A stretch of DNA of 63,437 bases, the filler included, from Hyphochytrium catenoides (lineage: Eukaryota; Protista; Hyphochytriomycota): the NCBI GenBank assembly GCA_900088475.1. It is 5 parts of 5 records of this genome, joined end to end, with 100 filler letters (N's around TTAATTAATTAA, not from the genome) between each part and the next. Parts side by side here need not be neighbours in the genome. Positions count along the whole stretch, not along the records: positions 14,771 to 33,870 come from FLMG01002428.1; 4 more parts are not named here. One strand, given 5' to 3'. A model generated the notes under the pieces. That model was not told where the DNA came from and did not search any database. It was given only the letters and a program-made list of their open reading frames with translations. Positions 1 to 63,437 of the stretch are shown piece after piece. How positions within the stretch are numbered: position 1 is the stretch's first letter; every line of letters begins with the position of its first letter. The position numbers were made by a program, and so were the translations under genes.

Positions 1-470
1 AGAGAGAGAGAGAAGGGGGGAGGGAGAGCGAGAGACCGAGAGAGAGAGAGAGATTGAGAGAGAGAGAGAGAGAGAAAGAAAGGGAGGAAGGGGAGGGGGG
101 CTCATGAACTCCTAAATAATGACAGCACTGCACAGAGAAAGAATGCCGCATTGGAGTTCCTCGCCTTATTATCAGCTCCAGCCCTCTCACAGCCCGCACG
201 AGGAGGTCTGCCTTGACGCCGCCGCATTGTGTTCTCACAAGCAAGCACGGCTCGAAAGTCTGCTGCTGCAAGCTGACCACTGCTGATTGTACGTGCAGTG
301 CAGTGTAGTCCTCGAGAAACAAGAGAGCACGCGCCGCGCCTGGATTGTCTTGTCTAACCAGCACTAGAGAATCGGCAGTTTGGTCCAAGAAATCTGTGTC
401 AAAGTCATCCCATGGTGTAAGAACGGATTGTGACTCTTTCATACACCTTTCTTCTCGACGGACTCGTCCC

Positions 471-3400
471 ATGGAGGTCCACGGTCCGGTTGATGGATAT
501 CTACGCTTGGGAGGTGGTAAGCGCTCACGTGCTCTAACAGTTGGCTCAGAAACACCAGATCTTACCAATGTAAATGCAGATATTCATAGAGCCTTAAGTG
601 AAACGGATGATTCCTGTAAGCGACCAGATCCCACGCTTGTCCCTTTGATGCATAAACAGACATTAACCCCCTTTCATTTGACGACTGCTCTGATGCTCTC
701 CTAACCTCGCCTACGTAACCTATCTGCTTCCTCCCGGTATTGGAACCCTAGCCCCGGATGTCCGCCGTGAGTACCTATCGCGTTATTCTCTTCTCGAGAC
801 GGCAACTAAGAATCTCTGCCAGGATATGTGATGTATTTCCTATATGCTGCGATCGGGGTGCTCGTGACCGCGTGCTGCCTCAATGTATCGTGGTAGGTAT
901 ACATGCGTGGCAGATGTTTGGCGAAGTGTTGTCATATTAGCTTACAGGGACCACACCGGTGCTGTAGGTACGCCTATCGTCGGCGCAGGGTGGAGAACCG
1001 GCTGCAGCAGGATAACCAACACAACAACATGTTACGCCAGGATCTGGTAGACAGGTTGGTGGCAGGCAAATACAGCGACTCTTTCCACTTGGTCTAACTC
1101 GTGGTGCTATAACAGCTTTGTGGAGCCCGAGTGGCAGTGCAGCATTTGCTTCCACTACAATCATCCCATGCAAAGGTCATGCACCCTATGTGGCACCCAA
1201 CAAGGTAATCAAGAGCAGTATACGAAGTGTGAAATAGATCCCTATACTGACAATTGTCCGTACCTTCAGTCATTAACGACAGCATGTCTTCTCCTCGAGA
1301 GACCCACTCTTCAGAGGGGAAAACGGTCAGCCTAGGCGGTAACGAGAACTCGCTGATGGAGCACAGAAAACGAGGCTTCCATGTACCGTAGACATTCACT
1401 AAGTTAACCCGGCATGTAAACCGAGCCTCTAAGTGTCTTTTGTCGATACAGGTTCGCAGGGTGAATGTAAAACAGCTTAACTTGAGACAGCAGGCCGCCA
1501 GGAGGCGGAACATTTGGCAAAGAAAGCGTGGTCCCGACGGCGCTTTACGTTGGGTCAAGACGAACATGGATACACTGCCTATCCGGCAGCAACAACACTC
1601 CACAGATTCCCCTGACCATCATGAAGAGAAGAGACGGTCACTTATCAGAGTACGCGTCATCGTCTGTAGTCCTTGCAATGCCTAGCGCTCTACCTTACGA
1701 CCTTTTATTCCTATGCAGAGAATCAGCGATCGTTTAGCGTTGCCCCAGTCCAGGATCCCGGAGAAAAAGTCAACTTTTGTGTCATCTGATACCTACAGCA
1801 TCGCAACTCCTTCTCGAGGTGGGATGATGTGTTCGACTTACCTTGCAACTCATATTGCCTCATCTAATGCTTCGTGCTCTTATCAAATAGGTGATTATTC
1901 TAGCGATAGACTCAGCTCATCCTCCGTTGGTTACGTCCTGGCACCTGATGAACAAGGGAATATGGATTTTGTTCCTGCAGGTATCTTCGCCATTCATCAC
2001 ATAGAGGTTATCGGCCGTCACTCATATTTGCATCAATCAGACTCAGTACAGATNNNNNNNNNNNNNNNNNNNNNNNNNNNNNNNNNNNNNNNNNNNNNNN
2101 NNNNNNNNNNNNNNNNNNNNNNNNNNNNNNNNNNNNNNNNNNNNNNNNNNNNNGCAGCTGACTCCCATGTTGCTTTTGGTAAGGACTAAAGAGGTATGAA
2201 CCTGCTTGCCTTAGGAAAAATAACACTATTCTTTTGTCTCTCTTTGTCAATCCAGTTGTGAGAAGGACGCATCTACTGAGTGACAGCACAACACAGTTGA
2301 TGGAGTTGCCGACATCACTGCTATGGGAGCGTCTTCGTGTGATGTTCAATGGCGAACCAGCTCTTGATGAGGGTGGACCCACCAGAGAATGGTTTGAGGT
2401 AAGATTAAGATGTGATACGGAGTGCTTTGCTGGAAATCCATAGCCGTTAACTGTGGGACTTTTCCTTATTCTAGCTGATAACTGAGGGCATATTTGACGA
2501 CGAGATGGGACTGTTCGTCCGGACCCATCATGAGAGCATGAGCTATTGGATCAACGCTAATTCGGGCTCCGTGCATAAGGATCATTTGCAAGTAAGCTCT
2601 CTCCGCTCTTCAGTTATGAAAACATATGTTCCTCTAATCATTTCCTGTGTATTAGCTCTTCCGCTTTGCCGGGCGGTTGATAGCGAAAGCTCTCATGGAA
2701 GGACAGGTAAAAGCCCTGCTACATCTGTTTCTTCATGTTATGAGGTGATTTATTAACCTAGCGTTCCAATAATGTAGAACATCCCGGCCCACTTGGCACT
2801 TCCTCTGCTGAAGCATCTATTGAAGGTGCCTGTCACCTTCACTGACCTCAAGTTCCTGGATCTCGATGTATATAATAACCTTCGGTGGCTGCGGTCCAAC
2901 GGTGGAGTGGAAGAGCTTTTTCTCACCTTCAGCGTGGTACGTCTTCATCGTCGTCCTTCCTGTTACACTTTCCAGCCTCATTTCTTTGTTACCGTCACCG
3001 CTTCTTGAGTAATCTTTCTCTCCTATGGCATGATTTATGTTTGGCCATCGCTTACCGAGATGACTACGAAGGTTCGTCGCGGCCCTGATGCCAAGACAGA
3101 GGTTTTTGACTTGAAGGATAATGGCCGAAACATCGCTGTAACTGATGACAACAAGGAGGAATACATCTTTTTGATGATGAAGTAAGGCAGAAGCACTTTA
3201 TAGCTGTAGACGTGGCGTGATTGGTACTCATTCTCCGGCCTTGAATTCGCCCTCGATCTTGCAGATATTACATGCGTGATAGTATTTATGAACAGCTGGA
3301 CGCTTTCGCCAGCAGCTTCCACGAGGCTCTGCCCATTTCTATGATATCGGTGTTTGACTATCAGGAACTTGACCTCCTTCTTTGTGGTAAGTAGACATCC

Positions 3401-4131
3401 TGGGCGCCCTTGTCCCCGGCTTGCTTGCAGCTCATAGAGCTTTTCTTCCTCTAAAGGCGTTCCTGAGATTGATGTTGATGATTGGGAGCGCCACACGGAC
3501 TACTGGTACATCAAGTTTGATAAGCCTTCTAAGGAGGAGCTGCAAGTGATAAGTGTAAGTGTTCGAGAGGTTTGTTTTTGATAATGACCATGTAAATCTG
3601 AAGATCGTTCCTCTCTTTAGTGGTTCTGGGAGGTTTTGCGTGAGTTTTCGACAGAAGAGCTTGCCAAGTTACTGCAGTTTGTGACTGGAAGTAGCAGAGT
3701 GCCAGCACAGGGCTTCAAGGTGAGGAAGTAATCCTTACGAACCGTTCTGGCCAGAACCTTACCAATCGTGCGGTTTATGATGCCAGGCACTAATGAGCAA
3801 CGATGGCAAAGTTCGCCGATTCAACATTCAGATGGTCCGGCCAGAAAACCTTCGATCTGGCCTATGCCCATCAGCACACACGTGCTTCAACAGGTATAAA
3901 CATAGCTCATGCTGAGGTATGGCATAATGGGAATCGCTGACGTATATTGTGCGCGCTATCCCTTAGGATTGACCTGCCTTTCTACACATCTAAGGAAGAT
4001 TTACGGACCTATCTCACCCTGGTATGTTCAAATGCCGTACCCACAGAGTGAACCGAGGACTTATGCAATTTTGATTTATTCGTGTTCTTCAGGTTATAAA
4101 CATGGAAGTCACAGGTTTTGACATCGAATGA
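471..4131 (+). CDS. Multi-exon HECT E3 ubiquitin ligase with N-terminal transmembrane helix and RanBP2-type zinc finger
   Basis: Manual GT-AG splicing gives a TM segment ([23 protein letters not shown]), a zinc finger [21 protein letters not shown] (~1132-1195) and HECT motifs: [64 protein letters not shown], the catalytic PSAHTCFNR (~3868-3893) and C-terminal TGFDIE* (stop 4129-4131). N-gap at 2054-2152; the start codon is tentative. Confidence 0.92.
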
Positions 4132-4389
4132 GACAGAGGTAGATGGAAACAGAGACAGAGAGTGCCGTCCTGAAAGACAGTCCTTGTCCCACCGATAGAC
4201 GTCAGAACCTATCGATAAGAGGCAGAATTCTAAATGTTATAAATATTTACTTGTCCCTACGATGATGGGTCTGGGATGTCGAGTGAGGACATACAGCTGA
4301 CTTGATGTGACGTCTATCACGAGCAAGAGTTGTCTGACCACTGAGTGAGAGGCTTTTGACAGAGCTCACGAAGAGCAAGCAGTATTGCC

Positions 4390-4554
4390 CTTTGCGAGTG
4401 AGAGGGATCACGCTGAGAGGCTGCGCATCACTTAAGAGCTCGCGATGACAGCTTTGTGGGTGAGAGGGATCACACTGAGAGGCTGCGCATCACTTAAGAG
4501 CTCGCGATGACAGCTTTGCGAGTGAGAGGGATCACGCTGAGAGGCTGCGCATCA
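4390..4554. repeat. 62-bp tandem repeat (minisatellite), about 2.7 copies
   Basis: The unit ctttgcgagtgagagggatcacgctgagaggctgcgcatcacttaagagctcgcgatgacag starts at 4390, 4452 and 4514, with few mismatches and no spacers. Confidence 0.9.
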
Positions 4555-5306
4555 GCCATCATGACCGGGAAACGGATAGAACCTTCATAACTCTTGAGAA
4601 GCGGCCTTGGATTCGAATGCATTGGCACCCAGGTCATCTCCCTGGCGTGTAACCAAGGGGATTGCCCTATTGACCCGAGTGCTACCCGGGTCTGGATGGG
4701 TTTTGACAGTGTGTGAAGGGTTGTTTCCTGCTCTCTTTGCTTCTGCACACACTCTGTCTTGCTTTGTTTATTAGTATAACCCTCACCAAGCTGCATCTCT
4801 AGAGCAGCGCGCTCTACATCAAGTGCAAGGTGCAAGTAACAGTGCAGCCGATCTCCCTCATGGGACATACACCTGCGGCTTCAAGACTGGCGCTGCGTTC
4901 GGGGCCTCTAATCTATCGCAAAGCAATGGACAACTGATGGGCCATCGCCATAGCAAGGAGGTTACTGAGGCGCTGCTAGCTCTCATACCCTATTGAGCTT
5001 CGTAGGCGCAGTGTGTGCCTGCCGAGGGCTCTCTCAGGTCTACCTCCAACGTTGCTGCAGTATTGTGTCCTCTAGCAACTGTCACTGCTGTCGTGAGCCC
5101 GCAAGCGAGCCAGCCAGCTAGGCCTGGACGCTTATATTACTTTTCCCGACGTTCAGCAGTATTTAGGGGCTGCTGAGCCATCTGCCTTCTTCTTTTTTGG
5201 ACCGTATCTAGGCATCTTCCTCTTATTTCCGCAGGTGTCTGATACCCAGACTACCTCCATCTTGCACACTGAGTGCTGACGATAGAGATCGGTCTGTTTA
5301 AGGACC

Positions 5307-6081
5307 ATGGGCAATGTCTGCTGTTGCTGTCGCTTAGAAGTGAAGCACGAAGATGGCCGTGAGGGACCTACCCAGGTGCTTCCGGCCTCCTTACTGACTA
5401 CTCCAGAGTTCTTGTACATTAACACCTGCTCTATCTGTCCAGGTAAAGAGCAAGAAGCAGCGGCGAAGAGAGAAGGACGTCCTGGCCTCTCCTTTGCAGC
5501 AAGCGTCATACCGCCCGCCAAGTGGTAACCTTCACTTTAGCTTAGCAATGTTTTCCACCCTTGACCCTTCTCTGCACTAGCTACCGCAGTGCAACAACGG
5601 CCAAGGAAGGTCTCGCTAGACATCAAAGCTGGGCCTACAGAACCCACCGACCCAATTTTTACACGCCTAAATAGCTACCTCAAGGCTAAGAAGCTAAGGT
5701 CGCATGACATCTTCGCCCAGTCCGACCAAGACAGAACACGGAGCGTAACGGGGGAACAGTTTCTCAATGGACTATTCTACATTGGATTTGAGGTCAGGCT
5801 AGTCTCTCACTCTCCACTTCAATGATCGCTCCATCCTGAGCCCCTCTTATCCGCTGCAGCTCTCAGACCCAGAGTGTGAAGTGCTTGCTAAGTGGATCGA
5901 TGAGGAGATGGATGGAGAACTTAGCTTTAAAGAGTTCACTTTGAAGTTGAAAGGACGGCTCTCTGTCTCTCCTCGAAAGCTTCCTGTGACAGTGTTATGA
6001 TCGCTCCTCTCAGTCCTAACCGTTATCTTATATTACTCATAACGCCACCAGCGCAGGTGGTCAATAGCAAAGTATTTGTAG
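5307..6081 (+). CDS. Small EF-hand protein with predicted N-myristoylation/palmitoylation
   Basis: N-terminus MGNVCCCC. Spliced exons give two EF-hand-like loops (IFAQSDQDRTRSVTGEQF and WIDEEMDGELSFKEF). The 3' end is ambiguous: stop at 6000 if unspliced, about 6081 with one more intron. Confidence 0.7.
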
Positions 6082-6212
6082 GACTAATGTCCACCTTCAT
6101 CAAGAATGAAAGAGGATCAATAATGGATTGATTAGCAGTGATCATAGATCTGTGGACTTCCCCGCTTCCTGAGGCAGCAAAGCAGGCTCAATTGACGAGC
6201 TGACGAAAGTCA

Positions 6213-8126
6213 TTAGATGTCCTTCACGGATCTGTTCCTATAGGGAAACACGAGGTTAATCAGGCCAGCCACCGGGCCCCAAGACAAAGGTGTCACACGC
6301 TCCCTCTCAATCAGGGGCATGATGATAACACAGGCCGAGGCTAGGATGCCATGAGCCACCTTCAGTTTGTGTGGAGTCGGAAAGGGAAAGAGAGCAAGAC
6401 CAATGGCATGAAAAGCCACGGCGAAGAAATGGATGGCCAGCACAGTAGGAAGGGGGCTGATACCAGACAAAAGACTGAGAGGCCCCGCCGATCGTGCACC
6501 TCCACACTTGAGATACTCATAGCAGCCGTGTCGCAAGGCCTCACNNNNNNNNNNNNNNNCGTCCCCAAGTGCGACCGTCATTCCTCCACCTGTAAGCGGG
6601 TGGCGCATGTTCCAAGAATCGCCGAGCAAGACCGCCCCTGTAGCTTTGAAGGGCAATGCTGGCATGGAACGGTTGGGCATAGATTTGATGTCATTCTCCT
6701 CCACGGCAAGAAGAAAAGGCTTTCTCGACACTTCTGGCAATTGGGGACATATTTTGTCACGCAAATATGCCTGTAGAGCACCTGTAGAGGCTCGGGGTAG
6801 GACTGGGACGTCAACTAGGACTCTGGTCTCCGTGGGGCTTATCTGATACAGTAGCACTGGATTAGGCTGGGCGAGAACCACATGGCCCCGTCCGGGAACA
6901 GGGACTGGCGGTTCTCCTTCCGGATGGCGTAAGATTAGCGCAACGAAGTGGGAAAGAACAGCCGGAGATGCCGCAGTAAGCTCCTTCCGCAAACCTGACC
7001 AGATACCATCCGCGACTACTGTTAGTGGCGCGTACACGTTGACCATCTCTCCCTCTTTGGCCTTATATTGGATGCCGACAATGCGCTCCATGTCTTCGGT
7101 CTGTTGACCCTTCGGATTCTTGAGCTCCACAGGAGCAGGGATGAGCTTAACGACTGTTCCCTCAATGAACTTAATATTTGGGGACTTCAGGATATCCTTC
7201 CGCATTTGCTTCACAAAGTTCTTGTTATGGAAACCGCGACCACGAGGCTTCTCTTTTGCTGGCCGGACAGGATCAACTCCAAAGTGCTCCAGCCACTTGG
7301 TGGGATATCCGTCGGGATACTTAAGATCAATCATTTCATAGTTCTTAGAGGGTGTGACAATCATATAGCCTTCGCACTCAACAGACTGAGTTTCCTTGTC
7401 CAAGACACAGTGTTTGAGGCCAAGCTTTTCCAGAGCCAACATTCCGCCTGGCTGCATTAGCTCGCCCACGATTCTGTCAGGGACTTCCATACTCTTTTCA
7501 ATCAATGTCACGCGCTTTCCTTTCTTCGCCAGAGACAAAGCCAAAGGACAGCCAGCAACACCTGCACCCACAATAACGACATCACAGTGAGGGTCCTCGA
7601 CTCCTGAGACATCCGCATAGTTCACCGAGCTTGGACGACCAGTGCGGGCGTCGAAGAGGTTCACGCCAAAGATCTCCCCAGCAACAAAGGCGACGCCAAA
7701 AAAGCCGAAAAGATAAGCAAGCGACGAACAGCAAAGGATAAGGGAGACAAACATAGGCTTGTTCATCATCTCATCCTTGAAGAGCTCGTCACGCTCGGAC
7801 TTTCTCTTATACTTGGAAAAGAGATATGAGCTGGATACCACGAAAGTTATTGCCGCTATGATGTTGACCAGTGAAAATAGCTTGAGCCCAGGCTGTTCGT
7901 GCCTCTTATTCGCAGACCCTCCATTAGATGCTGGTGCCCCTTGGGGTTGCGCTTGGGGATTATGGATCAGAAGGGTCAGACCGCAAAGGCCACTGAGCAT
8001 AGCGGTACCTATCAAGAGGGTACCGGGATTCTCCGCAACCACGATTGAGAGGTAGGCGAAGACATCCTGCAGCACATTCCGCAGCAGCTCGCTGCTGATG
8101 ATAAGGACAGTTAGCGCCACAATCAT
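6213..8126 (-). CDS. SQE1: Squalene epoxidase (squalene monooxygenase), conventional FAD-dependent type
   Basis: FAD motif VIVGAGVAG, plus RIVGELMQPGG, VVADG and LGDSWNMRHPLTGGGMTVALGD, and a hydrophobic C-terminus. A short N-gap at 6545-6559 probably hides residues. The N-terminal extension is long and hydrophobic. Confidence 0.95.
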   Translation of the reverse strand: MIVALTVLIISSELLRNVLQDVFAYLSIVVAENPGTLLIGTAMLSGLCGLTLLIHNPQAQPQGAPASNGGSANKRHEQPGLKLFSLVNIIAAITFVVSSSYLFSKYKRKSERDELFKDEMMNKPMFVSLILCCSSLAYLFGFFGVAFVAGEIFGVNLFDARTGRPSSVNYADVSGVEDPHCDVVIVGAGVAGCPLALSLAKKGKRVTLIEKSMEVPDRIVGELMQPGGMLALEKLGLKHCVLDKETQSVECEGYMIVTPSKNYEMIDLKYPDGYPTKWLEHFGVDPVRPAKEKPRGRGFHNKNFVKQMRKDILKSPNIKFIEGTVVKLIPAPVELKNPKGQQTEDMERIVGIQYKAKEGEMVNVYAPLTVVADGIWSGLRKELTAASPAVLSHFVALILRHPEGEPPVPVPGRGHVVLAQPNPVLLYQISPTETRVLVDVPVLPRASTGALQAYLRDKICPQLPEVSRKPFLLAVEENDIKSMPNRSMPALPFKATGAVLLGDSWNMRHPLTGGGMTVALGDXXXXXXEALRHGCYEYLKCGGARSAGPLSLLSGISPLPTVLAIHFFAVAFHAIGLALFPFPTPHKLKVAHGILASACVIIMPLIERERVTPLSWGPVAGLINLVFPYRNRSVKDI

Positions 8127-9301
8127 GACAGGCAGAGCTCGATCGTCCTTTACAAATGGGCCCTAGTTCAGTCTAAAAAAAGTGTCAGTGAACCACAGCC
8201 CAGCAGGCAGCAAAATCTCTTCTGCAGACTGGCTCGTCAGCGTCTGCACTAGCGTCTCAAAGCTGCTCTGAGCTCTGAGTGCCTGCTTGGTCTTCGTCTT
8301 CCCAACCTTTTGGCCTTTTGGCAGCTTGTTCAGGAATCTCTTTACTATTGTCAAGAAAGGACCTGTAGAGACAGGGCAGTCTGTGGGGAATTGAAACTTA
8401 CTGCAGCAGGAAGGCGTAATCTACTGGAACTCCATCTGTGGGAATCTTTACTTATGGAACTTCTTTGCTCTTTTAGTCCAAAAAGATTATCATTGAGAAA
8501 AGCTCTAAGCTGTGACTTGTCATCAAGATCAAGACTGACACAGATCTCTGTTGGGACGTTGGGATTGACGAGATCTCTGTTGATCCTCTGCTGCTGCTCA
8601 AGGCCTCTGGGGCATTCCTTTCCTGGTCCATCGATATGGAGACAGTTGCTTCTGGTGCTGCTAAAGAGGCTCCTCTTATCATCTGCCTTTCAATTACTTC
8701 TTACTAGGGGACGAGCACTCTCCGTCTCCAGTGATGTTACAACCACAACGGTGCAAGATTGGGAAAAATTGATCCGGACCAAGCAGCTGCTTAGAATTTT
8801 TGAATACCATTCTGCGCTGACATGGGGGGGCTTTCGACATGGTCAGGACTTCAGACAGCCTCTCTCGCTAAAGGATAAACATACTTGCCGTAAGATAAGC
8901 AGTCAACAATGACATTGACCCGGGCATAGTAGAAATTACCCGCGTTATAGTTCCTCTTACCCTTTAATGACGAGGAACCTGCTAGCCACCGGCCATGTCA
9001 AATGTGCTCATATCTAACGGATCCCGCCGGGCTCCGAACTACCTCCTTGTTTAGGGGGGCTACAAGGCAGAGATTGAACAAGGGATACAACTATCTTGTT
9101 AAACAAAGGTGATGGCCTCTGTAGGAGCAACGCCCGCATAAAGTCTCTTTATTGGACTCATCGTTGCTAGAGCGCTAATAAATAAAAATTACTTACCCTT
9201 CTTCGCTCTCTCTCTTCAGCTAGCGCCGAGAGAGGAAGAAGGGAGAGAAAGAATAGATAGAAATATAAATAAAGGAACTAGCCGTACAGGGACCTATCTG
9301 T

Positions 9302-11698
9302 CTAAAGGATGAGCCGACCAATCTGTCTGCTTGGGCTTCGTACAACCTGGTAAGGCTGGTAAAAGTCATCCTCTACGGCATTTCTCCGAGGAGGAGCCAT
9401 CTGGCGTTCACCTGCATTGGGCAATAAGCGAAAGCCAAAGGTCGTCCTTGTGGATTGATTGTATCTATTGGGATCCCGGTCCCGAGCAGCCCTTCCCCGT
9501 TCAAAGCCTCTGTCCTGAGTATAACCTCGCTCCTCGTAATTCGCCTGATAGCCATAGTTGCCTTCTTCCGAGTAAGGGTCGGCGGGCCTTCCGCGGCTCG
9601 GCACCGTCAGATTGTTGGAGCTCTGGATGAGAAAAGAGATACGCGGTGCGTCGAGATCCACCTCCTTCTTCATGCCATTGGCTCTTCCTTGTTCTGCCAA
9701 GGAGTTCGGATCTGTGTCTACATACGGAACATACTTACTGTCCATCATAGTGGTACTCGGTCGGCTAGATTGTTGCTGATCTAAGGCTCCTTCTATCTGG
9801 GCGAGGCCATTGAGTGTGGCTTTCTGCATCTTCTTCAAAGCCGTAACAACGGTCTCCATGGATGGCCTTTGAGTAGGCTCTTGATCCCAGCATTTCATCA
9901 TCAGTGACACATAGTCCCGAGGCGCGCGGTGAGTGTTCGTCAGAGATGGGCGTTGGCCATTCTGGATAAGAGACTGTGCTCTTTCAGGGTCCACCTCGTC
10001 AATGAATGGCACATGAAGGGCCATCACCTCAAACATCAACATGCCAAAGCTGAAGACATCGCTCTTTGTTGAGTAGCCTTGATCGTACGCAGCAATTTCT
10101 GGTGCCGTCCATCTAGCAATAGATAGTGTACGCTTGCCTGCGGAGAGTTCCTCATCGTCAGCCAAAACTGCCGTTTTGGAACGTCCTCCTCTTCGAGTGA
10201 TAGCTGAGAGCACCTCTGCAGTTCCAATGTCTACCAGCTTTACCATGAGGTTGTCGTCTAACATGACGTTTGTACTCTTTATGCCCCTATGCACCGCCTC
10301 TCGACTGTGAAGATATCGCACCGCCTCGGCCGTGTCCGCCAGCACCTGCAATCGCGAGTCCCAGTTCCAGCTAATGTTAGTTCGCATGTAATGATCATAG
10401 AGCGTCCGGCTTCCAAAGTGCTCGTAGACTAGAAACATCTCATCTTCCAGTACGCTAGCGGCATATAAAAGAGCCACGTTTGGGTTCCTCAATCTGCCCA
10501 TTGCCTGACAGAAGAAAGGCAGACAGGGGGTGGTCAGCCGATAACCACTTGAGCAGCGACGCTTCTAGGTAGCTAGAGCTTACCTGTGTTGAAGACACTA
10601 GGTCCTCCTCTATCTGTGGTACCGTCAGCGGCTGTATCGCTTCATTGTCGGGACCGCGAAGCTTCAAGTGCTTCACGACTACGCTCGCTTTCCGCCAGAA
10701 GCCAAGAAATACCGTTCCTTGCGCATTGTACCCCAATCTTGTATGGACCTGTAACTCTGAGAACTTCAAGAGCCCCCAAATGCTGTCATTCCAGTCCGTG
10801 GCAGACTTCGTGATGAATATGCTACTGTCTACATAAATAAAATATACGGCGACCTGGCCCAACGGCATCATACGGTTGATCAGGTCCGCCGCAGTCATAA
10901 ACGCTCCTGGCACCTGGAAGTTCAATAACATCAAGAGCTGGCCTGTCGCTAAAGCAACGAGGAACACCGGGACAGGAGCTAGAAACCCTTCTGCCCTAGA
11001 GGCCAGCATTGCAAAGAGGTGGCTCTGATCACGCAGGTAGAAAATGTAGCTGATCTCGGCAATGATGGCAACGATGACCGCATAGTGCAGAATCATAGAG
11101 ATGGTGACCGCAGTCGACGGCGATCCCACCTGCCTCACAATAGCAGTAGAGGCCGCTAATGCCCAAACTAAAACGTGCTGAAAGACTTCAGTGAGAACGG
11201 CATTTAACCATTTCTTCAGCCCCAGGACCCCTTGCACGGCGGTGAGTCCAAATGCTGCAATCCAGAGAATGGCAGCATTCTCAAGGGAGTCGGCTAAAGC
11301 GGTCAGCAAGAGAATCACAGGAGAGGGTTTACGAGTCGCATTGTTCATGACTCCCACTATGTCCTCCGCTGAGAGGAACGCCGCCAAGCCTGACCACAGA
11401 AGCATTGAGCCAATTGCGTACAGAAATTGGCGCTGCTCCAGGAATTGATACCTTCGCCTTTGAACCTGATTGAATAGAAAAAATGATATAGGAGGGTGAG
11501 AGACGGAAGGAACAAGGGAAACGACACAAGATGTAGTTAGATTAACGAGACACCCCTGGGCAGAGAAGACCGTAATGGCGCCGTTCTCGCTCTAAGTTAG
11601 GGTCCTTTTCTTACCAGGTAGATCAGCAGTAACGATACCAGGAGCGCAGCTAAAGCGCTCAGGCTGGCAGCTGCCACCTTCAGGGGTGGAAGTGCCAT
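9302..11698 (-). CDS. Seven-transmembrane domain fused to a TKL-group kinase-like domain (probable pseudokinase); 3 exons
   Basis: ATG 11698, with introns at ~11614-11468 and ~10583-10505 joining ORFs 10455-11405 and 9302-10501. Seven hydrophobic segments precede kinase subdomains LGYNAQGTVF, VVVK, LRNPNV, HRGIKSTN, DIG, WTAPE, KSDVFSFG and CWDQEPTQRPS. Confidence 0.85.
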
Positions 11699-13832
11699 TT
11701 GAGTTGCTTACTCAATAAACCGGTAAGCGCTGTGCTCGCATCTATCAAGCGGTTGTAGCCTTGATCCCAACATCTCTCTGCGTCAAATGCAGCGGACGCG
11801 GCCATACATGAACTACCAAAAGGAGACACGCCAACTCAGTCTATCTTTTGAAGCTCCTGGTAAGGCTAATAGCTTAGGGAGCTCGAAATATTTTAGATCG
11901 ACAGCGTGAAAGTATAGGCCAATCTTGGAGCCTTCAGACGAGAAATAGTGTCTCAGCTTACATTAGCTGCATTTCCCCTCTCGAAGACGCAGAGAGTCCG
12001 AAAGAAAAGAACTAGCTTTGCCGCCCAAGAGTGTGGAATCGCGGGGAAGAGGGGCGGACAGGAGGCGTGGAGATTGGAGGCTCCAGGCAAGGAAGGTTGA
12101 GGAGAAGGCAGGTTTTTCAGCTGAGGAGTGATGATTGAGGAACATAGCGACAGCCATTTCCTTCTTGGAGATGAGGTCTAATGGCCTTAGGCTTTCCAGA
12201 GTACAAGAAAGAGACAGAGCGCATACGAGCGCCTGCATCGCTGCCGAATAAGAGTCTGACCTTGTGTACATGCGTGTATGTGGCCTAACAAACAAGGAAG
12301 GGAGAGCTCAAGGACGAACGAGAAGGTACCAGTGCGGAGTGCAGGAGGAGTGGATCAGAGACTTGACGGCCGAGTAGCAAGAGCGAGAAAGGCAGGGCAG
12401 GGCAGAGAGAGAGAGAGAGAGAGAGCGTGTCAAGAGCAAGGTGGCTGTCTGTCTCTGCAAAACTTCTGTATATATCTTAGGGGACAATGATGTGAGAAGA
12501 CATGGGCCCATCAACCTTTCGCCTCCACCATGAAGAAGCCAGTCAAAACGCAGTAGAAACGTCTCTGGCACGACCCAAAACATTTATGTCTCGGGTTACA
12601 CAGCTGTTTTATTCAACCATGACTCAAATTACTCGGATAAATTGTATTCGAGTCTCACCGATTGGATGGGCTTGAATATTACTATCGATATAGTTCATTC
12701 TAGCGATATAATGAAGGGAGCTCTTTACTGTATTATTACTGTGTGGGATCAGGTACACTTCCAGTCTTCCGTCTTCTAGGAGGCAGCGCTTTAGTTTGAA
12801 CTAGGAGGGCACAGGTAAGAACTAGACTTTCCTAGTCTTTTTAGGTTTAGGAAGAGACGATTATCCTAGTTCTAACTGGACCGTTCTAGGTGCGGAACGA
12901 ATAGTTCTGTAAGTACTACGAGGCTAGGAGGAACATCCCTTATCACTGTTATCAGTGGATAGCAGGAGAGGTGAGTGGCAGTGCAGTGTACAGTGGTAGA
13001 GTAACAGTCTTTTATCATTGTCCTGCGCACTCCCCCTGCCGCCCTCCTGCGGTCGCTTCAGTCTTCATCATCAGTCACCATCATGATCACCAGCATCATC
13101 ACTTCATTTGTCCACGGAGGCATATCGGTTAGGGTTAGTAGGGTGGTTAGGGTTAATCTTCAGTGTATGCGATTGCTGTGGGAAGGATAGCTTTCGGTGG
13201 TTTTGTTTCTCCTGAGCAGCACAAAGGAGCTCAGTTTGCCCAGCTTCTTTCTACATACTGTAGGACCACTCTCCACTTATTCCTAACTCTCCATTGCTCT
13301 TCATCTGCGCCATGATGCTCATCACGTTCAGCCGAAGCAATATGCAGAGCAACAATAACAGGCGACGGCATCATCCCCTTACATTGACGTGAAGTGGTCC
13401 CTAGGGTGAGTTGTAGATGGGTGCAAAAGGCAACTAAAAGGGCGGCGTTGGGTTACACCTTGTTGCGTTCCCTGCTTGCGGTCTATCAAGTTTTGCTGCT
13501 CGTTCTCCTTTGCCGTCACCGGATCGAATCTGCTATGTTTCTCCTATTCATTGACAGTGTAACGCCGCCAAACGATTAACGATGTTAATATGAATGGTGA
13601 CATAGTGACATAGCCCACTTCGCTCTGTGGTGCCCTTGCAGCAGAGAAAAAAAGAAGAGTTGAACGCCGCATGAGTGTGCCTCTATATTTGGAGTAACTT
13701 AGTGAGGGACAAGCTAAGCAACATTATAGATTAGCACTTAGCGAACTACAGAACATAACCTGTTTCTAAAAGACAAGTTGAAAAGAGAGAAACGGGAGTA
13801 AGTCCCAGCAAAAGTGTAAGGAAGGATGCCCG

Positions 13833-14670
13833 TTAGGCCAGAACTTCCTGGATCTCGCATGCCAGGCCTTTGTAGCCCTCAAAGCACTCACAATCCCCAG
13901 TGTCAGCTGCACAGTATCCTCTGCCAGAGCATGGGATACTCTCTGTCAGGGGATGATACTTGACAGACCACGATGGAGACACTTCAAAGGTCTCCCCTAC
14001 CATTTGGTGACTGCCCTCATAATCCGTAAAGTCTGACGTGACGAGAATACCCTTGCTAGCTGGATGATAGCCGGCGCCTCGGACCGAGACATCCACATAT
14101 AGTGGCTTCTGAAGACCAGTGGTGCCTGGGGTTTGAGGAAAATGAACAGTGAACAGACACTGTTGTTTGTTTTCCTTGTTTACAAGGAAACTTGAACCTT
14201 CGCCTTCTTCGTTCACATGGGAGTTAGGATTTCTATCGAACGCATAGAACGCATCCACACTTTTTACGGTTAAGCCCGTAGCTAATTGGCCGTGAGGGAT
14301 TGCTCGTAGGGCGTCTTGAAGCTCCTCGGCAGCAGCGCTACATTTTATCTTTTCGGTCGCACCATCTTGAACCAAAGTGACTGCTTGAGTGGTCCAGTCA
14401 CCGCCATAGGGATCAAAGTATGTGACCACAAATTCAGAGCTTGCCGCCAATGGGTAATCAGTTCCTTTATAGGTCATTCCATGGTAACGAATGCCTACCC
14501 GAAGCCCTTGAACTTGGTTAGTCTGACGAATCGGACCCTTCGGACCGATGTACACGGTTGTTAAGGGATCATCACCATGCGGGCAGAGTCGATCTTGACA
14601 TGCCGCGCCAGTCCATCCCCTATCGCATGCGCAGACCATAGTCTTCTGCCGTTCCCAGAGGTCGTACTTA
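13833..14670 (-). CDS. EGF/tenascin-repeat protein of the stramenopile tubular mastigoneme family (Sig1/Ocm1-like), 5'-truncated at contig end
   Basis: YDLWERQKTMVCACDRGWTGAACQDRLCPHGDDPLTT and C-terminal PCSGRGYCAADTGDCECFEGYKGLACEIQEVLA* match the layout I know for Sig1/Ocm1 proteins. The frame is open up to the linker. Confidence 0.8.
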
Positions 14671-14770
14671 NNNNNNNNNNNNNNNNNNNNNNNNNNNNNN
14701 NNNNNNNNNNNNNNTTAATTAATTAANNNNNNNNNNNNNNNNNNNNNNNNNNNNNNNNNNNNNNNNNNNN
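14671..14770. other. Artificial contig linker (N-TTAATTAATTAA-N)
   Basis: 100-nt spacer with a core that has stops in all frames; the same structure occurs four times in the window. Confidence 0.98.
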
Positions 14771-15539
14771 TCGGCTCTGCTGTGGGGCGGCTAACCTTCA
14801 GCATCAACGTCGGCCTCTGCCTCTCGATCCGTCCACCTCTTCCTCTCTGCTCTCTCTCTGGCTCTCTCTTCCTACAGAGGAACAGTTTTGATCACTCCTC
14901 CGACTCAATCCTTGAACCTGGAGAGAGGATACACGAGACAGAGGAGAGATTCCAGGGGCAAAAGGGCAGCATTAGGAAGCGGAGAGATATGTAGGACCAG
15001 GAGATAGGGGGAGGGATGTCAGGTCGTTTGCTTTCCTCTCCGTCTCCTCTCCTTTCCTGCCACTCATTGAGAGAGGAAATACATGTCCCCGCTCGAAAGG
15101 ACCAAAGAGACAGAGAGGACCGCAACAGTCATGCGGGTTCAGGATAAAGGGTATATTTGAGAGGTTATTAGGGATTATCACAGGAAGGTTAGGACATCAT
15201 GCTTTCATCATCAGCTCCCGTCTCATGATCTGTCACTCTCGCCTAGCGGTTGGTAATATTACGCTTTCCAAGTGAGCATTAATCCTCTACTCTATGGCCT
15301 GAGACCGTCCTTTACGATTCTCCGAAGCGTCAACCATACAAGGGAAGCTCTGCTTCGTTGCCGCTTTGGACAGGCAGTCCACACCCTGCTCTGGGGCCGG
15401 AGCTCGAGCTGGACCCGAGACCAAATGAGCAATACTATAGGAGTGTAATAATATAGATAGACTCCTTTAATTCGGGACCTGTATTCGGGACATTCACTAG
15501 GGTACTTGTACTTGTACGTGTACTTTGTACTTGAGGTAT

Positions 15540-15621
15540 TTGGACTTGGACTTGGACTTGGACTTGGACTTGGACTTGGACTTGGACTTGGACTTGGACT
15601 TGGACTTGGACTTGGACTTGG
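15540..15621. repeat. (TTGGAC)n hexanucleotide microsatellite, about 13 units
   Basis: Perfect tandem array, preceded by degenerate gtactt units from ~15503. Confidence 0.95.
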
Positions 15622-16369
15622 TCGAGATGAGATTGGAAGAGTCAGAGATCGGAGAGTTGAGCTCTGATGTGAGATGTGAGACCTGCCAGCAGCAGCAGCA
15701 GCGGCAGATCCGCAGGCGAAGCTTATGATACAGAGAAAGATACACTCTACTAAGAAAGTGCTGGGCTTCACACTGGCCATCATGAGTTGAACCCCTTCCC
15801 AGAGAAGCTGCTACCCAGCGCAACTTTCCACTCTCCCATAACGGGCCTGCAGGTAGCTTGGGCAGCACTGAAGCTCCAGGAAGTGCCTAGACCTATGAAT
15901 GGTCGATCTGCCCTTCGTTGTGGGTGCTTTATTTACTAATCTATCACTCTCTGCAACTGCCCATAGTCTGGGTGTTCGTCTGATATGAGATGACATAGAT
16001 TAGACCGGCCTTCATGCGAGTGAACCCTTCTTCTGAGTTCAGAGAAGCAGGGAGCCCTATTTTTATGCATTCTCGCTTATGAAGAATCAATGCTGGTCTG
16101 CTCGCACCATCTTAGGATTTCACTATTTCAATACATCCCGTCTTTCTTTTCCTGACACTATCTATGCCTTGAGGATGGGTTGGAACGGTGATAAAGGAAG
16201 AACTTCCACCATTCTCCTAGCTAGTTCCTTTCCCTTCTTGCCGTCGTTTTCCCAGTCTCTCTCTCCTGTCTTCAAGCATCTTTCCGCGCTCAACTCTTCA
16301 GCGGCCTAACCTGCTTTGGGGGCCAGCCATAACAACTCCATTAGGCTGGGCCCCTGCGAAGAAAGTTCT

Positions 16370-17980
16370 TTAAGCAGTGACGGGGCCGCAATTGGCGGGG
16401 TCACTGAGGTGAGTCCCAACTGGCGGTAGCTGCTGGGTCAGAGAGATCCAAGACCCTGCATCGCAGTCGCACATGTACGGGCCAGCATTAGGGGGTTGGT
16501 TTCGTCTCTCTCCAGGAAAGGGCCCAGCAGGCTCTGTGTCCCCTTCTTGCGGACAAAACGTAATCTTAAGGCTTCCTCGTGCCGCTACGCCGTTATAATC
16601 AGGGTTGTAAATGTTCTTGACCGCCGTGTCGCATATGTAGTAGGCATCATGGCAGTTAACATGTGTGCAGACAGGCGCATGTGTGCCTGAAGAGGCTCCA
16701 CCGGCCATCCGGTGCTCAATCTTGGCTCCATAGTTAAAGCCCTTCACTTTGCTGATATCGTACCAATATTGACCGCCTTCAACGTTTACCTCCGCTAACG
16801 TCCGGGCAGCCTGGTTCCTACCTGGATAGCCGGTGAGAGATAGCCAGAAGGCCTTACTAAGGCCGTCGATTAGCGTTCTACTAGAGCAGAACTTCCCGTT
16901 CAGACACTGAGAAGGGACAGGAGCGACGTCATTGCCTGCGCCGCCGTAAGAGCCGTAGTAGACTGTCAGGTCGCTGCCGCAATTGTTGACAACTGTGATG
17001 CCTTCCTGCCATGGCTGAGGGGTGGGGGCAGGAGTAGGCGCGGGAGTTGGAGCAGGAGTAGGCGCAGGCGTTGGCGCAGGGGTAGGAGATGGTGTCGGAG
17101 CAGGAGTACGGGTAAAAGCACTTTCCTGCGAAGGCGTTAAGGTTGGAGTAGAAGAAGTATTGTTCGACCCAGACGGAGATTGAGACTCGGTTGAGTGGTT
17201 GTTCCCTGTCGAAGGGGCCACAATGTCCTCTGACTCCACACAATTTGAAGGGAAAGTTTCTTTGGAGCACTTGTCCGGCGTTTCCTTCAGGCATATGAAA
17301 GCAGATGAAGAGCAGCAACGCGCAGCTCCTGCCCTATAGTCCTGGCAGGTGCGAGGCTTTAGGCAAAACCATCGGGTAAAAATGGAGGCTCCGGCTCCCT
17401 CTGCGTCTGGATCCTGACAATACCAGCTGTACCCAGTATTGCAAGTAGGAGGGGCGAGGTTAACATCGCACTCGCTGTAAGAAGAGGCCGCAATACACTG
17501 TCCTTCCTCGCTCTCACTCAGGCAACACTCTACTTCTCTCCTATCCTCCTCCTTGCAACTGCTTTCTGTCATCAGGCACGCTTCCGCCGTCCAGCGATCG
17601 GTGGTTTCTGCCCCTTTGCACTTCCACGTGCCTTTTATGCTGGCAGTCTGGCCGTCTGGATTGGTGTTCCCGGAGAGAGGAATCGGACCGTTCTGCGCCA
17701 AATTCCCAGCGTCAGAGCTACTATCACCTCCACCACCGACAGTGACATAGAGAACCAAGGCAAGCCCAACGACCATCACGCCCCCGACAGCTCCCCAATA
17801 GAGAATTTTACGCCGCCGGCTCCGTGCACTTGGTCTTTCAAGGTCAGCATCGTCCCCATCAAGGGCGTTAGGGAAGGGCTGAACCACGACTCCATAGTAG
17901 TTCAATGTACTGCTTGGCTCATCTCTGGAGGAGATGGAGCCTGAGCTGCTTTTGCGCCTCTGATTTGTAGAGCTCTGCAT
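16370..17980 (-). CDS. Type II membrane protein: two Cys-rich repeats, Pro/Thr stalk and C-terminal thaumatin-like domain
   Basis: Single 536-aa ORF with RRRK followed by a TM segment (ILYWGAVGGVMVVGLALVLYVTV), a (PTPA)n linker and thaumatin motifs ITVVNNC, TLAE, WYDISKVKGFN, CHDAY and LKITFCP. Confidence 0.85.
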   Translation of the reverse strand: MQSSTNQRRKSSSGSISSRDEPSSTLNYYGVVVQPFPNALDGDDADLERPSARSRRRKILYWGAVGGVMVVGLALVLYVTVGGGGDSSSDAGNLAQNGPIPLSGNTNPDGQTASIKGTWKCKGAETTDRWTAEACLMTESSCKEEDRREVECCLSESEEGQCIAASSYSECDVNLAPPTCNTGYSWYCQDPDAEGAGASIFTRWFCLKPRTCQDYRAGAARCCSSSAFICLKETPDKCSKETFPSNCVESEDIVAPSTGNNHSTESQSPSGSNNTSSTPTLTPSQESAFTRTPAPTPSPTPAPTPAPTPAPTPAPTPAPTPQPWQEGITVVNNCGSDLTVYYGSYGGAGNDVAPVPSQCLNGKFCSSRTLIDGLSKAFWLSLTGYPGRNQAARTLAEVNVEGGQYWYDISKVKGFNYGAKIEHRMAGGASSGTHAPVCTHVNCHDAYYICDTAVKNIYNPDYNGVAARGSLKITFCPQEGDTEPAGPFPGERRNQPPNAGPYMCDCDAGSWISLTQQLPPVGTHLSDPANCGPVTA

Positions 17981-19525
17981 GTTAGAACGGGACGGAAATT
18001 AATGGAAAGCAAGCTCCTCTTCTAAAGGCCTTCTTACGTGCTAGGAGGGATTGAGACGCCAAGGGAAAGGCGAGAGATGAGAAAGATGATGAAGAGCTTC
18101 TCGTGCTTGAATAGCATTTGCAGCTGAGACTGCAGTAAGCTCCACCCTGAGTGAAGGCCAATCAAGGACTTAGCGACACAGGGAGAACAGACACATCGAA
18201 ACCCTCACAATGCCAGAGTAGGTGGAGACGCAAATAGATGAACACCAACAGAGACAGGCAGCGTATGTTCTGGACCCATCCTCCCATGACTAAGTGAGGA
18301 ATACTGAGGTACAGGTGATAATAATGAGGGTCGCACCGCAGTGCAACCTAATGAGGAAGGATGAGGAGCTTCAAGATAAGGGAGGGGAGGACATGAAGAC
18401 AGCTGGAGGGGCAAATGGAGTAGGAACAAAGAGAGGGGCAGTCAGCGTAAGAGAGGAGGCCCACGGCGTGTGGTCAGGGAAGCGATGGGCGGTGCTGTGA
18501 GGCTGCAAAGCATGTCTATCCTCTGTCACGGCACAGGCGCCACTGAGAGCTAGGGTTGACTTGAGAGTGCACCGATGGGCTGCCGACATAATAACCGCCC
18601 CCAGTGATATGTCTCCATGCGGCCGGTCAGGATCAGCCAATAGCGTATCGCCGCTAGCCGCTTTGAGGCTTCTTATTGGCTATCGACGACTAGCTCTCTT
18701 AAGCCCTGCGTTTCTATTGGCTAGATCCGTTTTCAAATCCCCATCCTTGTCTCTGCTCTAAATATAGTTCTAGATGTATAGATGTATCACTGGGCTAACA
18801 AGAACCACTGTATCTAAAACCTACCTACCTAATATTAGGCGTTAGTGTACAAGTCAGCGGTACTTGTACAAGTGCTTCACCCTGGTTCTTTATCACCGTC
18901 CAAGCCATTGTAATTATGATGAAGAGCAAACAGGCATGAATCCCTAGCAACTACTCCATAAAGGTCTTTCCTAGTCCGGTCCAGGCATCATGATAGATCC
19001 AACTCTTCAGGAAGCTCTGAGCACAGCCGCTTTCCAGACATGCTAAGGTAGTGCTAATAACCCAGCCTAAGAAGCGTAAAGCGGGTATGTCAGCTCGGCA
19101 GCTCGGGCCTCGATATACATATATATATATGTCGTCCTGCACGACGATAGTAGATTGTTGGTCAACCAATGAGAAGAGCGAAGGACAATCATCATCAATC
19201 AGACAGCAAACTTGCTGGTTGGGGCATGTCGGTCTCTCCATTTGCTGGGCAGGCAAGGATGGCTGCTGGACTTACGCTGCTGCAAGATCTCAAGTCAATT
19301 ATAGGATCTGCATCCAGGGGTGTCCGGATGTGACGGTAGAGGCTTCACAAAGAATTGACAGACACAAAATGACCACTTAATTGTTCTTTAAAAACTCTCT
19401 CGCCACTAGCAGAAGTCCGCATGTCCTTTTGTCGACTAGGCAACCCTATGGAAAATACTAAAAACTGCCCGTAAACAATCTAAATCGGTCCTCGCCACCG
19501 AAGAGCCACATGTCACGCAAAATGC

Positions 19526-19939
19526 TTAGGCAGAGGGGTTGGCAGGGTTGTTAGCAATGCACTGAAGAGCATCGCCGCCCTCCATGATGCACTTGCCCTG
19601 GTTAGGGGTAAGGGTAAGGTCAGGGAAGATGGTGGAACCGTAGACCTTGCCGCAAACTGGGAGGGCGCCGCAGTACGCGTAGCAGGTGGCGGCATCAGCG
19701 CCATCGAACTTGAACTCCTCGTCGCCAGGGCAGCTCAGGCAGACATCACGGCCGAGGACAGTGAATGTTGCGTCGCAAGCATCGGTAGGAGCTCCAGCCT
19801 CAAGAATCTCAATCCTTCCAGAGCAGTCAGTGTTGATGGGAGTGTTAGGCTCGCAGGTGGCAGCCAGCCCACGGAAAGGGGAGGCCTCAACGGAGAGGGC
19901 AGCGCCGATAAGAAGAGCGGTGGCAGCGATGAACTTCAT
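19526..19939 (-). CDS. Small secreted Cys-rich protein (137 aa), unknown family
   Basis: Signal peptide MKFIAATALLIGAALSVEA, 10 Cys in the mature part, and a Cys pattern shared with the gene at 23515. Confidence 0.85.
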   Translation of the reverse strand: MKFIAATALLIGAALSVEASPFRGLAATCEPNTPINTDCSGRIEILEAGAPTDACDATFTVLGRDVCLSCPGDEEFKFDGADAATCYAYCGALPVCGKVYGSTIFPDLTLTPNQGKCIMEGGDALQCIANNPANPSA

Positions 19940-20696
19940 GGTTGGTTGTTGGGGTTGGGGATGTAGCTAATTAAGCTTGAGAGCTGGCTGGCTGGCTGGC
20001 TGTTGGGTTGTCTGGAAGCTGGGAAGTTGATGAGTGAGATACTGTGGGGCAGAGGTCAGTGCTTGACCTAGTTGAAGGGCAAGATCTCTCACCAATCCCT
20101 GTTGCTCGTGTCTCTTCCTCCTTGAGAACTCAGTGCACTCTCCCTTCCTTCAGCACACTGTACTTCTACATCTCGCACGCTGCTCTCTCTCTGATGTTCT
20201 CATCCTCTCCCCTTACATGGAGCTGGTTGTCACCTTTCTCTTCCTCTGCATCTTATCGAACACTCTCTCTCTCATCTCTCTCGCAGTGAAAGGATCGCTG
20301 ACATAATAACAGTACCCGTAAGCATGCTCTCTGCGCGAGAGTGCTGGTGAGGTGACGTCCTGGGCGCCGCATGGTGATGAGCTTGCAGCCATTTTGATCG
20401 AGGTGGCCTGCCAAGGAGGGAAAGGTGTCGGACACACATCATCACCCACTCCTTGACAAACACTGTTTCGTTACACGCTGAGGAAAGCAGCCGTAGGGCA
20501 ATCACAATCACGTTCAGGCAACCTCGCAGCACTGCTGTCCGACGAAGAACACGGTACAAACTGAGGCCATCTGTCTCTATCCCCTTCTCATCGTTATATC
20601 CGTTAGATGAAATGAATACCGTCACTTTCTACTGATGAATCTTTATTTCACTCTCTCACTCTGATCCTCTTGCTCTCTCTCTTTCTCTTTCTCTCC

Positions 20697-20728
<32 letters not shown>

Positions 20729-23514
20729 TCCTCAATCATAGACCTCACAGCATCGTAAGCGTCTAAAAGCAAGTTGGTTCCATGATGTCCATCAGAACCC
20801 TACAATTCTACTCGGGAATTTCCGCCATTCGGCCTGTTAGTGCGTTGGCAGGGCGGCTCCCCGTGTCACAATCAAGCTGTACCTTGCGGTACGAGTCATA
20901 GCAACTAGCACAAAGCTGTTTCTCTTTCATTACCCCTAGTGGTTATCGGAAAGGGAAGATAATTGTATGGCGAGAAGATGAGACTACTACGTTCTTCTTC
21001 CCTCTTCTGGCCTACCCATCTGCTACTACTGTTGCCTTCCCTCGCCTTGAAGATGGCGAATAATACTTGCCCTGCAAGCAAACATCAGCAAGCTCATTTG
21101 CAAGGAATCATCTTCCTACCGAATCTTCACACTGAGAGAGTAAGAAACATCGTTGTTGCATACAATTACTCTGCTAGACCTTGCAACAACAATAAAGCAG
21201 AAAAGCAAGAAGAAAGTGGGACGATGAAATATCAGTTGAAGTTCACAATGTGCATGATGACTCTCTTTTTGTGCTGACGAAACCTTTCTCAGCACTATTT
21301 GACAAGAAGCAACAGAAATGTGAACAAAAACGGAGCACCTATCACTTGCCTCAGGATGGGGAAGGACGCCAGACTTCAGTTGCGTCCAAACTCTTCTCAC
21401 TCTTGTACGGGTACGCGAGTATGTTATCTACAGAGAAGTAGAGAGTGCACAGGAGGGCGGCGGCTTCTTCATGGCGGTTCCCGGTTTATTTTTCTGCGGG
21501 AAGGCAAAGGAGTCAACTCACTCTATGGCTTGAGCTGTCGTGAGCGTGTCATCGGGCAGAAGAGTTATTCTTCTGTCCGACAGATGAGGCGGCGGAGCTT
21601 CAACTGCGGCATGGCCAAAGCGCTCCGCTCCGCAGCCAGCGCGCCAACCGGACCAATAATAACAACAGCAATCCTGTTACCACGCTTGGAAGCCTTGTCG
21701 AACCGGTATATTCGTGCTAATGCCAGTAAGCGGTGAGATACTTGGACAGGTGGCTGCACAAAGGTTTTGTTTTCGGCTAAAGAAGTTCTATCTTCGGTCT
21801 AAATCCCTTTTTCTGGGAACCCACCCTCGCTGTTCCTCTTCAACTGCAGCTCAGGGCCGGCCCCCCAGGGTCAATGGGCGGCTAATGTGTAGAACATAGC
21901 TCCCAATGAACGCTAAATAATCAGCGTTCCTCGGTCTATGATTGGGTCAGCTTGGTCTGCAGCTGTGCGCTGATCGGGCTTGACACTCTCCGCGTCACCG
22001 CGGCCTGGATCCTGGGAAAGGCTAGAGATATCTTTGTTTCTGTGATATCTTTGTTTCACACACTGAAGAAGGAGCTCCATCATCGTCTGCCAGCCTCGGT
22101 CATCGTCTTACCCTCCTAGCTAGCCCAGGCCGAGGGTGAGGGCGAGGCCCGGGCTGCCTTTCAGAAGGAGATGAAGGAAGAGTTGAGGGGCAAGCTAGTG
22201 CCGCACAGAATCGTCGTCCTCACCCCTACCCATTCCTACCCACGAACAATAAGCGCCAATGCTTCTTTTATATTCTACAGCTGTAAGCAGAAAGAAGTTC
22301 CCACCAGACGGAGCTGCCAGTTGAAGAATCATGGTTGTTGATGAGTAGCGGTAAGTACGTCCAACCCAAAGGAAGGCTGAGGCAAGTGATGACTGTCCAA
22401 AAGGTGACCAGAGCAGTGTCAGCGTATCATTGGACGTCTTGGCTTCAACAGTTATTACATCTTCTCTCTCAGCTTCCTTCCTATGTGCTCAAGCAGACCC
22501 AACCCAAAGCTTCATTAATGGCGGCTTTGACAGCAATGCCAGCGTCATTTTATGTTGATACGAATCCTCACTGCAGCCTCCTGCTCTCTAAAGAACCCAA
22601 GTCTCTACAAGGGAATCATTGTTCCCATCTCTCTCTCAATCCTGCATTATTATCTTCCTTACCCCTGTCTTCACCCTGCAGTACGCTGGCTTACTAATAA
22701 TGTGATAGTGTGAAGATTGCGAGGGGAGGTAAGTAGGTAGAGTTGGGTTGGTCAATGATCTGGGGCCTACGATGATGACTTCCAATAGCATTATAATAAC
22801 AGTGCAACGCAGGTACACAGGGTAAATAATGCCCTTGCCCTCTCTCTGCCTTCTCCCTTGTTGTCCGTTTGCCTGCTTGTATGGCCAGTTACGAGGAACT
22901 AGAAAATAGATGAACTAGTGAGGAGGAGTAGCACTATGTGTGCTGCAGTGAGCAATAGAATTAATAGTGCTTGCCGCGCGTAGCTCCTAATATTTGCGTG
23001 GGTCACAGGGAGAGAGAAGGGGTAGCATTTGGACGCAGGCTTCACTTAGGCTGGATAGCAGAGAGCAGGGGCACTGATGTTTGAAGAGAGGGAAATGAAA
23101 ATTTGAGAGGCAGAAAGAAGAATAGCAGCAGCGACTTGGGTTCAAAGAGGATCATTAAAAGTGGGCACAGAGAGAGAGATGATGATGATGACGAGTTATA
23201 GGTGCTTTTGGTGTCTGTTCTCTCCAAGCCTTGCACTGCAGAGGGAAGAAGCAGATCGCCCTACTCCGATTGACTTCGCATCAATATTCTCACATAAACG
23301 ATCACGTACCTCCCATATTTGAGCCTCAGCAATCCTCCCTGCGTCTCTTCCTGAGCAGCCAGTACCTGAAAGTGTAGAAGATATCTTCTGATAATTCTTG
23401 TACAAGGGAGTCTGCTAGCCCCTGCTAGCAGTACCTTGATTGCGGCTCAGATCCCAAACTGCAGTCTTCCCAGCAGCCAGCAAGTGCAGGCTGTCGAAGG
23501 TTAGTTATTTGAAG

Positions 23515-25010
23515 ATGAAGCTATTTCCCGCAGCAGCGGCCATTGTGGCTGCTGCCTTAACGGGTCATGCCGCCGCCCAAGATCTGTGTGCACCTGTAGA
23601 AGACTGCGCAGGGTCAATCCAGGCAATGCCTAAGGGCCTTAAGTGCACTACTCCTTATGGCGCCGTTGGCGAGTTCTTGACAAATTGGGGGGGAGACAAA
23701 CCATCAAAGATCTGCATGCGCTGTCCCACTGGCACGGAAGCCTCGGCGGATGCTGGGAAGTTTCCTTTCTACTCATGCGGCGGTAAAGCCCTATGTGGTC
23801 TGGTTGGCGGGTCCATCACGGGACCTCCTAAGGGTGTCACATTCACTCCCTTCATCCTCCAATGTCTCTTGCAGAATCCCGCAGAGGACGCTTACAAGTG
23901 TTACGAGGCAGCCAGTTCATGCTCTCAGCCCACTGGAGGTCCTGCTCCTGCTCCCACCACTGCCCCTACTGCTGCTCCACCTTCTCCCACTCCAGCTCCT
24001 CCAGTTGACGAGTGCAAGTATGTCAGTGACTGTGCGGGCTCCATCGAAATTGACATGGGTGGGANNNNNNNNNNNNNNNNNNNNNNNNNNNNNNNNNNNN
24101 NNNNNNNNNNNNNNNNNNNNNNNNNNNNNNNNGCATCGCTTGCCTTTCCACATCCTGTCCCGTCACAACCGCCCCTCCTACCGCTCCTACACCGGCTCCT
24201 ACAACTAAGCCTCCAACCCCTACACCCACGGTACCTACCACGAAGCCTCCAACGCCAACCTCTGCTCCTACGCCAAAGCCCACAGTCCGTCCTACTCCTG
24301 CTCCCACTCCAAAGCCCACAGTGACTCCTACTCCAGCACCTACTCCACAACCCACGGCAGCTCCTACCCTGGCACCGACCCCAGCACCCACCTCAGCGGT
24401 CTGTAATACCCAGTGTCTGATTGCCAACTGGCAGCAGGCAGGGTGGGCGTCTGGCCCCACTGCTCCTCCATGCTGGAAGTGGGAGGGAACCTACTACTCG
24501 TGCTTTGACTACGTCAACGGTCGGTGCCAGTGGGCGGGCTTCACAGACTGCGGGGCCATTGCTCCTCCTCAAACTCAGTGCTCAGGGCTGGTGAGGGATG
24601 TGGATCTTTATGGCAATGACATTGGTCAGGTTAACGGCGTGTCGGACGCCGCGCAGTGCTGTGAGCACTGCCGGGATCAGTGTGATATGTTTAGCTGGTC
24701 CGGCTGGCAGGGTGGGACCTGCTTCCTGAAGTCTTCCAAGAGGCACGACGGTGAGGTCCGCAGGGGCAACTGGGGAGTGCACTCGGGTTTCGTAACGCGG
24801 AGGCTAATTAAGGGCATTGACTTCTATGGCAGTGACATTGCCAATGCTCCTTCCTCTTCACCTTCTTCTTGCTTCGACCGGTGCGCACAGAGCCCGGGGT
24901 GCCGTGCCTTCTCTTGGAACGGATACAATGGTGGCACTTGCTGGCTCAAGTCTGGTATTGCCTCTGACCAGATCCGCTCCGCATCAGAGGTCATCTCGGG
25001 CGTCATGTAA
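23515..25010 (+). CDS. Secreted modular protein: at least 2 unknown Cys-rich domains, Pro/Thr linkers, an aromatic Cys module and two PAN/Apple domains
   Basis: Signal peptide [22 protein letters not shown]. The two ORFs are joined across the N-gap 24065-24132. PAN/Apple repeats: [27 protein letters not shown] and [26 protein letters not shown], as in oomycete CBEL-type lectins. Confidence 0.85.
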
Positions 25011-27285
25011 GGTAGTAAGAGGGAGAAGAAGCCCACAGTTGGTGAGAGACAAGGCGAAACGATCGTGACCCAGTTCGCACCCTCCTTTTATAAAAAGAAA
25101 AGATCTATAAATTTAAAGAAGAGATTCTGATCAGACCTTCCGAAAGACGTGTGGTCCCACTTCTATTTACCATCCCCTGCCTCCTCTCCCATGTAGGAAC
25201 AAGCACCCGGAGCAGGGCCCTTGCGGCTTTCCTGCTCACTCTGTATCCAACTTGGTGTGCTCATGAGCCTCACTAGCTGTTCGTTGCTTATCACTGTCAC
25301 CATGAAACTCTCTTAGTGACAATAAACTATTGCCCTACCGTGTCCAACAAGCTAAAGGTGTAGGACCTACAGCGCCAATTGCATCGCACTCCCAAGCTAC
25401 ACACTAAGGACGCGGCTCCAGGAAGATAAGCATTGCTGAAGGTAAGACGACCTGACCGGCGTAGGGTCGTCCGTTCGAGATAGATGGGCTCTGGGCAGCA
25501 CCAGAAGGAGAAGAACGTCATCCCTATGAAGTTCTTTCTTCACCACGCCGGCTCCCTCATCGCTGATGGTCTCTACAGCTGCGGCCGTCCTGACATCTTC
25601 GGTCTTCAAAGCGTCGCCTCTTAGACCCCAGTGGTTCTTTATTATCCCTTCTTTGCCTAACCTCGCTCTTTGCTTTTCTATTTCTGCTCGTCTTCTCTCT
25701 TCACTATCCACTAGGTATGGTTAGACAGAAGATGCAGCTTGATCAAACTGACAGAGAAAGATGAAAAAGGCAAAGAAGACGATTAACACAAGAGGTAAGG
25801 CCGAGAAGTATCAAACCGCAGGAAAGGCAAGAAGCAGAGCCATCGTAGTTCCTTTCTCCCACAAACAACAAATGGCTCCGTCAAAAAAGAGGAGAGAAGT
25901 AGGGAGAGAAGAATGCCACCGATAAAGGAGCAATCTTCTGCGTGCAGGTGCTCCTTATCGATCGCCAGAGCTCCACTGCTTCATAGGTTAACGAGCAAAC
26001 GCAAGGCACGGTGTAACCCGCCTACCATCACACAATATTACCAGGGCTTAAGCTGATCCTTTCTTCTAATAAACATCATGATCTCTGAGCTTGTCCGACC
26101 GCCGATCTTCTAACAGGGAGGATGACGCTGTCGTGGGAAGGGCTGGGAGGGTGAGAAAGCAGCCAGGAGTTGAACGGATCGCTGGAGCTCCGCTGCGAGT
26201 CCCCTGGTCGAGCTCCTCAAGCCTCAAGGCCGCTGGCCTGCAAAAGCCCTGGAGACTGTCCATCACTATGGCCCAAGGGAGGAAGGAGGGGAGTAGGAGG
26301 AGGAGCGGAGTGTTCTCAGAGCTGGCGCCCTCCTGTCCGCCATACTGCAGCAGTAGTAATCATATCGGTGGGGAGGTCAACTCCCCATTAAGCCGAGGAG
26401 CGGCGGTAGTAGTAGTCCATAGGGCTGCCCCCCTTCCTGCTTTGAGGGTGACGCTGATGATAAATAACGGTCCCCACACAGAGGGCACAGAGAGGGACCT
26501 GGGCTGTTAGGTAGTGAGCGACCGGCATGACTACGGGAAACCTTTAGGAACTAACTTGAAACAGTTCCTCTGTTGCCCCGTCTCATACCTGAGAAGGGAC
26601 GGAGGAGAGAGGAGGAGGAGCATGATTGAAGCCATTCTCAGGGGCAGCAGGAGGATCGGATGTTGGTTGAGCCATACCATCATCGACTCCTCCTGCCCTC
26701 CTCCTCCTCCTCCAGCATCCATCAGCTCCTGGTGGCTGCCTTGATTTGCACTCCTCTGTCTCAAATCTCTTCATCAAATCTGGTTAGCAACCACCTGCGG
26801 GCTGCCCGGCTCTCTCTTCCGTTCTGTCTGACCACCTTCTACTCTTCTACTCTCTTCCTCATCTTTCCAAGCACAGCTGATGACGGCCAAACCACGAAAT
26901 CCCTGTACTAGCCTCCTGTACTACCATGTTGTTGTTGGTCTCCCTTGCCAACAAGCGGAGGAGGACCACCTCCTTCCCGCATGGCCATCATGTGTCCTAT
27001 CCCTCATCCTCTTATTCATACGACGGTATGGGCTTGCTGCAAGGATGATAGCGGGTGAAGATAAGGAGAAGAGATGGACGGATGAGCAGGTGTGCTTTTA
27101 AGATAAGTGCTGCTGCTCCTTGACAGCAGTCCGAATAAGCACCATTCGCCATTATATAGAATAGACCACAAGCTCCGTCTGGAGCAGTTGTCTTGACTAA
27201 CTGTCAGTTGTCACCACCTTCTTGCCTTTCAAAGTGGATGATAAATACAGAGATAGTAGATTGAAGAAGAGAAAATAACGGCACC

Positions 27286-30200
27286 ATGGCTCAAGACATA
27301 AAAGCTCTGACTCTTCTCGCTCAGGCGCTCGTCTCTCAGGCTTCCAATCAGCAACTGTCGAAACAGGACCTCGCTACGGCGTTCATTGCAAGCTCTCATC
27401 AAAAGGGCGCAGAAGGATGGCGCGCCTACGAAGAGGCAGGTTATCCGGGCTTGATGGCTGTGCCGGTGCATTTCTCTGGCAAAAAGGATAAGCTTGGGAT
27501 GCCAGAGTTCACGCCAGCTTTCATCGTAGACCCCAATGCCATTCTCCCTGAGATAATGGCCACAAGTTGGGCTTCCAAGGGCAAGGACCCAAAAGCTCTG
27601 ACTGAGGAGCTTCTCGCGACGGCTGCACGCAAGTTTGTAGCGGGTGAGCCGAACCAAGTACTACCGAAGGACCGGCTAGGCGCGTACTTCGCCCTGCTGG
27701 GCCATGGCGTGTATAAGCTGTACAGGTCTATGGGCTTCCCAGGGCTCCTAGAGGAGCCTTTTATGGCAAAGAAAGGGCGCAGATTGCCGGGTGTTAAGCT
27801 CGACCCAACTTGGCGACCAAGCGGCAGAGCCAGTCTGCCTAAATCCAACGGCATCGTCAGACGACCTGATCTCTCAATGTTTCCAGTCATCCCTGCTAGT
27901 TCCTATCCTCCTCCTCCGCAGATGGCCAGCGTCATGGCTCGTGATGGGCTTCATCAAAAGGTAGAGGTATCAATTAGTGAAAGAGACGAAGAAGAAACGA
28001 TTGCGAGTGCTCTGGAGCGCCAGCAGGTGATTTCATCCGAGCCTCTAATCGTCACGCACATTTTGGACGAGCTCTCGGGTGAGAAAGTCCCAGTCTACAG
28101 ACTGGACCATCACACACCTGCTGGGCTTCTCAGTGCCGTAGAGGAGGAACTCCGCAGCTACTCGGAGCTGTCAGTGGACAGTGAGGGAGATATGGAGGTT
28201 GAGGGACAGGAGCGGCTGGATCTCGTCCAAATCCTTGGCTCTGGAGACTCTCCCTTCTTAGGTGAGAAGAAAGGAGAAAGAGAGAACACCAAGAACCACT
28301 ATGAGCGACAGAAAAAGGTGTTTCTCTTTGACATGACTGCTCACTCACCGCAGAAGCCGTTACGAGCTCTCATCTCTCTTCTGCGGCTAGTGCTGGAGAG
28401 GCCTGCGGTGGTGAAGATCTTCCATGACGGCCGAAGTGACCTTTCCGGCCTCTGGAGCTGCTTCGGCATACGAGCGGGCCCTATTTTTGACACTCAAGCG
28501 GTCCATCACAATCTACAATGGCAGGAATCAATCCTGGAAAGGCTCTCGTCCTCCTTCTCCTCTTCTTCTGCGCCTCATTTCAGGGACGAGTTACCTCCTT
28601 CTTCTTCTTTTCGGTCTCAGAGAGTGGCGGCAGAGCACTCGGCTGCTGACGAGAAGCAAGAGGATGGGGACCTCGAAAAAGGAGAACGAAGAAGAGAGAG
28701 AGAGATGCAGGTAAAAAAAGTGAGAAGAGAGATTGCTGAACGGCGCTTTCTGCCTCAGAGCAGACGAGAAATGATTGGCTTGAACAGCCTTCTGCAACGC
28801 TATAACCTGCCGTCCAACCCATTGAAAGAAGCGATGCATGTCCAATTTGAGCAGCTTCAGGATGAGCCAGATAAGGCAGAGAGAGACAGAGAGTGGCGCC
28901 GCCTCGTCTCCAGTCGTACGATGACGATGTACGCTGCACATGATGTCCTTCACTTACAAGAGCTGAAAGAGAGGCTCGAAATGAAGTGGCGGGAGCTGGC
29001 AGGACGCTGGAGCCAGAGCTACTTCTCTCTTTACTCAGATTCTTTAGCTGACGGAGAGAATGCGACAGCGTATGCCGCTGCCCTGGGCCTTCCGTGCGGG
29101 GTCCCTCTTTGCCTCTCCTTCGAGCATCAGCTTGACATGGCGTCTCAATCCGTCGTTTACCTCCCGCGGTACACAGTGCTGCCGCTCTCCTCCAAAGATG
29201 ATGGAACAAGACCAGTGAGGAAAGAAGGAGGGGACGGGCTGGTAGCAAGGGGCAGTCAAGAGATAGTCGATAGAAACGAGATGGAGCCCGAGAGAGAAAA
29301 CAGAAAGGAGGCAGAGTCCGAGGACGGGAAGAGTTTAAGGATGGAGCTGCAGCTCCTAAGAGATGCCGTGAAAATATTTCCCCCGGCTCTTGCCAAGCGT
29401 CTCCTCCAGGCCTCTGAACCGGAAAGCTTAGAGGGGCGGCGGGTGATGGAAATAGTGATGGACTACGGCCGACCTCCCTTCATCAGACTCTCTGACGGCT
29501 CTTCCAAGTTTATTGAGTCCCAGAACCCCCCTCAAGAGGCCATTGAGGTAGAGGGAACCCTTGACAGGGAAACGAAGGCGAGACGCTCTGAAGGTCTCAA
29601 GAATCCGCAGCAGGCAGAGGAAGAGGCACACTGTGTGGCTTTCGACAGCCTTTTACGGCACTTTGAGCTCTTCATGCACCAGGAGAAGCAGCGACGAGGC
29701 GTCGCCCTCTATGAAGCGAAGCTTGAGGAGAAGCCAATCCCTACTCATGAAGGAAATCCAGAGGGAAAGGAAAGACGCCCTGAAGAGGGAAGGACAGAGA
29801 GCGGAAATCGTTTCCGCAGTGAAGTTCCTATTCCTCTCTTCAAAAGTCTGCCAAAGGACCATCGTCTGGGGGTTGCGGGTACTCTGCACCGCCTCAGCTT
29901 CATCCGCGGCCGAAACGCTGAACAGATCCTGGGTCTCACGTTCAGACTTGGCCGCCACATCGAGGGCTCGACCGCCTTGCTCAAAGACTTGATATCCTAC
30001 CTCGGAAGGAAGGAGAGGATTGGCGGCTCTAGACCTTCGTTACTGCTTCTTGGACCTCCTGGTGTAGGTAAGGACGCCAAAGTTGTACTATACTTTTCTG
30101 TCTTCGATCTCTTCTGCCTCTTCTTCTGCTGTGCCACATTTTTTCTAACTCTTTCACGTCCTCCGCAGGCATTTCTTCAATTTGAATCCCTTTTTACGAT

Positions 30201-31583
30201 CTTTGCCCAGCAAGGGCGAGAATAATTATGCGCTTCTTGTCTGTACCACGCTGTCTCTGTCCCTCTGCCTGTTATCGCTGCCCTGCCGCAATGCTCCATT
30301 CACCTCTACCCTACCACGATGACTATGTGAATCTATTCCGCTAACACGTTGTACAGGAAAGACGACTCTCTTGCGGGAAATCACTTCTGAGCTGTCTTCT
30401 CTCTACAATAAGAGCGTAGTAGTGGTGGACACTTCCAATGAGATTGCGGGCGATAGCGACGTGCCTCACAGTTGTATTGGCCGCGCTCGTCGCCTTCAGG
30501 TGCCTGACCCACAAGAACAGCATCGTGTCATGCTTGAAGCCGTCAAGAACCACTGCCCAGATGTGAGAAAGGAACCACTGGCTTCTTCCCTGTTTGCAAA
30601 CTTCTTGGGAGTTCTTCCCGCATATTTCCGTAAACCGACCTCAGTTACATTGCTCATCTCTGTTTTTCATTGTCTCTCGTTTTGTCCTAACCCAGTTGTG
30701 CATTTCTTTGTACTGGCAACTAGAGCTATTTCCACACCTCCATTGTTCTTGCTTCTAAACAAACCCTTGTAGTTCTTAAGCCGGCTGCTTATGGTCATTG
30801 GTGGTGGTGTAGGTTCTGGTCATCGATGAGATTGGAGCAAGTGCAGAGGTCGCGGCCGCCAAGTCCATCGCTAACCGGGGCGTTTCACTTGTGGCGACTG
30901 CCCACGGCTGCAACCTATCAGACCTTCTCCGCAACCCTGAGCTCACAGGACTAGTAGGTGGGTTGCAGCGCGTCATTCTCAGCGCCGCTGAGGCAAAAGA
31001 CCAGCGAGCAACCTCCAAGACGAAGCTCGAGAGAGCTGGGGCGCCAGTTTTCTCCATATTGGTAGAGGTGAGGCAGATACTGATTGAAATAGAGTGATGC
31101 ATTGGCGAGATGGGGGAGAGGTGCGAGGGGTTAAAGAACGAAGACTCTATGCACGGGGGGGGGCCCTTATGTCAGTCCGGCCCTAGTGCTTCCCTTCTTG
31201 GTCCTATCCATTGATTGTCCCTGCCTCTGTAGATGTCACCACTACTTCTGGTGGACTTCACCTCGTGAACAATTAGTACTCGCTGCTTGCTGTCTCTATT
31301 AGCTTGTCAACGATTCCGACAGCCTTTTCGTTAACCATAACTCGTACAGATCTGGGAGAAGAACCACTACTGTATCCACACGAACGTCGCGAGGTCCGTC
31401 GATGCTCTACTGAGCCGAACGAAGAATCTTGCCCGGGTGGAGGCACGATACTTAGAGAGAATGGCGTCTGGCACCAACACCTCGCTGGCGGACACGAAGG
31501 GCGTCATGCGTGCGGTTCTTCAGCCGTCGTTGGGATTAGCGCAGCAAGCACTAGGGGAGATAGATAGACTATTCAGCGGGTGA
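27286..31583 (+). CDS. Fusion protein: two N-terminal repeats, DEDDy 3'-5' exonuclease (EXD1/Egalitarian-like) and Ycf45/SpoIIIAA-family P-loop ATPase; 4 exons
   Basis: Exons 27286-30067, 30357-30562, 30813-31067 and 31350-31583. Exonuclease motifs: VDSEG (ExoI), KIFHDGRSD (ExoII), IFDTQ and YAAHDV (ExoIII). ATPase motifs: [25 protein letters not shown], Walker A GPPGVGKTT split by intron 1, [19 protein letters not shown], Walker [18 protein letters not shown] and [12 protein letters not shown]. Confidence 0.9.
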
Positions 31584-33350
31584 GCGCCACCCCTGTAAAG
31601 CGGTATGATAATAAGGGTGTCCCCATTAGAGTCTATAAGGAGGGGCACATTATTGGAGTTGACTACACCTTTGAGAATGGTTTGGGCATTTCTTGGACTC
31701 GGGATTTCAACTGGCATACAATAGGGTTCGACAAAATGTTACCTAGAGCACTTTATCTCGAAGTTGATTGTGATGAGTTCTACCAGGAAGGCTGAGGGTG
31801 AATGTCAATATCAGAAGCTTGTGATAGAAGACAAAACTAGATAAGAGATACCAAAGGGACTTCGTAACGATGATATTCGCTTTGACTAAGAGTGAGGTAG
31901 GTGTTGAATGCTACAATGCTCTTTGTTAGGAGTACAGTAGTCACTCTCTATACACATCTAGCTCTCAGGGACATAGACATTACGGGTACACCTGTGGTAT
32001 GGGAGAAAGAGGTGTAAGGAGCCGGAGATTTCTTATATGAACTCTTCCTTGCGAACGCCGGAGCACAACAGGAGAGAGAGGTCATGAGGAAAAGCCGGGA
32101 CGAGCAAAGATCTGGAGAGGAGACCATACCGACCGCATCACTCATTCAATGACATCTCATATATCACTACCCAGTCCCTTTGTTATAGTTTCATCTAGAT
32201 TGTGCTCCTACTACAGGAAGCTTCAGGTATTACTATCCAGCTCTGTAAACTCATCAATAGGTCGGCTGCTGTAGATCGTCTGCAGATCTCTGGGCCGTTC
32301 CAGGAACGTTCAGCAGCCCCCTTCCCAATTTCTGCTTTCAACCTTTTTTTTATTAATATAAAAATGTACATTCTCACCACATTTTCTCCATAGTAGCAAT
32401 ATTCAGTAGGTACGTGAGTTAGTGAGAACTTGGTGTGTATAGAGGAGAGTGACTACTTACAACGAACCTTGTAGCGAGCACTCATGCCTTATTATCAGCA
32501 CAATCCTATTTGCATTCTCCATCTAGCAGGGTCCTCCTAAGCTTTATAACATACCTGCTCCGCTGGGTTCTACCAGAGTTTTACTGTGAGATTATTGGAG
32601 GAAACTTATTTTAGTTTACTTCGGTTCGCATACCGGAGTACATACCCTCTGCTGGCTTGCAGGACCTTAGAGCGATTACATAGCCCGGTGAGCTATAGTT
32701 CTAAACAGTATTTATAGTACTCCAAAACCACGAGTTAAGGATGCTCTGCACTTGGCCGCAGCGACAATTGAATAGTCGGCGGCTGGACTGGGCTGAGACT
32801 GTGGTGCGGGCGACGCAGGTTGCGTCCTTCCCCAATAGCATACACAAGGACAGTTGGATCTTCACATATGGGCTTTTACTGTGACTTGGAGCGAGCGGGA
32901 CGTGGGTCGGTAAGACTTGCCGGCTTGCACACACATACCGTTGCCATCAGAGCAACGCAATCAAAGAGCCCACCCACCTTTTGACAACAAGAGCATCTAC
33001 ACGGTTCATGAGCCGTGTTCGATGCTACTGCACCTATCTCGGGCAGGTATTTCATTGTTGCCAGGGCTGCTTTGGTGGCAAAGTGAGTCCGTCACGATTC
33101 ACTCCAAGACCATATGGCAGCAGTAATGACGCCAACTTCACCCAAGCTGTTGTTGGTACGCGAGCCCAGCGGGAATTAGATGTTAAAATCTGTTGGAACA
33201 ATACTAAGAGTGTTCAAATAAAGCTAGTTGCTCGGATTAGGCAGATGTCTTGCAATAAGTTGATTGATGACATACCAAGTGTCTGGTAAATTGTGCATTG
33301 ATGTTTATATGTACTAGATTCTAACTAGATCTACTTCAAACCTGAGAGTA

Positions 33351-33593
33351 CGTTGGATTTGTATGGGATGGTTGGACAACGTCATTAGATGAGAGTGCTC
33401 TACTTATAAGCCCAATCAATGACATTGTCAGTCTTGAAGGTCTTTCGGGGTACTGACCACCATAAGCCATAGATATAAGCAAGGACGTTTCGTTTGCTTC
33501 ATATCTCGGCTCTACTGGGAGTTTGGAACTGAAACTTGGGTAGTTAAGCTTGCCAGCTTGTAGTCCACATAGTTGTGCCCTCAGACTCCAACA
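33351..33593 (-). mobile_element. Solo LTR (internally deleted) with 5-bp target-site duplication GAGTA
   Basis: Reverse-complement match to 35979-36301, with (T/C)GTTG...CAACA termini and GAGTA at 33346-33350 and 33594-33598. Confidence 0.85.
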
Positions 33594-33870
33594 GAGTATA
33601 CGAATAGAGTATAATCTAGATAGAGGAGGTGATGCACTTTACAGAGCTCGGTGGCAATGCCTGAAGCTTCTGTATGAGCACAATCTAGATGAAATGATAA
33701 CAAAGGGACTTGGTATTGATGTGTCTGAAGATTTCTCAGAATGATCACTCAGTCCTGAGAGCCTGGTGTTGAACTGTGATCGACGCTGAAACCAAAAGTG
33801 TACAGCGGACGACGCGGAGGGGAAAATCCCTGGCATATAAACAAAAGCGGAGATTAGTCAAGAGTACGTT

Positions 33871-33970
33871 NNNNNNNNNNNNNNNNNNNNNNNNNNNNNN
33901 NNNNNNNNNNNNNNTTAATTAATTAANNNNNNNNNNNNNNNNNNNNNNNNNNNNNNNNNNNNNNNNNNNN
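33871..33970. other. Artificial contig linker
   Basis: N-TTAATTAATTAA-N spacer. Confidence 0.98.
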
Positions 33971-34001
33971 AACCCCCAATATTAATTCAAAGTGCTCACC
34001 A

Positions 34002-34800
34002 TCAAATAATAAAATCTAACAGAAGATGATGATGTGGCGCTCGCGACAGCTGGAAGGTTCTGATGGGGTTGGGTTTCAACAAGCCTATGAAGGCCACTGC
34101 TCCTCTGCGTAGTGCCCTGATGGTTGCCTTCGGTGACAGAACTGCTATGGAGTCTCTCTGAGTGTCGTATCTAGCTCGTTGCGTTTCCTGTTTTTGTTGT
34201 GAGGTGCGGGGTCTGAGAGCGGGGTCGTGAAGGGCTATCGGGGAGATGCCACGAAGAGCAATCTTGTCGGGTCCAAAGTATACGGTGTTTGATGTCCACT
34301 CGATGATAGGGTTATTCTTTATAAACAGCCAATCTTTGCACAGGATCGTGTCGAAGGCAATGTTAAATACGTGCAAATCGCATCGATCAATCGCCCCATC
34401 GGCCCAGTCAGTTGAAGGTCGGGTAGATCCATCAGCATAAGCAAATAATTCTTGGGTGGGCTTGGGTTCAGTAGTAAGGCCAGTAAGTGATGCGACGTGT
34501 TCCCCGATAATGTTTCGTTGGCAACCGCTGTCTATCAGAGCGTGGAGGGTCACTCTATTGATATGTGCTAGTAACAAGACTAGACCTGTATTGTCTGGTG
34601 GATTTGTGGTAGCTGCTGTGACCTCTAACTGGGAGACAACAGACGTGGAAGAAGAGGGTCGCGTTTGTCGAAGTGGCATCTTTGTTACAATGTGTATGGC
34701 ACGTAACGCGACGGGTCCATGGCACTGGTTGATCGCAATGATGGTCAGCCGGGGAGGACTGTGGGGTTTCGGGGTTCGGGGAATGTGGGCTGGGATAAGA
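34002..34800 (-). pseudogene. Degenerate Ty3/gypsy gag-protease fragment
   Basis: Retropepsin motif LHALIDSGCQRNII, a degenerate ILG.DWL motif (DTILCKDWL), NPIIEW, and a frameshifted PVPMD gag-like motif upstream. Confidence 0.8.
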
Positions 34801-34925
34801 TATCAACGAAGGTGGAGAAATTCTACTTTCATTATTATATTCAGTCTCCTTAGGTGTGTTGGTTCCAGGGTGTTGTGTGGCCCACTCAGCCCTGGAACGA
34901 CCCATTTGGGCCTAGTGTGCGGTCC

Positions 34926-35942
34926 TGTTGGAGTCTTAGGGCAAAGCTATGTGGCCTACAAGCTGGCAAGCTTAACTACCCAAGTTTCAGCTCTAAACTC
35001 CCAGTAGAAGCCGAGATATGAAGAAAGGAAATGTCCCTGTTTATTGCGAGCCCGAAGGGCGAGCCTCAATTTCAACCCACAGGGGCTTCAGCACAAATGG
35101 ACTTTTTCGTGTTGTTGTCTGTGTGTCTGTCTGTCTGTCTGTCTGTCTGTGAGCAAAATTTCACTATTTGGTTATTCACTAATCACTGTTTTGGCTTTTT
35201 CCTTTGGTTAGGGTCTGGATGTAATTTGGGTACATATAAAGGGGTTACAGTATAAGCGAAAGGGGGTTTATGAAACTAACTCGAATTTGTAACGCGAGAC
35301 GTATCACTATAAACGGAGACACATCGCGTGCGTCCACGCGAATTTGTGTTGTGTCCTCATTCTACCTGGGACGCATCACCTCCTATCCGGTATATTTAGC
35401 TTTAGGAGCTGATTGTAGAGGTGACACGTCACGCAACTCCTGCAGCAGTCGAGATTTGAGAAAGTTTCACCCTTCACTCACTCAGTCACTCACTCACGAC
35501 TCTTCTGAAGAAAGCGTGGGTGAGCGAGTAGAGAGATCCTTTAGAGTGTGCCTACCTAGAGGAAATAAATGATAGAACTACACATATGATGTAGGAGGAA
35601 TGAAGAGCTCCTGCTGTTACTTGTAGTTCTACAACAGGAAATCAGTGAGCCAAGCATCTTCGCTAATAATGCAGCCGAAGGCTAGATTACGCGCTATTAA
35701 CGTCGGGCGAGCCCTAGGCGAAGCCTAAAGCTATTGATATCTACGGCTTATGGTCAGTACCCCAGGATACCTCCAGGACTGACTATTCTAGACAGGGATA
35801 TCTCTATAACTCCATAGCTTAGACTATATTGGGAATAGTTGGCATAGTCAGATTAGCTCTAGTTTATGGGACCCCAGTTGGGCTTATAAGTAGAGCACTC
35901 TCATCTAATGACATTGTCCAATCATCCCATACAAATCCAACA
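34926..35942 (+). mobile_element. LTR copy (TGTTG...CAACA) interrupted by a ~694-bp insertion
   Basis: 34926-35042 matches the first part and 35737-35942 the remainder of the intact copy at 35979-36301. Confidence 0.85.
35043..35736 (+). mobile_element. Non-autonomous Helentron-like (HINE/DINE-1-type) element
   Basis: Defined by comparison with the empty site. It has a 5' hairpin gcccGAAgggc, a (CTGT)n microsatellite at ~35116-35150, a short subterminal inverted repeat gcccga/tcgggc and a 3' stem-loop taggcGAAgccta followed by ctatt. It sits in a T-rich site with no target duplication. Confidence 0.65.
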
Positions 35943-35978
35943 GCAATTGCCCCAAGGCGAGAGTTTGGACCTTCTATA

Positions 35979-36301
35979 TGTTGAAGTCTGAGGGCACAGC
36001 TATGTGGACTACAAGCTGGCAAGCTTAACTACCCAAGTTTCAGCTCCAAACTCCCAGTAGAAGCCGAGATATGCAGCAAACGAAATGTCCCCTGTTTATA
36101 TCTATGGCTTATGGTCAGTACCCCGGAATACCTTCAGGACTGACTATTCTAGACAGGGATATCTCGTAAATCCATATCTTAGACTTTATTAAGAATAGTT
36201 GGCATAGTCAGAATAGCTCTAGTTTATGGGACCCCGGTTGGGCTTATAAGTAGAGCACTCTCATCTAATGACATTGTCCAATCATCCCATACAATCCAAC
36301 A
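35979..36301 (+). mobile_element. Intact solo LTR, 323 bp (TGTTG...CAACA)
   Basis: Canonical inverted LTR termini, CTATA on both flanks (offset by one base on the right), and two further copies in the window. Confidence 0.8.
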
Positions 36302-39191
36302 GCTATAATCAAATGCAAACAGCCAATCTCGTTGCGCACGGGCATCCGCACCTCACCCCATGAACTCAGATTCCTATATATTTTAGAAGTGGGACATTAT
36401 GAACTGAACAAGACTGTTTCACTGAGAACCTCACATTTACTTCATTCGGGACGACAGCAAAGAACAGTTCTCTACAAAAGTCGTGACACGCTGACAAATA
36501 CCACCGTGGCGACCACCACCTGTCTCGAGGTCCCTCTTCAAAATACTCGCGACGATGGGCCTTTGGGGAACGTTTGCTACTTGACATCATGCCATTAGGT
36601 GCTGCAGTACTCAGGCCTCAATGACAGTTGAGATTACAATCATGGCAACGGCCACGTGGAACCTTGGAATCACGCAGAGGATACTACTCTTGGGTTACAA
36701 ACGGGGATTTATAGTTACAAGCAGACGTTTTGAGTGTAATAACACGGAAGGGTTACAATGAGATAGCATGGCTGGGAAGAGCTCAAGACTGGGGCAAAAG
36801 CCATGTAGGAGAGGATGCCTAGAGATAAGCAACCATGTAGGCGCCAAGCTGCATCAATCACTGGATGTCCGAAAGGAAGAGTGGTGTAGACAGGATGAGC
36901 AGCATTAACACAGATCCTCTTTTCTCTTCCTACTTCTTCTGGTGGCAATGAACACGGCAGTCCCTCGTTGACAGCGCTCGAGCTTCTCTTTCTCATCTCT
37001 AGTGACCGATCCTCCTGATGATGAGAATCTGGCGGAAGTCAAGGCGGTCACGGAGCCGTTGAGACGTCTACCTCAGATGGATAGGCGACAAAGAGGAAGC
37101 TAAATCGAAGCTCGCAGCCAGGCGGAGAACTAGTAGAGGTTGGCGGCCAAGAGAGTACCAGAAGACGTGCGCTGGGTTAAAGAAGTTCATTCAGCCTTTA
37201 AGTTCCTAATCGAAATGAAACGTAAGGGAGGCAAATTCCAGGCACCACCGCCATCAGCCCTGCATATTTGTGGCAGAAGGGACATGGACCTTCATTAGAA
37301 GGGGAGGCAAGGAATGAGAGGAGAGAGAAGTGATATGACAGTTGTCGAGAGAACGGAGGGTGGAGAGAGAGCAAGGGAAACTAGTGTTGACTGCCACTAA
37401 CTAACCATCAAACAACAACTCGTGGAACCGCCAGAAGGGAGAAAACGGAAGAGGCGAAGCGGCGCTAGGGGGATCTGTTGCTGAGAGTGGGGACAAAGAG
37501 AAGCAGATGAGAGACGGCGTCAATACTACTAGCCCTTGTCTTCAGAGGAGCGGCAGGAGGTAGACGGACAGGGCTTTGCTAATAACGAGAAGAAAGAATC
37601 ATGACGGTGATAATGGAAAGACTCAGAGGGGGTCTAGAAGGCAGGAAAGAGTTCTAGAAGGAAGAGAGGGGAGACGTAAACTGCGCTTGTAAAGGAATGG
37701 CTAAGAGTCAAGGGTCTTCACAGTGTTTTTTCTTGTCTCTCCTGGTTATTGATTTCTTCTCCCATTTGTGGTGGTTCCTCTGTCTGTCGTTGTCGTCCTC
37801 TTTCCTGTCCTTCCGCCACTATCATGGCTTAGGAGCACTCAAAGGCTTCGAATAGAGAGAGAACCTTCCGACACAGAGACCTTCAACGGCGATGGGAAAG
37901 GGAGGAGGACTATCTACCTCTCTAAACCCTTCGCTGTCACTCTCTTGTTGTTCGAACTCCGCTCCTATCTCACGGCCAGATTAGGGGAGCGAGGAAGCAG
38001 AAGAGTAGGCAGGAAAACGTTGAGATTGATGACGGATAAGAGGAAGAGAAGACAAAAACGAAAGCTCGTCCTGGTGGGCTGCTGGCTTTCTCCGCTTGGC
38101 TTCTTCTCTGCCCTCTGCTATCGACCCACCGTCTGCTCCTTCTTTCCCGTTCTGTTGGCATGGCAGAGACTGCTTTCTTCGGCACATGGTAGGGAGAGAC
38201 ATCTTGGTAGTACACAGTAACCTCCCTCAGGCCACAAAGGAAACCAGAAGTCGGCTCCGTGGCGGTGGAGAAGATTTTGCTTGTTCACCTGCTGCCCCAG
38301 AGAAACAGCCAGAACAGCAATAGGAAGAGATTCAGAGAAGTGGGTGGTAAGTGTTCAACGAGGGAAAGAGGAAAAAGGAAGAGACAAAGAGCGAGAAGGT
38401 TAAAAAGGATCCAGATTGTTTAGAGCCAGACAGAGCAGGGCAAGGTTATTATTAAGGGAAAGAGAAGAGCCTGCAGGGAAGCTGAACCTCCATTGACGTT
38501 TTGTCTTTACCCAGCGAAGATTGTTCTGTTGCCTCAGTCATGACGAGGAGCCTACAGACCATATGTAATAATGGCACAGACGGAGATCCATGCAGCAACC
38601 TCGATGGGAAAGGAGACTGAATTAATGGCAGGATGCTTACGATCTCACTAGAGGAGGGCTTGAAAGCGTCTCACGAGTTTTATGCTAGGAAGCACACAAG
38701 AGCAGGTCCAAAACCGATACATTTTCTGTCAGATTACGTCCCACTATCATTCGTGGTAAAGGGTCTGCATCCTCCTGCGGGAGGATCCATAGCACAACAG
38801 TGAAAAGGCTTGGTGTGTTGCTGATCGCTTAGTATAAGTTAAGGCTCGCCTTTGTCAACCTGTTCGTCTAGTGACCTGCGACATCCCGAAGCCTGGCATG
38901 CCGCCCACCATCCCAATGACCGCGCCACATGAACCCATTCTCGGACTCTGGTGCCCCGCTTCATTGTGAGTGCGTCCCTAGGCGGCCGTTCGCAAGGCAT
39001 CGCTAGTTCAATTTTATTAAACACACGTAGGTAAACTGTGGCCTCCAGTTTTAGATATAGCAACCTCAGCTGCTACATCTATTCGCTGACAGTACAGAAA
39101 GCACTAACGAGCGAGAGCTGTTTGATCACAGATTTTTGGACCCCGCTCCGTCTAGAGCTATTGGCCTATACCGTGCGCTTGCTCTTCAGCG

Positions 39192-41460
39192 TTAGAGCTT
39201 CAAAGTGCCTAGTCTCCTAGTGGTCTTGACCACCATGGCGCTGAATAACTGGGGACTGTCAAGGAAGACTTGATGGCACGCATACGGAACCAAGAGGAAG
39301 TCCGCAGGTTTCCCTTCTTTCCTTAATGTCTCCACCACCGCGTGCCCATGCTCTTTCGTCATCCAGTCCGGCCCTCCTCCATACCTGCATGCAGATTGCC
39401 GAATCGAGAAAAATCGTAAGAAGCAGATGTCTGGAGCCTAACCTGAGCAATAACGACAAGGAAGAACTCGGAGAGATCAAGCAAGTAGCATAGGGCAATA
39501 AAGAGTCAGTAAAGTTTACAAAGCGCGCTGTCCCGCTGCTGCTCTTACATGACCGACAGAGGGCAAGAGAGAGCTCCCGGCAGGAGGATGACTCTGTCCA
39601 ATGGCCGACGGGCATAGGCTCCTGGAGCTAAGATCAAGGGAAGACAGAGTTCTGCCGAGGGCTCATGCACCCAGCTCTGATATGCGTAGGCGATGAGCAG
39701 GTCGAGATCCACCTCCCCTGACCGAAGATAGCTAGACTTTGGCATCCACTACTCAGGAGAAAGGAGAGGTAAGAAAGATAGGCATCGAATCATGACCGAC
39801 AGAACCAAGCATTCTGACGTATCTTTGCTCTCCACTGAAAGTGGGAATAGGACACATCGTCCGCGGAGAGCAGTAGATCTTGAAAGTAGAGGAAATGGAA
39901 GGAAAGTGCAAACATAAGCCCACTGTCAGGAGTAAGCCGCCCAATTCTTGTTCCCGCACCTCCATTCTCCTCTTCGCTATCGTTCCCAGCAGCCATGGCC
40001 CGAGCGGTCCTGCCCATCGTACCAGCGCCATCGGACCGATCGCCAGGCCCCACACGGCAGTGACTAAACGACCAGCTAAGTCGTTCCGAGCGAGAGCGTT
40101 TATTTCTGGCCCGGCACCCATTCCCGCTGGGCTTGCTGGATAATGGTGAACCAGGACGGAAGGTCAGAAACTAGTCAGTAAGCAAGGTAATATGTAAGAA
40201 TACTACGGGTTTCATACGAAGGAAAAGAGATGTTGAATAGAGAGTAAGCCTTCAAGACCCAGACAAGATTCCCCATAAAGCACCGCTGCGTCAGGAGAGC
40301 TTCCAAGAGATAAGTCTGCCGGGTTCTTCCTAGCCGCTTGGGTCGTGTGTACTTACCAAGGATCAAATGCAAGACCCTCTCTCTGTGTCTCAGAGCGTAG
40401 TAGGTGGAATAGATCGCTCTGCAGAGAGCAGTCACGTAGCATGAGAGGGCCGAACGTAGACGGTTAACCAACAAGCATTACGTCTTCAGAGGAAAACCAG
40501 CCGCTCTCGAGCGACGGCTATATGGAGAAAACAGACAGCGCGATGCAAGTATATAGATAGTCAGGCTAACGGACGGATATTCGGAGACGACGACAACGAC
40601 AACTAGCAAAGCAGTGGCTATTCAACGGCCATTGATGGAAGCAAGTTGACGTATCCTTCTTGTGCCAGAGAAGAGTAGGCCTTACCCCATGCTATGTCCC
40701 AGTAATATGAACTGTTCCAGTCCCATGGCCTTTCTCCAATGTTCAAGTGGGTCAACAAAGAAGTCGATAGCCTCATCAAACTGGCGGGAGAATAGAGAGG
40801 AAATCAGCCCAGAGAGGTGGACATGGCGGCGGAGAAGAGGAGGTTAGACCTTTGAGAGACATTGCTGCCGTGATAGGACAACGACATACAGAGATATCGA
40901 CAGGAGGGTGGATCTACGGATGGACTCCATAATGGAGAAGATACAGAGTATAGAACCATGGCAAAAAGAAGCGGTTCGCGGTGACAGGACGGCAAATTGC
41001 TAACCTAGTACAGATGTTTTCGCCTGGTTGAAAGGAGACAGGAAAGAGAAGAGAGAGAAAGAGAAGAGAGGAGCCCCAGGAAGAAGAGTCCTAGCAAAAG
41101 AGATCGTTGCGGAAGAAGAACTAGGCTGATCCACTGACCGAGGAGGCTTTAAATGGCGGCCGGTGACTTCTTCCTACGCCCAACCATTCCACAGCGTACA
41201 CCTCAAAGTGCCTAGCGAGGTAGGCTAGATTGGCTAACCAGAAGCCGTTTCCCGCCCCGAAACCGTGAACGAGAACAAGGACGGGCGCAGCTGTTCCGCT
41301 CTTCTCTCCACCGAATCTCTCCACTCCGTCGAGGCTTGGGCTGTAAGGCACGCGTATGGTCCCCAGACCCGCTATGATCTTCTGTTCATAATGTAGCTGA
41401 TGTTTTGCAACTACTTCTTTGTCTAGTAACTCCTTTTCCAGGGCCTCTAACTGGTCAAAG
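39192..41460 (-). CDS. Alpha/beta hydrolase of the ABHD4/ABHD5 (CGI-58, Cld1/Ict1)-like lipase/acyltransferase family; multi-exon, 5' end unresolved
   Basis: Spliced motifs: LVLVHGFGAGNGFW, VYAVEWLGVGRSHRPPF, FFVDPLEHWRKAMGLEQFILLGHSMG (nucleophile elbow), YALRHRERVLHLIL.SPAG, YARRPL, YGGGPDWM and HQVFLD (HX4D). Stop at 39192-39194. Confidence 0.9.
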
Positions 41461-41599
41461 TATCGAGGAACCCAGCACCGAAGAATAGAGCAAGCGACAA
41501 CAATAGGGCTTAGCGCGGAGAGCACTAAGAGCAGCTCTGCGTTGGCGTGAAAGCGCTCGGGGAGTGCCACACCTTTCCATGCAGGTCAGAGGAGGAGTC

Positions 41600-42699
41600 A
41601 CCATTTAAGAAGAACGTTGCGGAAAGTCAGCCAACGAAATAGAGTTGTTTCAAAGGTGGGGATCGATGGTGACTGCGGGCTAACAAGCTCAAGATTGATT
41701 GCGTTTGCGAGATAAGCAGTGACATCAGAGAGAAGATGAGGAACGATACCGTCAGCTGACTGGTCTGTCGGGGTGGAAAAGGTAGTGAAGAGTCATGAGA
41801 AGCTCCTAAGAAATGCGAGTGATGCTGCAGTCACCCTACCTGTAGCTGAGGCCTTCTTGATCCAAGCCTCAAGGACGAAGCACTTTGCCAGAACAAGAGC
41901 CAAATTGAACGCAAAAAAGATGGAAGAGAGTGCAACAGCCTTACTTCTCTGTCTAAAAGAAGTCAGGCCCCGTGAGAGTCCGACCATGAGAGTCAGCGTG
42001 GCTAGCAGCATGCAGGGGATATCTGGCAAGTGGAGTCAGAGACGCAGGGAGAAGAAACATTAGAACCATGGTTGACTTTGAAGAGGAGAAGACGGACAAG
42101 AAAAGTAAGAAACAAATAGCGATAGCGTGTGCCAAAAGAAGAGAGACCGAGAGAGCAAGAAGAGAAGAGATAGAGGTTTCGGTGTCAAGGACGACAGCTG
42201 GAGAACATAGCACAAAGAAGGATAGAACCATGAACAAGAAAAGCACGCGAGTCTAGCTCTCAAAATCATGGCGCTCTCTCGTCGATGGTAAGATGTTATC
42301 CTCTCTTCAGAACATCAACCTACCTAGAAGAGTATTCTGAAAGTCGTAGCTTTCAATTATCCCTCCTCCAAACTTCAACTGTCCTCCAATGTGGGCCGGA
42401 AGATAACAGCCAAAGGTGACTATCGTCCAGCACAGCAGTGCCAGCACCCAGGGAGGCCTGGTGAGGATGAACCCCAAAGCAATCCACATCGCTACGAAGG
42501 GCAGAACAACAGCAAGTCGAGTAATGTCGTCAAGGCTTATCCTCCTCCTGACGAAAGGACGCGGCGTTTGGACGTGTCCTCGGAGGCTATTGTCGTCTAT
42601 CCTTCCAGTGTCTAGAGTGATGAATGGGTCCTCTCCATCCTCAGCCAAAGGATGAGAAGAGGGATAGGTAGGTCCCTTTTCATCTATTGCGCCGCCCAT
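41600..42699 (-). CDS. Hypothetical multi-pass membrane protein exons, possibly the 5' part of the hydrolase gene
   Basis: Hydrophobic ORFs 42307-42699 and 41793-42029 have GT-AG boundaries. I could not fix a single reading path through them. Confidence 0.4.
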
Positions 42700-45600
42700 A
42701 TTTGGTTAGGTCCGCACGATCCGGACAGCAGTCTATGTGAGCGTGGAGTAGAAGGGCGAAGGAACCGCAAGAAGTAGTACGAAAGGAGGCCGTGGCTCGG
42801 CCGAACCACTTCCTCCTAGGCCAAGTGCCCCGCCCTCCTACGGCAAGAGCGAATAAGAGAGGTATTGCGGTAGCTAGTCAGGGAGCAGTAGGACTGAGCC
42901 AAAGAATAGAGTGGACCCCAAAGTATAGCTGCGCGGGCGGTATCGCTAAACCAGTCCCCTTACAGCGCTAACTCTTTTTTAAATCCTTCGTAGGCTAGCG
43001 ACAAGAATGGATGCGGACTGTGGCTACGGAATGCAACCCTTTCACTGTTTCTTTCATGCAGACTGAAAGAAGGCTTGGCCCGGACTCTATCAATCACCGG
43101 GCCTATGAGCTATGGATCAATAATGACTGAAGCTGACAACAGACAACAAGGTAGGCCAATAGTCTAATTGTTGGTGCTTCCGTGTTATAGACATTCAATA
43201 GCCACCGGGAACGACATGAAAGAAACACTGAGGAGAGAGAGCCAGCATCCCGAAAGGAGAGCGCCTTCAGCTGTCCTTTCGTGCCATAAAGGATCCGAGC
43301 CAGGAGCTGAAGGCGCGACAATTGTAGTTCGAGAAGGCTGAAGGAGTTGAGCCCGCGAGCAGGAAGACACGGACTCTTAAGTAATAGGGGCCAAGAAGAG
43401 AAGGGAGGAGTCGTAAGAGGAAGACAGGAAGGAGAAAGGGTGGGGATACGAGCAGCTCTTGGGACCGTTGAGATGACTACCACGAAACCCATCAGGCAGT
43501 CCACGAACAAAGTTCTTTTATTCCACAAAATGGCTTAGGGGCAAAGAGGAGACCTTGACGCCTATGCTACTCATTGCTAGTTCCATTCGCCTCCCCTAGT
43601 GTTGTTGGAAGCCCGGGCAAGGAGAAGGAAAAAGAGACCAGTAGTAAAGAGAAAGAACCGAAGGGTTGAACTGAGGGGAAAGCGGTGGAGCTCTTTCTTT
43701 CTTCTGATGACAGTTTTTATAGTGTGACATGGCCAAAGCCTTAGTGCTAACGGTCGTCAGATCAAAGGTAATATCAGCTACCCAGACGGATGAGGGCAGA
43801 ACAAGCCCGTTCCTCTTGGCTCGGAGAACGCGTCTTTCTTACTACTACGAGGGCAAGGCAAAGGGAAGACGAGAGATGGGCTCAGTAGTTCTAATGAGGG
43901 ACGGGGAAGGGAAGAAAGCAAAAGAACCATGTAAATGACGAGAACCCTCGTAGACCATAGAGGAAGTGAAGTCGAAACTGTGCAGATCGTATTCTTCTGT
44001 TGATATTCGGCGGTTTATTTGTTCCCTTTCTTGACCTAATTGATGGCTTAGACCCAACGAAGGCCTGGCCACTTCCATGATTCTTCCCGTCTCCCAGCTT
44101 TTTGTCGCCACGGTCCGGAATCCTATAAATAGTAACGCGTCCTGTCCCTTATTCTGTCCCACACATGTTTGCTGCTGCTTGCCACGGGTGGTCTCCGGTT
44201 CCATCTCTCTGTTGCTCTGCCTTCGAACCTGCAATTCAGTGAACTGTCTTCCTCGCTTGTCCCTTCTACTCCCTCACCCGTTGCCTATTTTTACAGTGTG
44301 ATGTCTGACGAACATGTGGAGGTCCAACCAAGGGCGCATAAGTGACCAACAAATTGAAGCTGACGAATGACTGGTGGCAAGGTAGTATCAGGTCTCAGCT
44401 GTAGCAATGAACGATAGGCGATGGCCTGTCGCGTTATACGAAAGTGACCGGTCCGGTCGTTCTCCCTATCTGTAGGATGTCGTCTTCGAAGGGGAAGGAG
44501 CAAGCCCGAACCGTAGTTTTTGAGAACAAACCTTTAACCTTTCCTTCTCTGATGGTGATGCTGGAGGAAGGAGAGGAGAAGCGTCGAAGACAGCGATAGA
44601 ATGACAGCTCTTGCCTTCACATTATTTCTAGCTCTTCTTTTCTTATTCCTTCTGCAGGTCTCTTGTTTCTCACTCTTCTTTAGCCTTATTAGAGAGGTTT
44701 AGAACATCATAGAACATGTTGCCTCTTGGTCCTTCTTAGGGTTAGCGCTAACTGTCCTCATCAAGAGACGATAAAACAAAGAAAAAGCAAAGGAATATAA
44801 CACATTCCGCGCGGTAAAGACTAAAGACAGTCAGGATACTCTGGCGTCTGACCTTTCTCAATTCGCCGTACATGTGACAAATTAAGTAGCAGCATGAGGT
44901 GAACAACCGATGAGCAGTTCGTAGGGGATAGCATTGGGCCTGCTGGCTAACGTACCTGGAGCAGATGTTCTAGGGATCAGCAAACGCTCTTGCTCCTCTT
45001 TTCGCTCGGGACAATCGTCCTCATTGTCACCAACGAACCGAGGTTAGTTTGCCATCTTTCACGAAAGGCTAACTCCTACTTAGGCTCATGACCATTGAAA
45101 GGGAACACGTCTCTTGGATGTACGGTCTGTCCAGCCTCTTCTGCGCCACCATGCCTAGAGCCCTCTCCCTCACCTCTTCCACAAGCTTCCGCCTTACAGC
45201 CGTTCCGTTTCATCTTTGTCTCTGTACTTTACTAGCCATCTATCTTGTGAATTATAAACAGAGAGCTACAGTTCCACCGTCGTCGTCCAAGCCGTTCTAC
45301 TCGCTTCTGTCTAACAGAGACTGAAGCCCTCTTGTTTCTTGAAGGCCCGTTCCAGTCATTGTTTGTCATAACTCTTCTTCTAACATCCCCATAACAGTCT
45401 GCATCATCACACTCAAGGACAACTGTAGTCAATCAATGGGGCACATAAAGCTTCGAGACTGGGCTCAGCTGACCTCGTCCTGCACGAAGCGAGACCACCA
45501 ATCAAAAGAGGTTAATCTCAGCTAATAATGAGGCTTTTTTGAGTTCCTTACCTGATATTATAACCTCACTAAACGAATAGTAGGTAGGTAGGTAGGGGAG

Positions 45601-45733
45601 AGAGAGTGCGAACGAAGGGCAGGGGAACACAGAGTTTGGGCAGAGTCCTTCTGGAAGTGACCTGGTCGGGTCGACGGAGAAGGCGGAGCGAGGGAAAACC
45701 GGAAGCTGGTGTGATAGCCAGCAAGCAAAAAAT

Positions 45734-47353
45734 ATGTTGCAAGCCATTCTCTATCTGCAGACGTTCCTGAGTACGTTAATGTACTCGGTGATCATGCCCT
45801 CCGTCCCTCTCTATATAGAGGAGGTTGTCAATCCTTCCTCCTCTTCGTCTTCGTCCACTGAGTCAGTCAGCAACGGCTGCAATGCGAGTGGACTAGAAAG
45901 TGAAGAAGGGTCTTCTCCTTCCATATACATCGGTATGGCCGTTGGAATATATCCATTGATGGCCGCCATAGCCAGTCCTCCACTTGGCTGGTGGTACCAG
46001 AGAGCCAATCTGTTTCCCCCTCTTCTTTTCTCTCTGCTCTTTGTAATGCTAGGCAACGCGCTGTACATTCTGGCCCGATTGCTGGGGCAGGGACCATCCG
46101 CAGGAATCATGTTGATCATCTCATCGAGGGGTCTCATGGGGATCGGAGCAACCAGCGGCGGGTTAGCGCGAACGCACCTTGCGAAGATCACTCCTGCTAT
46201 GGATAAGGATAAAGTGATGGTCTTTGCCACGGCTTTTGAGACCCTGGGCCTCCTCCTTGGGCCTTTTCTCTCGGGTTTAGTGACCAGCGCAAAGTTCTCC
46301 GTGGGTCCAGTACTGATGGACCAATTTTCTGTTCCATCTCTTATCGCTATAGGCCTGGCAATGATAAGTGCAACTGGCCTTGTTCTCTACAAGAGAAGTC
46401 TCAAGAAGGGAGAAAAAGAGACAAGGCAGAAGATGGACTATGCGGAGATCGAGGAGCAAGAGGATCGAAGAAGCCGCATTTTCTCTTGGGAGAGGATTTC
46501 TGAGCATGGAGGGAAGCGGCGACAGGGCAACTCAGGATATGAGGAGGCTTTCTTAGGGGAGGATGACTTCGAACTGGCGCTAGATAAGACGGTCATCGGC
46601 GAGAAGAAAGGAATGAGGGGATTATACGTGATGCTCTGTCTCTCTTTCACAATTAGCAGCATTTGGGCGGCTGTTGAGACGATTATGGTCCCGTCCACAT
46701 GTCGCATGTACCAGTGGGGAGTCAAAGAGAACAGCTTCCTCATGGGTGGCTCTGCTTGTGTATGCGCCTTAGTCTTCGTCGCTTATCTCCTTATCCGGAG
46801 CCGGTGTCCAAGCATTCAAGCCTATCAGCGTCACCTTTACCTGATAGCCGTCATTCTTCTGGCTCTTGGTAACGGCTTGTTGATCAACGTATATCCTAGC
46901 GGCTCTGTCTTGCCTTTGGCCCTGTTCCTCTTTTCGGCCCTCGGTCCTCTCGCCGTGGGCTTCGCTCTCTGTCAGGCATTGGGCTACTCCCTGTATATGC
47001 TGCTTGTTCCTCCTGGAACGGAAGGCGTGGCTGTCGGCTGGCAGACGTCGGTCAACTTCTTGGCTCGATTTATTGGCCCCCTCGTGAGTAGCGGGCTGGC
47101 TGATGTCCTTCTCCTAAAGGATCCTCTGAAGTACGGATCAGTCGCCTGGATCTTTAACACCGTGCTGCTGACAGCTGCGACGGTCCTGATAATGGTCTTC
47201 TGGACTGATCTCTGGAACCAGACCTTCCCACAGGAGGAGAGCCCCTCAGAGGCAGGACTAATAGTAGAGACAAGCAACAGCGGGTCAAGTTTTTCCTACC
47301 AAGCTGTCCCTCACACAGTGAGGCTATCAGGCGGACTGTGCGTTAAGAAGTAG
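45734..47353 (+). CDS. Major facilitator superfamily transporter (MFSD8-like), single exon
   Basis: 539 aa with about 12 hydrophobic segments in a 6+6 arrangement around a charged loop. Motifs SVIMPS, GNALY, SRGLMGIG, GLLLGP and LARFIGP. Confidence 0.88.
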   Translation: MLQAILYLQTFLSTLMYSVIMPSVPLYIEEVVNPSSSSSSSTESVSNGCNASGLESEEGSSPSIYIGMAVGIYPLMAAIASPPLGWWYQRANLFPPLLFSLLFVMLGNALYILARLLGQGPSAGIMLIISSRGLMGIGATSGGLARTHLAKITPAMDKDKVMVFATAFETLGLLLGPFLSGLVTSAKFSVGPVLMDQFSVPSLIAIGLAMISATGLVLYKRSLKKGEKETRQKMDYAEIEEQEDRRSRIFSWERISEHGGKRRQGNSGYEEAFLGEDDFELALDKTVIGEKKGMRGLYVMLCLSFTISSIWAAVETIMVPSTCRMYQWGVKENSFLMGGSACVCALVFVAYLLIRSRCPSIQAYQRHLYLIAVILLALGNGLLINVYPSGSVLPLALFLFSALGPLAVGFALCQALGYSLYMLLVPPGTEGVAVGWQTSVNFLARFIGPLVSSGLADVLLLKDPLKYGSVAWIFNTVLLTAATVLIMVFWTDLWNQTFPQEESPSEAGLIVETSNSGSSFSYQAVPHTVRLSGGLCVKK

Positions 47354-48356
47354 TAGATTGTATGCGCCAGGGCTAAACTAATAGAACGAAATGTTGCAGA
47401 GATAAAGACAGATCTTAGAGGTGACATGAAGTGATTCGTGTCGTCTTCTGCTCGCACAAGAAGGAGTATTGCTACTTCAGCGCACTATCCCCAAGCCACA
47501 CAACTAGCGACAGATCCACAGGATAGTCAACCAGTAAAGAGGAAGTGCATCCTTGCACGGTTAATAGAAGAGTGATCACTTCCAAGGTAGTACTCGTCCT
47601 TGCGCCGCGCCCTTTCTTCTGCTGGTGCCAGCAGTACAGGTACTCCCTAACCTAGAGGTAAATAAAATGATAATGTAGCGATGTGCCACTACAACGTGTC
47701 TCACATAGTACTAGTCTGCGTCTACTACTCGCATCAAAGGCACCGCGCTTCTCCTCACATCTCAGCCACAGCAGAGGTATCGTCCAGACAGGAGTAGTGT
47801 TAATGCGGGCTGAGCTGGCTGGCTCGTGCGTTTGGGTACCATTGACCTTCGGACTCTTCTTCCTCTTAGACTGCGTGGTTAGTGTTAACTGTAGGACTTA
47901 CTCTGCCCCTCTATAAGACTCTCCAATTGTGGGGCTTGACGAGGAGTAGCCTTCAAAGAGGCAAACTGTCATTATTATTAGACGATGCCCTCTTTCCCCC
48001 TCTCCCGATCGTCGTCTGATCTTTTTGCCGATCTAGATAACTCTCAGACAGAACCTCCGCCCTGTCAGGGTTTGTCTCTATTTTTGTTTATTTTTGTATT
48101 CCTTTGGGAGCTTCTGATGTATGAGTGAGAAGGAGTAGACAGTAACCATCGCCTTCCTGATGGTCAGGATCGTCTCTTCGCAAGACAGGTCTACCGTCCC
48201 TTCCTCCTTTAGACTTACGATCACGCAGAAAGTGGACAAGCGGCAGCACCGAAGTTAGAGATCGCCAGGATGTTCATTATCATCAAACAAATGAGGGGAG
48301 AAGGTGGAGGTGCAAAAAGCACTTTCTGTCGACCTTTCATTATCCATCGATCCGTT

Positions 48357-50703
48357 TTACTCTGTTTTCTGCTTTTTCCCTGAGGTCGCTGCTCTGTAGC
48401 TCGTCATAACATGCTTGACAATCTCCTCCACGCCGACTCCAGCCTTCACCTACAGGTGAAAGGTACTGACTCTCAACAATCCTCTAAATCGACGGAAGTG
48501 CTATACGAAGAAGGGCACAACAGACCTGGGCAAAGACTGTTGGTCCGTCTGCGCGCATCTTCTTCGCATCCCTTTTCATCACCTCCAAATCCGCGCCCAC
48601 GGCAGCCGCCAAATCAATCTTGTTCACCACCTAGACAAGTATCATTGAGATGAGAACAGCCAGGGCGAGAGGTGCCGACTAGAACTGAGCCCGGGCATGG
48701 GCTCTTGTGTGAGCGATAGTAGACGTCTTACAAGGAGGTCGGCTTGCGTGATCCCTGGCCCGCCCTTACGTGGAATCTTGTCTCCCCCTGACACATCTAT
48801 GACGTAGATGATAAAGTCCGCCAATTCCCGGCTAAAGTTTGCAGCAAGATTGTCTAGAAAGGAAAATCGGAGGAGATGAGGAGAGATAGCGGGACTGCGA
48901 CATGGGGAGAGATACCTCCTCCTGACTCCACCAGTATAATGTCAGCGTCAACAGCGGCAGTAAGTTCTTCGCAAGCCTGCAACGCAGGTGAGCGACTGCC
49001 AGGAAAGAAAGGAAGAAAAGCCGACAGAAAAGCAAAGAACCTGCAGGTTGGCGCTGATGTCCTCTCGTATGGCAGCGTGGGGACACCCTCCCGTCTCTAT
49101 AGCTCTGATCCGCTCCTCTGGTAAGGCCTTATGCTTCACAAGGAACTCTCCGTCCTCGCGAGTAAAGATATCGTTGGTAACCGCGCCAAGGCTTAGCTGG
49201 CCCCGCAGCTGCTTACATAGCTCTAGCATCAGTGCCGTCTTACTGGATGTGATCGGGCGGGAGGACAGACACACAGAGTACCAGTGAGTGAGTAAAGAGA
49301 AAGCAGACCTTGACAGAGCAGAAGTAGAAGACAAGTTAAGAGTTTCACAAGCATTTGGTGATGTTAGCTCCGTACCCGCTGCCAACCGGTCCTCCCACTC
49401 CAACAGTGAAGGCTCTCTCATCGTAGAAGCGCTGTCTCATGCGGTCGCGACTGTGAAAAGAGCCCTGATGGAGGTAGGTAGATTGCGAAAGTGAGGAATT
49501 ATTGGAAAGGAAGGGAGAGTGGCAAGTTATATAAGACAAGGAGGTGCTAGCCAGCGACGAGTGGTTAGAACACGCGGTGTTGCCAAGGCCTTGGGATAGA
49601 AGATATTGGCGTGAATGAAAGCGGAAGAAAGAGAGAGAGAGAGGGACAGAGTGAAAGGAAAGAGGGACAGAGTGAAAGGGAAGATGGACAGAAAGGGAAA
49701 GATGTGGACAGAGAAGAGAGGAAGTCTAGAAGGCAAAATGAACGCTGCCGAGGGATCAGAAAAAAAGGGCCAATTCTAGGAGCAATCAGAATTGGGTCGA
49801 GTAAACTTGTGCAGAAGAGAAAGAGCAGCTTTATCTACAGAGGTGAGGGGGGCAGACAATGTCTCACAGCGTCTTCCATATGATCGTGGGTGTGTCCGTG
49901 CTCCAGCAGCTGCCGCAGCTCATCTCCAGTAGGCTCTCGCCCCCTCGAGGCTTTGAAGCGGTCCACCAGCTCCCACCGCGTCTTCTTGACTGAGAGCTCT
50001 GGCGGTTGAAGAAAAAGAGCAAAGGGAAGCAGGAGGAAGTTAAATGTAGAGAGACGACAGCAACATTCAGACGGGCGGGAGCGTGGATCTAGTGGCATCA
50101 CTGAAGCGTCCACATCGGAGCGCGGACCCAGAGGGAGCCACTGGAGGAGAGAGAAAGAGAGCCCAGAGGGAATGGAGAGAGAGAGAGAGAGAAGGCGAGA
50201 GCAGGAAGAGAGAGTAGTAGTGTGTAGAGACACCATTTTCGGCAGGCATGTGGCAGAAGGTCCTTTAGAAGATTGAGGGAGATGCAAGAGTCACGATTGT
50301 GCGAAGGTGATGGAAGAGAGACAAGAGCGCGGGACGCGTGAGAGGCACTCTGAGGGAGAGAGAGAGAGAGTGTGTGTGAGAAGAGAGCCGCATCATCGAT
50401 ACTTCAAGCTCACCGGTCCCTTCACTATCTTCCGCATGATGGTCATGATGGTGCTCGTGGCCGTGCTCGTGGTCGTGCTCGTGATGGTGCTCGTGCTCGT
50501 GAGAGTGATGGTGGTGATCATGACTATGCCCCCGGTCGTGGCTGTGAGGCTGCTGGTGAGCAGCGTGGAGGCAGAGGTCAATACGGGACAGAGCGTGAGG
50601 AAATGGTGACTGGGTCAGCGCCCTCCACTTTTCCTCTTTTGCTCACTTGCTTGTGCACTCTCTCTGTCTCTCTCTCCGTCTCTGTCTGTCTCTCCCACCC
50701 CAT
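48357..50703 (-). CDS. ureG: Urease accessory GTPase UreG with His-rich N-terminus; multi-exon
   Basis: Spliced exons give [95 protein letters not shown] and NKIDLA. Stop at 48357-48359; the start at 50703 is tentative. Confidence 0.96.
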
Positions 50704-51720
50704 CTTCTCTTTCTCAGTGGCTCATTGTCCTTCTTACTCCTGGTTCAAGCTATTCTTCGCTTCTCCTCTCTTTCTTCATTTCCTGTCTCCGTATCTTTCA
50801 CTTCTCTTCCTCTCTTTAGTCTCCACTTGTCCAACCTCCCTTCCTTTATTTCCTTCTTTGTCCCTCTCAAAACCCCTACCGTAGGCTGTTTCCTGGTGGG
50901 TGAGGACGGCATGTTTGGGCTTGGTAGTCGAGTCTTCTCTGCCCAGAACTTTCTGTTCTTCAAGCGCGCTTCAGCTGTCAGAGTCTGTCCACAACTGGCA
51001 TTCTGGGGCTTCCGGCCCCTTCCTATCTCAGGTCTCAGGTCTCAAGCACTCCACCGGAAAAGAAGAGCGAAGAGAGGGAAAGAAAAGTGACAACAGAGAG
51101 AGAGAGAAGACAGCGAGCAGATGATGGGATAGGCAAGGAGAGACAAAAGAGAGAGAGTAAAGGAGAGAGAGAGAGAGAGAAAGAAAGAGAGAGAGAGAGA
51201 CTGAGAGAGAGAGACACACAGAGAGAGAGAGACAGAGAGAGAGAAAGAGAGACGGGGGAGAGAGAGAGGATCAGAAACTGTCGATGGCAGCTCCAAAAAC
51301 AGCTGACCCAAGACAAGCTGGTAGCCACCAAATGGCCGTTAACGCCCAGGATATCTTTCTTTCTGAGTGCAGTATCCTGACCGCTAACGGCATCCTTACA
51401 GCCCTATGCCAGTACAGGTACTCGTAGGAAGGAAGGCTCCTGCATCTCCTGCATCGCTGAGTGAACCTGACCGGCGAGAGGCAGGACAGAGGACAGAGGC
51501 GCAGAGGCTGTACGCTTTGACTGAACATAGTGAATAATTAGGACTTGAACAGCTACTTGAACGTGATGGACGTCATCTTCCTAATGACTTTCCCTCTATC
51601 TAATAAGCCACCCAATCTCTCTCTCTCTCTCTCTCTTTTTTTCTCCCTCTCATGACCAGTTCCTAGTTCACCTTGACAGCAGCTTCCCTCTTGTGGGTCG
51701 AAGGTACTCCACTTCGCCTC

Positions 51721-53400
51721 TCAGTGGCCGGAGAGGTTAATCTTCACGATGTGGATTTCTCTTTCTCTTTTCTCTTCACGCTCTGCATCATCCAGCAGGT
51801 GGTTCAGCATTGCGAGGCTGGCCTCGGGCTGGTCCTTGGGCACCATGTGGCCTGCCTCATAGACCTTCAGGAAGGAGAGTCCGCCATGTGAGCGGAACTC
51901 TCCCGCTCGCCGGCCGTTTACCGTCCACACGTTGTCCCTGTGGACATAGAGAACGAAAGTCAGTCAGGGCTTTTGGAGAGACCTGAGAAGAGAGTGGAGA
52001 GAGGGAGTGGCTTTCAGTGCTTAGACCTGAAGAGGACGAAGGTCAGAGTCTCATAGACGGTGACGACAGTATAGGGGGGAAGCTAGCTGCAGAGGATCTA
52101 TACAGAAAGGCCAGGAATGAGACCGTAGAGAGAGAGGTTGTGCCTTACTTTTTTCTACGGAAACCTTCTCTACCCGTCCATTGCAGCTGCAGAGCCCATT
52201 CCTTGATTCCGAGCCAGTTGCACTGCAGATCAGCGTCCCCAGCGTAAAGAAGCACCCGGACCCCACTCTCCAGCAGGGGCGCCACGCGCTGGTCCGAGCG
52301 CTGCATCCAGTCCGCCGCTAGCTGTGCGTTGACATCATAGTTCACTGGCGACCAACGCTTCCAATCCGCTGGGATGTTCAGCTAGAGAAGAGGAACAGAG
52401 AGACGTCAGTTACTGTTAGCTTTCTTCTACTGGAATGACCAAGTGTCAAGAGCAGATATCCTCATACCGAACTCGTGATGCATCTCGACAGGGAGAGGTA
52501 GAGAGTAAGTGGGAACAACGTTGATGAAATAATATGAATGAAAGAAGAGTGAGGAGCCACCGGTCGTCGAAGCCAGGGGAGGAACAAGAAAGATGCAAAA
52601 ACATAAAAACCTGAAAGAAAGGCATTGGCGTACCCTCTCTCTTGTTTCCTCTCTGTTCATAAAGCTATTCATCCACTCCATTGAAGGGTCCACACAGCTC
52701 ATCAGCGCATCCTGGCTTAGGTTCCGCCCGCAGAAGCGCCTCATATCGTAGGGATTAATTCCACTCTGCTGCAAGGGAGGCACTGAGAGCTTCGAGAGGC
52801 AATAGTTCCGAGCCTCTACACAGATATTTTTTTGAAGCTGTGCAGAGAGCCAGGGCAAATAGGATAAGGCGAGAGAGAGGTGCACAAATAAGAGAGGAGA
52901 GAGGATAACCAGTTAGTGGAGAGCGAGAGAGTGTGGAGTGCACATAGGCCCTGTCGTAGCAGGCTTACTGGACAGTACGGGCGTGTGGGATGGAGCAGTG
53001 AGAGACGCAGGATGCTGGCAGCATGGAACCAAAAGGCAGAGAGGAAAGCTACATTCTTCACAGAAAGAAGGTGCCCACCTGGCACCTGGCGATAAGCCCG
53101 ACACACCAGGTCGTTTGGTCCTCCATTTCCTTGAAAGTTTCCTCGCTCACCAACTTTAGATTGTAATCGTTGCGGTTCAGCAGAGTCGCGATGAACTGAT
53201 ACTGGAGGAGTGAATAGGAAACAGAGAAAGGAGAGAGAAGGCCGTGTACATTAGCGTGTCAGACGAGAGCGAGGAAACAGTGATATGTCTTTCTCTACAA
53301 AGGCGCTTTCTAACAAAACGGAGAGCATTCCATTAGGTTTCACCCTCCACTCTGATGCCCCAACTTCTATGAGCTCCCTATCCCTTCTTCTTCTTCTCCT

Positions 53401-53431
<31 letters not shown>

Positions 53432-55289
53432 NNNNNNNNNNNNNNNNNNNNNNNNNNNNNNNNNNNNNNNNNNNNTGGTCAGTCCATTGCCAATGCCTAT
53501 ACCCTTGAGATTTAGATGGATGTCTCCCTTTTGAAGGTCTTTGTTTCCCAGTAAGATGCGGTGAGCGATAGACGGGACATAATGACCTGGGAGAGGGCAG
53601 GAAACACTTATTAGGGGAGAGCTGAACAGAGTGAAAGAGAGAGAAAGAGAGACAAGGACTACAGCAAGGACCTTCAAGGAAGAGGGGAGCTAGTGATGGA
53701 GGGACTGTATGAGGAACGAAGAGAAGAGGGAAGAGCAAGAGGGTGGCCTGATGGGGAGGCGAATCGGGCGACAAGCGTTAGAGAGAGAGAGAAAGAGATA
53801 AAGGGAGATAAAGATAAAACAGAGATGAGTTTTTTTATGAACACACCTCCGTAGCTCTCCCCGAAGATGTAGAGGCTCTGCTTGGAATATTGCGGATGCA
53901 AAGCCATGAAAGCCTGAAGGAAACTATAGAGATCTGTTGCAATCCCGTCCTCATCCGTAGCCAAATCTTCGGGTGCACCATGGCTGGAGGATCGGTATCA
54001 CTTAGTGAGAGACAATGCATAAGAGGACACTTGCGGCTTCGGACGGTTGAGTAGAAGGGAGGCAGGAATTGGAAGAGACAGCGAGATAGCACAGAAACGA
54101 AGAAGACGCCAGGGGATACGTCAAAGAAGAGAGAGTGAAGGCGCAGACAAGAAAACCGACCTGTAGCCTGTCCCCGTGGGCTGATCTATCCAGATGACGT
54201 TGGCCTGTCTGTTCCAGGAGTAAGGATTGCTCTCCAGCTTAAGTTGTTCAGTGATCCGCACGGGGCCTATCGGCCGAGGATAGGTGACAGAAAGAACAGA
54301 AAAGGAAAGTCAGAGAGAGGTAGTTAGAGGGAAAGAGAGAGCTATAGTAAATGATGAGGATGGGAGGACATGGCGATTTGGGAGCGAGCTGTAGATAACC
54401 TCCAACAAGCAGGGAGTATCCTCGTGAGATGAACAATGAGAAAGGTACTCGCAACACCACTTGATAGACAGTCAGATGGACTAGGAACTTAGCACGTTCG
54501 GATTAGCTTAGGGAAGATAGCGAGGCTGGGAGAGAAGACCGAAGAGCAAGGGAGAGAATGCTGCAAGCTCTAACCATTCTCCGCTAGGAGCGCGTACACG
54601 GAAGAGGCTCCTGGTCCTCCTGAAAGCCAGACAATGACTGGATCATCTTCCGGCTTCCGACAAGATTCAAACATCCAATAGAAATACTTCTGCTCTTTCT
54701 TCCCTCGGATAGGGATTAACCCCGCTTTTTCTCTCACTGAAGAGCAGTCCAGAGGCGCGATGGTGTGGCGCGGAGAGGCGTGGAAGAGTTTTTGCCCTTC
54801 GTCCACCACCTCTGAAAGCGCCTCTGGGGGAAGCGGAAGGGGTTCCGAAAACGAGGCCCTGAGATGAGAATGATCATAGATGTTGGGAGCGGAGAAGGAT
54901 AGTCACGAGGAGAGAAAGACGGAGAGAGATGTTAGGGAGTTGTCCTAGAGTNNNNNNNNNNNNNNNNNNNNNNNNNNNNNNNACCATCCAAACATTCTGT
55001 GCCTTTCTTTCCTCGTCCCGACTACTCTGGTTCTCTCTCTCTTTTTCTTCACCTCATGGTCGATGGGCTACCTCGAGGCAGTCAGCAATTCCAGGGCGGC
55101 AGTCTGCACTGATCCATGGGAAGGAGCATGGCCGTGGCCTGGAGCGACGCAGACAGCGATGAGTAAGCCCCTCTTTGGATCGTCGTCCTGTCTCTCTCTC
55201 TTTCTCTCTTCCCTCCTTCTTTCTCCCCTCTCTTCTGGCCTTTCTATCCCTCGCTCCCTCCCTCTTCCTGCGTCTCCCTTCTCCCTCTT

Positions 55290-55333
<44 letters not shown>

Positions 55334-55629
55334 TCCTCTTTGCCGTTATCTTTCTCTTTTTTGGGGCTTCTCCAACCTCTTCATCTATTGCAACTCTCCT
55401 TGCTCTCTGCTGCAACGCTTCCTTCTCCTTCCCTTTCTTTTTCCCTCCCTCTCTTCATACCTGTCAGCACCACCACCAGCGACCCCAAGGCCAGCAGCGC
55501 TCCCGCCGCAAGAAGCTTCTTCGCTTTGTTCCTAGAGGTGAGCCGCTTATTGTGCCCAACATCGAAGACAGGACCGTCCTCTAGGGTCTCTAGCCGCTGG
55601 TACTTCATGCTTGATGTAGGCTCTCTCAT
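51721..55629 (-). CDS. Serine carboxypeptidase, family S10, with N-terminal membrane anchor; multi-exon
   Basis: YFYWMFES, VIVWLSGGPGASS, NPYSWNRQANVIWIDQPTGTGY, the catalytic Ser motif GESYGGHYVP, GIGIGNGLT, NPYDMR, LYAGDADLQCNWLG (Asp) and AGHMVPKDQP (His). Start is tentative; there are two internal N-gaps. Confidence 0.93.
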
Positions 55630-55940
55630 TGACTTGCGACACGCCTACCTCCTCCTTCTTGCCCTCTCTTCTTTTCTATGCCTCTCTTCTCGGGTCTCTG
55701 CCTTGTTAGAATTGTTCCTTGATGCGTCGGTGGCGGAAGAAGGGAGACTGAGCGGTAGAGTTGAGGTACAGCTTTTCGAAGAACGTCTTAGGGATGCTGG
55801 TAGTTGACGTCGCTTCGAACTGTAGCCTCTCGTCCCAGATTCGACCTAGTGAGACAGGAGCAGGGAAGAGGGATAGGAGGGAGAAGACGTAGGAAGAAGA
55901 CAGAGGTATATCTGGAAGAGAGAGGGAAGAGAGGGGGAAG

Positions 55941-55977
<37 letters not shown>

Positions 55978-57221
55978 GCAGAGAGAGAGAGAGAGGCAGG
56001 CTGTGGAAAGGGCGAACATTAGGTACAAAGCTCTCACCCAGCGGCCACCGCTGCTGCTCCTCAGCTGGCTGAGAGAGAGGAGGCGGGAGGAGAAGAAAGC
56101 TGAGTGGAGAGAGAAAAGTGTCCGTTATTGTGCCCTCCTCCACAACCTTTCTCTCCTCCTTTTCTCTTCTCTCTTCTCTCTCCCTCTCACCTCCTCCCTT
56201 CGTTCCATCTCTCGTCTTCTCTGTCTGACCTCTTAGAACCTCTCTTTAACCGCAATAGCTATATTACCTACCGCTCTGTCTTGTTCTTTCCTGGCTATCT
56301 CTTCTCTCTGTCTCCCTGTCTACATACAGGCCGAAAATAACAGAGGAGAGGGCACATAAAGGGATGAGAACAACACAAAGGCCCTCGCACCCCCTCGATA
56401 GTTCCAGCTTCGATACTACAACAACGCACCTATGGAAAAAGGCAACCGTTCTTCTATGCTATAGATTGTACAGTGATGTTGCTTTCTGGTCAAATTGAAC
56501 GTTATCATTATTCGAGTTAAATACGTGTTGAACGGGAATAAGGCGTTATTTTGAACTATTTATGTGGAATAAGGCTTATGTTTAGGAATTTAGGTCTTGG
56601 AAGTGAGGAGGTGATGACGAAAGATCTCCAAGACTTCTAGAGGGAGTACAAGGGTGTGCAAGTATAAAGCCTTTACTTGTAGAACTACTGAAGAGGTGGG
56701 ATATGGACTCATTCGTGGACAGGCTAGGAACTCGGTTAGAGAAATGACTATAGAGAAACTAGAGAATCGGTACAAATGTATGGCTTAATTCTCTAGCATT
56801 CTCTAGGTCGCATTCTCTAATTCTCTAGTTATTCTCTAGTTTCTCAGACTAGAGCATCTCCACTGAGAGTCTCTACGCCCGTACTGTAACTTGATTCTTG
56901 ACTTGTATACGAATATGACCGTTAGCGTCCCCCATACTGCGCTGTATGGCTGTAAAGATTTCTGGGCATGACTATCGGGATCTTGCCTGTACAAGTACAA
57001 CCTGTACACTGCGAGTCATGAGTCAGGACGGTTAACGGTCTTATATCAGGTTCCCGCCAAAAAGATTTGGCAAAACTTTATCCCATCTCACACCTCCCAG
57101 CCACCTCCCCATCCACAGAGAACTATAGCTCTACTGTAGGAATCTTAGGGTCTTATTTGCATTCTTCGCCCCGACAAGGACCAACAGCACTATTGATTCT
57201 TCTTCTCCGGGAGTGTGTATA

Positions 57222-57856
57222 TGATGTCGACAGGTCCAGCAGCAGGAGGAGCAGCCGCTCTCTTGGTTGATGATGACAAATCTTCTGTTGCAGCCTCACC
57301 ATCTCCTCGAGTCCAGCCAGCAGAGAGCTCTGGCGGCGTTCAAGATGATGCAACTAGTGGTGATGGTGGTGTTACCAACAGTATCATTGAAGAGAGGATA
57401 AAGACGGAGACTTCGATGATCAACAGCGTGAAGGCTCATGATCTCAGGAAGATGATGAAGACGGCAGACCTGACGTACTACAACTTGAATACTGAAGAAA
57501 TGAGGAAGAAGTCCTTGGCGCACCCGATCGCGGAGATTGTCAGGCCTTTGTCTGACATTAAGGATAGCATCGCCAGGAGGGCCACCACTGGGAACAGTCA
57601 TGCTTCTGTGGCTGAAGATCAAGAAGTGTCAACCAGAAAGACGAAGAATTGCACTTCTCGGCTGATAAACGTCATTTTCAGTGACGAATTTGCCCCTCGG
57701 ATTGAAGAAATGAACGGCCCTTCCTCCAGAGCAGAGATTGATGCTGGCAAGGTTAACGGCAAGTCCCGATTCTGGGCGGATGTCACTAAAGCGTTCCAAA
57801 CTGAGGAACACTCTTCGAACGCTATATATGGGAAGCTCTATGTAGAGTCGGATGAT
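57222..57856 (+). CDS. Hypothetical protein, 3'-truncated, possibly transposon-associated (Harbinger second-ORF-like)
   Basis: More than 200 codons open to the linker. The motif RLINVIFSDEF...SRAEIDAG...FWADVTKAF resembles repetitive hypothetical proteins of diatoms and oomycetes (from memory, unverified). Confidence 0.55.
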
Positions 57857-57956
57857 NNNNNNNNNNNNNNNNNNNNNNNNNNNNNNNNNNNNNNNNNNNN
57901 TTAATTAATTAANNNNNNNNNNNNNNNNNNNNNNNNNNNNNNNNNNNNNNNNNNNN
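57857..57956. other. Artificial contig linker
   Basis: N-TTAATTAATTAA-N spacer. Confidence 0.98.
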
Positions 57957-60300
57957 TCGAACGACTGACCGCCAGAGAGAGGAAGGCCAAGCAAGACGTT
58001 ACGGGTAGGAGGAAGGTGTGCATACGATCGCATCCTTTCAAGATCCAGACAGATAAACCGACAAGATAATAAAAGAAAGGGAGACGAAATAGAGCTGCTT
58101 CTGCCCATAGAGTCTCTTGGCTTACTTTTCTGTCGGCGATGGCTTGACGATACTGTCGCCCTTGCTCTTGGAGCTGTGCAGTCTGGCGCTGAACTCTCTG
58201 CAACTGGAAAGTATACCAACTGAGTCCTTCTTTCCCTCCGTCAAAACTTTCTCTGCCACTTCCTCGTATCTTCGATGATTTGGGACACATTCTCCCTCAC
58301 CATCTGTTAATTGATCCTGACTACCTTCTCCCCACTTGGTCCCCTACTGTCATTTCTCTGGTTACCTGCGCCCTGGGTCTTGACCTCTCCTAACTGCTCT
58401 TGTCCTCTTGCGCTCCCCATTTTCTCTATCTCTCTACTAGTTCTCCCTTCTTTCTTTGTTCCCTTCTCCCGTCCTCCCTCCTCCTCTCCCTCCCTGGACT
58501 CCTCTCGTTCTGTTCTCTCCTTCGTCTATAGCTCTCTTTTCTCCTTCATTATATTCTATCTCTCTCTCTCTCACGAAGTCTCTCTCTCTCTCACGAAGTC
58601 TCTCTCTCTCACACCACTCACCACGCCTTACCTCCAGTTTGGTCCTCTTCAGTTCATCGTGGATCTTCTCTCTTTTATCTCGCTCCTCATTTAGGGCATC
58701 CTTCAACTGTAGCAACTCGTTCGTTCGTTGTATGCTCTAAAGAAGAGAGAAAGTGAGACCAAGTCGAGGGACACAGGCCCAGGGGGAAGAGCAAGAAAAG
58801 ACGTGACGAAAGCTAGGGCTGACTTTAATTCAAGCAGAAAGTGAAGGAGGACTTCTCACGCTTTTTTACCTCTTGCTTCCCCATGATAGCAGTTCGCATT
58901 AGCTCCAGGCTCTTGAGAGAGAGAGAGAGAGAGANNNNNNNNNNNNNNNNNNNNNNNNNNNNNGAGAGAGAGAGAGAGAGAGAGAGAGAAGATAGAACGT
59001 GAGGTATCATCTCTGCCTTATGGAGCTAAACGTGATTGCAAAGAAATAGAGCCAGATTAGTAGATAGATTCCCAAGGAGGTTAAAGGAGAGTCCTGAGGA
59101 CGTGCAAGAGAGAGCCTTGGCTTCCTTGACGTACTATCTTCTCTTCTCTCTTCTCTGCTGCTTCCTTCTGGGCCTGGAGTGCCTGTGCAGTGCCTCTTCG
59201 AAGCTCCTTTAGCTCTGTCTCCAGTCTCTAAGCGCGACAGCAGGAAAAAGATAGAAGTAAGCGAAGCAAGTGACCTAGAGGCTTGCAGTGCGCCAGGAGC
59301 GGTGACTAAGTCTAACGAAGAGTTAAGGAAGATACAGCGCCGACAGAAAATAGGGAGATAGCGGTAGGGAGAGGAGTCAGCGAGAAGAACAGGAGAGAAA
59401 TAACCAGGGCCACAAAAAGAGCAAGAGCTTGATAGAGGATTCCAAAGCGAGAGAGATGGGAGAGAGAGCGGAGAGAAGGAAGGGGAGAGAAAGAGAAAAA
59501 GAGCAAGAAGAGATCGAGAGAGGGAAAGATTAATGAAGAGGCAAAGGGGAGGGATGGGAGAGGGGGCACCTCTTTAGTGGCTGTCAGCTCTTCTCTCTCC
59601 TCTCGAAACACCTCCACCTGCCGTGTCAGGCAGTGGACATGGCTTCGGAGTTCAAAAATCTCTTCCTCTCGCTGTCGGAGGGCGCAGCTCTGCGTCTGGA
59701 GCTTTAGGGCCGAGGAGCCTCGCAGCTCCATCATCTAAAGGCAAGCGAGAGGAGCGAGAGCAGAGAGACATAAGTTAGAATTCTATGGATTGCGGACAGA
59801 GGTAGCCTGAGAGACGAGACAGGATGTGACACGAAGTTAGAGCGACGAGCCAAAATAGAACGAAATCAGAGATAGAGAGACCAGAGAGACACACAAGGAA
59901 GTGACGAGTAAGCTAATTAGCTAGCTAGCGCGCGCGAGAGAGAGAGCTGAGAGAGAGAGAGCTGAGAGAGAGAGAGCCGAGAGAGAGAGAGAGAGAGAGA
60001 GCTGGAGAGACAGAGCCAGAGAGAGCGAGTGAGAAACAGCCCGAGAGAGCCAGAGAGAGAGATACCGGGAAGAAAGAAAGGGAGAGAAAGTACGCCTAGT
60101 TAGCCTTACGTCCAGTTCATGCAGCTGCAACTCGCTCTCCAGGGCAATCACCCTCGCCCTTAGTTCACTTGATGCACACTGCGCCGAAGTTTCCATGGTC
60201 ACTCTGTTCCTTCTTCTTCTTTCCCTCTCTTCATCTTCGTATCAGATCTCTGCCGTCTGCATCGCTGGAGGGACAGGAGGGTTCCCGCTTTCTCCTGACA
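57957..60300 (-). CDS. Partial multi-exon coiled-coil protein, unknown function
   Basis: Heptad-rich exon segments (ELRARVIALESELQLHELD; LRQREEEIFELRSHVHCLTRQVEVFREEREEL; LLQLKDALNEERDKREKIHDELKRTKLE; LQRVQRQTAQLQEQGRQYRQ) separated by CT-rich GT-AG introns. Confidence 0.6.
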
Positions 60301-60642
60301 AGAAGTCCAGTTCTTTCTCTTTCTCTTTCCTTCCCCTGTCTATAGCTGTTGTTGCCTTATATAGATAAAAGGCTGACGGTCTCTCTTCTGTCTCTCTTTC
60401 CAAACTTCTGAAGGAGTAACCGACACATCAGAATGTCTCAGAGAAGAGAGGAAAGACGAGGGAAGAACGTATGGAGTCAAGAGTATGAAAGGGAGAGTGA
60501 GAGACAAGAATAGAAGGGGAGACAGAGAGAGAGAGAGAGGAGAGCGCGCGAGGAGGCTGTTAGAGAGCATGAGTGTGCCAGAGAAGGAGAGAAAGAGCGT
60601 GCGCGAGAGAGAAGAAACAGAAAAAGAGAGAGAGAGAGAGAA

Positions 60643-60742
60643 NNNNNNNNNNNNNNNNNNNNNNNNNNNNNNNNNNNNNNNNNNNNTTAATTAATTAANN
60701 NNNNNNNNNNNNNNNNNNNNNNNNNNNNNNNNNNNNNNNNNN
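60643..60742. other. Artificial contig linker
   Basis: N-TTAATTAATTAA-N spacer. Confidence 0.98.
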
Positions 60743-61309
60743 GCCCGAGCTGCCTTGAACTCTGCAGTCGCGGATGGAAGGTCGCCAAGCTATGGAGGAT
60801 CGAGAGCAAGGACCAGTGAAAGAAGCGTCATCACCAGTTCCACCTAAGAGAAAGGATTGGACGCACCACGAAGACACAGCAGTAGTTCTAGCCAGGAATG
60901 GACAAAGGAAAGAGATGAAGAGAATCTGTGAAGAATGGACGCGCTTCCAGGAAACGAGTGACACTGTGGTATAAGGAGTTGGGGAGGCTAACGCTGCCAG
61001 AGCAAGAGCTTACGCCCAGGAGCAGTCAGAACATGAAGAGGAGCAGAATAAATACTAGCAGCGTCGCACTGACCTCAGCTTTGCAGATCGCCCGAACTAC
61101 ATGCGAAACTTCATCAGCCCATCGTGGGTAAGCGAATGACACTGCTGCGAATCTCACTCTCAGCACCTCAGTATGGCTAGGGACTTCTTCCTCCTCATAA
61201 TAAAGGGTCTCCTCTAGAGCAGATTAAGGGCAAGAGAATAGAGGAAGAACAGCAAGACGAAGTGAGACGACTAACATCAGAAGCAGAGCCAAGTAGTAGA
61301 GAGCAAGCA

Positions 61310-63130
61310 ATCAGATGGGGGCCGTCCTTCCAAACGTCACCTGGTACGAAACAATGCTCCTCACCCCATCCGTCAAAGAGTGGGATATACCGCTCGCTTC
61401 GCCTGAAGACCTCTCTGGCGGCAGTAAGACAGGTAAGGTAGATGTATGAGCAATGGAAATTGACGGGAGAGAAAGGAAACAGAGACACACACAAAACACA
61501 GATAGTCCACCAACCCACGAGGCTGACATCAACGGAGGAGTCGACAGGACAACAGGTAAGCCAGTCTTGGACTTCTCTAAGTAACTAACTTACACTGCTT
61601 CTTCGAGACATGCAGGATCGTCTATTTGTGTCAGCGCTTTCGTGGCTTCATCATAGTGACCCTGTGCGAAGAGCGCCTAACGATCATAAACGGTGAGCCC
61701 AACAGAAACAAATCGAGCGTGGGGGCAAAAGCAGGCCCACGAAGAAGTAGAGACAGCCCGTGCACTACCTGCAGAAAGTCTGTCACGACGCCCTTCGGAG
61801 AGAAACTGGTCAGTTCGTGCTCTGTCCCTGGTGCATGGCTCTTCAGCAGGTCAGTGAGCGCCAGAAGCTCTCTGGCGGAAGAATGCGTGGACAAGAAAAT
61901 AGCTGTTGTTAGCGGAAGAAGATGCTGCACCTGACTCTCTTTATGCTAGCAGCGGCCCCAGTCCTTCTACCGGCCCAACCTCTGTCCCCAACTATGCTTT
62001 TTCACATTGTTTGCACAATTTTCCCCCCATGTCAGTCTTCTGCTACCTCGTTTCTCTGCTCCCAGAGTACTTACCCTACGTCACTGATCAAGCGCTGGGT
62101 CTCGTTCTGCTCCTTGCTGGCGCGGACCATGCGGTGGAGGATTGAGACCTTCAGGCGCAACGCAGAAGGCGAAGCCTCCGCCTTCAGATGTGCGAGGCTG
62201 CCTGATAAAAGAGCCTGGGAGCAATGTTAAGAGTTAGAGCGGCGCCCTGCTTGCCCTTGCATACTCTATTAAGGTACAACAATCTATCAAGCACCACTTT
62301 CCCATTATCTCTTTCTCTCTGTTTTCCTGGGGTTCTTAGTGTGCCGCCTATCGCTTTGCCTACAGACATCTACCGGACGCAGCTCTCTTCCTTCGCTGCT
62401 TGCTGTCCCACCTGAACCTATGATCATAGCCCCCTGAACTCTCACCTGAGCCTCTTGATAGCTTTTCCTGTCCAGGGCTGCATCAGCCCAGAATAACAGC
62501 TGACNNNNNNNNNNNNNNNNNNNNNNNNNNNNNNNNNNNNNNNCACTAGTAGATGTCAAGAGAGAAAAGAGAGAAAGGTGAAGAGGACTTTTGTCTGTCT
62601 TACTGACCTTCGGGCCCTTCTCCTCCTGCCTCCATCAACTCTAGGGCCTTTGTCACTTCACTCTCAGCGTAGCAGTTGGTGGAGGAATTGGACTTTGCTG
62701 CCAGGAGGAGGATGGCTGTCCATAGAAGGGGGAATAAGAGTGGATGAAGTAATACATACGTAATAATGAGAGAGGGTTCAAGGTAAACATCTAGAAGTGT
62801 CGTGACCTTGTTCCTCTTCCTCTTCTGGCTCCACTGCCTCCGAGTTCTTAGTGATATTATCGCATTCTTGGGAATCTTCCTCGGCGCATTCTCGAGCATT
62901 ATCTTCCTCGGGGATGGTCTCTGTTGCTGTAGATAAAGAGGGAGCAAAAGGTTTAGGACAAGTGACTTGATATCCAGTCAGAGAGACGAGAGAGAGAGAC
63001 ACGAGGTCTTTCCAGCGATAGGCTCTTTTGTCTTGCCAGCACTGAGGCCGGAAGGATCTTAGTCTTCCCTGCTTTCCTCCAACTAGTAGTGTGCGGCTTC
63101 TGACCCTTCATTTGGTGACAGGTACTTCTC
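61310..63130 (-). CDS. Probable partial spliced gene of unknown function
   Basis: Protein-like minus-strand segments (61631-61930, 62410-62503, 62760-62935) alternate with pyrimidine-rich intron-like tracts. No recognisable motif. Confidence 0.3.
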
Positions 63131-63437
63131 ACCCATAGTATCTGTCTCCCTTCTCTCTTGCTCCCTCTCTCCTCCTCTTCTTTCTCTCCCCTCCATGCCG
63201 CCCTATGTCTAGCGTTCTAAGCTGTTTTCCTTAACGTCCGCGCGGAGAAGAGATACCAAGAGGACAAAGTCCTGAAAGATGACGGGTTTGGGCTGCAACT
63301 GTGGCTGGAGAACCAATATGCAGTCTCTTGCCCTTATGAAATAGAAACCCTCTCATATCTGCCTCATCTCTCTTCTCCTGCTGCAGACATTCACATTATC
63401 TGATAATCCGGCCCTTCAGCTCACCTTGCTCCGTCTC

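Follow-up and report, generated by a model that had tools for sequence, protein, structure and literature searches.

To our knowledge, Ycf45, an ORF long recognised as conserved in plastids and cyanobacteria, has no assigned function. Its canonical form carries an R3H domain that binds single strands of DNA or RNA, and Bacillus SpoIIIAA, the namesake of the Pfam family PF19568 (TIGR02858), has a PilT-like ATPase core and powers a sporulation channel. The exonuclease-homology module of Egalitarian (Egl) and EXD1 has, as far as we know, come up until now only in work on mRNA transport and piRNA biology in animals, where Egl acts as the adaptor between mRNA and BicD and dynein, and EXD1 is a piRNA biogenesis protein of the PET complex. 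A DEDDy or other nuclease is coupled to an NTP-driven motor in WRN (a DEDDy exonuclease with an ATP-driven helicase), in Mtr4/Ski2 with the exosome and in HerA-NurA. Egl binds RNA through its exonuclease-homology domain (PMC13186709; bioRxiv 10.1101/2025.08.03.668247); it retains all five catalytic residues, and mutating them results in no known phenotype (bioRxiv 10.1101/2025.08.03.668247).

Here we describe a locus of Hyphochytrium catenoides, lying in a window (the whole stretch of DNA analysed) of 63,437 nucleotides, filler included, in which small N-terminal repeats, an Egl/EXD1-type exonuclease and a Ycf45/SpoIIIAA-type ATPase are predicted to be joined in a single chain (Table 1). As judged from the sequence, this locus holds a genuine nuclear gene, whose predicted product has 1158 aa. 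Its fusion architecture is already present in the databases, unnamed and unstudied. The H. catenoides gene is one divergent, insert-rich member of the family, and the interest lies in the family rather than in the locus.

Table 1. Predicted features of the H. catenoides locus (positions in the window; a slash marks a splice junction)
Feature	Position	Strand	Details
Exon 1	27286..30067	+	aa 1-927 and first base of codon 928; N-terminal repeat, exonuclease, linker, Ycf45 N-domain, first half of Walker A; donor G/GTAAGG
Repeat unit 1	27292..27555	+	aa 3-90; predicted helix-helix-helix-strand-strand, possibly winged helix (low-confidence models)
Repeat unit 2	27580..27855	+	aa 99-190; 34% identical to unit 1
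DEDDy 3'-5' exonuclease domain, Egalitarian/EXD1-like	28066..29010	+	aa 261-575
ExoI, D298-S-E300 (VDSEG)	28177..28185	+	E300 invariant, D298 at least 90% conserved (32 family members)
ExoII, H380-D-G-R-S-D385	28423..28440	+	H380 invariant; D381 and D385 at least 90% conserved (32 members)
ExoIII, Y549-A-A-H-D553	28930..28944	+	Y549 invariant, D553 at least 90% conserved (32 members)
Ycf45/SpoIIIAA N-terminal domain, with inserts	29341..30003	+	aa 686-906; Foldseek match to residues 5-123 of plastid Ycf45 P49540
Walker A, first half (G923-P-P-G-V and first base of G928)	30052..30067	+	reached by the exon 1 ORF (GPPGV-G)
Intron 1	30068..30356	+	289 nt, GT-AG, phase 1, dividing P-loop codon G928; G/GTAAGG...ACAG/; 2 indel differences between DNA runs
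Exon 2	30357..30562	+	completes Walker A (G-K929-T930); DTSNEIAGD and GRARRLQV motifs
Intron 2	30563..30812	+	250 nt, GT-AG, phase 0; GAT/GTGAGA...GTAG/; 1 indel and 9 SNPs
Exon 3	30813..31067	+	Walker B VLVIDEIG (D1001, E1002); ATAHG motif
Intron 3	31068..31349	+	282 nt, GT-AG, phase 0; GAG/GTGAGG...ACAG/; 2 indels
Exon 4	31350..31583	+	end of ATPase core (to aa ~1115), 43-aa tail, stop codon 31581-31583

Domain composition of the predicted protein

An EXD1/Egalitarian-type exonuclease with a complete DEDDy active site had been proposed in a preliminary description of the locus, and both points were borne out: D298, E300, D385, Y549 and D553 are all there, and Egl was the best match of the domain both in the PDB by sequence (E 7.7e-12) and by predicted fold (Egl ExoHD, VIA Z 19.2, 199 residues aligned, 31% identity). 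Pfam searching detected PF01612 (DNA_pol_A_exo1; E 1.8e-11) with a score of 44.6 bits, the cut-off being 23.6; the match is confined to profile positions 49-116, because two low-complexity inserts (aa ~321-341 and ~413-489) break up the domain. The exonuclease core was modelled by AF2 with a pLDDT of 80-95, and the model suggests an RNase H-like exonuclease fold, with Z scores of 16-19 to the exonuclease domains of Egl, RNase D, Rrp6, WRN and Klenow. In BLASTP, an egalitarian homolog from a wasp was 37% identical, and the sole match of the exonuclease in a large word-indexed protein database was an 'egalitarian protein homolog'; the whole of exon 1 as query in the word-indexed search gave no match, probably because low-complexity words swamped the query, but relatives were found by an exhaustive HMMER search and by region-restricted searches. 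The next-closest relatives of the domain are the RNA enzymes EXD1, RNase D, Rrp6 and NrnC. What is new is the specific resemblance of this exonuclease to Egalitarian, seen in the sequence and in the modelled fold alike.

Comparison with the described proteins showed that Drosophila Egl and its insect and nematode homologs (PF23713 WH_Egal plus PF01612) carry the closest exonuclease domain. Egl and the H. catenoides protein both have the full DEDDy signature, and in Egl as in the fusion family the exonuclease is preceded by small helical repeats, winged-helix in Egl and probably so in the family. However, Egl has no ATPase, and its exonuclease-adjacent helical domain (XAD) found no match past the ExoIII helix, the structural alignments ending at aa 572-574, which corresponds to Egl 729-731. 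EXD1 was the top Swiss-Prot AlphaFold match (E 1.9e-7) and has the same DEDDy-like fold (PDB 5fis/5fiq, Z ~18), at an identity of just 12-15%. It also lacks an ATPase, and its domain has been described as inactive and exonuclease-like (bioRxiv 10.1101/2025.08.03.668247), whereas the H. catenoides protein has all of the catalytic residues.

The repeat noted earlier within the single chain proved to be real, as aa 3-90 and 99-190 aligned with a z of 9.2 and none of 500 shuffles scored as high. Since the repeat begins at residue 3, there is no space for a long N-terminal leader. Structural models of the repeats are unreliable (pLDDT 40 for AF2 on the single sequence; below 60, range about 40-58, for the alignment-based model), and language-model features gave OST-HTH and WHD_Egal as leads for unit 1 with scores below 0.85 only. 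No match to the H. catenoides repeats was obtained in Pfam at E <= 1, LOTUS/OST-HTH (PF12872) and WH_Egal included, and a PDB search with them had no match, no LOTUS chain being found there by phmmer and profile searches. They were not linked by jackhmmer to the repeats of relatives, and hhalign matched them neither to those repeats nor to an Egl homolog; unlike the repeats of Egl, they are not demonstrably WH_Egal. In the relatives, four of eight repeat units matched WH_Egal (PF23713) below threshold (best E 0.007), hhalign of these units with ED1 of the wasp Egl homolog gave an E of 0.005, and one relative scored 21 bits against PF12872 (cut-off 23.8, E 3e-4); a profile of the relatives' repeats found no LOTUS chain in the PDB. 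The one or two small N-terminal helical repeats of the family are probably winged-helix nucleic-acid-binding modules.

The assignment of the ATPase to the Ycf45/SpoIIIAA type was upheld. Pfam was run on the separate exons, exon 3 by itself scoring 26.8 bits against PF19568 (cut-off 27, E 3.4e-6), and the spliced product was compared by offline BLAST and HMMER, showing 53% identity to bacterial Ycf45-type proteins over 245 aa (E ~1e-78) with no gaps at the junctions. Motifs found family-wide in the N-domain (23 protein letters not shown) are conserved in the H. catenoides protein. N-domain and core are 47-53% identical to canonical Ycf45, bacterial 'R3H domain-containing' AAA ATPases and plant SEEDLING PLASTID DEVELOPMENT 1-like proteins, with PF19568, a shared motif (14 protein letters not shown), hhhhDEIG and ATAHG in common. 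However, canonical forms end in PF25516 and R3H (PF01424) and have no exonuclease, and the H. catenoides protein shows the reverse. In agreement with the earlier reading that R3H is missing, no Pfam R3H match was found in the 43-aa tail after the ATPase, and PF25516 and R3H are also absent from the precomputed domain lists of fused relatives. In the ATPase tree, which was built by a quick method and has many long branches, all 38 fused forms fell outside the canonical bacterial and plant clade (SH-aLRT 95). The nearest solved structure to the ATPase was PilT (E 7e-5), and NCBIfam placed the ATPase near the ComGA and TadA pilus ATPases. Relatives scored 71-91 bits against the SpoIIIAA equivalog cut-off of 281, so they are not SpoIIIAA equivalogs, and the sporulation channel has no counterpart in the fusion family.

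A eukaryotic family with the same fusion

HMMER searching found 195 relatives at E <= 1e-3, and the exonuclease and the full ATPase core occur together in at least 38 database proteins. The combination of PF01612 and PF19568 was confirmed in most members scanned, among them those of Synchytrium, Chytridiales sp., Planoprotostelium, Micractinium, Myrmecia and Chlorokybus; Parachlorella and Balamuthia gave partial models, and Amoeba proteus and Physarum contributed transcript-derived ORFs of the family. The fusion extends over Amoebozoa, chytrid fungi, chlorophytes and Chlorokybus, with several members known from transcriptomes. The layout runs from the repeats to the Egalitarian/EXD1-type exonuclease, a short conserved linker, and the Ycf45 N-domain with a PilT-like RecA core. 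Across 32 members with an overall identity of 21-28%, the P-loop and every DEDDy residue are either without variation or conserved to at least 90%. One Chlorokybus paralogue has an extra CCCH zinc finger (PF00642).

The preliminary description had cautioned that the architecture might already be annotated, and the labels of all the fused proteins are 'hypothetical' or 'AAA+ ATPase domain-containing'. It had also known of no functional description; none was found in the literature, and no paper was found to connect Ycf45/SpoIIIAA with either an exonuclease or Egalitarian. The family is widespread in eukaryotes, unnamed and uncharacterised. It places the Egl/EXD1 module in amoebae, chytrids and green algae, joined to a motor and with its active site conserved, and is relevant to the retention in Egl of catalytic residues that are dispensable for the known function of Egl.

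Proposed function and alternative readings

The explanation that we favour overall, and hold to be somewhat probable, is that the gene belongs to an uncharacterised family acting as an ATP-driven, probably oligomeric, RNA 3'-end nuclease. By remote similarity to PilT-class ATPases, the ATPase may form a ring; it would spend ATP on holding, remodelling or feeding structured RNA or RNP substrates, whose 3' ends would be trimmed or degraded at the attached two-metal DEDDy site, and the N-terminal repeats may contribute to recognition of substrate or partner. That modules for nucleic-acid binding and nuclease action stand in place of the canonical R3H is an argument for the Ycf45 ATPase itself acting on nucleic acid. 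This natural fusion is strong "guilt by fusion" for an action of the Ycf45 ATPase on RNA or DNA, and it offers a direct assay. RNA is preferred over DNA as substrate because the Egl domain binds RNA and because of the CCCH finger in the Chlorokybus paralogue. The coupling of nuclease and motor may follow a functional logic like that of WRN, Mtr4/Ski2 with the exosome and HerA-NurA; those motors are SF2 helicases or HerA/FtsK, in contrast to the PilT/Ycf45-like motor here, and there is no homology beyond the exonuclease fold.

The same protein might instead act on DNA, as a nuclease-motor for repair, replication or organelle-genome maintenance with a WRN-like logic. DNA proofreading and repair nucleases are among the DEDDy domains of the PF01612 family, the modelled fold matched the proofreading exonuclease of the apicoplast DNA polymerase with a Z of 19.0 and the Klenow and WRN exonucleases with a Z of ~16, relatives gave weak NCBIfam matches to 'bifunctional 3'-5' exonuclease/DNA polymerase', and the R3H of canonical Ycf45 accepts either nucleic acid. 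Sequence identity, however, is clearly highest to the RNA-binding Egl (31-37%, versus 14-24% for the DNA enzymes), and both the run of RNA enzymes among the next relatives and the Chlorokybus zinc finger also speak against action on DNA, which we consider unlikely.

Alternatively, the exonuclease could serve as a non-catalytic RNA-binding adaptor, as in Egl and EXD1, and the protein could use ATP to remodel or transport RNA or RNPs. The Egl domain clasps double-stranded RNA stems, and an Egl mutant in all five catalytic residues keeps its known function (bioRxiv 10.1101/2025.08.03.668247), so that an intact DEDDy site is no proof that the activity matters; the inactive domain of EXD1 and the Egl-like winged-helix repeats in relatives point the same way. 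Nevertheless, five (near-)invariant DEDDy residues across 32 very divergent members are hard to explain without catalysis, and we regard an adaptor role as rather unlikely.

A more far-reaching reading, which we consider improbable, would take the family as the ancestral, enzymatically complete Egl/EXD1 module. Early eukaryotes would then have had a machine for RNA 3' ends whose PilT-like Ycf45 ATPase ring fed structured RNA to covalently attached DEDDy nucleases under the guidance of LOTUS-like winged helices. Animals would have kept the RNA-binding front end only (Egl, EXD1), and the Ycf45-R3H proteins of plastids and bacteria would correspond to the motor of such a machine working alone. 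In that case a testable role, that of a nucleic-acid motor, could be assigned to Ycf45, a plastid ORF that is conserved but 'hypothetical'. A role in defence, which had been put forward earlier as one possibility, received no support, as PADLOC gave no match for exon 1 and just generic P-loop matches of 35-100 residues for relatives.

Gene model and splicing

The gene model, drawn from DNA alone, comprises four GT-AG exons on the + strand that yield a 3477-nt CDS with one terminal stop and otherwise free of stops; the ATG is preceded, at a distance of 8 codons, by an in-frame stop. The Walker motifs are intact after splicing, as had been stated before, Walker A (GPPGVGKT) being joined from the two sides of intron 1 and Walker B (VLVIDEIG) opening exon 3. 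An Rfam search of the 27286-31583 piece gave no match.

It is very improbable, and already contradicted by the sequence evidence, that an exonuclease gene and an adjacent Ycf45 ATPase gene were misread as one: although the H. catenoides protein is longer than its relatives and carries low-complexity inserts, the ORF at 27286..30225 is uninterrupted from the exonuclease motifs via the Ycf45 N-domain to GPPGV-G, independent contigs from two public DNA runs (28223-29558 and 27995-29661) span the exonuclease/N-domain join, the domain order is identical in 38 database proteins, including single transcripts of other species, and the sole GT..AG pairs that could hide in-frame introns behind the exon 1 inserts are ~50 nt long and would disrupt the frame. 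The earlier argument that one exon holds the fusion, which is then no artefact of the gene model, is sustained. A further DNA contig (29873-30667) joins exon 1, intron 1 and exon 2. All five indel differences between the DNA runs lie inside predicted introns, and SNP density is three-fold lower in exons (23 in 3477 exonic versus 17 in 821 intronic positions), the ratio of synonymous to nonsynonymous SNPs between the runs being 11:12.

Gene structure and splicing

The stop-free plus-strand open reading frame (ORF) that begins the gene runs from a tandem N-terminal repeat through a DEDDy exonuclease and a linker to the N-domain of a Ycf45/SpoIIIAA-type ATPase, as far as GPPGV-G, beyond which it enters intron-like pyrimidine-rich sequence. 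Because this ORF is stop-free across both domains, the claim of the preliminary description that the exonuclease and the start of the ATPase share one uninterrupted first exon was upheld. Three GT-AG introns link exon 1 to three further exons, and the spliced coding sequence of 3477 nt, whose sole stop is terminal, is translated into 1158 aa. The ATG has an in-frame stop 8 codons upstream, and the first repeat starts at residue 3, leaving no room for a long N-terminal leader.

The spliced ATPase showed 53% identity to bacterial Ycf45-type ATPases over 245 residues (E ~1e-78), and the splice model draws its strongest support from the fact that this alignment is gap-free at every exon junction. 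Walker A (GPPGVGKT), interrupted by intron 1 within codon G928, and Walker B (VLVIDEIG) are both intact in the spliced product, as had been stated before. The two low-complexity inserts in the exonuclease domain were rejected as hidden introns, the GT..AG pairs there being only ~50 nt apart and frame-breaking. Among the public sequencing runs listed, two DNA runs and no RNA run contained this stretch. In contigs of the two DNA runs, all five indel differences fell inside predicted introns (19% of the length), and SNP differences numbered 23 in 3477 exonic nt (11 synonymous, 12 nonsynonymous) versus 17 in 821 intronic nt. This distribution is as expected if the gene is coding and its exons are bounded as in the model. 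In addition, three SNP/indel clusters were present at about half the local depth in both runs (X1 and X2), which points to either two haplotypes (a heterozygous diploid) or a mixture of strains in the DNA that was sequenced.

Coordinates of the fusion gene and of other features in the window
Feature	Position	Strand	Remarks
Exon 1	27286-30067	+	Followed by intron 1, 289 nt
Exon 2	30357-30562	+	Followed by intron 2, 250 nt
Exon 3	30813-31067	+	Followed by intron 3, 282 nt
Exon 4	31350-31583	+	
Stop-free ORF	27286-30225	+	
DNA-run contigs	28223-29558; 27995-29661		Exonuclease to Ycf45 N-domain
DNA-run contig	29873-30667		Spans exon 1, intron 1 and exon 2
SNP/indel clusters	29801-29872; 30668-30726; 31192-31256		
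Microsatellite	15540-15621		Perfect hexanucleotide, (TTGGAC) x 13.7
Cys-rich ORF	16370-17980	-	Uninterrupted, 536 aa, (PTPA)n linker; no Pfam family found
Tandem repeat	17028-17108		12/24/36 nt, in the 536-aa ORF
Small Cys-rich ORFs	19526-19939; 23512-24030	-; +	Signal-like hydrophobic N-termini; no Pfam match for either
ORF upstream of PAN/apple ORF	23440-24324	+	
Assembly gap	24065-24132		68 N
Tandem repeat	24262-24371		36 nt
PAN/apple ORF	24321-25010	+	Two domains; PF14295 E 4.8e-14, PF00024 E 6.1e-12
Small ORF	31580-31795	+	71 aa, GTG start; no Pfam match

The exonuclease domain and the N-terminal repeats

All of the DEDDy motifs named earlier were found in the translation, as VDSEG (D298, E300), HDGRSD (H380-D385) and YAAHD (Y549, D553), and Pfam detected PF01612 in exon 1 with 44.6 bits against a cut-off of 23.6. 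The sequence comparison with solved structures placed Drosophila Egalitarian (Egl), an mRNA-transport protein, at the top (E 7.7e-12), with NrnC (7.8e-5) and Rrp6 (0.04) far behind, and the top eight Foldseek matches of the exonuclease fold were all Egl-BicD-RNA complexes. VIA-align superposed the domain on Egl residues 520-729 with Z 19.2 (199 residues aligned, 31% identical), whereas other DEDDy domains gave similar Z at just 14-24% identity. The proposed EXD1/Egalitarian-type assignment thus agrees with the best match by both sequence and fold. Furthermore, a region-restricted search of a 5.8-billion-protein index returned a single match, a wasp "egalitarian protein homolog" (PF01612 + PF23713), with 37% identity across ExoI-ExoII and 34% across ExoIII.

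Recent structural work divides Egl into three LOTUS-like winged-helix "Egl domains", then the exonuclease-homology domain, then a helical domain adjacent to it (PMC13186709). Egl itself keeps D561, E563, D621, Y704 and D708, although their mutation has no known effect (bioRxiv 10.1101/2025.08.03.668247). The N-terminal repeat of the window protein is real (residues 3-90 versus 99-190, z = 9.2, a value reached by none of 500 shuffles). The repeats are predicted, in low-confidence models, as helix-helix-helix-strand-strand, and language-model leads pointed to OST-HTH (LOTUS) and WHD_Egal clusters with scores all below the 0.85 level; hhalign and HMM searches connected them to no family or relative. 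N-terminal units are homologous among the Amoeba, its metagenomic relative, Chlorokybus and Balamuthia family members. WH_Egal was the sole Pfam family matched by four of eight such units (best E 0.007), a profile of the units matched the wasp homolog's first Egl domain (hhalign E 0.005), and one further relative gave a sub-threshold OST-HTH match (E 3e-4). An Egl-like front end is therefore likely at the level of the family only, the window protein's own repeats not being linked to it.

The ATPase domain and the fused family

Residues 686-906 gave a fold match to the N-domain of plastid Ycf45. No solved structure was found within the Ycf45-type ATPase family, the closest by sequence being PilT (E 7e-5), and NCBIfam returned a spore_III_AA match far under the equivalog cut-off and weak matches to the pilus ATPases ComGA and TadA. 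The 43-aa tail past the ATPase core had no R3H match, in line with the initial reading. Canonical bacterial and plant Ycf45 proteins (SPD1-like) carry PF19568, PF25516 and R3H without an exonuclease, so that between these and the fused family R3H is swapped for an exonuclease front end. A quick maximum-likelihood tree built on the ATPase core, unrooted and with long branches, placed canonical Ycf45 in a clade (SH-aLRT 95) that excluded all 38 fused forms.

Used as the query of an exhaustive HMMER search, exon 1 recovered 195 relatives at E <= 1e-3, none close (top E 2.5e-22). The full ATPase core and the exonuclease occur together in at least 38 database proteins, and Pfam found PF01612 + PF19568 in most members scanned. 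Carriers include chlorophytes (Parachlorella, partial model; Micractinium; Myrmecia), the streptophyte alga Chlorokybus (two copies), chytrids (Synchytrium microbalum, Chytridiales sp. JEL 0842) and Amoebozoa (Planoprotostelium; Balamuthia, partial model), and transcript-derived ORFs of Amoeba proteus and Physarum polycephalum also contain the fusion. Among the more compact orthologs are P0005 (792 aa), XP_031025123 from Synchytrium and PRP75988 from Planoprotostelium. One Chlorokybus copy (P0163, 1037 aa) has an extra N-terminal CCCH zinc finger (PF00642), and two green-algal-type relatives (P0170 and P0172, 1230-1288 aa) have N-terminal extensions of >450 aa ahead of the exonuclease. Across 32 members, each only 21-28% identical to the window protein, E300, H380, D402, Y549, D298, D381, D385, D553 and the P-loop were invariant or at least 90% conserved.

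Maruyama et al. 2009 (PMC3087521) reported that Phytophthora ramorum and Naegleria gruberi, both of which lack plastids, have YCF45 homologs descended from cyanobacteria, with the function given as "unknown". The literature search returned no paper naming Ycf45 together with an exonuclease, none of the ranked results linked either SpoIIIAA or Ycf45 to an exonuclease or to Egalitarian, and the architecture is absent from the list in the OST-HTH founding paper. Same-span AlphaFold DB cluster representatives bear only the names "AAA+ ATPase domain-containing protein" or "Ycf45 protein". The fused family is therefore in databases, as had been allowed for, yet unnamed and unstudied, and its Egalitarian connection is, as far as could be found, undescribed. 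The individual parts are of known kinds; their combination is a new variation on them.

Proposed activity and neighbouring features

What is established for the window protein is how its domains are ordered, that its two-metal DEDDy site and its Walker A and B motifs are intact, that the other conserved ATPase motifs of the family are present, and that conservation is family-wide. The ATPase may oligomerise as PilT-class ATPases do, its ATP turnover would drive RNA binding, remodelling or feeding, the tethered exonuclease would trim or degrade the RNA 3' end, and the N-terminal repeats may recognise substrates or partners. As a whole, this scheme of an oligomeric ATPase coupled to an RNA 3'-end exonuclease, with repeats as recognition modules, is the reading that we hold to be somewhat probable. 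DNA as the substrate of the fusion protein is unlikely. About as improbable is that the protein is an RNA adaptor of the Egl kind, non-catalytic and coupled to a motor. An artefact is very hard to credit, with contigs of two DNA runs spanning the join. The suggested defence role received no support from PADLOC.

Elsewhere in the window, the PAN/apple ORF follows a linker region rich in Pro/Thr/Ala and a tandem repeat, and its gene model is uncertain because the assembly gap breaks the upstream ORF. The two small Cys-rich ORFs are paralogs of each other, 30% identical across 107 aa (E 1.4e-6), and may represent a local secreted-protein family. The microsatellite encodes SP or KS dipeptide runs in overlapping minus-strand ORFs. 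Downstream of the fusion gene, G+C falls to 0.44-0.47, and the 71-aa ORF, which is not low-complexity and starts in another frame at the fusion gene's stop codon, may have arisen by chance or belong, as an exon, to a gene further downstream.
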